In this document: piece by piece, positions 1-64,000 of the stretch
Position numbering within the stretch: the stretch's first letter is position 1
Layout: each line of letters starts with the position of its first letter
NCBI RefSeq assembly: GCF_036321535.1
Contig: NC_087453.1
Span: 27,900,001-27,964,000 of the forward strand
Length of the DNA stretch: 64,000 bases
Source: Camelus dromedarius
Taxonomy: Eukaryota
Direction: 5' to 3'
The notes under the pieces: model-generated
Databases searched by the model: none
What the model was told of the DNA's origin: nothing
The model's input: only the letters and a program-made list of their open reading frames with translations
Made by a program: the position numbers and the translations under genes

Positions 1-1094
1 TCAAACTAGATTTAATTGTGTTCTGTAAATAGATATGTTACCAGAAACACAGTGGATATCCTGTTGAGATTTTTTAAACATTATCTTTGTGCACATTGTT
101 AGGGATAATTAATGCACTTGAACTTGTATCCTGACCGACAGGATCCATTGAAATAACACATTCTTTAAAGGGATACTCTTTAAGAGATTTCAGTTGCTTG
201 CCAAAGTTGCCTTAATTGTTAAAAAGCAGCACTGGGTCTAAAAAGAGAGACATAGCATTTACTGTCTTCTATTAATAATCCAAATGTATTTCCCAGTGAG
301 AACTTTGAAGAACTTTCCATGTTCAGAAAGCTACCACTTTATCCACAAACATTCTGAGAACAGAAAACAGTTTACTTGGACCAAATTCCCTTTGATTCAA
401 GCTTATTAACTTGAAAAAAAAAAAAACAACTCAGTGACATTAGGAATTGTATTAGTCTCGGCATAGCACCAGCCTCGTAACAAAGAAGACAGGAATAAAT
501 CCATGTGTTTGTTTTAAATAGTAATCTTTACAGTAGTTATCAAGATGCATGTAGTACCAAAGAAAACAGATTATTTTGGATTTAAAGAATACCATAAATT
601 TTACTAGAGAATACTATGAATAAAATTCACAAAAGAACTTCCCCCTAGATAACTGTAATACGCTTCCTTTCTCCTATGCCGTATCCCCAGAATGCAAAGC
701 AGAAATACAGTTATTTATTCAGCTCTGATTCTCAGGTCACTAATATCAAAATTCCATTTTAGAACCACATTAAGTCTTCGGTTCCCTATCAGTGGTTTAC
801 TTGTAGTTATTTCATGTACTCTCTGGCTAACTCAACTTTTGATTTATAGCTTTAAAACAAAAATATTGAGAATAGGTTGAAACCATGAATTTACTGGGAA
901 ATACTGCATTGATTTGTCAAGATAAAATATGTGAACTCTTTATTCATTTGAGTCCACTGAATTAAATTAATATGTTTTTGAATAACATGTTTCTGAATGT
1001 TAAATACCTGTTTATTATGGAATTATTTTTCAAAGCCTACAAATGTACAAAGGAGAAAATACAAACCATATCCTAAAACGAATGTGAAATTTAG

Positions 1095-1340
1095 TTTTCT
1101 GGATTACAGTGTGAGTTATGGAATCAAATGACCTCGATCCAAAACACAGCAAACTACCCCACCCCTCAACTTGAGACCTCAGACAGGTTTTGTAACCTCC
1201 CATCTCCCTCTCTAAAAGGGGTCACTAACCGTGCCAACCTCATGGAGCTGACATGGGCTTAAATGAAAACATTCATGTAAAGCTCATAGAATCATATGCT
1301 TGGCATACAGTAGGTGCTCAATAAATATTATTATTGTCCT
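1095..1340 (+). mobile_element. MIR SINE (ancient, degenerate)
   Basis: MIR 3' part recognisable: aaatgaaaacattcatgtaaagc...gcttggcatacagtaggtgctcaataaatattattatt. Confidence 0.7.
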
Positions 1341-2434
1341 CTCAGTATTTGTATCCTCTCAGTATTTGCATATATATGTGAGAGTTATTTTTTATTTTTT
1401 CTTTTTAATTTGCCATATTGAATACATCATAACCAAGTCTATGGAATCTGGAAAAGCAAATGCCACCAGTTTTTTAAAATCTTTTCCCTTTTGAGATTCT
1501 TTGTATCCAAGCATAGAATTGAAGCAACTTCATTTTTAAAGTTTGGAAATTCTTTATAGTTTCTGGAATAAATGAGCATGATTTAGACTGTATTGGCCTT
1601 CTTAGTTGTCCCTCCAAAAAATGTCAGTAGCAATGGCGACAGATAATCACTGACAGTCTGTCTTGTATTGGAGGCAAGATGTGGTGAACCATGACCTGAA
1701 GACCTACGGCCTGGTCCCGTACTGTGTGTTCACCTAACACTGACTTGGTGTATATTATATTCCGGGCATCAGTCTGGGGAATTAGAATGGAGAATTAAAT
1801 AAGACATAGTCATTTTACTCAGAAACACACAGTCTAGTAGACCATCAGAAGTACAAAAAAAAAAAAAAAAAGGAAACACTGTGTGATGGATGCTCTAAGG
1901 AAAGTATATAAAGTTGGATTGTACACACAAAAGAAGAATGTGTCACCCATACCTGGATTGGTTAGGAATGGTTCACAGAGGAGTATTTGAACATTGGGAA
2001 CATGATCGTTAAGAGTATCTGACCCTGGGCTTCCTCCTACTCAAACACGACAAAATGAATCAGTTCTATCCACTTCATCAAATCATGAGATTCAGGAAAA
2101 GAAAATATGTGAATGAGCTTTTTGATTTTAGTCCTACTTAAAACGTAAGGACCTAGTAATTGCTCATGGCTTTTCCCTATATGTCTCCCACACACTCCTT
2201 CATTTTAGCTTTCAGTGATGCTTGTTTTAACTTATTTCTCAAAAGTATTTTTTCTTCCATTTTCACCCACTGACCCCCAAAGGGTGTCCTCTTTGGACAA
2301 ATTGGGTAAGAGAAAAATAAAGCTGTGTTGAAATATTTTCCATTTTCTATGTGCTAGCATCCAACTGGTAATGAAAATAACACTGTGTTTATTCAGATTG
2401 TCTCATCAATTTGTCCTCTTTAATAGGAAGTTCT

Positions 2435-3386
2435 TTTTTTTTTTCAATTTCAAAACTTTTAAATTTTACTTCATTTTATAAGAATTTGTAGAAATTATAA
2501 AGGTTACTTTCAATATACAGCTATTATAAAATTTTTATATTCCCCTCCCTGCCACTGGCAGCCACTAGTTTGTTATCTGTATCCATGAGTCTGCTTCTTT
2601 TTTGTTATATTCACAAGTTTGTTGTATTTTTTAGATTCCATATATAAGTGATAACATATAGTATTTATCTTTCTCTGTCTGACTTATTTCATTTAGCTTA
2701 NNNNNNNNNNNNNNNNNNNNNNNNNNNNNNNNNNNNNNNNNNNNNNNNNNNNNNNNNNNNNNNNNNNNNNNNNNNNNNNNNNNNNNNNNNNNNNNNNNNN
2801 NNNNNNNNNNNNNNNNNNNNNNNNNNNNNNNNNNNNNNNNNNNNNNNNNNNNNNNNNNNNNNNNNNNNNNNNNNNNNNNNNNNNNNNTGCTTCTGTGAAC
2901 ATTGGGGTGCATGTATCTTTTCAAATTGGTGTTTTTGTTTTNNNNNNNNNNNNNNNNNNNNNNNNNNNNNNNNNNNNNNNNNNNNNNNNNNNNNNNNNNN
3001 NNNNNNNNNNNNNNNNNNNNNNNNNNNNNNNNNNNNNNNNNNNNNNNNNNNNNNNNNNNNNNNNNNNNNNNNNNNNNNNNNNNNNNNNNNNNNNNAACAT
3101 TTGTTACGTGTGTTCTTTTTNNNNNNNNNNNNNNNNNNNNNNNNNNNNNNNNNNNNNNNNNNNNNNNNNNNNNNNNNNNNNNNNNNNNNNNNNNNNNNNN
3201 NNNNNNNNNNNNNNNNNNNNNNNNNNNNNNNNNNNNNNNNNNNNNNNNNNNNNNNNNNNNNNNNNNNNNNNNNNNNNNNNNNNNNNNNNNNNNNNNNNNN
3301 NNNNNNNNNNNNNNTTTATCTATGTTGGATATTAACCCCTTATTGGTCATATCATTTGTAAATATTTTCTCCCATTCAGTTGGTTG
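2435..3386 (-). mobile_element. 5'-truncated cetartiodactyl L1 (3' UTR plus end of ORF2), antisense, partly N-masked
   Basis: Poly-T at about 2434-2444; diagnostic L1 text ttagattccatatataagtgataacatatagtatttatc and gatattaaccccttattggtcatatc; flanking TSD ta(a/g)taggaagttct at 2421-2434 and 3387-3400, followed by AA. Confidence 0.92.
2701..3314. other. N runs 2701-2887, 2942-3095 and 3121-3314 (masking or assembly gaps inside an L1)
   Basis: N blocks alternate with short colinear L1 islands. Confidence 0.99.
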
Positions 3387-3554
3387 TAGTAGGAAGTTCT
3401 AATTCATAGCTAGTAAATAAAAAAATGGTTAGAGTTTTAGTAAAGTATATTATCCTATGAAATTACGTGTATAGTATCTTATGTAGATGACTTTCCTTGA
3501 ATCTGATATTCTATGGGAAGCATACTTGCTTCCATTTTTTTCAAAAATTACTCT

Positions 3555-4150
3555 TACTCACTGAATAATATTTATTGTGGGCTTGCTATATGTTACAGAG
3601 ATTGAGCAGTTAACAAGCAACACACAAGGCCTAGCTTGTGTCGATCTGCAGGTTAATAAGTAATACAGGGAACTGTGCAGCTAGGAGCACAATACAGTTA
3701 AATAAGTATTGAAATACGAGACAAGCATGGTGTGATGGTAGCACAGAATGGAAGATAAAGCTCGGTCTAGGAGGAAGAGATTTTAAGCTCAGATAAGAAG
3801 GGAGAAAAAAAGAGGTCAGTAAGAGAACAAAGACAATGATTGATATCCTTAGGTAAAATCTGTTTATGTGCCTCCTGAGTGAGGCTGGAGGGGAGATGGG
3901 GAGTGGAGTGAGCTCTAAATAGTAACTAAATAGGGAGGATGGGAGAACACATTTGGGGTTCATAAACTCCAGTGGTGCCTGATGCTTGAGTTGGCCAACA
4001 GAGCCACGAAGTATTTTCTTGAGATTTATTTTTAAATCTCTCTTCCCTGTATCTCTCAGCCAAAGAGGAGGCTAGAGAGGCTCATTTCAGGCTATTTTCC
4101 AAACTACTTAAGAGAGACATGGGTGTCTAACTCAGAGTGAGGGTAGCACT
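3555..4150 (-). mobile_element. L2 LINE fragment
   Basis: L2 3' end in reverse (ctcactgaataatatttattg...) followed by typical degenerate L2 purine-rich text. Confidence 0.55.
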
Positions 4151-5388
4151 AAAACAATGTGCATTCTCCAGCCGAAAGGATTTCTTTCATTTTGTGAATT
4201 AAATGGAATTTGGGGAACTTGTTTACAGGTGATGCTCGTCCCCATTTTATGAGTGGCAAAACACCATGAAACAATTCATGGGAAGTTCCCATTGTTCTTG
4301 GATTTGGCCACTTGTGCTCATGATTTCAAAGTCGGTGTTTAGGTAACAAAGTTTAATGACATGCTGCATCTTGCTGTAGATACATGATACAGATACTATT
4401 TGGTTGTCTCAAAAATCTGTTTTGCAAAATAGAGGTGTTTTTTCTTGCTTTCTAAATTGATTTAGCAAAGAAAATATTATTTTATTTGTTCATTCCACAA
4501 ATCTGGGACTCCTGCTGTTTGCCAAGTGATGAACTAAGGTTTCTTATCTGCTAGCAAACAGTGTACAGTTTCAGACAATATTTTTTAGATATTTCTATAA
4601 TGGTACATTTTTAAAACCTTTGAATATGGTAAAAGGAAGGGTGTTCTCTTTGGTTTAAGGGCTTGAAAATAAAAATAATCATATAAACACATACCTGAAA
4701 TGGGAAAAACGGGATGAAGAATGTCCTTCCTGTTAACAAAAGGCTTGAATACATGCTTCCGGTTTCCATAGCAGCCCGAATAAACAGAAAAACAAGCCAT
4801 AGAAGTTACTTTTTGTATCAGTGACTTGCTTCCCAAACAATAGGACCAAGAGGAGTCAGTGACAATCATAACTGATATCCTATTTAAGAAAAGTGTTTTG
4901 CAATTTTTCAGATTATTTAAACCAGAAGGAACATTGCTTGAAAAAAAAAGATACAAAATTGGAATTTATGTTTTCATTTTGAAAATATCTTTCTCCAGCT
5001 TCTTTAAAAAAAAACATTCTGAAGTCACATAAACACATGAATGATTTGAATGTTCTTCATGCTGCTGATTCGTATACTTAAAAATGGTCTATTTACATTA
5101 TGTCTATTTTATTACAATTAAAAATGAGAGTAAAGTCACACAAAAAAGCAACCTAAAAAAAAAAAAATCTGCCAAACAGTCCCTGTTTTCACTAGGTCTA
5201 ATTTACTTTAGTAAATGTACTTAAGAAATTGCCTTAACATCCCTTTAGAGGGAAAAAAAAACCTCTTACGCTTAAAATATAATGAAAAAGCAACAGAAAA
5301 TAAGGCTTTTGATACCTCCACGCCAGTGTCCAAGTGAACTCTACAGCTGGCCTCATAGAGGTCTTCTGAATGTTTACTGTGACCTTCT

Positions 5389-5474
5389 AGAAGAAAGAAA
5401 AGAGGGAGGAAAGAGGGAGGAGGAAAGAAGAAAGAGAGAAAAATAAGGAGGGAGGAAGATAGTGAAGAAGAAGG
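5389..5474 (+). repeat. Homopurine (GA-rich) tract ending 28 nt before exon 8
   Basis: 55 consecutive purines at 5389-5443, then only three T up to 5474. Confidence 0.9.
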
Positions 5475-5502
5475 TAATTTACCGTCTTGTTTTATTCCCC
5501 AG

Positions 5503-5603
5503 AATGATTCGATACCTCAAGAAGATTTCACTCCAGAAGTGTACAGAGTTTTCCTGAACAACCTGTGTCCTCGACCTGAAATTGATAACATCTTTTCCGA
5601 ATT
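5503..5603 (+). CDS. PLCB1: PLCB1 exon 8 (101 nt), EF-hand region: [33 protein letters not shown](F)
   Basis: Acceptor ttttattccccag|AAT, donor TT|gtaaga; translation matches PLCB1; phases 0/2. Confidence 0.98.
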
Positions 5604-6732
5604 GTAAGAGAACACATTTTTAACCCACTTGTTCCAGCTTGTACTGTGGCCACTCAGGGTGGCTAGGGCAGGATTTCGAACAGTAAAGGGAGATGGAAAA
5701 ACCTCTTTGCACATGATGAATAGCAGCAGTGCTTCTGTATAATTGGCTGGGGACAATCACACATCCCTCCCCCTGAGGTGCAGCCATTGCTTTTAATGAT
5801 TGAAGTCTGCTATGATTTGTTGCAGGGTGCAGTTGTTTTAGCATCTTCAGGGGGCTCTGTGTGATTTGAAGATTGTGTCTAGAACAAAGAGACACCTGGG
5901 CTTACTTAGTGAAGATAGACTCATGTTGCAGAGAGAAGGCTGAACCAAGACCCCTCTGAACCATTTTACCTCTCCGCTTTTCATTAATGAAAGGAGAAGT
6001 TTGGATTACTGAGAACCCTCCCAACTGAAAATTATTTGCTTTTATGTTAGAAGTTATATGGGCAATAATTTTTTTTTCCAAATAAATGAAAAAAAAAAAA
6101 GAAAAGAAAATAAACTAATGAAAACACCAAGGCAAATATCGGGAAGTAGCCATGTACCTTTCTTGATATACTAAAATCTACATGATGAAAGATCAATCCA
6201 TAATTGATAAGCTGAATAAAGATTCCTTCATATGAAAGACAAGCAAACAGTGCTGCTGAGAGTGACATCGGATATACTCACTTGGCCACGTGGATTGTCA
6301 TCAACTAGTTATTGAACATCTGCAATATTTGTACCATTGAACTTGTCTTTGGTTGTCAACAGGATTGAAATGGCAAGTTTAAATCACCCTACATTGCAGA
6401 CTCCTGTTAAAGCATAATTTTAATGAAAAGAAAAAAATGTACCCAAACATATAGTTTATTTTTTAGTAATGAGTGATAAATACATCTTTAGATGATTAAG
6501 TGGAATTTGAGAATTTGATAACTAAACTAGAAGCATAGTGTTTTGACTAATCAGAAAAAAAACAGTCTGTACCTCTGTGTTCCACTTAAGAGTGGTGGTG
6601 CATCTTTGCACACAAGATGCAGTGTTTTCCTACTGTGATTTTCGTATGCATTTGGTTTGGTTCAAGGGCATTGAGATCAATGGCAGTGACTGCAAAAGAT
6701 GTTTGTATCCCATGGAGACAGGGCAGTTGTAA

Positions 6733-7125
<393 letters not shown>

Positions 7126-10100
7126 TAAGGGACGTCAAGGATTGTTTAAGGCAGTTGCCCATATTTGTATGCCTGCTTTTCTTTCTAACTTAAATCACTG
7201 GTGGCTTAACCAACAGATTTTTTTTTTTAAACTTTGTTTAGTATGTTATGTTTTTGCTGTTGTTATGTGTACGTATGGGTGTAACATAGCTTTTTAAATC
7301 TAATTATTTATCTTGTTTGTCTAATCATTTGTTTTGTTTTTAATTTACCCAGTGACTGAATGCATCTTTTTTCAGACAGGAAATTCACTATCTTAAAGGT
7401 TGCCCTTTTGGGTCTATTTCTAGTTCTGTGACATGACCCACAGCTTTTTCTAAATCTCTAAACTTAAAGAGAATATTCAGTCCATTAAACCCTTAGCTTA
7501 TTCTAGTTTGCACTATTGATGAACTTTTCAACTTGAAAAAAAATATTATAAACTTCGGCCTTTTTAGAAAAAAAGTCAGTGTTTGTAGAAAAAAATCATG
7601 TCTAAAAATTGATATCAGAGGGACAGCACTAAGTTCCCTGGAAGTTAGTGAGATATTCATAGTTCTGGTTCTGGAGAAATGACATGCCAAAATGAGATCA
7701 TGAAGATTTAATTGCTGGGAGTTTTCAATTTTATGTGGCATCATTGTCTTCGAACAGGGTCAAAAAGCTGTTCCTTTACCACTAAGACTAAGTTTCATCT
7801 GGATTGAAATACCTTCACAGAGAAAATGAGTGTGTTAACACCGATGTTATTGTAAATTGCCTAGAAATTCCATAGGGAGGAGATAAAGGGCAATTAACCA
7901 ACGATTAAGAAGAAATAAATTGCATGTTAATATGTAGGCAATTTATAACAAATAGCTCTAGCAAGCTTATGATCATTAATAAGAATGGTTATCATAACAG
8001 TAGCTTAAAATTTTTTATTCTATTGTATTTTCCTGCAGCTGGTCCTCTAAATGAGAAATGAAAGTATTAAGTATCAAAGTGGAATCTTATCCTTAAGATT
8101 ATTATTGCTATTACTGTTATTATTTGGGAATTTATAGATGAATTTTTTTTAGGTTTTGGTTCTATTATTTTTCATATTTTAGTTTTAGTTTTAGTTTCTT
8201 CATCACGCACTTTGTCTGTGTTGTGGTCATCATTCTTATTGTTGCCAAGGTCAAAGGAAACTGACCCAATACACATTGGTACACATTGGTGTTGCCAGGC
8301 CTGTCCCTCCAGCCTCCTCAGAGCTGACTCCCTTTTTTCCCTGGTGCCTCAGAGATAGGATTTCTCCTTACCGTTAAGCAGGGAGCAACTCCTTGGAGAT
8401 TTTGCCCAGATAGCTTGACAGTTTCCTTCTGAAATCCACCAAAAATTAACACTGTGTTTTACCAAATCCAACAAGACTTCTGAAAACAGTTTGCTTAGAA
8501 CTTCAGGAAAACAAAAAGCTTTTGTGAAACCAATGAGGCACTTCAAAACCTAAGCTCCACCCTTTTCTCCTCCCTTCACACCACACTGCTAATGGTCCAT
8601 GCTTCCTCTGCTGTGTGATGCCCCCGGTACATCACACTCTGCTGATGAGGACAAAGTAGAAGATACAAAGGAAAATATTACAGTAGGTTATTGTAAAACT
8701 CCATCATCTTGGAAGAACCAATTTTGATTCTCATGGAAATTATGACACTATCACTTGGCATTTGCAAGGGTATTCAGTGCCATCTTGTAACTGTACTAGG
8801 TATGACTTCTGTAATCACCACCAATGCACAAAATTCAGGTATATTTAATATAGCAACTTAATTTAGTTTTCTACAGTTTGATATGATACTGATCATGAAG
8901 CCTCTGTGTCAGTCCTATGTGATTTTTTTAAATCACCGTGTTCATTTCTCAACCCTAGAACTCCAGTAAGAAGATGAACTTGAGATGTCTCACACCAAGT
9001 TATTTTGTTTGCTACTTTGGCTCTGTTTACGTGAACAGAGAAGATTAGAGAGAATTGTTTTATTCTATGAACTGTTGTTTCATAGTCCAAAGTAACAATT
9101 TTGAAATCTTTATTTGTAGGAATAAAAAATTGTTAAGTTAGACCTCAGTTCTTTAGTAACCAAGAGTTTGAAATATTTTTTTCCCAAAATGAAAGTCATG
9201 TTTTTATTTGATTTTACAGTTCATAATACTTGATATTTGACTTTAAGATCTTTTCAGGAACTCCATTTTGTGTCCAACAAAGTACAGTTTTAAGAAAGTA
9301 TTTGTTATATAGCTCTAATAGGATGACTGATGTGCAAGAAAATTAGCTCTCATTTATAATGTGACTTTCATAATGTACATTATCATTTTGCAAAGAAGCA
9401 GACCAAGGCTTTGTGGTTAAATGACTGACCTAAGATCTCATGCCAAGATGCTGTTCGAGAAAGCAGAGTTTTTCACTTTTAGTCAACTCGTTAATATGTT
9501 TTGATCAATAGACACATAAGAAAATAAATAGGGAAGTTTAATATTAAATTATCATCTTTCGGCTGCATAATATTACACTATCATCTTGACTCAGATATGC
9601 CCAAGAATTAATTAAATTGACAACAAAACTCAGTCTCATTTATCTGAGAAAGACACTTCTCTCGTGCCTATATTTAATATAAAGTGATGGAAATAAGATA
9701 CATATATAATATACATACATAATAACACAAATACACATATACTCTCTGATATCAAGAAACATATTTTAAAATAGATGTGAAACAAATAAACAATATACAA
9801 AGTTACATAGGTTAATATTTAGTTTTTATATGCATCTTATATAATTTTTGCCCAAAAGGTAATCTAAAATTAAATGAAAAATCTTCTAATGTGGCCAAAA
9901 ACCTAACTGCTAACACTGAGCATAGGTGAGCTGACTGCTAGCACTGCACCTGGAAGTGTGAAGCGAAAACCCAGAAGAGATGACAGACTTGATGCTCCGT
10001 GCATCTGGTGTCATTAGTATGTTAGCCGTATTTCCGCGCTGGAATTTCTGTTTCTGGAGATGTAGGTATTAGATTCAAAAAAGTCTGTAGCAGAGGTGTG

Positions 10101-11349
10101 GTGGTGTTGCAACAGGGAGGAGGCTGATTCTGGGGAGAGGAGGAGATAAGGCTAAATACATTAAGCTTGATTCTGTAAGTCACACATGCAAAAAAAATGT
10201 TCAACAATGTAATATTTAAAATATCTGGAGTATTGTTAAATGTACCACTTTCTTTGACTTGTAGACGTATGCTTTCTAAACATGAGAACATGAGCCGTAT
10301 GGTAAGTTCAAGCTTTTAGTCCCACACATAAGATTGAGTTCCTTCATCTCTGAGTTCTTTTGATTGGTCTTGAAATAGAATCAAGTCAACAGAAAAGGAA
10401 AATAAATAATCAGAAGATCTCTGTGCAGTCTGAGGCCGAGTGTTCACATGTCTGGGTTTCACAGGGTTGGAATCTCGTTCCACGAGAAACTATTCTCATA
10501 GGAGTTTGGCTGCTTTTTACAATTTAAAATCACACACTGAAAAATGCTGTGGCCCCAGGTCAACAAATGTTTCTTTCTGGCCATGTTGTTTGCACTGAAG
10601 CCTAGCTATGCTTAACACCAGGGGCACACAGTGACCCCTGGCTCTTCCAAACAAAAGGGTCAGGGATGTCAGTTTGAAGACTAATGTCTTTTAGAGTTTT
10701 TTTGGTTTTTTTTTTTTTTTTTTTTGAATTATTTAAACCCTTTAGAGGAAAGGCAGTGAGTAAAATTAGCATGAAAAGTTAAATGATTCTATTGGTGCCT
10801 TAAACACATGCTACAGATCTCTAGATTCAACAGCTATGTCTGTAAAAGAAAGTCAAATTGTCCTTAAATAAACTGCCAAGCCAAAAGAAAATGGTTGAGT
10901 TTTTTCAAGCTTTTGTTCTTCCGTGAAGAGCAGGTGTTCATGAGTATTTGTTAAGCAGTTGAATTAATATAACAGATTATAATATTAGCCGATATTTCAA
11001 GGTTCATTTCTTTTTTTATCATCAGTTATTCCTCTTGGATTTTTTATAAGGTATAGTATACCAAAGCTTCCTTGCTTCACTGCAGTTAAATCATAAAAAT
11101 GAAACTACATAATCTCTTTTAGTATTTGATCAGTCCTCCCTGTGTTAAGAGTTTAAGAGTTGAAATGAACTCATAATTAATAATAGCAAAGCGATTTGTT
11201 TTTAAGCAAAGCAAATAGAAGTTCAGATAGAGCAAGAATTTTTGCCCCGAATAGACCTAAGCTAATAATGATTGCATCAGTAGGAATAACCCCATTGTAT
11301 ATTCAGTATTGTTTTATTTTTAACATGCTCATACAAGTGAACTGTATTG

Positions 11350-11873
11350 TGTTGTGGGCATAACGTGGCGGGCTGGTGACGGGGGTTGGGATAAGAATTA
11401 CCAGAGACTGAGAAGACTTTAGGAAGGTTTAATAGGGCCACTGCTATAGGCAACAGCGGGCCACACAGGCAAGCAGTGTTTGCATGAGCGCCCAGGGTGG
11501 CCGCGCAGGGTCTTTTATTGGGAGGAGGGGTTGTGCACACAAGGAGGAGGGGCTGCATGGTCAGTTCGTGCCCAGGCACCTGATTGGTTGTCAGACCTGT
11601 CAGGGACTTCTCTGAATGATAGGATTTATGGCTTTGATAAGGGCAGGATGTGAGGCCTGTCCGCCTAAGGTATTGTGAGCCCAGCTATCTCCTGGGATGA
11701 TGAGTTTTGTTAGGGTAAACACACATCAAGAGATGTTTGTATCCTGCAGAAACGCAGGTGTGCGGAGGGTCCTGCAGAGGGGAGTAGGAGTTAAGGCTGT
11801 CAATGGATCCAGGGACACAGAGAGCCCAGGGGTGGGGGGTTTATGACTCCAGAGAGTGCCAGCTGGCTCCACA
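11350..11873 (-). mobile_element. Probable solo ERV LTR, antisense
   Basis: On the minus strand: starts TGTGGAGCC and ends CCACAACA; CCAAT (11583-11587), AATAAAAGA TATA-like box (11511-11519) and ATTAAA (11428-11433) in canonical order; retains CpGs. No TSD found. Confidence 0.65.
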
Positions 11874-11969
11874 TTTCCTATCATCACTGTCAAGAGCATG
11901 AAGCCCCAGGAGTGTGCTAGAGGGAACCCTGGACTTGAGAATCTTGCAATGGGTAGTAGTGGTTGGAAC

Positions 11970-12514
11970 TCCTTCAGTTGAAAAATGACAGAAACTTAAT
12001 CCAAACTGAAAGGCTGAAGCACAGAAAGGAATTGAAGGGTTCATATAAGCAAAAAGTGAAGGTATTAATGACTTTAGGCATGACTACATCCAGGGGCTCA
12101 CACTGACACCATCAAGGCTTGTCTTTCATCTCCCATCATGTTCTCTGTCCTGGCTGTCATTCTTGGGCAGGCTCTCCTGAAGTGACAAGAAAGCCACCAG
12201 CAGCTCTAGGCCTGCCAGCCTCAGTACACAGAAACTCCCTTTTGTCATAGTTCCATCAAAAGTACCAGAAACTAGAACCTGGCTTAAGTCACCCACTGCC
12301 ACTCCTGAACTGGGATCACTGTGAGCTGGAGGGCAGAACGTGCCAGTTGGACAGACGTCAGTCACATGATTCTCCCTAAAGCAAAGAAGGAGTCCACCAC
12401 CCAAACCACATAAACTCACAGTGGGAGAGAGGTGGTTCCCTAAAATTTCAGCTGGGGTGTGCCACCTAGAAAAAGGTGAAATGGTCACCAGGCAGATAAA
12501 AACAGCAGATCCCA
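11970..12514 (-). mobile_element. MaLR LTR, MLT1K-like
   Basis: tcagttgaaaaatgacagaaac...catgactacatccaggggctca...gggcaggctctc resembles MLT1K reverse consensus. Confidence 0.7.
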
Positions 12515-13164
12515 CTAAAACTGGGTCAGAAATCAACAGGTCATCATTGCTTACCTTATCTTAGGATACGCGTTTAATCTCCTGGACCAGCCCCACCCCC
12601 TGATTTTTCTCATCTTTGAAAGTATTCCCTGAGAGAATTGCTGGGAGGATTAAGTAAATTGTCATGATGAGAAGGTTGCATGTATAAATTGTTGCCCACT
12701 AAACTCTTGTTCATCAGAACTAACGAAAAATGAGAGCTGGCACTTAGGTCAAATTATTTCAACCCATTTATGGGTCTGGAAGTGAGAAACAAAGCACTGG
12801 GCAGAGGCACTCCTGAATGCTACTGTCTCTTGGCTAACAGGCCTATTTAGCTTATTGCAGTTAATAATAAATTAGAATCATTTGATGATGAAACCTGAAA
12901 AAATGTAGCAAGTCATATCCATGCACAAATGTTCATTTCTGATTCAATCATTATTTTATCTGTGTTTTTATTAAAATGGAATTATGATAGTTTAAAATGT
13001 AAAGATTTTACACTGGGATCTTACTGTGTACTTTATCACTTAATTTTCTTAGTAGAGTTTTAAAAATCATTATTTTCCCAGCCCCATGACTTTTTACTAG
13101 GTAGAAGTTACAAGAAATAATGATTATTTTTATTAATATCTATTGTTCATCCTTGAGAGATGAA

Positions 13165-13290
13165 ACATGCCGTGATTAAGGAAAGAGGCTGGCATTGTGT
13201 TATGGTTAAACCAGTTAATCTCAGGCAAGTGACTTCACTTGCTTAAGCCTTAGGTTCCTCATCTGTAAAATGGGATGATACCAATACTAG
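13165..13290 (+). mobile_element. MIR core
   Basis: caggcaagtgacttcacttgcttaagccttaggttcctcatctgtaaaatgggatgata. Confidence 0.8.
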
Positions 13291-13309
13291 CAAACTGCAG
13301 TGCTCTTCC

Positions 13310-13705
13310 ATATCCCTTGGCATCCATTGTTCCAATGCAGTCACAGCTCCTCTGTATCTCTCCAGGATCTTTTCTCAGCCCAACCACAGCCAACCTACAA
13401 GTTCCCAGGACTTCATGGCCCCAAGGGTCATTTTCATTCAAAAGACAGTACCTCTCTTTCTTGCCCCTTGGGTGGGACAGTTGTGGTACACGTTCTCTGC
13501 ATTCTCCCCGAGTTCCCAAGTAGAACTGAGCCTCAGTCATCCACAACTGTAGCCTGCTTGATAATGTTTCCCTTCTTAGCTGCCTTTTCTTCCCTTCTCA
13601 TTTCTCTGCTCCCTACTGTTAGTTCCTGGGTTACCTCCCAACTAAGCTACTTGCATTCAAATCCTTATCTCAAAGCCTTCTTTTAGAAGAACACAAGCTA
13701 AGACA
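13310..13705 (+). mobile_element. ERVL-class LTR (LTR33/LTR16 family), sense
   Basis: 3' end ctacttgcattcaaatccttatctcaaagcc...acaagctaagaca matches the LTR33/LTR16 terminus. Confidence 0.7.
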
Positions 13706-16689
13706 AACACTTTTCTATAAATAGCCTTAACAGAATCTAAAGAGAAAGATGGGTAAGTTCAGGGTAGCTAAGCATTGAGGGGAAAAAAAAATGGAGGAGC
13801 TGTGCCCATGGCTCAACCCTTGCAACCTGTCACATAACTCTTAGCTGTTTCCATTCCTGAAGTCCTGGCCGGTGGCCTCAAATCATGGGACCTCCTATCT
13901 ACAAGGGACTTGGCCATTTAGCTCAAATTCTCAGGTCATAGAAGAGGCGGCTAAAGAAGTGACAATGTTGAGAGTAGGACGTGTTTTCCGTGTCCCAGTG
14001 CAGAGTTTTCTGTGCACCCAGTGCAGAGTTCTCCAGACTCCCACATGGAGCCCTTTGTTAGGACTTACTCAGAAAAGATATGCAATGCCGGCTGTTTAGA
14101 AGTTAGCAATTTGCATTCATAACTGTGGTTTTCAGACTGTCCTTGACATAGCATCCTTTTATGTGTGTCTGTTTCTTCTAACAAAGCCTCAGTGGATTGG
14201 CCAATGTGTAGGAAGAACCTTTAGAGGCACTGTTTTGTTTGAGTGAGGGGAGCGTGCGTTGTAGCGGGTGATGGCTGCCCTACTCCTGTTTCTCCTCCCC
14301 CTCCATCTCTTCCTCTGCAGGCACTTCTGCCGAAGCCCCAAGAGATTTGGGGTCCTCCATTTAAAAATTACTCATCCGGAGGAGATATTGACTGACCTAA
14401 TGATCTGCCTCACCATTAAGGTGGCATCCATTTAAATATTTTTAAATAGGTGACCTGTGCAGCAATCCAGGAGATAAAAGAACAGAAATGAATGAACAAA
14501 GTCAACTCTAATGATGTAGATTTTCTTCCCAAAAGACAAAGACAGATGAAAGCTGTATGATGTAGCCAGTTCTTTTCATGCCTTAATTAAGTTACTTCAC
14601 TGAGAAATCTGCCCAAAAGCCACTCTAGTATTTTATTGATTAGGTCCCATTTAAATCCCACCTATTGACTCACTAGCCCCTGCGGAAGGTCACAGAAGAA
14701 TGACATTATCATCTGAGAGTATATTCTAAGCTCCTCTTAACTCCATGTTTTCTATGTTGATAGACTTCACCAAGGTATTTGAGATTGGCTAAAATAAAAA
14801 AAATAAAATAAAATAAAATATTTCAAGATAGCCATTTTGAGTCCATTGTTCATTAGTTGACTTGGTAACTTCCTTTGCTTTCCTTTCTTGATTGCATTTC
14901 CTCCTTTCCCAGGAGTCAGGAATTGGGCTGAAGAAAGCAGTTGCCTGGCCCAGGAGTCCAGGGTTTTTTTTTTCTTGCCTCCTTTCTTTCAGTGACCTCA
15001 GTGTCTGCTCAGAAGCATGACTCTAGCCAGAAAGCCACAACCACGTCCATTCAGAGCTGAAACAGCCTTTGTTCAGAAAAACAACCAGCCAGGAAAAAAA
15101 ATATATATATAGTAAAAGCCAAAAACAAATGCCGGTTTTAGGAGGTGAGGAAGTGAACTTGGTGGCATAATCCACCCCAGGCTGCTGAGTTGTGTTAAAA
15201 TCTCTTTCCCTCATCCGACTACACCGTCCCAAGATGCCTTGCCATTGCATGTGAAAAATACTGAGATAAAGCAGATAATGACTATTTTTTCCCCTCGACG
15301 TAACCTCCTATCAGGACAAAGCATTAATAATCGTTGACTGTGACACCTTTCCCGTTCCCAGCAGGGGTGGCGGGGGAGGACTCTGGCTCAGTTAGAAGGA
15401 ACAGCTTAGCAGCTTGCACGGTGCAGCAGAAAAGCCACAAAGCCACAGGCATTTGGCCCCAACATCTGCTTTACCCAGAGCTGAGTTCTATTAATAGTTG
15501 ATTTTACACCAAAGGAGTGGGAGGGAAACAGATTGGATGCAGAGACTTGGCTCCATGGAGATCGTACAGTGACCACAAGGAAGCCACATGAGGTGAGGTG
15601 TGGACTGTCTCCCCTCGCCCTTAACCAAAAGCTGGGAAATGTGCCGTGGCAGTGGGAGAAATAACATCAGAAAGCTTGAAAATGACCGATAATTCCATTT
15701 ATTTGTCATAGAAATTCTAGGAGCTGTCTCTCTAAACCACTGCAGTTGCAAAACCAAAATTATCTGCAGAGTAGGCATAGCGTTATTGGAAGAGGATGAT
15801 TGAAAAAATCAAAGTTCTCACCTAACACTCTACCTTATCTGTAGAAAAGGAGTCCCAGATGCTTCTTAATAATGTTGCTGCTCATCTTTGCTCAGGTTTC
15901 CCTAGAAGCTGACCCTGGGAGGAGAATCCAGTAGAGTTTATTAGAGCGGTGATCCCAGGTCTCACCAGTAGGGCACTTTGGGAAGTGAGAATGAGGAAGG
16001 GAAGGCAGCCAATAAATGTTGCATCAGCATCTCCGTCCTGGGCAAATCCTAGAAGCCAGTGTAGAACACACACCTGAGTTCGCCAGCCACGGTCACTCTT
16101 TGCAGATGCTCTTAGGAAATGTTAATCCTCAAACACTCCCAGTCTGCTGTACAGGAATAAGCCCTCAGACTAAGAGATGCAGATGGAAGTCCAGCCCAAC
16201 CGTATCTCCTGGAGCATCAGTCCAGTCAGCTATAATGCCATTACCAAGGGCACAGTATTCACCATGATCACAATAGTATAAAAAGGATGTTTCCACCCAG
16301 CTCTGCAGCTATAACAAGAATCTCCAGCACGTCAGAGGAGAGCCCCTTCAAGGTACTGGATGATCATTGGACTTTTTCCTTTATTCTGACATCCCTGGTG
16401 CACTTGCTAATCTAATAAGCTAATGTTCTAATCTAATAAACATATATTGCCCACCTAACTTAAGAACTACAAAGAAGTGGAGCAAAGTCAAGATAAAGTA
16501 ACTTTCAAAGAGACTGTAATTCAGAGGGGAGGCTGATGGCTACAATTAAGTACAATACAAGACAAGGTGACACGCCTCCATTCATTCATCTAGCAAATAT
16601 CTATTGAGTGTCTTTTATGTGCTAGAGAAGCTTTGAGGAGAAAGGAAGTTTTATTTAGTGAGGTTCTGTGGAGTGTCAGGAATGGCTCT

Positions 16690-16855
16690 CAGCTCTTTAC
16701 CTGTTAATTTTCTTGTATCAACCTCAGAACCAATCTTTGAGTCTGTGTTATTATCCCCATTTTATAATGAGGAAGCTGAGTCTTTGAACACTCAACTTTT
16801 GCGCATTTGCTTGAGAAGGAATTAGTGCAAGGTAAGGCTAGAAGGACATGGAAAC
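16690..16855 (-). mobile_element. MIR fragment between L2 ends (16579-16630 and 16875-17180)
   Basis: attatccccattttataatgaggaagctgag (MIR core, reverse); flanking cattcattcat motifs are reverse L2 tails. Confidence 0.65.
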
Positions 16856-19344
16856 TTTGATTCCACTCTTGGCTCGTTCATTCATTTATTTAGCCAGCGC
16901 ACATTTTTGGAGTCTTACTGTCTGGGTCCACTCCTGAACCAGACAGTAGAGAGGTGCACCCTTGTCTCCTTATTGGGCTCTCAATGTAGTAGAACCTCCT
17001 CTGTGAGGAAGGGTGGTGTGAAGGCTTTTGAAGAAGAAAGTGACATTCAGGGATGCTGCAGAGTGGAGGGCTGGATGAGGGACAGGCTAGAGTCGGGTGA
17101 CATTTAAAGCACGAAGAGATAGCAGGGTCTGAGAAGTTCATCAGGAAACATTAATGAGCACAGCTCTGAGCCTGCCTTTATGCTGGACACTGGGACAGAT
17201 TTAAACAAGGTAAAGTTCATGTTTCTAGCCCTTCAAAAGCCAATGTCCATCTTAACTAGGGAACATGACATTCTGGTTAGGGATCTAGAACATTTTGCTC
17301 TCCTTCGTGTGATGGTCAGGAACCACTGCGAAGGGTCTCCTCTGATGGAACCGGTGATAGTGCACTCACAAAATGCAGTGCACGCCTTCCCTACCTTCCC
17401 TACCCTCTGAGAACCTCTAGCCCTAAATGAGAAATCAGCCCTTACACAAATCAAATCAAACAGACTCCAAGCCCATGTTTAAGAGGCGAGGGTTCTAATC
17501 TGGGTTCTGTTCTTATCTAGCCATGTCAACTTACAAGGACTGTTGAATCTCAGTGGGTCAAAGTTTATCTGTCCTGTTAAATAATAAAATGTTGCCTTGC
17601 CTTCCAAACAGAACAGTGAGAAGTACTGAAGTTGCAGATGTGAGAATATTTTGAAAAAGGGAAAGCGCTGAATCAAAGTTAGGTGTGATTATTAAGAACT
17701 TACACACAAAACCACATTAGCAAGTTCAGCTGAATACAGGGTGCACTCCAGGGGGGCAGAGAAAGCCGTGACAGTGGAGTATCAGAGTTAGTCTGCAAGG
17801 GTGTTGAGAAGAGCACTTACCCACGTAGTGGACATTATCACATGGCATCTTGGACTTGTATTCGTACATAGTTATGGTAATAGAGCAGTTTTTACAATGC
17901 AATGGCATAAGAATGTATGACACTTTTCAGCCTAAGATAAAATAATAATGCATGAGGGCATGTATACAATATACCAAATCCAGGATTGAAAAAAAATAAA
18001 TTGATAAAAAAGATAAAGAAACCAGCCAAGTTCTCGCACTCTACAAAAACACAGATAGTTGGCAAATACGAACGTTTGTGTCCAAAGACAATTGAAAAGG
18101 GGACATTTAATTGATTATTTCTGAAAGCAGGCGAATAGATTTTGGTGAGCCGAGGGATGTCAGAGCCATCTGCACTACTCCCTCTGAGCTGGTCTAGCAG
18201 AACTCACATAAGGGTCAGAGCAAATACCTTCTGTGCTTGGAAGTTTTAGGTTTTGGAGGTGCTAAACCATTGGGCCAGTAGCATCCAACATGCTCTGGTA
18301 TCATTACAGTAAGAGCAGGGAATGAAGGATGATGGATGGATTCTCAGCCACCTAATCCCAGTGACATCCATGTGTGTGAGCGCCAGCTCCTGCCTAATTG
18401 GCATTTGGCTCAACAGAGTGAGACTGGTGGCCATGCTGACTGGCAGACACAGCGGCCCCTTTGCCCATCTCAACTGTGTGAAGACTCGATGAGGATTTAT
18501 AGGCCATCTGTCTTCCAAGGCCTAATTTGTAGAGATTTCTCGGGGCTTCCAGGCTTTGAAAGATGTCGCTTGCATGTGTTTGGCTGTTTTTTAAAAAGGT
18601 AATAACCTGCACGTTTTTGGCAAAACAAGGTCACGAGTCTTCTTTCAGCCTTGCTCGTGTCCTCACGTTGGCATAACATGTGTTTTTGTTGTATTTCACT
18701 CTGCATCCTAAAAGGTGGACTCAACAGGGTTGGAGAATAAAAATGCTAGAGGGTGCTTTAAATTACTTGTGGAGATTAGAATGTGAATTAAGTCCTGAAA
18801 AGAATTTGAGACCTTGATAGGCAAATCCAAATCAAAGAGCTAATCCTCACGCCTCTGCCAGATGGGTCATTTGTCCTGCCTGAGCCCAGCTTCTTTTAAC
18901 AGGAAGATTAAAGTAACACATTTTATAGAGATAAGTAAATCGTGGGGGGAAGAAACTCTTCCTTGGTCACATCAGGGCTATTTTTAGGACTAATCCAGGG
19001 TTCCCAGATCGAAGCCAACGGCTTTGGATGCATGGTCCTCTTCCTTTCATCATCCTCGTCCCTCCTCCAGGCCAGTGCTGGCAGAGCTGTGTGGATAAAC
19101 ACCATCAGTCACACTCACCACCATCTGCCTTTCCATTGCCCCAGTACCACCTCCAGATCCAGCTCTCAAGCTAAGGACCCCTGTGACCTTGGACAAGTTG
19201 CTTACTTCTCTAAGCCTCAGTCTGCTCAACTGAACAATGGGAATTAAAAAGAACCTCTCTCAGTGCTCAGATGATGTTCACTCTTCCTCTGATGGTGATG
19301 ACAATGATTTACCTTCTTCTAGTACTAAATTATGTGTTCCACAG

Positions 19345-19561
19345 CGGGGCAGCATAGGACTTAGTGGCATGGAACATAAAGCCTGACTTTGGGCTCAAAT
19401 CCCATTTTATCCACTTGTAAGCCATGTGATATTGGGCGAGTTAACTCGCCTGGAGTTTCTCATCCATAAAATAAGCATTAAAATAGTACCCCCTTCACAG
19501 GGTATTATTCTTCGTAGGGTTATTATGAGGCTGGAACGAGTTCATATTTGCATACAGTAAA
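19345..19561 (+). mobile_element. MIR interrupted by the LTR below (resumes about 20024-20055)
   Basis: gggctcaaatccc...tgtgatattgggcgagttaac...ggagtttctcatccataaaataag...atagtacc...tattatgagg. Confidence 0.75.
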
Positions 19562-20023
19562 TGTAACTGAGCAGGACCCTATGGGGCCTTCTGGGGCAGA
19601 CTCCTCCCCCATATCCTCTGCTGCAGCTCCCCTCTGAAGCCCCAGATAACAGTATCTCATGTATGTTTCCTGAGGTTTTTCAGATGCTTAGAAACCACCA
19701 CCAAAGGGAAGAAATTAACTACTTGATGATCCCAGACCTTCTGGCGCCTAGGGGTTGATAGTGTTGACCGCCCTGTTCCCTCAGCATCAGCCATTCAGAG
19801 GATTGTACACGAGCTGATCATGTACCTTGCAACCCCCTCCCATACCTGGCCTTTAAATATGCTTTGCTGAAACCCTTTGGGGAGTTCAGGGTTTTTCTTG
19901 GTCATAAGCCACCCCATCCTCCTTGCTTGGCCCTGCGATAAACCTTTCTCTGCTCCAAACTTCGATATTTCAGTTTGTTTGGCCTCATGGTGTGGTAGAC
20001 ACATGAACTTGCCTTTGGTAACG
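19562..20023 (+). mobile_element. Solo ERV1-class LTR, sense orientation, inserted in a MIR
   Basis: Starts TGTAACTGAGCAGGACCC and ends TTTGGTAACG (terminal CA probably changed to CG); TSD TAAA (or GTAAA) at 19558-19561 and 20024-20027; TTTAAA box at 19852-19857; GATAAA at 19937-19942. Confidence 0.85.
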
Positions 20024-22212
20024 TAAATAGCATATAAAAGTTTGTTAAATAACATACCGGAAATAGATGAAATTTATGAAGCTCTTCAAAGTTGGGCTCT
20101 TTTTCTTCCTTTTCTGTCCTGCTTGCACATATACAATCTATTCCCTTTCAAGTCTCAGAGTCCATTTGTTCCTTTTTAAGGACTGTGTTTGTAAGCACAG
20201 CCAGCCACATTTTCTTTCCTTGAACCTCCACAGCATAATTATTCCTGACTTTACCACTTCGCTGCTGCTGCCGACTTACATCTGCTTTTAGGACCAACTC
20301 AGGAGCAGTTCTGTGTTGGTGCTTTGACGCCATGATGAGGTCATTTCCAAGGTAACCATCCCAGGGGAATGAAAACACACTGAACAGGAAAGAGCCTGAC
20401 TGGGGGACCTTCAAGGCACCTTAGTAATGTGCTGTGGATTCTGTTTAGGGATCCGCTTGTGACCACTCCCTGCTGTCCTTTCCCCTTGCCTGGTCCTAGA
20501 GCGCATGTAAAGTGTCATGGGCGGGTCTGGTGCTGAGGGCTGGGCGTCAGGCTCAGAAGCTTCGGTGCAAGCAGGATCATCATCTTTGTTACCTGACCTC
20601 ATTACAGGTCACTTTCGTAAGCTTCTGGGAAGAAGGGGAGGGCCTACGGATTTATTTCAAATAAACTTCTTACTTGTGAATTTAAAAGGAAATTTTAGCA
20701 GAGCTGAGCAAAGAAGTTAGGAGGAGAGAATACTGACAGGGCAGGTAACTTGTCACATCAACGTAATAAAGTCCAGTCAACTCTTCTACTGTTTAAGGAG
20801 TGATCTGCTCTATTCTGAGTTATCCTCGCCCTCTCCTTCTAGTCTGTTTTGGTGGCTTTAGACACATGAGTGCTACCCTCAGGGGCTAGGCAGACGGAAG
20901 GAAAGAAGATGAAATTCACCCGTGGTTCTGGCCACCAGGGAACACCAGGGCTTGTAACTTTCAGGAGCATCTCCGGGAAAGAAGCCATAGGCTTCTCTCT
21001 TTAGGACATCAGACTCGTCTGGAACGTCCCCTACTCTTGGGGACAAGGAGGCCTTGGTAGAAGCAAGCAGAGAAGGCAGTCTTCTGTTCCCTTTCTCCAC
21101 CATCCCTGCATTCCTGGAAGCAGTCAGAGTGCTTTGCTCCTGCTTGTATTGGAGAAGAGTCAGTGTCTTAGAAAGTATAAGGGAGGAAATACTCCATCTG
21201 TTAAATATTCTCACCTGATAAGTACCTGGGTGCTCAGGCTGCCTCTGTGACTCTGACTGCATCCTTCCTGGGAAAAGACAGAATGAGGGAAACCTGACTG
21301 ACAAGTTATCTGTGTGGTGCCATCTGTGGTGAGATATTAGTCACTGCATGCTTTTCACCAGAAAGATATGGATAAAAGAAAACCAAGGAGATCCCTGATA
21401 AGCCCCTGACCAAGCAAAGTAGGTCTATAACAGGAGGCCTTCAGTTTCTGCCATCTGATTTCATTTTACCTAAAAATGGTAGAATCAAAGAATAAAGCAG
21501 GTGAAATTGGACTTTAAACTTTATCAACAAAATTCTGCAGTCTGGTGGAGTAGAAAAATCATGGAACATCAGGATAAATATGATGGTCTAGACATTGATC
21601 TAATTAAGCTTTCTTGAAACCACACTAAAATTGCATTTAAAATGATATTTTTTAACAGCATAATCTGGTAAGGGTGGAGACAATAGGATGAGACAATAAT
21701 TACATAATTTTGGCAGCTACCTATATGTTTATAGCTGTAACACATCTGAGAAAACTGATAATAGGTTAGCCAAGTGAGACCCTGTGGACCAACCTGAGTT
21801 AACCCATGAAAGCCTTAAAGTCTCAGAAATTGATGGTGTTAAGTTTTTCTGGAAATGAGTTTAGAAGCACAGCTTAAAATAAGGAGGATCAGTTGACAGC
21901 TGTTTGAGTCAGAACTCCCACCTGGTATAAAACTAAAGGATTACTGTCAGAAGACAAGAAAACAGAGGGTCTCAGGATGACCCAGTCCCAGGGGAAGGCA
22001 GGGCTAACACTTGAAAGCAAAGTGATAAACATATGGGGTGCTTCTTCCTGCATTTGGCTCTGGAAGGCTGGCATCCAGGCTTTATTTATTTATGGCAAAT
22101 GATGAAACAGATTTTTTTCTCAGGACTTGATCAGCCCAAGAAGAAAGACCTCAAGGTACTGACATTAGGGGTTACTCCAAAGAGACAAAGACTGATCCTT
22201 CTACAACGATTA

Positions 22213-22346
22213 TTTTTTTTTTAATTCTTTTTGTTTATTTGGGGGGGGGTGGTAATTAGGTTTATTTTTTTTTAATGGAGGTACTGTACTGGGGATTGAA
22301 CCCAAGACCTTAAGCATATACTCTACCACTGAGCTAAACCCTCCCC
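22213..22346 (-). mobile_element. Vic-1-like camelid tRNA-derived SINE
   Basis: Minus strand reads GGGGAGGGTTTAGCTCAGTGGTAGAG (A box)...GGGTTCAATCCCCAGTAC (B box)...AAACCTAATTACC, then an A-rich tail. Confidence 0.88.
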
Positions 22347-22379
22347 ACCATAGTGCGTTGTTAGCTCATTTACTTTTCA

Positions 22380-23960
22380 AGTCCATATTGAGATATACAG
22401 ATGCTTGGAAAGTTCCATCAGCTTTTTAGTCCACCAATTTGAAATATGGACAATTAACAATCACTATAACTCAACAATAAATAAATAAATAAATAAATTA
22501 ATTAATTAATTAATTAAAACAAAACAAAACAAAAAAAAGTCACTAGACATGTGAGGAAAACTTCCTTAAAAAGTAGAAATAAGCAGGAATGAAAGTAACC
22601 TGGGGAAAAACAATGACTATGTAGTTAGAAAAAAACTTCAAATACACATATATCATTAGTATCCTTATAAGGATAATAGAACATATTGAACCACTGACAA
22701 AAGAACAATGCTATTTTTAAGGAAATGTCAGAAACATAAACTGACTCTTAGACATTAAATCAAGGGTAGCAGAAATAAAACACTCAGAGAACAGTTAGAA
22801 ATAAAAATGTGGAAAGCTCCCAGAGAGTAGAGCAAACAAATAAAATTAAAAATTGGAGAGAGAATGCATAAAAATGCAAAATCTGGCCAAATAATATTCT
22901 TGAAGAAAGAGAACAGAAAATTATTATTGAGCTAATTTATGAAAATACTCCAAATAGAAGTATAATAGTTTTCAGCCTGCAGAGGCTTCAAGAGTGCCCA
23001 GCACAGGGGATAGATATAAACTTATACCAAAGTACATCACTATAAAGTTTCAAGAAACTGGGACTGAATAAAATGCTAGGAATTTCCAAAGAGACAAAGT
23101 AAATGAACAAACAAAAGAAACAGACCACATGTGTTTTTAGGATGATGAATAAATGTCTTCAAATCTTAGCAGCCATACTAGAAGCTAAAAGACAGTGAAG
23201 CAAAATTTTCTCACAAAAATCTAAAAAAAAATTTTTTCCAATCTACAATATTATACCCAGCTAAACTAGCAATAAAGTATGCAAATGACACAAAGCCATT
23301 TTTAGACATATGAGGCTCAAAATATTTAATACTCTGGAAACTTCTTAGGAAGCTACTGACAAATGTGTTTCCACTAAAGTGAAAAAGTTAACTATGAAAG
23401 AGGAAGATATGATACACAAAAAATAAGAGAGTCAACAAAGAAAAGAAGTGAATAAATGGTTAATTGATCAATCTAAATTGGAGTAAGTCATAAGACTCCA
23501 GGAAAGGCTTCATCAAGAAAATGAAACTGGGAGAACACTTGTTGTGTTGAACATATGGCCAAGACATTTAGATAACTGGGGGAGTTTGAAGTTGGATTAG
23601 AAGACATGTGCAAAGAGATCAAGCAAATGGTAAAACAAGAGGATTATTTATGACAGGGAAAGTTAAACATTGGGCATGAAAAGAAAAGTAATTATTGGCT
23701 TACTATATGACTCAGCCCTGAACAGAATACATAGTCATGGTAATATAAACACTAAGTACTGATAGAACTAAATTGTAATCTAACTATTTCAGATGGATAG
23801 GAAGAATGTGTACATGCACTCACTGTGGGGTAGAGAGAAGAAAGAGCAATATCCTCATCTCTCATGGTGAGAAGTCAAAAATATTAATAAAAGCACATTA
23901 TTTTGAGAGCCAAAAGTAATACCAAAAGCATAACCTAAAAGATTTGATTCTAATCAAGGA
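22380..23960 (+). mobile_element. HAL1 (half-L1, ORF1-like) degenerate element
   Basis: gagtgcccagcacag, ctagaagctaaaagacagtgaagcaa, tatacccagctaaact, aggaagctactg and gaaagaggaagatatg motifs in HAL1 order; no intact ORF. Confidence 0.65.
22476..22538 (+). repeat. Compound microsatellite (AAAT)n-(TAAT)n-(AAAAC)3-A run
   Basis: aataaataaataaataaataaattaattaattaattaattaaaacaaaacaaaacaaaaaaaa read directly. Confidence 0.95.
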
Positions 23961-25520
23961 GAAATAAAGGAGCTTATTTCTACCAGGTTAGTAGAAGCAG
24001 TTTCAGATAGCAGCTCTACAAATCAGTCTAAATTTAGCACACAACCCATTTCAGTCATCTCTGGACCATGCTGTTTCCACATAGTCGTCTCCTGCAGTAG
24101 TATCTGTGCACCAAGAGTAAAACAGAGGGGTGGCTTCAGAACTTCCCTTGGCTACTGTACCAGCTGGCCACACTCAGCCTCTTCCCACTCCTTCCTCCTA
24201 ACTGTTAGTCCATCAGCAATGAAAACTGGTCAATCTTCTGCCAAACTTGGGCAGCAGAAAGATGAAAAAGAAACTAGAGCAGAACTGGACCAAAATGAGT
24301 GGGGCCAGAAGTCTTCTACATGGCCAATGTGAACTTAACGCATTTGCTAACTGGGCCCCATATTGCTCCCACTCCAAATTCTTCAGCTACATGCACATTA
24401 AAGCAATGCACTAAATGAACAGAAACCTGAAAGCACACTGAAAGGCATCAAGAAAGGATTTTACTTGCTGTGTTTTCTAAGTTCTCTATGCTCAGGACTA
24501 TGATGGGTACCCTGGTGATTCTCAACGCTTTGGTAACAGAGTTGGGCACTCCCTAATAATGCACTCATTAATAACCACCACCAAGAAGTGCCTAGCTCCA
24601 GGGTAAGATCAAGATAACATCTTCTTCCTGGAGAGACTCAAGCTGATACCTGAAACAGGAGGTCAAGCTGGAAAGTTCTATTGGAAGTAGATTTCTAGAA
24701 GTCAATAGATAAAAGGAGTCAGAACTTGAGAAAATGAGAGAACCAGTCTGCAAAGCTCTTTAGATCATTCTGTTCTGTTCTCCAGAACTCCCTTCTCTGG
24801 ACAGAGATCTTCCTCTTCCTAATTGTTCCCAAAGCCCATGGGTTGGCCCCAAGTTTAAAGAAGGCAATATTTGTTCCCCAGTAAGAAAGAAGAAAGAAGC
24901 AGAGATATGGTTGCTGGCCATGGCATTATGGGCAAAGCCATGTGACATTTGAGAGTTTCTTTGTACTCAAGATATTGCCAAAGAATGACAAGACATATAA
25001 ATGGCCACTCGGGACCACTATTTTGTCATGCCCCTTTCCTCTCGTATCCCTTTGAAGATGGTTCCTCCCTACTGAAGTCAGACCTTTTCACTTTTGATCA
25101 CCAGCCTTTCTTATTCTTTTGAATGGTAAAGCTTCATAGAGCAGTATTTTCTCCATTCCTTAGGAGATTCATATTATTCCTACTTTGGCTCTAAGTGTTT
25201 CAAACAATATATATGCTTACAAAGGTCTTTAGGTGTCATTATATGAGTGACATGTCCCATTGGAAACATACCAATCTTTAATTGAGAAAATATGGACAGG
25301 CTTTATTTTTAGCCCTTGTCAGCTGGTGTGATCCTTCTGAACTTAACTTCTCTTTCTGTTGATTTTATTCCAGAAAATCATTGCATTGCTTTTCATTATG
25401 GTTTGATGCTTCATATGATGCTTCATGATCTCATTCTAATATGGGACATTTTGTTTTAATTTAACTAGTAATCATCCCTAAAATTTTTTTTAATTTAGTA
25501 AATATTCTTGATCATCTATT

Positions 25521-25925
25521 TTTTTTAATTGAGTATAGTCAGTTCACAATGTTATGTCAATTTCTGGTGTACAGCATAATGTTTCAGTCATAGATACACA
25601 CACACATATATATATTTGTTTTCATATTCTTTTTCGTTATAGCTTACTACAAGATATTGACTGTAGTTCCCTGTGCTATACAGTAGAAACTTGTTGTTTA
25701 TCTATTTTACATAAAGTAGTTAGTATCTGCAAATTTCGAACTCTCAATTTATCCATTCTCACCCCCTCTCCCCACTGGTAGCCATAAGTTTATTCTCTAT
25801 GTCTGTGAGTCTGTTCCTGTTTTGTAAATAAGTTCATTTGTGTCTTTTGTTTTTAGATTTCACATGTAAGTGCTATCATATTGTATTTTTCTTTCTCTTT
25901 CTGGCTTACTTAACTTAGAATGACA
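25521..25925 (-). mobile_element. 5'-truncated camelid-type L1 3' end, antisense
   Basis: ttaattgagtatagtcagttcacaatg...gtgctatacagtagaaacttgttg...ctggcttacttaacttagaatgacaatc. Confidence 0.92.
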
Positions 25926-26713
25926 ATCCCTAAACTATTAAACCACTCAAATTCAAGCTGGAAGAGACTTAAGAGTCATTCTAGTTTATTCATCCTATGG
26001 TTGAAGAATTTGTCCCCGATCATTTACTGCTGGCAGGAATGGAAATGGCATTTCTTGTACTGTTGCTAATTTGACTAATTTGTTTAGAAAAGCAGTGTTT
26101 TTTCTTATCTTCATTCTCAAGGTTTTTCATTCTTCTGTGTGCTTCAGTGGACCTGAAAAATAAATTGTAAGCAGTTTTGCAAAAACAGTGAAAGGTTGGT
26201 GGGAAAGAACTGATGTGTGTTAAGTCAACAGCAACAGCAATATTCCAGTTGGAGGTTTAATGCAACAGAGGGAAATCCTCTAAGGATCTGTTTTCGGTCC
26301 CAAAGCCTTTACCAGTCAGAACTTTATTTTTAGGCTAATTCATTATGCCAGAAACATCTGCATTTTTGCAGATGAACTCTTAACCCCTCTGCTGATGCAC
26401 AGCAACTTGAAAACCTCCAGCTCCTTCTGCTTACTTTCTCATTGGCTTTGCTAGCCTTTGACATATCTTTGCCTAGACGTTTGATGCATCAAAAGCCTTG
26501 CACATTTGCTCCTTTAGTTAACAAGGCAAAGCTTCCGGGTTGAAAAGTTGCTCTCCAGTGTCTGCTCACTTGCAGTCTGCCATCAAATTCTGAACAGTCC
26601 TCCCAACTCATTCATTGTTCTTATTCTAGGATAGGTAAATTCCTCCACTGGTGATTTTTAAATTATTTAAAATAGTTAATTGTAAATAATCCTCAGGAAC
26701 ACTGATTCACCTA

Positions 26714-27512
26714 TTTTTTTTAACATTTTTTATTGATTTATAATCATTTTACAATGGTGTGTCAAATTCCAGTGTAGAGCACAATTTTTCAGTTATACAT
26801 GAACATATATATATATTCATTGTCACATTCCTTTCTCTGTGAGCTACCATAAGATCTTGTATATATTTCCCTGTGCTATACAGTATAATCTTGTTTATCT
26901 ATTCTACAATTTTGAAATCCCAGTCTATCTCTTCCCACCCCCCGCCCCCTTGGCAACCACAAGTTTGTATTCTATGTCTGTGAGTCTATTTCTGNNNNNN
27001 NNNNNNNNNNNNNNNNNNNNNNNNNNNNNNNNNNNNNNNNNNNNNNNNNNNNNNNNNNNNNNNNNNNNNNNNNNNNNNNNNNNNNNNNNNNNNNNNNNNN
27101 NNNNNNNNNNNNNNNNNNNNNNNNNNNNNNNNNNCAGGAGCATCCATGTTGCTGCAAATGNNNNNNNNNNNNNNNNNNNNNNNNNNNNNNNNNNNNNNNN
27201 NNNNNNNNNNNNNNNNNNNNNNNNNNNNNNNNNNNNNNNNNNNNNNNNNNNNNNNNNNNNNNNNNNNNNNNNNNNNNNNNNNNNNNNNNNNNNNNNNNNN
27301 NNNNNNNNNNNNNNNTGAAGTAGGGTTCTTTCTGGATATAAGCCCAGGAGTGGGATTACTGGGTCATACAGTAAGTCTATTCCTAGTCTTTTGAGGAATC
27401 TCCATACTGTTTTCCACAGTGGCTGCACCAAACTGCATTCCCACCAGCCGTGAAGGAGGGTTCCCCTTTCTCCACAGCCTTTCCAGCATTTGTCATTTGT
27501 GGATTTTTGAAT
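26714..27512 (-). mobile_element. Young camelid L1 (L1_Vpa-like), 5'-truncated at 799 bp, antisense, partly N-masked
   Basis: Perfect 12-bp TSD ctgattcaccta at 26702-26713 and 27513-27524; minus-strand ORF2 C-terminal text [36 protein letters not shown] in ORF 26925..27521. Confidence 0.95.
26995..27316. other. N runs 26995-27134 and 27161-27316 inside the young L1
   Basis: N blocks separated by the 26-nt L1 island caggagcatccatgttgctgcaaatg. Confidence 0.99.
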
Positions 27513-28107
27513 CTGATTCACCTAACTCTTGCTTTTTTTTTTTTTTTAACTGATTTTAATCTAAGCTAAAAGTTATGTTAAGATCTTCGACTCCTATGAA
27601 ATAGTAAAGGTAGAGAAGATAACCCAAAGATTATGTTAATTGACCTATAGGACTTTAACCAGGTTTATATTCAATTTAGCAGTATTTTATAGGTTTGGAG
27701 GTTTTCATTTTTGTTTTGTTGGGGTTGGTGACACATGTATATGTATGTGTCAGTGTTTCATAGTCTCCTGTGTATCACATTTGTCATCTTCCTGATTTCC
27801 TCATTAATGAGTTAAATAAAAGTTTGACACGTGTTCTTTGGCACGTTGCAGAGTATAACTTGATCTGAATTATAATATCCTCATTTGAGAATAACAAATA
27901 GCTTGTATAGCCCCACATTTCTGTCCCGTACCCAGGAGAGATGTCAAAATTAATCACAAGCATGGTTCAGAATCTTTCTCAACGCAAGTGCCCAGAAGGC
28001 ACCAGAGGCAATACATGGAAATCGATGCTAAAGTTAAACGAATTTGTCATCCCTGCCCTATTGGCATATGTTTTGTTTCAATTGCTTTTAAAAGCTGCTG
28101 ATCATGT

Positions 28108-28550
28108 TGTAGCGAGAGGTTCTTGTCTTGTCGCAGAAAGAATTCAGAAACAAGACACGGAGGTCAGGAAAGCAAAGCAAGGATTTATTAGTATGCTCTC
28201 AAGGAAAGAGCAGGCAGACCCAGGTGGGTAGCTGCCCCGAGTTTCCTAGCAAGCTCGTTATATGGCTGTAAAAATGACTGGGCAGAATATTCATTGGCAG
28301 GGAGGGGTTTGGGTTCATCTTTCCTGATCTTCATCCCAGATCCACCTTCCCAGGTGGACAGGAAGGATTTTTTGTCCTTATTTAGTCTTGATCAGGAAGT
28401 TGGATGAAGTCATAATGAACAAAAGGTTACATTCAGATGGTGGGGTATCATAAGCAAAAGGTTACATTTGGACAGAGGGCGTAATGATCGAAAGGTTGCA
28501 TTCAGATGTTGGGGACTCCTGTCCTGTCCCACCCTTCTGCCTCCAGGACA
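28108..28550 (-). mobile_element. Solo ERV1-like LTR, antisense, with three 35-bp U3 repeats
   Basis: TG...CA ends; minus-strand CCAAT (28293-28297), ATATAA (28258-28263) and AATAAA (28184-28189); flanks catgt and cttgt. Confidence 0.75.
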
Positions 28551-28892
28551 CTTGTCAACCCAGAATTATGAATTTTTATCAGTCTGGAGGATCCTGTGAT
28601 TGCATCTTCACGAAAGAATGAACACACACACATGCACACTTTTTTTTTTTTTCTGGAAGCATACACACCAAGATTTTAATAATAATTACCTCAGAAGAAA
28701 GAGTGAAGATGTTCAGGAGAGTTTCAGTTTTCCTCTCTGATCGTGTCATTTCGTAACTTTTCTTGAGTGAACATACACCACTTTTATATTAATACAAAAC
28801 TTTTTCAACAACAGAAGAAGAAATATCGCACTCCAGCATTAACTTGCAAGATCTCTAGTCCTCACTAATGCCCTGGTGGTTATTTTTGTCTG

Positions 28893-28924
28893 TTTGTTTG
28901 TTTGTTTGTTTGTTTGTTTGTTTG
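28893..28924 (+). repeat. (TTTG)8 microsatellite
   Basis: Read directly. Confidence 0.97.
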
Positions 28925-29710
28925 TTTTTTGAGGCTTTGATTTTTAAGGTTGAAGAAACAAACTATGGTGATGAAACAAAATCATGAAGATGGCCCCCCT
29001 CTCTGTTTTATATAAAGATTACTTTCATGAAGATAAATAATTAGCTGAGTATTTAGCATTAGTCACCTCAGAAAGGTTACAACAAAAGAAAAATTCTAAC
29101 TAGAATCTGAGTAAACTGAAGTGTGAGTCATATTTCTCTCATTTGAAGTCTAGTCATTCTAAATAAGAAATTTAAAGACCTGGTTTTTATAAGCATTCAA
29201 TTATTTAGCCCTCAGTTCTGGTCATCTTTATTTTCTGTTTCAGATAAAAAGATTATTATTTGAAAATATTCTCACTCTATTTCAAATAATAAAACCACTT
29301 GTGAATAACATTTTTGATAAGTAACATATTTTTATAATAGAACATTGGGAAGTTCATCTCTAATTCTGTCGCTGAGAGATAAACACTGATGGTGTCGATG
29401 CAAAAAGTTGATAACCATTCTTAGACTTAAAAATAGGAGATTGATGTTTAGGTATTTAAATCCTCTGAAAGTCTGTGAGATTCATGTAACCACAGTTTTC
29501 TCTATTATTTCTGGCATTTGGAGACAATTGTAATGAAGTAGCATGATCCTAGACTACTGTTTTCACATATTAAATTGCAACTGGGGCTACTGTCTTCTAC
29601 TTTGGAAGCTACCAGAGTTTTCTGGGGGAAAAAAAAAAGTTAAGCCCATGATACCAGAAACCCACAAAAGTAATACATTCACATTCTTCTTAACTCTTCA
29701 TTTCCTCCAG

Positions 29711-29857
29711 GACAGATATCAGTGGACGGATTTATGCGCTACCTGAGTGGGGAAGAAAACGGAGTCGTTTCACCTGAGAAACTGGACTTGAATGAAGATA
29801 TGTCTCAGCCCCTTTCTCACTATTTCATTAACTCCTCACACAACACCTACCTCACAG
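29711..29857 (+). CDS. PLCB1: PLCB1 exon 10 (147 nt), start of catalytic X box with H331: (G)[48 protein letters not shown](A)
   Basis: Acceptor tttcctccag|GA, donor CAG|gtatgg; contains the PI-PLC signature SSHNTYL. Confidence 0.99.
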
Positions 29858-30779
29858 GTATGGAATTGATGGTTCTTTGACAGTTACTTTAGCCGGTCTC
29901 ACCAAATTTCACCAGCCTCTGTTCACGGTGGTTCAGAAGGGAAGGCATACTTCCCTTCACTTCCTGTGAAAAGCCTCTGAGAACTGGGGTTCCAGGACCA
30001 GAGATACCACCCACAAGCAGTAATGTCGTTTCTTCTCAGCATGTCTCGGCCCAAGTTGTCAAGTCTTCTAAAATGTATCATGTCTGGTGTCTTCAGACCA
30101 ATGGAATGTTTGTGTAACCGAATTCATTCTTCAGTGAACTTCAAGCCGTTTACAGTCCCCCCCTAGTTCTCTGGACTGTTTTTGTCTACATGAAAAGTTC
30201 TGAAGTCCTGAATAACTTTTGCTCGAGGCATATTAATAATTTTTCTCAAGGTGAATCAGGGCTTTAGATAGAAACAAATTTCCCTCTGACACTTTGTTGT
30301 AAATATTATAATAAAGGAGGAAAAAACAACACTGTGTTTCCTAATTTGGCCCTAAATAGAGCATTGCCATGGTTTTTAGTAAATGGCGAAATAGAAAAAT
30401 ATTAAAACATATGTATAATCTGTATCATCTCAACATAGTTTAGAGTTCAAATTTTTAATGAATACAGGTTACAATAAGTTAAAAATGTTTTGTAATCAAA
30501 ATGCATTTCTTGCAGAACACTCTGATTACTGGCTCTGGAAAGACTTTGTGAAAAAAAAATCTACAGGTTAAAAGGGGGTGGGGCTTTAAAAACCTTATCA
30601 CTCTTGGGCTTCACACAGTCCGTCACTCAAATGAATATATAAGATAGCTAGACCGTAAGACCCACAATGCAACCAAAGTCTGGGGCCTCATTTGGTATCT
30701 GTAAGCTGGAGATGCTCGCCACGCTTAGGGGAAGGTTTTGATGTGCTTGTGGCTCATTGCCGAGGGATGCACGATTTGT

Positions 30780-31150
30780 GTTGGAGGACAGACCGGCAAT
30801 GTTACGTATGTAATGCCAGGGAGATCCAGGCCCTGGATGTTCATGGAGGTGTCCAACAGGATTTCACAGGGTTCAGCCATCTGGCGAATAAGCAGTTCTT
30901 TCTTCTGAATTCCTTAAGAGGGTCCATTCTTCTAGGCACAAATGTATGTTGTGTTGGCATCAAATCCAGCATTGGCCTGGTATCCCACACTTGGTGAAAC
31001 ATGGCTTAGAAGAGAGATGACTCTTGGACAGAGATGGCAACGTGGCCTCTAGACGGCTGCAATGGAGTGTCTCAGGATGATAATCTGTGATCTAGACCAT
31101 CTTGCCATCATACACTCTGAGTTCTGCAGTCAGTCGAGTTGCAGCTTGCA
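30780..31150 (-). mobile_element. Possible ancient RTE-clade (L4/MamRTE-like) reverse-transcriptase remnant
   Basis: Hand translation of the minus strand gives, in RT order across frames and stops: LTAEL..DGKM, SQIIIL, RVISLLSHVS, GYQANAGF, LIRQMAE. Confidence 0.45.
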
Positions 31151-31277
31151 TGTTCTACATGAAAATTGGATGGCTCTCAGGCTACTCGTGGCCTGTTTTG
31201 TTTCAACTGCATTATCTGCTAAGAGAGATTCATACTATAAAACTGATGAGATTCATGTTTGGCTTATCCTAAACCCT

Positions 31278-31850
31278 ACTGTGGTCATCTCTTGTTGCCT
31301 CACCAGTCACACCAAAGCTCAGTGGCATAAAACAGCCACCATTTTATTTTGATCCCTAGTCTATATGTCAAGAATTCAGACAAAGTGCAGAATGGAAAGT
31401 TTGTTTCTGTTCCCTCCTGTCTTGAGCTGCAGCTGGGAAGTGAATGCCTGGGGGTGATACAGACACCTTGGTGTTGGAATCATCTGGCGGCTTCTCCACC
31501 AGCAGGTCTGGCATTTGGGCTGGGGTTACCCAACACCTGGGCTCAGGTAGGATTGTTGACCTGATGGCCTACAAGAGGCTTGGGATTCCTCACAGCATGG
31601 CAGCTCCAGGGTAGGTGGACTTCTTACATGGCAGCTTATAGCTGCAAAAACAAGTGTCCTGAAACATGGAGGAAGTGTAATTGCCTTTTTGAACTTGACC
31701 TCTGAAGTTCTATACTGTCATTCTGTTTATTTCTCAAAACAGTCACAACCCTACCCAGCTTCAAAGGGCTAGGACATAGACCACGGTTCTCGATGGGAGG
31801 AATGTCAAAATATGTTTAACTAGCCCAGTTTTAAAACTACCTCAGGTTTC
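31278..31850 (-). mobile_element. MaLR LTR (MLT1F/G-like)
   Basis: ctcagtggcataaaaca, tggaatcatctggcggcttc, cctcacagcatggcagc, ttgcctttttgaacttgacctctgaagt. Confidence 0.75.
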
Positions 31851-32639
31851 CTAACCTCAAGAAGAGAGTGACCATTTATCCCATTTTCTTGGATTCAGCT
31901 TCTTAGACGTATTATAAAAATGTTGCCACTCCTACTCAAGTTGGTAAGCCTTTGTAAAGGGTGTTTTCCTTCTCAGTGGTTCGTAATCTTATTTGGTTTC
32001 ATTGACCTGTTTGGCAGTCTGGTGAAGCCCACGGACCCTTCTAAGAATGCTAAATACATAAAATAATGTATATAGGCTCCAAAGAGGAAATAAATTCCAT
32101 TGAAATACTTTTATCAAATACTAAAAGACAAATTTGTGATAAAATTGTGTATCTTTTATTAACTCAATTTAAAAATTAGTATAAATAATACATATGATAT
32201 TTACAACAATTGATATATGATATGAAAAGGTCTGTGATTCCTATTGGTTAACAGAGTCATGGTCCTGCTAATAATACAGTGATTTGTGACTGCATTCACA
32301 ACTGAAGGGAATGTTAAATTGCACATAGTGGTTTGAGTTAAAGATGTAATCTTCTTTCTTATCCAAGTTTGAGGAGGTCTATAGAACCTCAAGTGAGGAA
32401 TCTAGATCTTTGACTTGATAGGATCCTAAGAAAAAATAACTTTAAAGAAGTTGGCACATGTTGGAATCTTGCATTATTCATATGCTTAGAACCACTCTTA
32501 AAAATACTTAATGTATGTTCAGTTAAATTTTGGACGTTGTATGTGATTTCATCTATCTGAAAGTCACAATATGCAGTAATTTTACCGAAAGTCCTTTTTA
32601 AGTCCAAAAATGAATATATTTACATCCATTAATATCTAT

Positions 32640-33770
32640 ATTATTTGCCATATAATTAGTAAGGTTATGATACCAAAATAACTGGATGAGAAGATTGACT
32701 GGATATACATTCTATTCTTTTTACCTTCTTTCAGAATATATTAATTTTTTTCTTCCTGCATATCATTATGAACTTAACAGTTTTCAGATTTTATGTGGGT
32801 TCACTCAACCACAGCCACTAGTCTCCTTTTAATGTTCAAGTTGTCTTGGTCAGTGGAAGCGTTTTCTAGGCTGGCTTCTCTCTTCTCTTGACATGACTCA
32901 TTGATCTTTGAAAATGTCCCTACTTCCTGGCACATAAAGATCACCTAGGCTCACCCTGTTCCTTTCTGCACCACGCGTGGAATCAGACTTTCCCCCCAGT
33001 GAGCCTTTGTTCCTTTTAGTGTGAAAAAATTGTGTCTGGGTAACTGGAGTTTGAACCCTGTGCAATGGAATGTTCTTTCTGGACCATTTCAGTGACCAGA
33101 GCAAGCAAAGATTTTTTTTTTCCTCTTGTTAAGGCACAAGGGTTCACACAAATATTTCTGCTCCTGTCTTCCAAGTTTAAATTCTTGATTCTATAGCTGT
33201 GCTTCAGTGATCAATCTCGATACCTAGCAAATTACATGTAATTACTCATTTGCTTTATTCACAACACAATAATAGCGCCCAGAAATTTATTCAATATTAA
33301 TACAAACAATAAAACTACAGAATACTGTTCAATTTTTCTCAGCAGTTATTTTTTTTTAAACTGCATTTTACTAAGGATTTTTAGTCCAGTTAATTTCTCC
33401 CAGAATCACTCATTTGCCCACCCTCTGAATAACCCAGTAACCACATATGTGGTAAAGAATTCTGCTCTACTGTGTCAGTTTGGTTTGGGGTGTTAGCATA
33501 TTTAATGGCTAATAGTTTTCAGAAGATAGAGCTTTCAGCTACTAAAAAAGAGAAGAGTCCGCTCTATTTTTTGTTGAAAAAGGAACTCAAATAGTTGTGT
33601 TCAAATTTCTGTACAATGATTTCCTGTCACCACCACCTGATATACATGATTTTTGACCAAATGACCCAACTCTCTCCCCAATTTTTAAATTTCTAATTGT
33701 ATTAGGATTCACATATTTTCAAATATTCAATTTTTAAAACTATGTTACCTATGTTAGATCATATTCTGAT
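32640..33770 (-). mobile_element. Old L1MC/MD-type 3' UTR fragments
   Basis: ttcctggcacataaagatcacctaggctcacc...ggaatcagac...gagcctttgttccttttagtg resembles the L1MC4 3' end. Confidence 0.55.
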
Positions 33771-33785
33771 GTTTAAGGTTTTTTT

Positions 33786-33870
33786 CTTTTTTTATTGAAG
33801 TGTAGTTGGTTTACAATGTTGTGTTAATTTCTGGTCTACAGCATAGTGATTCAGTTACAAATATGTGTGT

Positions 33871-33908
<38 letters not shown>

Positions 33909-34223
33909 ATATATATATTCCTTTCATGTTCTTTATCATCATAGGCTATTACAAGGTATTGAGTTTAGTTCCCTGTGCTGTACAGTAGGACCTTGTTGTT
34001 TATCAACTTTATATACAGCAGTTAGTATCTGCAAATCCTTAACTCTCAGTTTATCCCTCCACCCAATCCTCTTCCCCTCTGATAACCATAAGTTTGTTTT
34101 CTATGTCTGTGAGTCTGTGTCTGTTTTGTAATTAAGTTCATTTGTGTCGTTTTTTTAGATTCCACATATAAGTGATATCGTATGGTATTTTTCTTTTCCT
34201 TTCTGGCTTACTTCACTTAGTAG
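33786..34223 (-). mobile_element. 5'-truncated cetartiodactyl L1 3' end, antisense
   Basis: attgaagtgtagttggtttacaatgttgtgtt...tacagtaggaccttgttg...ctggcttacttcacttag; TSD ggttttttt at 33777-33785 and 34224-34232, followed by AAA. Confidence 0.93.
33864..33903 (+). repeat. (TG)5 TC (TG)14 microsatellite inside the L1 3' UTR
   Basis: Read directly. Confidence 0.97.
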
Positions 34224-35688
34224 GGTTTTTTTAAACTTATCTTGCTCACTTTTCTGAACTAAATATTTTCATACCAAGGTTTGCACTTTGTAAATCCCCA
34301 TTCTCACAGTATTACCTTGTCCCAGTACCAAAGTCTCTTATTTTCCTGCAGGAGAATTAAGAAGAAATCTATATAATTAACTTAAAAAACTACATGTAAA
34401 TTCTAATGTAGGCTCTTGAGGTTTTGCATGAAATCTTCTTTTGACTAACAGGTAAAATTTGGATTAACTTCATATGATATTATTAGTATCCTTGTTTTAA
34501 TTATAGATAAACCTAATGTGGAACTCATCTCTGAGACCTTCAGGTAAATATAAACATCTATAACATGGAAATTCAGACTCTGCAGATCCAATTAAGAATA
34601 TTACAAAATAAAATTATAACCAAGCTATAACCCAACAGAATCCAATTAAATCTTAAAATCAATACCTAGAAAATGTTAGATTTTATATTTTACAAGCAGT
34701 TCCAGAACAAGAAAAGAAACTTTTTCTATAGAAATATTATTTCATAGAAGGACTATTTGGTGGAAAAAGAAAAGTTTTCTTATTCAAACAAGTTTTTAAA
34801 ATCCCTGATATAAACAAGGTTGGCACAGATTACAGATTCACGGTCGGTAAGGCTGTGACCAACACTCACCCCTCCCCTAAAATGACCAACCTACTTATTT
34901 TCTTGGAGCATTTTAAGAACCAGTATTCCTGAGAAATGCCAGTCTAAATTCAAATAAAGAGAATTCAAACGTTTGGAATGTTTGGAGCATCCAAAGGAAC
35001 TGTAAAAATTAAATACACAGTATCAAAACTGATCACTTCAGCAATTTATTATTATGTCTATTTCTCTGCTCATTAGTGCTTTGTTGACTATCAAGACACC
35101 CAGAAGGAAAAATAAAATTGGATCATTGAGAGAAATATGTGCACAGAATGAGTTGATTTTTAATTATGATGGTCATTTTCTAGGGTTTGGGGTAGATTTG
35201 GCAGTACATCAAGTAGTGATTATGTTTTAAATTACTGTTTTTCCTTGAAGAATCTACCCTTGTGACTCAAAACAAGATTCTCTCAGGACTGAACAGTGTG
35301 CATTCATTTCAACCTACACTTTGTCAGCCTGTCATAAATCTTCTCTTACTCCAAACCGTTGGGGAGATAATGACTCCATATATTCAGGAAAAGCAAAGTG
35401 GCATATCTCTGAATAATTAACATTTTTATTCAGCTTGGGAAATAAAACATTAGATTTGAGGTTTTAGTTCTCTCTCTGATGAATTAAACTGATTATTCAA
35501 CTCTTCTCCTCAGGTGTGTGTTCTTGGCTGCAAAAAAAGTTCTAAAAATGGTAGAGTTTTACCCTTTTGCCCTCATCCGTCATCCACTATGACCCCAGGC
35601 TTGGTGTCACTCCCTTCCTTCCCATTTCTTGTACTCATTTAGTCCTTAGCACATGCAACCTCTTATAATTTATTTTTCTTTTAAAGCA

Positions 35689-36231
35689 TACACAGACCTA
35701 TGGAAGTTGGGGATTAGGTAGAAAGGAAAGAAGTTAAGCTTAGCAAATAAAGAGGCCAAGTTTAAATTTGCCTTTAACTAAATTAACTCTTCTAAGCCTT
35801 AATTTCTTCCTTTGTAAAATGAAAGTAGGTTGAAACAGCCAGGATATTTGGGGCTATACATGAGAGGATCCTCTTACTGAATGGCTGAAACATTAAAGAA
35901 CTGATTATCTCACACAGTACGAAGTCCAGAACCAGAGCTGTTACAGGTTGATTAAATCAGGATCCATTGATGCCATCAGAGACCCAGATGCTTTCCATCT
36001 TTTTGCTCTTCTTGTGGTTCCAAGGTGACTGTGCACCCTGAGCATTGCCTCCCTAAGAGATAAGATCCACCATGTGGCACAGGGAGGGTCCCTGTCTTGT
36101 GGCCCTTTGCTTGAGTGAGCTTTCTCCTACCCCATCCAGTAGACTTTCCTTTACACCCCATTGGATGTTGGCCAGAGTTACACCACAGCCTACACAGACC
36201 TATGGAAGTTGGGGATTAGGTAGAAAGGAAA
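35689..36231 (+). repeat. Perfect 41-bp direct repeat pair (35689-35729 and 36191-36231)
   Basis: tacacagacctatggaagttggggattaggtagaaaggaaa occurs identically twice, 502 bp apart. Confidence 0.97.
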
Positions 36232-36330
36232 TTAAGCAATATCATGGGCCATAGAACTACTGTGACTGGCTGCTAAGAATTAAGATTCACCCCCAGGGGA
36301 CCCTGAAGCATATGAGAATCTAAATAGCAT
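35835..36330 (-). mobile_element. MaLR LTR (MLT1J-like)
   Basis: gatgccatcagagacccagatgctttccatct, cagtagactttcc, ttggccagag, tgactggct...aagattcaccccc. Confidence 0.7.
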
Positions 36331-37690
36331 ATTCTGTTGGCAAGGAAAAAAAAGGGGCAACCAGCATTCTAATATGTGGGTGAAGGTGTAAAATCCCTGG
36401 CAAGAAGAACCTTCTCCTTTATCAGTACTTGCCTCTCCACCTAGATGATGAGGGTAAGAACTATGTCTTGTGTCATTTTTAATCCGAAGCAACCAGTATT
36501 TTGCCTCCCACAGATGTTGTGTTTCAGAATGTGAACAGATCCTTCTGTAAGTAAGGCTTTTGATTAAAGTTCTTTTCCCATCTACTTAAACCATCCCATG
36601 GTGATTGAATCCATGTTCAAAAGAGTTTTGTGATCTCACTGGGGCAGCAGGCAGGCAGTATGGAAGAGAGAGACCAGATCAAACTTATGCCCTTGAGACA
36701 GTCAAGGTGAACAGCACATCCTCTGTATTTTGGATACTTCCGTTAAGTGTAGCTGTTGAATGATGTGACCTGAAAGGCTGACGCAGCATTAAAAACAAGG
36801 AGAAATGGTCTCCATCTCCATTTATTGAAGGAGACAGTGCTTACTGAAGAAAGCTACTGACTTAACAAATTTTTCAGGTTCTGGAAACTTCTTACCCTGG
36901 AGATCGACGAGAAGACAATAAAAAATGATAAATATAAACATAGGCAATTAATCGTCATACTCTGCAAGATGAGAAACTTCTCAGAAGCCTGCGTTAGTAG
37001 AAGGATTGCTATTTTCAATTTTCTGTTCTCTTCCATCCATGGATGCCTTGGGTAACATGAGCCAAAGCTCAAGTGAATGTCGCCCAGCTGCCCAAAACGA
37101 ATGCAGTCAAGTGAGAAGTTGCAGAGCTATGACTTGGGGCAGTATTCTGAATTAATCTGAGATGGAGCTTCAGTTCCAAAGTTGGCTTGGAATCATGGGC
37201 TTGGAATGTACTCTAGAGGGTGTTCACAGCCAGGCAGAGATGATGTCAGATACTAGTTTCAGAAACAACAAGGGTTGAGTGACTCATGACATATCATTAA
37301 TCCTAACCCACAGCAATCCCTTGGCCCCAGAAGCTGTATTTATTGGATTTAATCAAATGGAAATGTCATGGGTGGTTGGGATGTAATAATGAGAAGTAGG
37401 AATTTTAGGGAAGAAAAATAAGCCAGTTTTGAGATTTTAAGCAGAAAAGGAAAGAGTAATGGAGAATACTAATACACATATTTGGAAAAAATCTCCATCC
37501 GTGAAGGAAAACACACAGAGAACCTAATGTGCATTTGAAGCAACAGGACAATTATGGATAAATGTGAGTTTTCTGATGGTTTCTTTGGGAGATTTCCATT
37601 TTTGATACAGATTATATATTTTAAGAATGAATAAATTTACCTTAGAGGAATTCTTTTGGGCTTAGATGTTGGAAAATAAACACAACACAA

Positions 37691-37711
37691 ACACACACAC
37701 ACACACACACA
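37691..37711 (+). repeat. (AC)10 microsatellite
   Basis: Read directly. Confidence 0.95.
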
Positions 37712-38939
37712 GACCCTCCCATTCTTAGTTGTTTTTTTTTTCCAGAACCATTTCCATCTCACTAACCCAAACCCATGCCTCATCATGTCTTTCAAAACAG
37801 TAACTGATCAACATTCAAAAAGTACATCAAACTCTATTTTTAATTTGAATGATAAAAATGCAAGCAAATCTAAAGAAATGTTTCTGGAAATTTTTGAATC
37901 TTTCGTGATAGAACACTCTACTGTGGGTCAGGTATTTATCTACCTTCAATCTATCATTAAACGTTATCTAGCTTATAAATCCATGGCAGCTTCCTTTCTG
38001 AAGTGAGTAACACTTAATAAAGTATTAATGAAATTGCACATTATGTATGATATTGGATATAGTCAGCAACACATTTAAACAATTTCCTGGGTAGTATGCA
38101 GAAAATCCGCTCTACTTTTTAATAGCCGTGCTGCTCTCTGCAGGGGCTAGCATTTTTAATGTTAACCTGGTAATTGCTTGAATTCTACATTTCTTTAGCT
38201 AAAGCAGTCCTCCCTTAAGCTTGGGAATAACACATAAATGACTGTCTTCTTGCTTTCACTCCTACTGTCCCCTTTTTCTTAATGCAGCAAAGACCTTTAT
38301 CATAACCAACTTTGAGGCAATTATGAAAGGCAAATTGATTACCTAGCATAAGGAACTTTCTAGATTATTTTGTCAGCATTTCTACTTTTGCAAACACACT
38401 TGTGTGTTTAAAATGCCCTATTTTTCCAGTAAAGAGAAGTGATCATGCAAATGCACTTACTCAGCTTTTCAGTGCATTTACTAGTGCTCTGTAGAACCCA
38501 AGAATGTCACCGTTGTGCTGATATTGGATGTTGTGAATTGCTTATAAAAATAAAATTAAGCCAATAGGTTTAATTCCATTTTCTTTGTCCTGTGTTTCTC
38601 CACGGGGCAGATCTTGTCCATTTCAAAGTCATTTCGACAGTTTTCATCAACATATCATCTTTTAAATGAGTGATAAAAAAGAATGACAGAGGCTTATAGA
38701 GTATAAGTCAGAGAAACTCTTTAATATGGAAAACCAAAAAGTTCCATTTGTGTGTTGATGGTGGGCTTGTCTCAAAAATTATTTACTATTAATCTTTTAA
38801 AAAAATTATCAAGAAATTAGTACCTTCTGTTGACTTAAGTGAAATAGAAATAATTTGACTTCCATTCCCATCCTGAAACTTCTCAGGTGCCTTGATTATT
38901 ATAATTTTCATCCTTTTGCTAGATTATTTCAGTTCTGCT

Positions 38940-39725
38940 CCTGAAGGTTTTTTATTTTGATGAATTTTATCTATTTTTCTTTTGTTACTTATGCTTTTGG
39001 TGTCATACCTACAAAACCATTGCCTAACCCAGGTCACAAAGATTTACCCCTATATTCTCTTCTAAGAGTTTCATAATGTTAACTCTTACAGTTAGGAGCT
39101 TGATTGATTTCAAGTTTTGTTTTTTGGGTTTTTTTTCTTGTTGTTGTTTTTTGGATATGAGGTGAGGTAGAGATCCAACTTCATTATTTTCCATATGGTA
39201 ATCCAGTTGTCTCAGCACCACTTGTTGAAAAGATGATTCTCTCTGCAATGAATTGTCTTGGCACTCTTGTTGTAAGTCAATTGACCATAAATGTGAGGTT
39301 TTATCTCTGGACTCTCAGTTCCATTTCATTGATCTATGTGTATAATCTTATTCCAGTACCACACTGTCTTAATTACTGGAGCTTTGTAGTTGCATTTTGA
39401 AATTGGGAAGTGTGAGTCTCCCAAACATGTTCTTACTGTTTTAAGACTGTTTTGTCTATTCTGGATCCTTTGAATTTCCATATGAATGTTGAGATCAGCT
39501 TGTTTGTTCGGGCAAAACAAGCCAGATATGATTTTGATAGGAACTGAACTTGTAAATCATTCTAGGGAGTAGTGGTATGTTAACAATTTCAAGTCTTCTG
39601 CTCCATGAACATTGGCTGTCTTTCCATTTATTTAGGTCTTCTTCAATTTTTTAAGAATGTGTTGAAATTATTAGAGTATAAGTTTTATATTTCAGTTGTC
39701 AAATTTAAATTTATTTCACTTTTCA
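38940..39725 (-). mobile_element. L1M (L1MB-type) ORF2 fragment, pseudogenised
   Basis: Minus-strand frames give YKAPVIKTVWYWNKIIHIDQ and SFQQVVLRQLDYHM, which are L1 ORF2p text; multiple stops and frameshifts. Confidence 0.88.
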
Positions 39726-39794
39726 AAGAGAATGTTCAGCTTTTCTAAGCATTTCTGCCTTCAATAAACATGACAGAAGATTTGACTTGTATAA

Positions 39795-40040
39795 TAGAAA
39801 AGCCTGTCAGAATTAAAAGACAGAGTTTTGACGTTATAATCCTGGTTCCTCCACTTTGGAAACTTAGGCAAATAAAATGCTCTATGCCATTTTCATTGTC
39901 TGAAAATAGGTATTTAAAACTAAAGGTAGTTGCACCAGGGGGATTTTTTGTTAAGATTGAATGTAGTAATACATGTAAAGTCCAAAGAAATATAATTGAC
40001 ACATGGTAAGTAGTTAATAAACATGAGGCATTGTTATTGC
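39795..40040 (+). mobile_element. MIR (near full length)
   Basis: aatcctggttcctccact...ttaagattgaatgtagtaatacatgtaaag...gacacatggtaagtagttaataaacatg. Confidence 0.7.
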
Positions 40041-40234
40041 TATAATGCTGCCCTCTTTCTATTCTCTTTTCCCCAAAAACCACTGCTGGGGGGGGCACAA
40101 TTACACTCGGGATTGTAACACTGCCTTCTGGTATGTTGAGGCAGAAGAGAGACTGAGAACAACTACTTAAGCTCTTGAACTCTTTGTTGTCCCTTTGGAA
40201 ACACCAGTGTCTTCCTTGCTTTGTGGGGATCTGA

Positions 40235-40423
<189 letters not shown>

Positions 40424-40667
40424 TGAATGAATATTGCTAAGAGAGGACGCTGGGGAGATCTGACCCCCTTTGGGGTAAATCCTGCTAAGGTAGAAAGTTC
40501 CAGTGGTCACAATGAAGTCCACAGAGCATTAATCATCTTTACAATTTCAGAGGCTAAAATTTAGCCGTTTATCCATGAGCAATTGGCATCGGGTGAATTA
40601 CTAACCAAAATCTAAGGAATCTGTCTTATTTTAAAAAAATCTATTTATTTGTTTATTTAGCACTCAT

Positions 40668-41160
40668 TCTTTTTATTGCATTTTATCATTGTGAAATAAA
40701 ACATATATAAAGAATACATACAACCTGTTTGTACATTTTAACTAATGGATATAAGGTATAGACCCATGTAACTACCACCTAAATCAAGAAGTAGAAAATG
40801 ACTGGTCCCCAGAAGCACCCCATGTACCTGTTCCCATTAGAATGACCTCCCTACCTCCAGAGATGACCCCTTTTCCGACCGTTACAGTGATTGTGACTTG
40901 CTCTTCTTCAGACTTGTGCTAGTTCGTGTGCAGCCCTAAACAATGTAGTTTCACCAATGTTTTAATTGGATATAAATGGATTCATACTGGGGTACGCATC
41001 CTTTTATGTTGTGCTTTTTTCACTTTACGTTGTTTGGGAGATTGTATCTCTGGCTTCTTTGCTATGATGATGATAATGATGATGATATTATTTACCATGA
41101 TTTAATTATTATACATTGTTCCATTGTGTGGAATCTTATATATTGACCATATTTTATAGC
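40668..41160 (-). mobile_element. L1ME-type 3' end
   Basis: acccatgtaactaccacctaaatcaagaagtagaaaat...ccagaagcacccc...ctccagagatgacc...ccattgtgtggaat. Confidence 0.75.
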
Positions 41161-41184
41161 CAGCATTGGGCACACTGATACCTA

Positions 41185-41510
41185 TCATTCGAGACTGCTA
41201 GGAATACACCGGTGGTCAAAGTCAGGTTCATCGGCTTATGCAACAAGGGAGCACACACGTCATGGGGAACTGTGGTGTGTCAGGAAAAGTGTATGAGAGG
41301 GATTTACAGAATTTGGGCTTGTATTAGGTGATTTGAGTGAGTGTTCAAGGAAGCATGTTTTGCTTTAGATTGGGTGCTATCCATAAACAGAAATACTCTT
41401 ATGATTGGATATCTTAATAAACCCTACCTAGGAGGCAAGACTCAAGTGGTAATTGAGAAAGATACATCAGCTGTTCTTATTAGCCAAGAATGAGGGTGTG
41501 CTTGGTCATC
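41185..41510 (-). mobile_element. Old MER-type ERV LTR fragment
   Basis: caagggagcacacacgtcatggggaac...gatttgggcttgtattaggtgatt-like text...atgattggatatcttaataaa; subfamily not assigned. Confidence 0.55.
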
Positions 41511-43209
41511 TCCCTTCTCTCTCTGCCCAAGGCTCCATCCTGCAGCATAAAGGACCTAACATTCATGCATATGGACACGGGAGCCCAAATATCCAAGTCC
41601 TGTTCACATACCCTGCAAAGAGCCATCCCAGGAGCTTGGGGTCATTTGGGACAGGGAAATCTGGGTTCCTAGGAAACTAGAGAGTGATCTAGAAAGAGGA
41701 TATGTGGGCTTTTGGGGGAACATGTTCTCTTGACTGTCAGGTTTCTTACCTCTTTGGAAGGAATCAGAGAAGAAGGGCCAGAGGATAACTCCAGAGCACA
41801 GGTTCTAAGGCATGAGCCCCGTTACCTGGGTGACCTGGGTCTCAGGACAGAACTGGCTCTGGCTCGCTGGCTCTTGCCCAAAGCAGCCAAGGAAACAGAG
41901 CCCAAGTCTGAGGTAGCTAAGGTGGAGCGGGGACAGGGCCATTGAAAACGGGGAGGTCAGAGTACTGAGACACCAGAATGTTGCATGAGTTAGATGTTAA
42001 CATCACCAAAAATTGGTGACAACACCTTGGATGAAGAAAAAGTGAGCTACTTGTCAAAGTCTTTGCTGAACTGGGGGGAGCTCAATAGATGGCGGGAGTG
42101 ATGAAGTGCTGGTTAAAGTTGGTTTGGCTGCTTCATGAAAACTGGATTTTGTTTTGCTTTAAGAAAAGACAATTGAAAGATAATGTTTCAGTAGTGGTGT
42201 TGGGAGCAAAAAATTTTCAATATCCAGCTTTTAGCCCTGGAGCACTTGGGATGTGATCAAATAAACATCTATCATTTGAGAAGGCAGCAAAAAAGAAGCA
42301 GACTTTTCAAGGACAGCCAGGTTTCAGTTCAGACAAATGGATATCCTGATCAAAGGTGCTCTGTTTGACAGCAATACAAATGAGTTCCAAAGTAATATTA
42401 GCACCTTAAAATAGATTTAGTATATTGTGAATTTGACTTTTCACAATTTCCTAAATTTAGGCTACAGTACAGTAAGTAATTAGTGAAAATTAGCACCCGT
42501 CACTAAATTTTACAACAAAGTTTAATATAGGTTGATCTTAATTCTGATCAAAATCTTTAAAAGTTGTATCCACTCCTGAAATTAAGCACTCTTAAGGCCT
42601 TTTGGTTTTCTTCAATGGAAAATCAGTGTGTTTTTACTCCATTTCCATAGTCCCCCACCTTCCTGGCTACTGCCATTGTCCCTTTTCAGCTATCAAAGAT
42701 ACCGGCTTGGTTGGACTCTTTTTTTAAAAAGTGGAGGACAGACAACCCTGGTGTGCAATGTATGCAACTTGGGCTCATCTGTCTGTCAATGGATGGAGAG
42801 GACGCTGGAGGGGGAGATGGCACATCCTGATGGAGCCATTGCTGAGCTAGGGGACCCAGAGCCTTGAGAACCCGCCCGCTGCAAGGAGGGCCACCAGCAC
42901 CTACCTGCTGTCCCTTACAAGTTCATGCGAGGAACAATTATATTTTCTTAAACATTTATAATCCTCAAGGTTCTTTGTGTTCCTTTGTGTTGGGGAGGAC
43001 CATTGGGGGAAGGTAAACACCAAGCACATTCTAAGGCATGTTTACTTTATGTGAAGCATTGACTTTTTGGTCTCGGCCATCAAGTCAGCTTAGAGTGACT
43101 CTCCCTGTGCACTCGACTGTACAAGTGGTCCTTCAGTCACATCTGTGATCCCAGAGTCAGGGGCTGATCGAACATCTCTTCCCGGGCTCTGGGAGCACGG
43201 CTTCTCAGC

Positions 43210-43225
43210 CACACACACACACACA
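43210..43225 (+). repeat. (CA)8 microsatellite
   Basis: Read directly. Confidence 0.9.
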
Positions 43226-43759
43226 CGCTTGCTGACAGATTTAGAGACTAAAAGACTATATCTAGCCCAGAACACTGCTTCCTCTCTCTGCCTGCTGGAG
43301 TTGGGGGTGGGAGAGGGTGGCCGAAAAAGAGCAGGAAATCATGCTGGTGGTTGGTTGGTACAGCGACACTTCCTGCGAACGTGCGCTTGCAGGATAGATC
43401 ATTCTTGCAGAGACGGGCTGGAGGCAGGCAAGGACGAGCGTGAGGAGTAGAAATGCCAACCTGTTTTGTGGACAAATAGAGCAGGAATTCTCTGCATCAG
43501 GACTGGGACTTGAGGTTAGCAAGAAACCTCACATACGAAGTGTAAGGAGGTGCTTATTTCATTGTGTAAATGCAGAGCGGGCACTGAGGATGAGTGTGTC
43601 TTTCAGTTTTGCACTTACACGCCTCGCTTGCCTCACCCAAGTCCCACCCCTGCTCTGCATGACTGTCAGCGCATGTGGTCTGCTTTTCCAGAAACCGCTG
43701 TCTACAATGACTTTGTCAGAAAGTCATAAGAAGAGAATTGGGGAACAAGGTCCTCTGTG

Positions 43760-44272
43760 ATCTCTGCCCTCAACCTCATGAGCACTTTCCCCCCTCACTC
43801 ACTCAGCTGCAGTTCCACTAGCCTCCATGCTGTTCCCTGACCCTGACCGTGACCCTTATCCTGACCGTGCTAGGCAGGTCCCGCTTCACGGCCTTTGCAC
43901 AGGTCTTCCTCTCTGCCTGAAACACTCTTCCCCCAGATATCTGCATGGCTCACCACTTACCTCCTTGAAGCCTGTCTCCAATGCCACCTTCTCAGTGAGG
44001 CTTCCAGTGACCACTCTAATACTGTGTGTGACCAGCCGTCATGCCACACTCCTGATACGCCCACCGCTGCCTCATTCCTTCTGTTTACCAAGTAGGACTT
44101 ACCACCTTCTACCACCTTGCTTAATTTACTCAATTATTATGTTGCGTCTCCATTGTCTGTCTCCTTCTACCAGCATCTGAGCTCCACAAACACAGGGATC
44201 TTTGCTGTATACCCTGAGCACTTTGGAAGGAGCCTGGCATGCAGTAGGTACTGAATAAATTTTTTAAAATGA
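43760..44272 (+). mobile_element. L2a 3' end
   Basis: ggcctttgcacaggtcttcctctctgcctgaaacactcttcccc...tctcagtgaggcttcc...gcctggcatgcagtaggtactgaataaatt. Confidence 0.85.
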
Positions 44273-45639
44273 TTTTTCCCACCCCAAACAAATGGACAAA
44301 TTATACTGTAGCCTTCATTTTTAGTCTTCCCTGCCTCTGTTCATCAGATAAATGCATTTTGTCTTTCTCTGTTTCACATGTGAAATTCCACATATCAGCA
44401 GGCAGTGAAAAGATTCTCCCAATGTTTGCCATTTGAGGCTGCCCTATATATTTGGACCTGATCTTCACGGTGTAATGAGATGATGTTCTATAACCACAGT
44501 GTGTATTGCAGCAGCAAAATAAACTGATTGCAAGAGTTTGTCATTTTTACATCACATAGTTTATCTGCCCCGAGTCTATGTAATCTGGAAAGCTTCGGTG
44601 CAATCTTATGATACACCTCCAGGAGCAAAATTTCCTATTGGCATTTCCCGCCTGTTTATTATAGGGGCCAAAATAAATGGTTGTGTTCTGGGGAAGGGGG
44701 CACGTTGTAACTCAGCATCTTTATGGAGGACTTTTTGTGTTGCACTCTGGATTTATTTATCATCTGTCCCATATGTCTGCTCTTCGGTTCCTCTGCCTCA
44801 TTGTCCGAGTCTTTCCGATGGTCATGACATAGTGATTCGCCACTTGGTCTGCATTCTCTCTGTTCCCACCTAAACTCCTTCCTCCCCTCACTGGATATCC
44901 ACCTGCCCCGACTGGATATCCACCCCCCCCATCACTACTCCTTTTTCCCCCTCTCAGGCACCTCTTCGTAACCAGCAATTGTCTAAGATGGAAAACTGAG
45001 TTATGTGATAAAATATATGATGAAAATATATTGAGTATGTGGTTAAATGGAGCATTTCTGAAAATAAAGCTTCATTCTCTGAGAGGAATCATAATAATTT
45101 AGGATGCAATTTAACTGCTACACAAATGCTCCCATAAAATGGATCTCCAAATACACCCTGCTGTTGTCTGTCAAGGATAAAGGATTTCAAGGGCAGTTTT
45201 TCCCACTGGAGGTTAGTAATTGAGCCATATGGTTTATAGATTATTGAATCCAGTATTAGAAGTCTATGAAAAACTGATTTTGGCTCAATGAGGAGCAATT
45301 GGGCAGTCAAGTGGTTTTATACCCACTGTCCACTAAGGATAGCTTATGTGAAAGGACCAGACGTAAAACCTATGAGGAGTTTGCTCATCCTCAGTGATCA
45401 TGTGCACCGTGCAAAGAAAATACCCCAAAGGTATGAACAACCAAAAGTCTCCTGAGGGAGCTTCTGGAGTTTTCAGGTGCTCCAGACTCAAGTTATGAGA
45501 TGAAATTCAGTAAATGGTTTCTTGAAAGTTTCGAAAAGGTATCCTAAGCTGGTGGCTAGAGTTACAGTGGAGATGGACAGAGGCAAGAGGGAGAGGCTGG
45601 GAGGAGAGAAAGGAGGACTTCAGATGCAGCGCGGGAGCT

Positions 45640-45795
45640 GACCGCCAGGGTTAGACGAGCCTCCTCCTTATAAGAAGATGGAGATGATATGGTGCTTACC
45701 TCCTGGGGGTGCTCAGTGACCCTACGTAACATACAGACATCACCTAGAATAATGAGTAGCATGCAGTGAGTGCTCAATAAATGTTAGCTACTGAC
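45640..45795 (+). mobile_element. MIR 3' half
   Basis: aagatggagatgatatggtgcttacctc...gcatgcagtgagtgctcaataaatgttagctact. Confidence 0.75.
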
Positions 45796-45905
45796 ATCAT
45801 AATTGAAATGTTTAGAGCCACACTTTAGCTTTCTTTCTATAAAGATAATGCTAGTGGTATATATGCAAGGATTTATTAAGTCAGCAGGAGGTGGAGGTTG
45901 AATGA

Positions 45906-47330
45906 AGTCATTTGTGAGACTGCCATGGTGGAAGCTGTGGGTGCCACCCAGACACAAGCCCTGGCATCCACTTCACCTCCAGGAAGAGACCAGGAGCACA
46001 ATCCATGTGGCAAATGAAACACAGCCCAGCCTTGGGAAGAAGCCCAGTGGGAGCTGAGAAGGGTGTAACCGGTGATCTTAGAGGCTTCATTGCAATTGTG
46101 AGGTCCTAAATCAAGTGCCCAAGACCAGAAGCACACAGCGTCAGAGGCCGGAAAAAGGGAGAAGAAGGAGACACGAGTCAGGAAGGTCCAGGATCCCCAG
46201 GACCCAGTCCAGGACACAGCATTCCTGCTGTGGGAAGAGAGAACCCCACCCAGAGAGTGAGGAAGACAGGTGGGAGCATGAGCTCCCTACAAGCACCAGA
46301 AAAACACAGACATTTCATTGGCCAAAGATAGAGAGACAGGCCCATGGGTTCTCACTCAGCTCCAGGCCTGATTTTCATTGGCCCAAATACTGATGGGGCG
46401 TCTGCAACCAGCCTTCTTTATTAAAGGCAGTTGGAGCAGTTTGCAAACAGTCAAAGTTACCGAAGACCAACTATACTATCTTTTACATTTACATTTGAGA
46501 GACGTTTTCTAGACCTTGATTGGAAATTTTGGCCGTGCAAGTGTTGAAGTTAATGAGTATGGAATCGACATTCAAATTTCTGTAACAGATTACATTTCCC
46601 TTCGGTTACAGTCGAGTTTTAAGATTTGCTTAAGCCAATGATCAGACAAGTCCAGGGGCTGACAACCCATGTTCTTCAGGCCACGTTCAGCCTGTCACTT
46701 GCTTCTGTAAATTCAGTTTTGTTGGCACATAGACACATCAGTGTGTTTACATATTATCTGTGGTTGCTTTGGGCTACAAAGGCAGAGTTGAATAGTTGTC
46801 ACAGAAACCATACAGCCAGCAAAGCCTAAAATACTTACTTACTTTATGGAAAAACTGTGCTAACTCTTTTTTTTTTCAAATCTCTTTTTTTTCAAATTGA
46901 AGTATAGTCAGTTACAGTGTGTCAATTTCCAGTGTCCAGCACAATGTCCCAGTCATGCATATACATACATATAGTCATTTTCATATTCTTTTTCATTAAA
47001 GGTTATTACAAATTTTTGAATATAGTTCCCTGTGCTATACAAAAAGGACTTGCTTTTTAAATCTGTTTTTATTATATAGTGGCTAACATTTGCAAATCTC
47101 AAACTCTCAAATTTATCCCTTCCCACCCCTTTTCCCCAGTAACCATAAGATTGTTCACTATGTCTGTGAGTCTGTTTCTGTTTTGTAGATGAGTTCATTA
47201 GTGTCCTCTTTTTTTTCTTTTTTTAGATTTAGATTTCTTTTTTTTAGATTTTTTTTAGATTGAAGTGGATGCCAGGGGTTGTGTCTGGGTGGCACCCACA
47301 GCTTCCACCAAGGCAGTCTCACAAATGACT
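45906..47330. repeat. 70-bp inverted repeat pair (45906-45975 and 47261-47330), 68/70 identical
   Basis: The reverse complement of 45906-45975 equals 47261-47330 except at 45958/47278 and 45925/47311. The ORF track echoes it (DARACVWVAPTASTMAVSQMT vs DARGCVWVAPTASTKAVSQMT). Confidence 0.97.
46653..46867 (+). mobile_element. MER58A (hAT-Charlie MITE)
   Basis: caggggctgacaa...gtaaattcagttttgttggcacatag...ggcagagttgaatagttgtcacagaaaccatacagccagcaaagcctaaaata. Confidence 0.88.
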
Positions 47331-47665
47331 AAAAAGAGGACATTAGTGTCCTCTTTTTTTCTTTTTTCAGATATCATATGGTATTTTTCTTTCTCATTCT
47401 GGCTTACTTCACTTAGACTGATGATCTCTAGGCCCATCCAAATTGCTGCAAATGGCATTATTTTATTCTTTTTTATGGCTGAGTAATATTTCATTGTATA
47501 ACTATGCCACAACTTCTTTACCCAGCCATCTGTTGATGGACATTTAGGTTGCTTCCATGTCTTGGCTATTGTAAATAGTGCTGCTATGAACATTGCGGGG
47601 GCATGGATCTTTTCAAATAAGAGTTCCCTCCAGATACATGCCCAGGGATGGGATTGCTGGATCAT
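46869..47665 (-). mobile_element. 5'-truncated camelid-type L1, antisense, inserted at the MER58A right end and carrying an internal complex insertion
   Basis: aattgaagtatagtcagttacagtgtgtcaatttcc...ataagagttccctccagatacatgccc; TSD tgtgct(a/g)act at 46856-46865 and 47666-47675; ORF2 C-terminal text AMFIAALFTIAKTWKQPKCPSTD. Confidence 0.93.
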
Positions 47666-47749
47666 TGTGCTGACTTCTTAAAGAGTCAATAGAGGAATAA
47701 ATGGGAACACAACTAGATAAATTGTGTTTCTCTTCTATTAATGATTTTA

Positions 47750-48960
47750 AGAATTTATTTATTCATTTGTAACTATTTAGTGATCATCTAGAAAGCTCCA
47801 TAGTACTTCCAACATCTTAGAGACAGAGCAATGGAGAAAACTAAGTACTTGCCCTCGAGAAGTTTACATTCTCTGTGGAGAAATAGTCCAAAATAAACAC
47901 ACAATATGGCAGGTGGAGATATCTCTTTAAGACAACATTGGTTAGCATTGAATGCAAAGAAAGGCTAGAGGTATATGCTCTTTTACAGTAGGATTGTGAG
48001 AGAAAGACTGTGGTAAGGTGACATCTGAGCAGAGATCACCACCCCCCCAAATTAAGAAAGTAAGCCTTGCTTTCAGATGACAGTATTCCTGATAGAAGTA
48101 ACAAAGATGAACAAAGAAATGAAAAAGATGAACAAAGAGATAAAATCATGCTTGGTATATTCGAGGAAAAGCAAGAAGGTCAGGGGACTGTACCAGGGTG
48201 AGCACTGGTGAGCAGGAAACAGAGATGCATTGAGTGAGGTGGCAGGTGCCAGATCTGATAAGGAACTTGGATTTCGCTCTGTGAGATGGAAGGCCCTTGA
48301 AAGTTGACTCCAAAGAAGTGAAATCATCTGACATGTTTAGGAGCAATCATTCTGGCTGTGGTAGATAACATAGGAGGCAAACACAGAAGCCAGGGAAGCA
48401 ATTATACGGCTTTATCAGTCCATCTCTGCTAGGTTTTACTGCAAAAACAAGAAACTCCAGAATCTCAGTAGTTTAGAACTGCACAGGCTAATTTCTTGCC
48501 CAGGTTAGATGTTGACTGTTGCTGTTATGAAAATTGTCTGCAATCCATAGACAAAGAGGAGCCTCAGTCTGTGATATCACTGGGCTCATGGCAGAGGGGA
48601 GGGAGACATGGGAGAACCCCAAGATGACTTTCAAAGACTCTGCTCAACAGCAGTGCCACACGTCATTTTCACACACATTTCACTGACCAAAACAGAACAC
48701 GGGGTCATGCCTCTTGTCAACAGATCTCACAGGAAGGGACAGTGAATATGTGGGATTGATGACAAAATCTATCACAGCAGTTATTGCAAAGGCTTTGTGT
48801 CAGGATGACAGAGGTGGAAGGGCTGATACGTGGTTATACTCTGAATACGTTTCAGACTGGATTGGGGATGAATTGAAAGATATAAGAGAAAGAGGAGTCA
48901 AGAATGGCTCTCATGTTTTGAGTGTAGCTGATAAAACAGGGCCAAATTTAGGAAATAAAC
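47750..48960 (-). mobile_element. L2a fragment split by an MLT1 LTR (about 48415-48765)
   Basis: Reverse L2 tail tttatttattcatt, ttgccctcgagaagtttacattct, gtgacatctgagcagaga, aatcattctggctgtg; the inner segment has MLT1 motifs aatctcagtagtttag and cacatttcactgaccaaaac. Confidence 0.7.
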
Positions 48961-49064
48961 AACATCTAGCCCCCTTTTTTTCACATTTATCAGCCACTTC
49001 CTTTATGATAGCTATTCCCAGTTCTTTTGAGGCTGGATCTTAGATGCTGAAGGTCATTAGCTGC

Positions 49065-49310
49065 ATGTGAGTTACGGCAGTGGTTAAGAGCATAAATTCT
49101 AGAGTCTAACAAACTTTCCTGGAGTTTCTTGGACTCTCCTGGCTGTGACCTTGGGAAAATTGGTTAATATTTCTAAGCCTCTCTTTTTATAATCTGTAAG
49201 GTGGCCGATAACATTTTGCTTAAGGAATGTTTTTAGCACGAAATAAGATATGTGTCTGGAAGGTAATAAATGCTCGTTTAATGTCATCTATTGTTTGTAT
49301 TAGTTGAATT
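49065..49310 (+). mobile_element. MIR (a second, reverse MIR lies at about 49435-49560)
   Basis: cagtggttaagagcataaattctagagtc...ctgtgaccttgggaaaattggttaatatttctaagcctc; the reverse copy contains cccaaggtcacacagct. Confidence 0.8.
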
Positions 49311-50404
49311 TCAGGTGAATGGGGGGGGGGGAGGCACCAGCAAGGTGAGTAACCTTAGTTGATTTGAGACTATTATGCCCATCAGGAGCTGGTCCTTTAC
49401 CTGCTCTCGCTGCATCCTTGCAAGAGGCTTGTGGAATAAGGCTTATCACTCCCACTTTACAAGCCAGCAAGCCCATGAACAGAGGCACTAATGATTCTTC
49501 CCAAGGTCACACAGCTTGGAAGGCTAAGAAGTAGTCAAACGCAAGCCTATTGAATCTGAAGCCTAGGCTCAAATATATTACATAAAGCATTTAAAAATCT
49601 GGGTGTTGCTTGCTATTTATAGTGCACTTGTCTTGATGGTTATCAACTATCATAGAAGTTAAACTGATTATGTACGAAAAGCAATCTTTGAATTCACTTT
49701 TAAGAAACAGTGAGTGATGCTTTTGCTCCATGCAGGCAAATCCTTCTTAGAGGATATATGCAAATGTGGTACAGAATTAGAAAGTCTTATTTATACTGTG
49801 GGGCCAGGGAAATAGCTTTCTGGTGTGGATATAAAGGAAGCTATGAATTGTTTAAGGGAGGTAGAGAAGATAGTGGGAAAGGCTCAGGCATAAAGAATGA
49901 GAGTGGAAATTCCTACTTGAAAGGAGAAAATGCACAGAATAAATGCAACTTAAAAAAAAAAGCATATGAAACCACAGTAGTATTGATGGTGATCTAATTA
50001 AAATAAATGAGATCGTATTTTAATACCAGTTCAATAAGAAAAGCATTTTGAAAACATAATGACCAAAGCTGGTGAATATGCATTGAAATCTGATCCTCCA
50101 TAGTTTTCTCTAGGCAATCTAAGATGAAAAGTAATTTGGAGACACACAGGAGACTGTAAAAAATATTCCTATTCTTCAATTTAATAATTCCCCTTTCTGA
50201 AAATTCATTCCTTGAAAATAATTCAAAATTATTAGTGAAAAAAAAAATGAAGAGATCTTTTGTAGAACTCCTTGAATGATAGCCCTTCAAATATGTCTGT
50301 CCAACAACTGGGTAGTGGTTAAATCAGTGATGGTACTGCTTCTCCCTAGATTTTCATACAGATATTAAAGCTATGACATAGACTTTTTTTTTTAAATACA
50401 GATT

Positions 50405-50745
50405 GAGGAACGAAGTACTGATACGGGTTACAGCATGGATGAACCCTAAATGAATGCTCAGTGAAAGATCCCAGACGTAAAAGGCCACATATTGGATGAT
50501 TCCATTTATTTGAAATGTTTGGAGTAGGCAAATCTATGGAGACATACAGTAGATTGCAGTGCCGAGGTCTGAGTGTGTGGGGTGGGGATGGGGGAATGGG
50601 GAGTGACTGCTAATGGGTGCATGAATTTTTGGGGGGCGGAGAGGATAATAAAAATGTCCTAACTTAGACTGGGGTGATGGTTGCACAACCCTGTGAATAT
50701 TAAAAACCATTTAGTTGCATACTTTAAATGCGTGAATTATATCTC
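50405..50745 (+). mobile_element. L1MB7/8-type 3' end, sense
   Basis: gaagtactgatac...catggatgaacc...ggccacatattggatgattccattt...gagtgactgctaatggg...gtgatggttgcacaaccctgtgaatat. Confidence 0.85.
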
Positions 50746-51157
50746 CTAATGATGCTAGAAAAACACAAAGAGTATTTACTGTAATTAAAACTAAGTTATA
50801 CAAATACATGAAAAACAAACTATGAATAAATATAACCAAATGCCAACAGTGCTTTGATTGCCAGGGTGACTTGATGGGTGAAAATGTGTGCCTTCTCTTC
50901 TTGTCCAAAATTTTTATAATGTGATTAGATTTCTTTTATTATTAAAAAAAAAAAAAGTAGATATCATTAGCAAATAGAAGAACCATTCTCCTTCACAGTG
51001 ATGGCTCCCTCTCTGTCCAAGTCCACTTTTCTTCCCTTTCCCTTAAGTCAAAGTGAAGAAAATTTATAGCCCAGAAGCGCGCACAACACCCTGTAGCCAG
51101 TTAGACCATTTGATGCAATTCTAAGAATGAAAAAGACATCCATATTCATGGATATAG

Positions 51158-51307
<150 letters not shown>

Positions 51308-52954
51308 TAAGTATCCAACACATCCAAAAGGGCGTGTTTTCCCCCAATACGGCATGTCTAGTCATTGTTCATCAGATTTAAGATTATTTGACACTATTCA
51401 TAATGTTCCTCAATTATACATTAAGTGGCGTGTTTTCATAGTCTGTGATGGAATTCATTCATTTAAATCTCATTAACATTAGAATGATCCGTTGGACTCC
51501 TGGCATCTATTTTCATGCCATAGTAGGACTTTAAATTAAGGACTCCTCTTTTTACAATGCAGTGAAGCACATTTCCTTGTATAACACGTGCCTCTATTTC
51601 AGTGGGCCGCTTTTATAATCCTCCTTCGTTAGCTCCTTTCATGGCTTGCAAATTTATCGTCAGTTTTGCCACCACACTAACATGGCCAGTTCTGTACCCG
51701 TTGGAGCTGGTGGAGGGAAAATTACCAATTCTGTTCTGCCACTTTGCACTTACACAGAGCTCACACCACCAGATTCTCCCTCCTTCCTGTTTTCATGGGT
51801 TTCCCCTGTTGGTTAATATTTGGCCTGTTTCAAAATAGCCTTCACTTTTTTGCTGAGCTCCACAAAGAAGGAGGGAATTTTGACTTAACTCATAGTCATT
51901 TTATGACAAAGGACCAGAGAGTAAGACATGTTTATATCGGATGCATGGATATTAGTTTATCACAAAGTTACTCAATTTAAAGAGCCTTCAAATGAAAGAG
52001 TCTCATTTTTATTGCATAAGAATTCAAGAAACTAAAATTCTAGTGCATGGAATTAATGTCTGAAGACTAGGTATTGTGACCATCACTGCTCAGAAGTGCC
52101 TTCGTGAAGCCTTCTTCCATTTCAAAGACCTAAGTCCATTTTCTCAACGAAAAGCCAACAACCCTTGTCCTAATTTGGCTCCCAAGTTCCTGAGTTCTTT
52201 TAATCCTCCTTCCTATCAAAAGTCTTTCCCAGGTCACTGATTCCCTTTGTCCAATTAATTTGCAACATATGCTTCAATTCACTAATTCTTAAAGAATTCA
52301 CTAAACCTTAAAGAACCAGTTTGGTCGGGACCAAATTTCAGCTTGAATTACTTTGAAGTAGGTAAAGGTGATCATCGGTTAATGCAAACATGGAGAGGGA
52401 ACGTTATTTTGAAATAAGCAAGTTAGAGTTACCCGTATTTGTAGTTTGCCCTCAGGAAATCTATATTACATTTACCAGCTCATGAGTCTGTTTCATTAGG
52501 AGACAATCATCCAGTGAATAATGCAATCATCTGGCGCGTGGTTTTTCTAGCACTTCCAAGGGCCAGCTGAAGAGAAGAGAATTTATTCTGCTCCATTGCT
52601 ATTTCTCTTCTACCTAAAGGGAGCAACACCCCCTTTAGTCGCTGCATTTTTCCTCGCTTGCTGTGACAGCTCTGGTTTGCACAGGACTTTCCTCATCTCG
52701 GACTGTCCATCTGTAACTGGCCCCTAATAATGCTTTTAGCACCTCTTTTTCAGGCACTATAGTTCCTAGACTGGTTGATGTGTTATTTCCTTTTTGGAGC
52801 AATATCTCCAAATCTAGCACATTTACTTTCTTTGAGAAATGTCTCTTTATCAGTTAGACAAAGTGAAAAGTTCTGGTTCCATTCTTGATTGTCACACCTG
52901 CTACATTAAATTCTCTCGTAAGGTAGCCGGAGAGGTATCGACCACCAGAAACAT

Positions 52955-53205
52955 GGTAACAGCTAATATTTATTGAGTGTATATTATGTGCAGAGCAACG
53001 TCCCAAGTGGAAGCTCATGTAACCCATACCACTAACGCAGGTACTCCTAAGAATAAATATTGTTATGATTATCTTTGTTTTCATAAATGATGAAACTGAA
53101 TCCTAAAGAGGGTGAGTAACCTGCCCCAGGCCATGCTGCTAAAATGTGACAGAGCGAGGATTCAGATCTAGCTCTTGTGGCTTCAAAACTCACCTGTTTA
53201 ACCAA
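52955..53205 (-). mobile_element. MIR (near full length)
   Basis: gctaatatttattgagtg...aaatgatgaaactgaatcctaaagagggtgagtaacctgccccagg...gaggattcagatc. Confidence 0.8.
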
Positions 53206-54904
53206 CACCACCCCCCACACCTAAGCAAAAGCAGCATGAGCCATCAGATCAGCAGGCGAGGACCACTGGAGCATCCCACAAGGCGACTGCCTGCAGATCT
53301 TCCCATTTCGGCAGCTTGTGCCTCTTAACCACAGGATTTTTTTTTTTTTGTCTTCAACACCAATCATACAGAGAACCAAACTGGGCATGAAACCTCAATC
53401 CACACTGTACACAAAATCAAAAAAGGTCGTACCATAATCCAGCCCTTTCTGGTTTTAAAAAATGAGAAATTTAGCTATTAAAAGTTCATTAATAATGCAT
53501 GAATAACTGAAGAAAACAGGAAAACAGCCTTCCCAGGGTGCCATGATATTTATCCCAAACCTTTGAGATAATCAGATGGTAGTGAAATAATAAGATGCTG
53601 AATTCCATCGTGGGAGGAAGTTTTCGGCTTCATCTTTTCATTGTCCTTGCACTTCACATACAAAGTCATTCAGCTACGGTTCTTTCCTGGGTGGACAGTC
53701 ACACACCCAAAGAAAACCTACAGGCTTTCCCTTTGCTGGTAGAACCATATGCTTGACATGTGGGAAGGTCCCACCTCATGGCTGAACCAGTAACAGACAT
53801 CATTCATCAGTTACAGTTCTCTTTCCCCTGAACTAAATAAATAGAACCTCAGAATCCTTCTCAACACAATGACACAGGGACACATACCCCTAAACACATC
53901 TGAAACATGTTTGCCACCTCCCCCAACAGTTTTGGTTTCCCCCTTCTGTGCTGCATATCCAAAATACCAGATTCAGACCCCTGGTCCCAGCTGACTTGAG
54001 CCACAGTCCCGAAACAAACTCACACAGGAAGGAAGGCAGCCACTGAATTTTCTGGTTTTTATCTCCAAATATTTGCAACCACCCATCAATGGACAACACA
54101 GGGGAGATCTGCCATGACCCTTCTCCACCTGCTACATCAGATCCCATAAAATGCAGATTCCTGAGCTTCACCCCTGTACCTGAATTTCAATTTCTAAAAA
54201 TGAGACTTTGAAATTTAAAAAAAAAAAAAAAAAGTCCCAGTTAACAGATGGGCCACCTAACTTGTGAACTAGCGTTTTCATTACAGGAATTCTACACTGA
54301 ATTCAAATGAAGGGACCACTAGCTCTGGTTCAGCCGCCGAGAATGTGAGATTTTGGAGAAGGCCCTTCATTTTCAGGAGTCAAAGGCCCTCCTCTGTGGA
54401 GAGGGAGGTTGGTTTAGTTCAGCTTGGAGGGTGGGGCATGTTCTTTGGTCAGAAAACTGACCCCTCTGCCAGGTGTTTTCCTGTGTCCAGGTGTGTCTGC
54501 TCTGGCCCAAAGCTCAAAATGCATCTGTGAATATCTTCCTCTAACTCCATCTCTGTGGGAGTCCATGTTGATGCTCTCAGTGCTTCAGGATTTTTTTCTC
54601 TCTCTCATCGCAAATGTCAAGACTTGTTTCTGCAATTCTGACCCGCAATTAAAGTTGCTTTATTTTCCTCCGACTTTTTCTGCTCAGTTTGCTCTCTGCT
54701 CGGACCCGTTCCCGGTCAGGTGGGCACATGTGTTTGCGGAGAGCGCGAAGGGCCTGATCCCCAACAGCGCGTTTTCCTTTCCTCCTGGACTCCTGCCTCT
54801 TGTTTTCTCTGTCTCAGTGGGTGTCGAAGCAGGGTTTTGGAAGTCTAGGTCACACGCAGACCCTGGGTCTTCAAAGCAAGACTGAGCCATCGACTAGGAG
54901 GAAC

Positions 54905-55190
54905 TGCATCGTTGCGGGGCTTGTTGGAAATGCAGTGTCTCGGTCCCCACCCCAGACTCTGCCTTGGAATCATCATTTTCTTGAGACCCCGGGGTGATTT
55001 GAGGAAGTGTCAGAGCACAGCCCTAAACACCGTGGTCCATGAACCAACCACCTGCCTCAGAATTACCTGAGGCTTGTTACAAATGCAGGTTCCAGGGCTC
55101 CACTCCCAGCTCAGTGAATGGGGGGCTGGGGCAGGGCCCTGCCACCTGCAGCATTAACAGCCCAGGGCCTGATGTGGGGACTGCCTGACA
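54905..55190. mobile_element. Two adjacent MER5A-type hAT MITE fragments (another fragment at about 54130-54200)
   Basis: gttggaaatgcagtgtctcggtccccaccc and cagaattacctgaggcttgttacaaatgcaggttccagggctccact. Confidence 0.65.
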
Positions 55191-55405
55191 GAGGGCTCTG
55201 CCTGTCACCTGCTTAGGGACACCTGGCTTATCACCCCAAAATCCCTCTACTGGTGAGAACGTGGCTCCACTAGAAATTCTGAAAGCGGAGTATTAGGGCA
55301 AACCCCTTCCTTTTCACTCCAAAGCAACCTGGGGCCCTCGAGTTCCAACACTTAAGAAAAATGTCATCTGCTTAGTAAGTAACTGGTGACTGAGTTAATC
55401 CACCA

Positions 55406-55599
55406 CAGTGGTTCTCAAACTTGAGTGTGAATCAATCTCCAGAGGGCTTCCTAAGACCCCTGAGCCCCGCCCGCTTGCCCAGCGATTCTGACTCAGGATC
55501 TGCCTGCCTTCCCAGGAGGCCTGGAATCTGCATTTCTAACCAGCCCCAGGCACTGCAGATGCTGCCGATCTGTGGACCACACTCAGAAGAGCGAAGCTC
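55406..55599 (+). mobile_element. MER5A (hAT-Charlie MITE), near full length
   Basis: cagtggttctcaaacttgagtgtgaatca...ttctgactcagga...ggaatctgcatttctaacc...gatgctgccgatctgtggaccacact. Confidence 0.88.
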
Positions 55600-56972
55600 T
55601 GTGGCATAGCATGATTCTGTGAGAGTGATGTGGCCGGTTTGGACAATTTCTTTTGCGCAACCTGGAAAGTGTAGGTCCAGCACAAATGGACTTGTCTCAG
55701 CTGCAAACACAGAGTCCGCTGGCCTGGTGGAGCCCCCGGGGGGCCAGCTGTCTTTTGAGTGAGGGTCTCTGAACTGTGGGTGCCCAGGGCTGCTTTGCCA
55801 AATCAGCCATGTTTCTGCTCGCTCCCCAACTGTAATACGTTCTCCTTAAACAGCCACCTCCAGGGCTTTCCAGGATCTGTTCTCTGATGTGCGGGTGGGC
55901 CATCCTTTCTCAGTCCCACTGCTGAGGAAGCTGCAGGATATTCTGAGGGTTGCATGAGCCACACAGTAAAATCTCTTTCGGGTCAAGAGAGGCGTGATGA
56001 GAAGGTGGGAGTTTGTTACGTACGTAGGGCTTGGCAAGTTCTGTGAACCTCTCCTTTGTGCCTCTCCCTGCAGTTTCAAGAAAACAGTGGCCTTGGGCTC
56101 CTATTTGAAGCCCAGAGAACTCATCTGACCCACAAAATATATGCTTTAAAAGGAGATATAGAGAGTGCTTTTCCCTGTGGACCATCACAATCTGACTTGA
56201 ACCCCAAAAGCATCCCCTCTTCCTGGAAAAAAAAAAAAACAAACAGTCCGTGATCCAGGCTGAACAGTCATGGAAGAAGGAAGGAAAATAAGAACCACAT
56301 TGAATAGCTGATTTTAAATGTAGTAAAGAAGGCTTTTTATCATTTACTTATTCTTACTACAGCCCCAGTTCTGCTGAAATGTACTAACACAGCAGCACAC
56401 AGAGACAACTACTGGAAATCAGGTCCGACAGCCTGTAGATCAAAATCACGGCCCATAAAACCCGATGGAATTAGATACCTTTATAATGATATTTAACATC
56501 CTGCAGAGCAGAATGAGAATTGCTTTTGGAAAAGGTCAGGGAAGCAGGAGTATTGAAAGACTATGGATGTTTCCTCGCATCCACCGTGTCAACACGTGCG
56601 CGGGCCCTGCCGTCTGGTCTGGCTGGTGGAGGCTGCCTTGTCATGCTGGGATCATCTTACATTTCAAAGGCATTGGCATCTATTACTTCATCTCCTCAGC
56701 ATCCTCTGCCCCTTTCCAAGAACAGTAATTTTCCTCCTCGTTTTATAGATCCTGAGCAGTTGAGAGCCTGGTGGGTGGCTCAACAAACCCAGCCACTCCA
56801 GCCTTTTCCCTGGTACCTCATCAGGCTGACACCACCCTTGCTTCCCTCTTGGGCACAAAAGGGCTGCAGGTGCCCCTCCCCAAGGAGCCTGCTTCCCTTG
56901 CCTTTCTTCCAGGACCCCCTCCCAAGTGGACACACTTCTGCCTGTTAGCCTTTTTTCTTGTACATTTTGAGA

Positions 56973-56993
56973 TCTCTCTCTCTCTCTCTCTCT
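56973..56993 (+). repeat. (TC)10 microsatellite
   Basis: Read directly. Confidence 0.95.
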
Positions 56994-57438
56994 GTCCCTC
57001 CTTTCCCTCACCTCCTTGTAAACACTTTTTGGCAGTGCACCTCCGTCAGTTAGACAGATTTCATGAAAGAATTCACATAGAGTCATGAATGAGTTCCACC
57101 CCCAAGTATTTGGCATTTGACTTCGAATCTGGAAATTAAACAGGAAGAACTGAGTCATTAACTCTGGAACATTCAAGAATCCAGTGACAAGCAGGTGACC
57201 TGCTGTCCCCTCCATCTGTGCCCATGCAGGTGGCTTTGGGAAGAGCCTCCACGGTCCACCTGTGTGTGGGGTATTCACGTCCACATGCGTCAGAATTGTG
57301 AACAGGGATTTACAGTGATAAAAGCAATTCTAAAGGCTAGGAGGAGGAAGCGACGTGTCTGTAACTGATGACAGGAAGTAATGATGGCTTCTGTGACTGA
57401 GCCCCCTTGCTTGCTTTCTTTCCTCTCCCGCTCCCCAG

Positions 57439-57523
57439 CCCAAAGCAGCAGGCCAAGATGGCGGAGTATTGCCGACTGATCTTCGGGGATGCCCTTCTCA
57501 TGGAACCACTGGAAAAGTACCCA
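57439..57523 (+). CDS. PLCB1: PLCB1 exon 13 (85 nt): (S)[28 protein letters not shown]
   Basis: Acceptor cccgctccccag|CC, donor CCA|gtaagc; seen in ORF 57407..57625. Confidence 0.98.
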
Positions 57524-58868
57524 GTAAGCAGCTTTGATGTTCATCCTGAAGGAACCTACACTTTCCGTGTGATTCGGTTAAGGGGAGACTTCCTTACATC
57601 CTTTCCATGTTTATGTTTGGCGTAGGAGCCGTGTGATTGGCAATGAGCCCTCTGACCAGGGGATGCCAGCGGGGCTCCCCTCAAGGAGGGGAGATGTGTG
57701 TCTGTCCTCTTGCTCTACCCACAGTCTTCTCCCTCCCTCACTGCCCGACCTGAGCTGGTCAGGGCCACAGAATTCCTGCCATCATAATCGGCCCACAGAG
57801 GGGTTCCCAGGGGATAGGCTCAGATCACCTCCCAGGGAACCTCATCACGCCCCCTTTGAAAGAAATGGGTCAGCAAAATGGGACACTGCAGGTGGCGCGA
57901 TGACATTCCGCCCTGTCCCTGCTGGCCACCCCTCGCTTCCTCGCACATGCCCAGCAGAACCTGGGCCTCTGACTGCCAGGGTAACATCCCTGCCTTGGGA
58001 AGGAAAGTAGCAGAAATATCCTAAAGTAGCCTCTTCCCTCTTCAGCCCTTTTCCACAGTCTTCACACATTCGTACCTGATTTCACACCAGCTCCCGCTGG
58101 TTGCAAGTGAAGAATAGAGGACCAGCCCACAGGGGTTCATAGACTTTCTAAAAATAACCCGCCTTGGGATTTGCACACAGACTCTCTGATACAGCATCTA
58201 ATAACTCTCTCGTGGGAAATTGATTTTCCCATTAGATGCACAAGCTGGACACGCTAGAAAGAAGCCTTGCAAATAGCTTGCATCTCAGGGTGGTGAGGAA
58301 ATCTGAAGCTACCCCGTCCACTTCTGCTGATGCCAAGATGATATGCAGTTTAACCGCTTCGTGCCGGGATGCGGATTTTGCTGTTTTTAAACTGCATCTG
58401 AAAAGTTGATTCTACAGGCTTGCCTGGACGCTCCTGCCTGTCTTCCCCATCCATCTTCCTGGCAGATGCCACACTTTAACTGGCTTTCCTCCTTTGAAAA
58501 ATCCAGGTCAAGGCTTTCTTATCTGTCTTATAGCAAGATGGTTGGATTTATAGGGTCCATCAGAAAACTCATGAAACTTCGAGTGAGCACACCAAATCTC
58601 CCAATGCATGTTTATAGTTTTAAGCATGTAGATTTCTCATGGAAAAGTAAAGAAGACAATAATGAAAATATACATCTCATGTGAAAAAAGGAAGCCCTGT
58701 GGACCCACCCCCAGGCAGGACACTCTTAGAGCAGCTGAATGAGCTGTTTGGAAGGCAGTAAGGAATGATCTAGAAGCTCCAGATCGCTAGCGCTGTGCTG
58801 GGGGGTTGGGGAGGAAATCTGAGAGGAAGGGGCGGTATTTTTAAAGAATGTGCTTTTCTTCCCATTAG

Positions 58869-59108
<240 letters not shown>

Positions 59109-59149
59109 TGAGCTTGGAAGGACATGTCACATTTCTCCTTGGGCACAGC

Positions 59150-59642
59150 TAGTTTCCATCTGGGTTGGTTTTCTGGTTCTGCGACATACTCGGTGGCTTA
59201 AAACTACACAAATTATACCTCCTGGTTCCTGCAGGATGGGAGGGCCCAGGTGGCCTCACTGCGCTGAACTCCGGGTCAGCCGGGCTGCTCCCCTTTCTGG
59301 AGGCTCTCGGGAGCCCTATTCCTTGCTTTTCCACCTTTTAGAGGCCGCCCACATCCACGGGCTCATGCTCCCCTTCCTTCGGCTTCAGAGCCAGCAGGGT
59401 CCCATCTTGCGCCTTCTGTCGTCATATCTCCCGCAGACCACAGCTGGGGTAGAAAATGGTCCTCTGCTTTTGATAACTCGTATCATTACGTTGGACCCAT
59501 ATGAATAACCCAGGGGTCTCCCCCATCTCCACGTCCTTCACTTAATCTCATGTACAAAGTCCCTCTTGCCCTGTGGTCACAGGACACAGGAACAGTCATG
59601 GGGCGTGGACATTTTGGGGAGGCCAGGATTCTGGCTGCCACG
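59150..59642 (-). mobile_element. MaLR LTR (MLT1C/D-like), 100 bp downstream of exon 14
   Basis: ggtggcttaaaactacacaaatt, ttctggaggctctcgggag, ttccaccttttagaggccgccc, ttggacccat...ataacccagg...ctccccatctc, ggacattttggggaggcc. Confidence 0.85.
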
Positions 59643-60119
59643 TAAGCCAAGTAGTCTTTGGAGTGACCACATGATTTTAAGCTTCTCAAGGGCACTGATT
59701 TCTTGACGGTATCTGTAGGTCTGGACGCAGGATGGTGACCAGATGCCTTCTCACTGATGATCTGCTGAAGGGTTCTGAGCCATTCAATTTACCCATATTC
59801 TACAGGGCTCTTTAAAAAATCAAAATGGTAACATTACATGATCTGTGAAAGCTACTAGGCAATGCTTAATATCAGTCGTTTTCTTTTAGATTAAATTGAA
59901 ATTGATTTTTGTGATTGATGAAAAAAGAATTCAAAGTGGTCCCCCATTTCCTCTGAAATATTCGACATTCAGTTCAGGTTCTTTTCCAACCACAGTCAGA
60001 ATCTTGGCCATTTGAAAAGCGCATTGCAAAGATCTCCTGGCTGGTGGTTGAACAAGAAGAGGAAACTTTAAGCTTGAATCTAGGGAGTTCTTCAAGAAAA
60101 AAGTTTAGCTCACACTGAA

Positions 60120-60680
60120 ACAATCAAACTTTGGAAAAATTGCTTGGCAGTATTTACAGAAACTGTGCTGAACTTCTGGGCCCCAGAGAATTCCATTCTT
60201 AGGTATATACTCAACAGAAATGCGTACAGACCTTCACCAAGAGACACGGACAAGAACTTCTTAAAGCAGCAGTGTTCAGAGCAGCCCATTAACAGATAAA
60301 TAAGTCATGGTATATTCACGCCATGCATTAATAGGCAGCAATAATGATCCACAACTGCCCACAACAATATGGATGGATCTCAGGAATGTAATGTGGAGTA
60401 AAAGAGGCCAAATACAAAAGGAGGTATCCACTGTCTGATTCCATCCATGTCAAGGACGAAAACAGGCAGGACTAACCTGGACCATTAGAGCGCAGGAGAT
60501 GGTTACCCTTGGGGAAGAAGTGACTAGAAAGGGGCCACGGAGGCTTTAGGCACTGGTTCTGTTTTGTTTCTTGCTCTGGGCACTGTTTCCCAAGCTCTGT
60601 TTAGTCTGTTTACATGCAGTACACGTGTGACATGTGTTCTTCTTTGTGCCTTTCACATGTCAATCAAAAGATTTTAAAAT
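60120..60680 (+). mobile_element. L1ME-type 3' end, sense
   Basis: tttggaaaaattgcttggcagtatt...aattccattcttaggtatatactcaacagaaatg...atggatggatctca...aaagaggccaaatacaaaag...gatggttacccttgggg. Confidence 0.8.
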
Positions 60681-63069
60681 CATTTGAAGAAAATTAAAAT
60701 ATAAACTCGAGGGCAATCAGGGAAAAAAAAATGGTTGGCCAAAACTTTGATTTATCTTTTCTTCTTCTTTTTCCTTTTGCTTACTTTTATTGTTTAGGTT
60801 AAAATATTTATCAACAGACATTATTTAATTCTTTGAAAGGTGTTTTTATTTGGTCGTATTTGAACACGTGTTTCAGACATTATTACACAATTCTGATTCC
60901 TTTTTCAAAAAAATAACTTTTGCTCTCAGTAAGAATGTTCTTTTTGAAGTTTTGGAACGAATGTCACCAACAGGCCACCTCTTTCCCAGCAAGACTCTGC
61001 CCCGTGGATGCTAGCGAGTAAGCTGTGTCTTCTGCTGCACGTGGGAGCTTCTTGTTCTGCCATCTGCCTTCCCTGCTTCTCTCCCTCCTATTAACTGGAT
61101 GCATAACACAAATAATCATTTTTACAGACAGTGAACATTATTGCTTAATTCAGAGAAAGAGCAGCAATCTGTTAGTAATTCGGTAGATTTCCTAAGCTAG
61201 CCCCGTCGTCTGTTGTGCAATCTTTATTTATTTGGATGGAAATTTTGGGGCATTTTAATATGTAGGTAGGCCCCTGAGTTAGGAGCTAATTTACCATTTG
61301 GTTTGTTGATGTGTCCAGTACTGAGAATTCAAGTAACTTGAAAAAACATGAAATGTTTCTGACATTAAAGCTCAGCTAATTATTATGGCCCCTGTTGGCC
61401 AGATCCTCCCCCAAATCCAGCCCCTCTGCCCCTGCACCGCTCTTAAAGGACTAGGATAAAAGTAATTTTTTTTTTTATTGTTCAGTAAGATTCCTCCAAG
61501 GTACCTCCAAAAACTTATGAGGGAGGAATCAGGTCCCCACTCACAGAATAAAGGAAGACAAATTCTTCCTTTCCCACGTAACCCAGCGAATGCCTTGATT
61601 ATTTGAAATGACTGGTGTTTTGCTGTGTCCTGCGAAGCACTGTTCTGCCAAATAACTTCTTAAATGACTCAATAAAAAGAATCCCCTCTCTAATTCAAAA
61701 ATAAAAAATAGTTAACTAAAACTTGAGGCAACAAATTTGACTATAAAAAAAAATCTGTGTCAAAGAATGTGGCTCCAATAGAATAAGATGTGTTTTCTGT
61801 TCAAAGTGGAATAGATTCACCTGATTAACATGGTATCAGCCTCGTAAAGGTTGTGTGTAGCTTTCGTTCATAAACAAGCCATAAACAATAAGCCACATTG
61901 GTCCCAGACATCTTTTCCCTCTAAAGATTATTTCATAAATATTTGGCTCACTTGCTATCATTCAGTAATCGATTGAACTTTGTCAGCCAAATGAAAGCAT
62001 TCATAAGCTCCTTGGAGACAGTGCTGTGAGCAGTGTCCTTTATGGAGATGGAGCAGGGCAGCGAAGAACTTGCAGGAGGCAGGGAGGGGCGGGCCTTGCC
62101 CATGTTAGTTGCCTCACTGTTGAGCCAATATTGCCATCTACTGGGATGATTGTGCTATTGCACTGAGTGGACCTTGAAAGACAATTTAGCATCTTGATTT
62201 CTTTACTTTTGACTTAAAAATCTTTTTACATGACTGATATTACTCGGTCTGACCGAAGCCCAGAGCTGGAAAGAATGTAATGCCTCATACTAGCATGAAT
62301 ATTTAAGCGAGTGGAATCATTCATCTAATCTTTGGAGAGAAAAATAATCTATCGAAATGACTATACATTGGCTAAATGTGAAGCCGCATTACGTCTGACT
62401 GATACAGTAGATTTCCATGCATAATTATTTTAAGGGCTCACTCATTTTATCCTGCCCTTTTAAACAGAATTTCACTGTTTTGTAAGATGCGTGCGTTGTT
62501 TAGAGGAGGATGCCTCCGTCCAGTAAGCCTGCAGGCAAGTCACAGGATGAAGCTGGTACCTTACGTGTTTGTGGAGTCAGGTGTGCTTCCATAGCCCCCG
62601 TTCCTGTCCCAGCTCGTGTCCTCCACCCTGACTTCTGTGAGGTCCTCCCTGGCCTTGGGAAAGTATCCGTAAGGTCACTGAGCACTGGCCACGCATCCAA
62701 TGGAAGGGTCGGGGCTGAAAAAAAGAGGGAAAGATGGGAAAGTGATAGTTTATCAGTTATAGGGTCATGGAGACCCTGAAAGAGAATGTGTACAGCTACG
62801 TGCAGCGAAGATAGCTAAGTGTATATGATGCCATATGTTTTTCTAAACACACAGATAAAAAGAAGACAAACATCTTTTATAGAGTTTGGAAATTTCAAAT
62901 GGTATTCACAAATCACATTTTGGGGGAAAAAATCCATATTCAAAATGTCAGTGTAATTCTCCATAATTCATAAAATTTAAATATCCAAAAGAGTAATTTC
63001 AAAACAGTGAAAGGACAGCTGGCCAGGAAATTTTCCGTCATGCACGTTACCTGTGCTTCAAACCTGTAA

Positions 63070-63240
<171 letters not shown>

Positions 63241-64000
63241 TAGTCCCCGGTCATCTTCTGCCATCTAGCGGCGTCAAGAGTTTGAAAACGGAGCTGCCAA
63301 CTTTAGCCCTAAAGGAACCAGCATTGCACTGAGCAGTTCTCTATAACAGTGTTTTTGAGGCTGCCGTCCATCAAAGGTGGTATCTTGAGGGTGAATTCAC
63401 AATTTGTGACCTCCGACTGCTTAATTCCATTTTTGAGGCAATTAAATGGGTTGTCACATGGTCCCACGTCCGGAGAAGACATGAGGCTTGGAGAAATGTT
63501 CAGAAATATGACATTAATTAATTCCATTGTTGTAATTTTGGAACCACTGGAGATACCTACCGCATAAGCTCAAGCTTCCCAAATAACTCCATCAGCTCAG
63601 AAACCTTAATTGCACAGAATCTAGAACCAAGCAGGGATGGGGCAGTTTGAATTTTCAAACTTTGTTTTAGCGGGAGTCCTGTTCAAAAAGTTTATATTGA
63701 ATCTGCTTTCATATATATTGGAAAGCCTCAGTATTTGTATTTTTATAATTTAGTTAATAAGGTAAATAACAAATAATAAGCTGTTCTTATATGATGTTCT
63801 TCCTCTTATAACTATTTCCTTTAATGTTGTCTAAGTTTTTGATGATGTTCCCTCACTAAATTTCAACTTAATATCCAGAAGGAAAACTGTTACCATGTAG
63901 TTTTTTTCTGAGAATTATTTCAACTGTGCAAACTTTTTATCACTGATTCTTGGTAATTTAAGAACAGTCCTACTTATTGGATGGGCATTTGTAAATGAAT

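What the first reader, a model, noticed from the sequence alone, without database searches (positions are those of the whole stretch)
47196..47375. Multi-step templated-insertion scar inside a young L1: slippage, 70-bp inverted copy from 1.3 kb upstream, fold-back and restart
Seen in the sequence, in order, after L1 text cattagtgtcctctttttttt (47196-47216): four stuttered ttagat units (47223-47260); 70 bp equal to the reverse complement of 45906-45975 (68/70); aaaaagaggaca (47331-47342), the reverse complement of tgtcctcttttt at 47202-47213; then a second cattagtgtcctcttttttt (47341-47360), after which the L1 resumes at gatatcatatgg. The fold-back forms a 12-bp stem with a 4-nt loop against 47347-47358. 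Junctions share 1-2 nt microhomologies (t, ct, ca). Against my recollection of the L1 consensus, about 15 nt (tccacatatgagt...) are missing. The template is centred on a 13-bp quasi-palindrome (tgggtg-c-caccca, 45938-45950). Established: serial microhomology-primed copying of nearby sequence is the hallmark of polymerase-theta end joining and FoSTeS/MMBIR. Inference: this is a germline repair event with at least 4 template switches, preserved in an intron. The two mismatches suggest it is real and not brand new.
Basis: partly seen in the sequence, partly recalled or inferred. Interest (0 to 1): 0.72.

Follow-up and report, generated by a model that had tools for sequence, protein, structure and literature searches.

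The report
Multi-template repair scar inside an L1
A 155-base patchwork of copied nearby sequence, including a 70-base inverted copy of DNA 1.3 kb away, replaces 16 bases near the end of an old jumping-gene fragment; it is a real, inherited scar of error-prone DNA synthesis at a break, and a clear example of a mutation type that is already well described.

Summary
In a 5'-truncated, antisense L1 (46869-47665), about 16 nt of L1 text are replaced by 155 nt. These are three extra imperfect T(n)AGATT units (47230-47260), a 70-nt inverted copy (68/70) of 45906-45975, a 12-nt inverted copy of nearby L1 text, and a 32-nt direct re-copy of 47196-47228.

The 70-mer occurs nowhere else in the window. 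Its template lies in non-L1 flank 894 nt beyond the L1's poly(A) end, so the event happened at this locus. Words specific to the scar are held by public runs from 10 studies and five organism labels. It is therefore not an assembly chimera, and it is inherited and not brand new.

- The C/D junction has no microhomology.
- The first TTAGAT is the L1's own.
- The quasi-palindrome is at chance level.
- "Young L1" and "intron" are unverified.
- Two mismatches do not date the event.

Sequence alone cannot separate pol-theta-type end joining, which I favour, from replicative template switching (MMBIR/FoSTeS). It also cannot exclude template jumping during the L1's own integration. This is a new member of a known kind, of low to moderate interest.

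The parts
45906..45975 (+). Template of the 70-nt inverted insertion. It is intact, lies in non-L1 flank 894 nt beyond the L1 poly(A) junction, and contains the chance-level 6+1+6 palindrome at 45938-45950.
   Evidence: only two copies in the window; palindrome frequency.
46869..47665 (-). 5'-truncated L1 insert: ORF2 C-terminal end, 3'UTR and poly(A), which reads as poly(T) on the + strand. It is 797 nt now and about 658 nt without the scar.
   Evidence: minus-strand translation of 47375-47665 matches human ORF2p residues 1194-1267 of 1275, E 2.5e-25; alignment to two other L1 copies; poly(T) at 46867-46876 and 46885-46892.
46856..46868 (.). Left target-site duplication, TGTGCTAACTCTT.
   Evidence: read directly. 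It matches 47666-47679 apart from one substitution and one 1-nt indel. The inferred empty site...TCTT/AAAG, resembles the L1 endonuclease site.
47666..47679 (.). Right target-site duplication, TGTGCTGACTTCTT.
47196..47229 (+). Segment A: L1 text CATTAGTGTCCTC-T8-C-T7-AGATT, contiguous with the L1 to its left. It is the source of segments B, D and E.
47230..47260 (+). Segment B: stutter of three extra imperfect reiterations of the T(n)AGATT motif, reading TAGATT / TC-T8-AGAT / T7-AGAT.
   Evidence: (family D1).
47261..47330 (+). Segment C: 70-nt inverted copy of 45906-45975, 68/70. Its first T can also be read as the last T of AGATT, a 1-nt overlap.
   Evidence: (I1).
47331..47342 (+). Segment D: AAAAAGAGGACA, an inverted copy of 47202-47213 (equally of 47347-47358). 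No overlap with C; a CA overlap with E.
   Evidence: (I8).
47341..47372 (+). Segment E: direct re-copy of 47196-47228, with T8>T7 and T7>T6C.
   Evidence: 33 nt, 94%; D3.
47373..47381 (+). Segment F: the L1 resumes at ATCATATGG. 16 nt present in the two other L1 copies are absent at the 47372/47373 junction. GAT is shared at the junction when copy B is the guide.

Best explanation
The scar is a complex insertion-deletion (+155/-16 nt) formed at this locus in the germline, probably after the L1 had inserted. A break or stalled 3' end arose in the long T-rich tract at the end of L1 ORF2. It was repaired by short bursts of DNA synthesis on nearby templates, in the manner of alternative (polymerase-theta-type) end joining.

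Inferred sequence of steps:
1. 5' resection left the top strand single-stranded for more than 1.3 kb to the left of the break.
2. Its 3' end (...T7AGATT) slipped and re-primed three times on the T(n)AGATT motif, giving segment B.
3. The end folded back on its own strand and, primed by a single T:A pair at 45975, copied 70 nt. This gives the inverted segment C.
4. The other end annealed at GAT, losing 16 nt, and copied 32 nt of the left flank in trans, giving segment E. It then snapped back on itself through TG/CA with a 4-nt loop and added 10 nt, giving segment D and the 12-bp hairpin.
5. The two extended ends were joined without microhomology at 47330/47331.

Shown directly: the segments, their templates and orientations, the junction overlaps, the in-situ origin, and the presence in many individuals. 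Inferred: the break, the order of steps, resection, and the polymerase. The scar has no evident function.
For: - Segment map and templates.
- The 70-mer and the hairpin are each the only one of their class in 64 kb, and they sit next to each other.
- The template is unique in the window and lies outside the L1, so the event is local and was not inherited from a source L1.
- The mix matches known pol-theta behaviour. Direct copies of the opposite flank, reverse-complement copies of the same flank, reiterated priming, 0-3-nt overlaps and a small deletion correspond to its three reported modes: snap-back in cis, copying in trans, and non-templated extension (PMC4912351). They also match the genomic scars described in PMC5068794, with single-nucleotide priming, reiterated priming and about 1 error per 30 nt.
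- The inverted orientation, together with a template on the 5' side of the same strand, is the geometry expected for fold-back on a resected tail (PMC11724301; PMC5068794 S7 legend).
- Inheritance: of 14 sampled scar words, 4 runs hold all, one holds 13, and 15 hold 7-8, across organisms A-E and 10 studies. 149 of the 151 possible words are unique to the scar.
Against: - A 70-nt insert copied from 1,285 nt away is far outside the usual pol-theta range. Most inserts are <25 bp, and about 85% are primed within 10 bp of the break (PMC5068794).
- The fold-back is primed by only 1 nt, and the C/D junction has no overlap.
- Nothing in the sequence identifies the polymerase or proves a two-ended break.
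- The two-ended scheme is one of several that fit.
- It is unproven that the scar is younger than the L1. Divergence in the scar (3 substitutions and 1 indel in 114 nt) and in the TSDs (1 substitution and 1 indel in 13 nt) cannot be told apart statistically.
- No reads could be laid.
Confidence: 0.45

Rival explanations
1. Replicative template switching (FoSTeS/MMBIR). A nascent strand stalled in the T-tract, or a one-ended break, disengaged and re-primed serially on nearby single-stranded templates at the fork. The steps were slippage, an inverted 70 nt from 1.3 kb away, an inverted 12 nt, and then a return 32 nt behind the departure point with a 16-nt skip.
For: - A single growing 3' end explains the 5'-to-3' order A-B-C-D-E-F without needing two ends.
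- Inverted copies of nearby sequence with little microhomology define MMBIR-type templated insertions. About 100 germline events of >=25 bp per person, some using up to five templates, are reported in PMC8421209.
- A kilobase template distance and tens of nucleotides copied fit this class better than typical pol-theta scars.
- The long T-tract is a plausible stall site.
Against: - The near-break direct copy of the opposite flank, the small deletion at a 3-nt microhomology and the 4-nt-loop snap-back are textbook end-joining features (PMC4912351, PMC5068794).
- No copy-number change or larger rearrangement accompanies the scar.
- The sequence cannot show whether a fork was involved.
Confidence: 0.27
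2. The scar formed during the L1's own integration. The top strand of the L1 is the first-strand cDNA and was synthesised in exactly the order A-B-C-D-E-F.

After about 360 nt the cDNA 3' end left the L1 RNA and stuttered. It then folded back on the target's own top strand, which 5' hyper-resection had exposed, and copied 70 nt. It folded back on itself for 12 nt. Finally it re-annealed to the L1 RNA 32 nt upstream through CA, skipped 16 nt at GAT, and carried on to the 5' truncation point.
For: - The direction of cDNA synthesis equals the order of the segments, and the template lies on the strand covalently continuous with the cDNA, 894 nt from the nick.
- Experimental L1 insertions show template-switching RT, self-annealing of the cDNA end after kilobase-scale resection, and templated insertions (PMC11702581).
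- The same L1 also has an 18-nt tandem repeat spanning the target/poly(T)/L1 3' junction: 46864-46881 and 46882-46897, CTC-T10-CAAAT / CTC-T8-CAAAT. This could be another leave-and-return step.
- TSD and scar divergences are statistically indistinguishable.
Against: - It needs the polymerase to return to an RNA segment already copied and hybridised.
- The alterations reported at L1 insertions lie at the junctions, not 360 nt inside the element.
- The junction tandem repeat is equally explained by later slippage.
- No polyadenylated or RNA-derived piece is present in the scar.
Confidence: 0.2
3. Artefact or coincidence. Either the assembly is a chimera across the L1, or the 70-mer is a dispersed repeat that landed here independently.
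For: No repeat library or whole-genome search was available.
Against: - Scar-specific words are held at 1.00 by four runs of one study, at 0.93 by a run of another study, and at 0.50-0.57 by 15 more runs, across five organism labels.
- The chance that 8 of 14 sampled words avoid every junction is about 0.01.
- The 70-mer has only these two copies in 64 kb, at 97% identity. A 70-nt repeat fragment flanked by copies of the host L1's own text is not how transposons insert.
- No tRNA or Rfam family was found at the template.
Confidence: 0.03

Closest known systems
Polymerase-theta-mediated end-joining scars (templated 'delins'; snap-back and trans synthesis): PMC4912351, PMC5068794
   Same: A small deletion plus an insertion built from copies of the flanks in both orientations, reiterated priming, 0-3-nt junction overlaps, mismatches and homopolymer slippage in the copied tracts, and a hairpin with a 4-nt loop created de novo.
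   Different: The 70-nt tract and the 1.3-kb template distance are far beyond the usual <25 bp and <10 bp. The total insert of 155 nt is large. Polymerase dependence is unknown.
MMBIR/FoSTeS templated insertions (germline MMB-TIs): PMC8421209, PMC2621351
   Same: An inverted copy of a nearby template, multiple templates in one event (up to five reported), minimal microhomology, found as inherited variants without a larger rearrangement.
   Different: The published detector defines templates as within 100 bp; here the main template is 1,285 nt away. One junction has no microhomology. A direct re-copy of the flank with a small deletion is more typical of end joining.
Short-range template-switch mutations in primate genomes: PMC5453318, PMC7954356
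   Same: Switch-and-return copying of the opposite strand creates a new perfect inverted repeat, here the 12-bp stem.
   Different: Those events replace sequence over tens of bases with one switch and return. This scar has several templates and a kilobase jump.
Fold-back (inverted) insertions at DSBs in yeast: PMC11724301
   Same: [quoted passage not shown]
   Different: The yeast events are about 5-34 bp and lie adjacent to the break, and they depend on Pol delta. Here the loop is 1.3 kb and the copied tract 70 nt.
Non-canonical L1 integration products (template-switching RT, cDNA self-annealing after hyper-resection): PMC11702581
   Same: The same strand geometry: cDNA end and resected target on one strand. 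Templated insertions are associated with an L1.
   Different: The reported alterations are at insertion junctions or join different RNAs. Here both L1 halves have the same orientation and are almost contiguous, and the scar is internal.

Membership tests
Pol-theta (TMEJ) templated insertion | Insert traceable to sequence flanking the break, in direct and/or reverse-complement orientation | tested here: met
   Segments B, D and E are copies of 47196-47229. Segment C is a reverse-complement copy of the same strand 1.3 kb away.
Pol-theta (TMEJ) templated insertion | At least 1 nt of identity at priming and junction sites | tested here: inconclusive
   B/C 1 nt (T), C/D 0 nt, D/E 2 nt (CA), E/F 1-3 nt (T or GAT, depending on the guide copy).
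Pol-theta (TMEJ) templated insertion | Short inserts (<25 bp) templated within about 10 bp of the break (typical range, PMC5068794) | tested here: not met
   C is 70 nt with 1,285 nt between the template and its copy (I1). D and E are within range.
Pol-theta (TMEJ) templated insertion | Dependence on POLQ | not testable with these tools
   Needs genetics.
MMBIR/FoSTeS templated insertion | Inverted copy of a nearby template with microhomology at the switch points | tested here: inconclusive
   Inverted copies are present (C, D). Microhomology is 1 nt at the C entry and 0 nt at the C exit.
MMBIR/FoSTeS templated insertion | Template within 100 bp (operational definition of MMBSearch, PMC8421209) | tested here: not met
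   1,285 nt for C. Met for D, whose templates are 4 nt and 117 nt away.
MMBIR/FoSTeS templated insertion | Origin at a collapsed or stalled replication fork | not testable with these tools
   A fixed allele keeps no record of this.
LINE-1 insertion (the host element) | ORF2p homology | tested here: met
   E 2.5e-25 to human ORF2p residues 1194-1267. Pfam gave no family for the 136-aa ORF.
LINE-1 insertion (the host element) | Poly(A) tail, target-site duplication, endonuclease-like target | tested here: met
   Poly(T) at 46867-46876, TSDs at 46856-46868 and 47666-47679, empty site ...TCTT/AAAG.
LINE-1 insertion (the host element) | 'Young' (low divergence from its subfamily) | tested here: inconclusive
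   No subfamily reference was available. It is 76-78% identical to two other copies over the ~250-350-nt stretch to the left of the scar. The TSDs differ at 2 of 14 positions. A 97-codon stretch is still open.
L1 twin priming / 5' inversion | The two L1 parts lie in opposite orientation | tested here: not met
   Both sides of the scar are antisense L1 and collinear.
Dispersed repeat inserted twice | Further copies of the 70-mer elsewhere | tested here: inconclusive
   None in the 64-kb window. The genome-wide count could not be run.

The most novel reading that the evidence does not exclude
The scar is a fossil of the L1's own integration. The first-strand cDNA end left the L1 RNA 360 nt into synthesis and folded back across a loop of about 1.3 kb onto target DNA that had been hyper-resected. 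It copied 70 nt there, snapped back once more, and then returned to the same RNA. That would be a germline-fixed record of the template-switching and self-annealing TPRT intermediates so far seen only in L1-overexpressing cell lines. A weaker version: whatever the trigger, it records at least 1.3 kb of resection and long-range cis fold-back priming in a mammalian germline.
Probability: 0.2. Interest if true: 0.45.

Novelty: new member of a known kind. Interest (0 to 1): 0.25.

Why it matters
The scar has no functional consequence that I can see. It sits at the very end of ORF2 and the 3'UTR of a dead, 5'-truncated L1.

Its value is as a specimen. It is an unusually legible, inherited example in which five kinds of step can be read in one 180-nt stretch: slippage, long-range inverted copying, snap-back, direct re-copying of the flank, and a microhomology deletion. 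The main template is a kilobase away rather than a few bases.

Such cases mark the upper range of template distance and tract length for templated-insertion mutagenesis in a mammalian germline. They also show that detectors limited to 100-bp search radii will miss events of this kind. If comparison with outgroups showed that the scar arose together with the L1, it would document messy target-primed reverse transcription in nature. Otherwise it is one more entry in a known catalogue.

Tried and rejected
- **Reads.** No depth, joints or per-run variants were obtained.
- **Contigs from other samples.** Exact look-up of three ORF products overlapping the scar or the template found nothing on record.
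- **Metagenome contigs.** A scan for the C/D/E junction 26-mer gave 0 matches.
- **Pfam.** No family for the 136-aa ORF. L1 identity was shown through PDB ORF2p instead.
- **tRNA and Rfam scans of 45800-47700.** Nothing beyond a chance-level miRNA match, E 0.99.
- **Earlier notes of this scan.** They contain only this same finding.
- **Quasi-palindrome at the template centre as a cause.** Rejected: 0.14 such palindromes are expected per 70 nt, and a 1-nt loop cannot fold.
- **Inverted pair I6 (45779-45792 / 47078-47091).** It shows the same 1,285-nt spacing but lies on a different anti-diagonal, 13/14 matches, so it is chance.
- **Dating from the two mismatches.** Rejected as weak. Three substitutions in 114 templated nt would give roughly 6-13 My if all arose after the event, but polymerase error could account for them (PMC5068794).

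Full report
**What is in the sequence.**

On the + strand, in order:

| Segment | Coordinates | Content |
|---|---|---|
| A | 47196-47229 | CATTAGTGTCCTC-T8-C-T7-AGATT |
| B | 47230-47260 | TAGATT / TC-T8-AGAT / T7-AGAT |
| C | 47261-47330 | Reverse complement of 45906-45975, 68/70; mismatches at 47278 and 47311, both transversions |
| D | 47331-47342 | AAAAAGAGGACA, reverse complement of 47202-47213 |
| E | 47341-47372 | Direct re-copy of 47196-47228, with T8>T7 and the last T of T7 changed to C (33 nt, 94%) |
| F | 47373 onward | ATCATATGG... |

TTAGAT starts at 47223, 47229, 47244 and 47255.

D and the start of E form a perfect 12-bp stem with a 4-nt loop. As single-stranded DNA it folds at -11.9 kcal/mol, z = -5.3 against shuffles.

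**More than chance.**

- In a self-comparison of the whole 64-kb window, C and its template are the only inverted pair of >=40 nt at >=95% identity.
- The D/E hairpin is the only perfect stem of >=11 bp with a 3-10-nt loop.
- These two one-in-64-kb features lie next to each other. They are flanked by copies of the adjacent 34 nt.
- The BLAST E-value for the 70-mer pair is 5e-29.

**What the host sequence is.**

- The minus-strand translation of 47375-47665 matches human LINE-1 ORF2p residues 1194-1267 of 1275, E 2.5e-25. The element is therefore an antisense L1, and the scar sits at the very end of ORF2.
- Poly(T), which is the L1 poly(A), lies at 46867-46876. The L1 text ends at about 47665.
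- The flanks TGTGCTAACTCTT (46856-46868) and TGTGCTGACTTCTT (47666-47679) are target-site duplications. They differ by one substitution and one 1-nt indel. The implied empty site reads ...TCTT/AAAG.
- The insert is thus a 5'-truncated L1 of about 658 nt, now 797 nt.
- Two other L1 fragments in the window read straight through the site. They carry 16 nt between AGAT and ATCATATGG that the focal copy lacks. They also show that TTTTTAGATT(T/C)C is L1 text. So the first TTAGAT is the L1's own, and the net change is +155/-16 nt.
- The T-tract C-T8-C-T7 is longer than in those two copies and is present in both A and E. It was therefore already there when E was copied.

**The event happened here.**

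- The template 45906-45975 lies 894 nt beyond the L1's poly(A) junction, in sequence with no L1 similarity.
- It has no other copy in the window and no tRNA or Rfam match.
- A scar that copies flank specific to this locus cannot have been inherited from a source L1.

**Real and inherited.**

I worked beside those places afterwards and sent none of their letters to any search.

Indirect evidence comes from the run index:

- Of the 151 possible 31-mers of 47205-47385, 149 occur once in the window. All but two of the 40 that lie wholly inside C cover one of the two mismatch positions. The words are therefore specific to the scar.
- Of the 14 sampled words, four runs of one study hold all. One run of another study (organism B) holds 13. 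Fifteen further runs hold 7 or 8. Together they span organism labels A to E and 10 studies.
- Eight of 14 words cannot plausibly all be junction-free: hypergeometric P is about 0.01.
- A share near 0.6 is what is expected if every word that avoids the T-rich stutter is held (95/151). I therefore read the 0.50-0.57 shares as variation or poor assembly in the T runs, not as absence of the scar. This is an inference.
- The 2.1-kb stretch around the scar is held at 0.83-0.86 by 20 runs of organism A from 9 studies.
- An assembly chimera is thus very unlikely. An allele shared by five organism labels is germline and not recent.

**Junctions.**

| Junction | Overlap |
|---|---|
| B/C | One shared T (the last T of AGATT, or the first of C) |
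| C/D | None. The bases beyond the template (TCAT...) and before D's template (AAA) both disagree with what is observed.
| D/E | CA |
| E/F | GAT when copy B is the guide; T when copy A is the guide |

**How it most likely formed.**

Everything in the 155 nt is templated from within 1.4 kb, in both orientations. The tracts are of 6-70 nt and are joined with 0-3 nt of overlap, and 16 nt are deleted. That is the signature of repair synthesis that repeatedly primes, extends and dissociates.

I favour a two-ended break in or next to the T-tract, handled by alternative end joining:

1. The resected top strand stutters on T(n)AGATT.
2. It folds back on itself 1.3 kb upstream and is extended 70 nt.
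3. The other end anneals at GAT, copies 32 nt of the left flank, and snaps back through TG/CA with a 4-nt loop.
4. The ends are joined blunt at 47330/47331.

Each step has a described counterpart:

- Snap-back in cis, copying in trans and non-templated addition by pol theta (PMC4912351).
- Single-nucleotide priming, reiterated priming and about 1 error per 30 nt in templated inserts (PMC5068794).
- Fold-back insertions on resected tails (PMC11724301).

The inverted orientation, together with a template on the 5' side of the same strand, is exactly the geometry that fold-back on a resected tail predicts.

Against this reading, the 70-nt tract and the kilobase distance are well outside the usual pol-theta range of <25 bp, with 85% primed within 10 bp.

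**Rivals.**

- **Replicative template switching (MMBIR/FoSTeS).** It explains the same segments with a single growing end and accommodates the long tract and distance better. Inherited events of this kind are already catalogued: about 100 per person at >=25 bp, with up to five templates (PMC8421209). I cannot separate it from end joining on sequence alone.
- **Switching during integration.** The L1's top strand is the first-strand cDNA and was synthesised in the order A to F. It is covalently continuous with the strand that carries the template. Experimental L1 insertions show template-switching RT, and self-annealing of the cDNA end after kilobase resection (PMC11702581). The same L1 has an 18-nt tandem repeat across its 3' junction (46864-46881 / 46882-46897). 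That could be another leave-and-return step, or just later slippage. Divergence of the TSDs and of the scar cannot be told apart. Only an outgroup with the L1 but without the scar would settle this.

My odds are end joining 0.45, replicative switching 0.27, integration-time 0.2, artefact or coincidence 0.03, and the remainder for two or more separate events.

**What does not hold.**

- **The 13-bp quasi-palindrome** at the centre of the template is expected 0.14 times per 70 nt, and it cannot fold with a 1-nt loop.
- **The two mismatches** do not show age, because the copying itself may be that inaccurate. If all 3 substitutions in 114 templated nt arose after the event, the age would be roughly 6-13 My at 1-2.2e-9 per site per year. 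I treat this as an upper bound.
- **'Young L1' and 'intron'** were not verified.

**Comparison and verdict.**

This is a new instance of a known mutational class, the complex templated insertion-deletion. It works like pol-theta end joining or MMBIR, but it fails the typical size and distance criteria of the former. It also fails the 100-bp operational radius of the published MMBIR detector. It marks the long-range tail of those processes rather than a new process, and it has no apparent function. Interest is low to moderate.

Noticed in passing
window 46864-46897: An 18-nt imperfect tandem repeat spans the junction of target DNA, poly(T) and the L1 3' end: CTC-T10-CAAAT followed by CTC-T8-CAAAT. 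It is either later slippage or a leave-and-return step at the start of reverse transcription. It is the second irregularity in the same 800-nt L1.
   Followed up: partly
window 35685-35729 and 36187-36231: A 45-nt direct repeat (44/45 identical) lies 502 nt apart, with unrelated sequence between and around the copies. It is too long for an ordinary target-site duplication and may be another templated (direct) insertion or a remnant of a larger duplication.
   Followed up: partly
window 47209-47224 and 47354-47367: The focal L1's T-tract (T8-C-T7) is about 9-10 nt longer than in the two other L1 copies in the window. It is present in both the original and the re-copied segment, so it predates the event and may be the fragile or slippage-prone site that started it.
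   Followed up: partly
window 47255-47665, minus strand: The scar extends the L1 ORF2 reading frame. A 136-codon ORF runs from ORF2 C-terminal text through segments E, D and C. No Pfam family matched and no identical product is on record. This is almost certainly meaningless.
   Followed up: yes
It was not examined further and was left out of all later searches.
   Followed up: no
   Followed up: no
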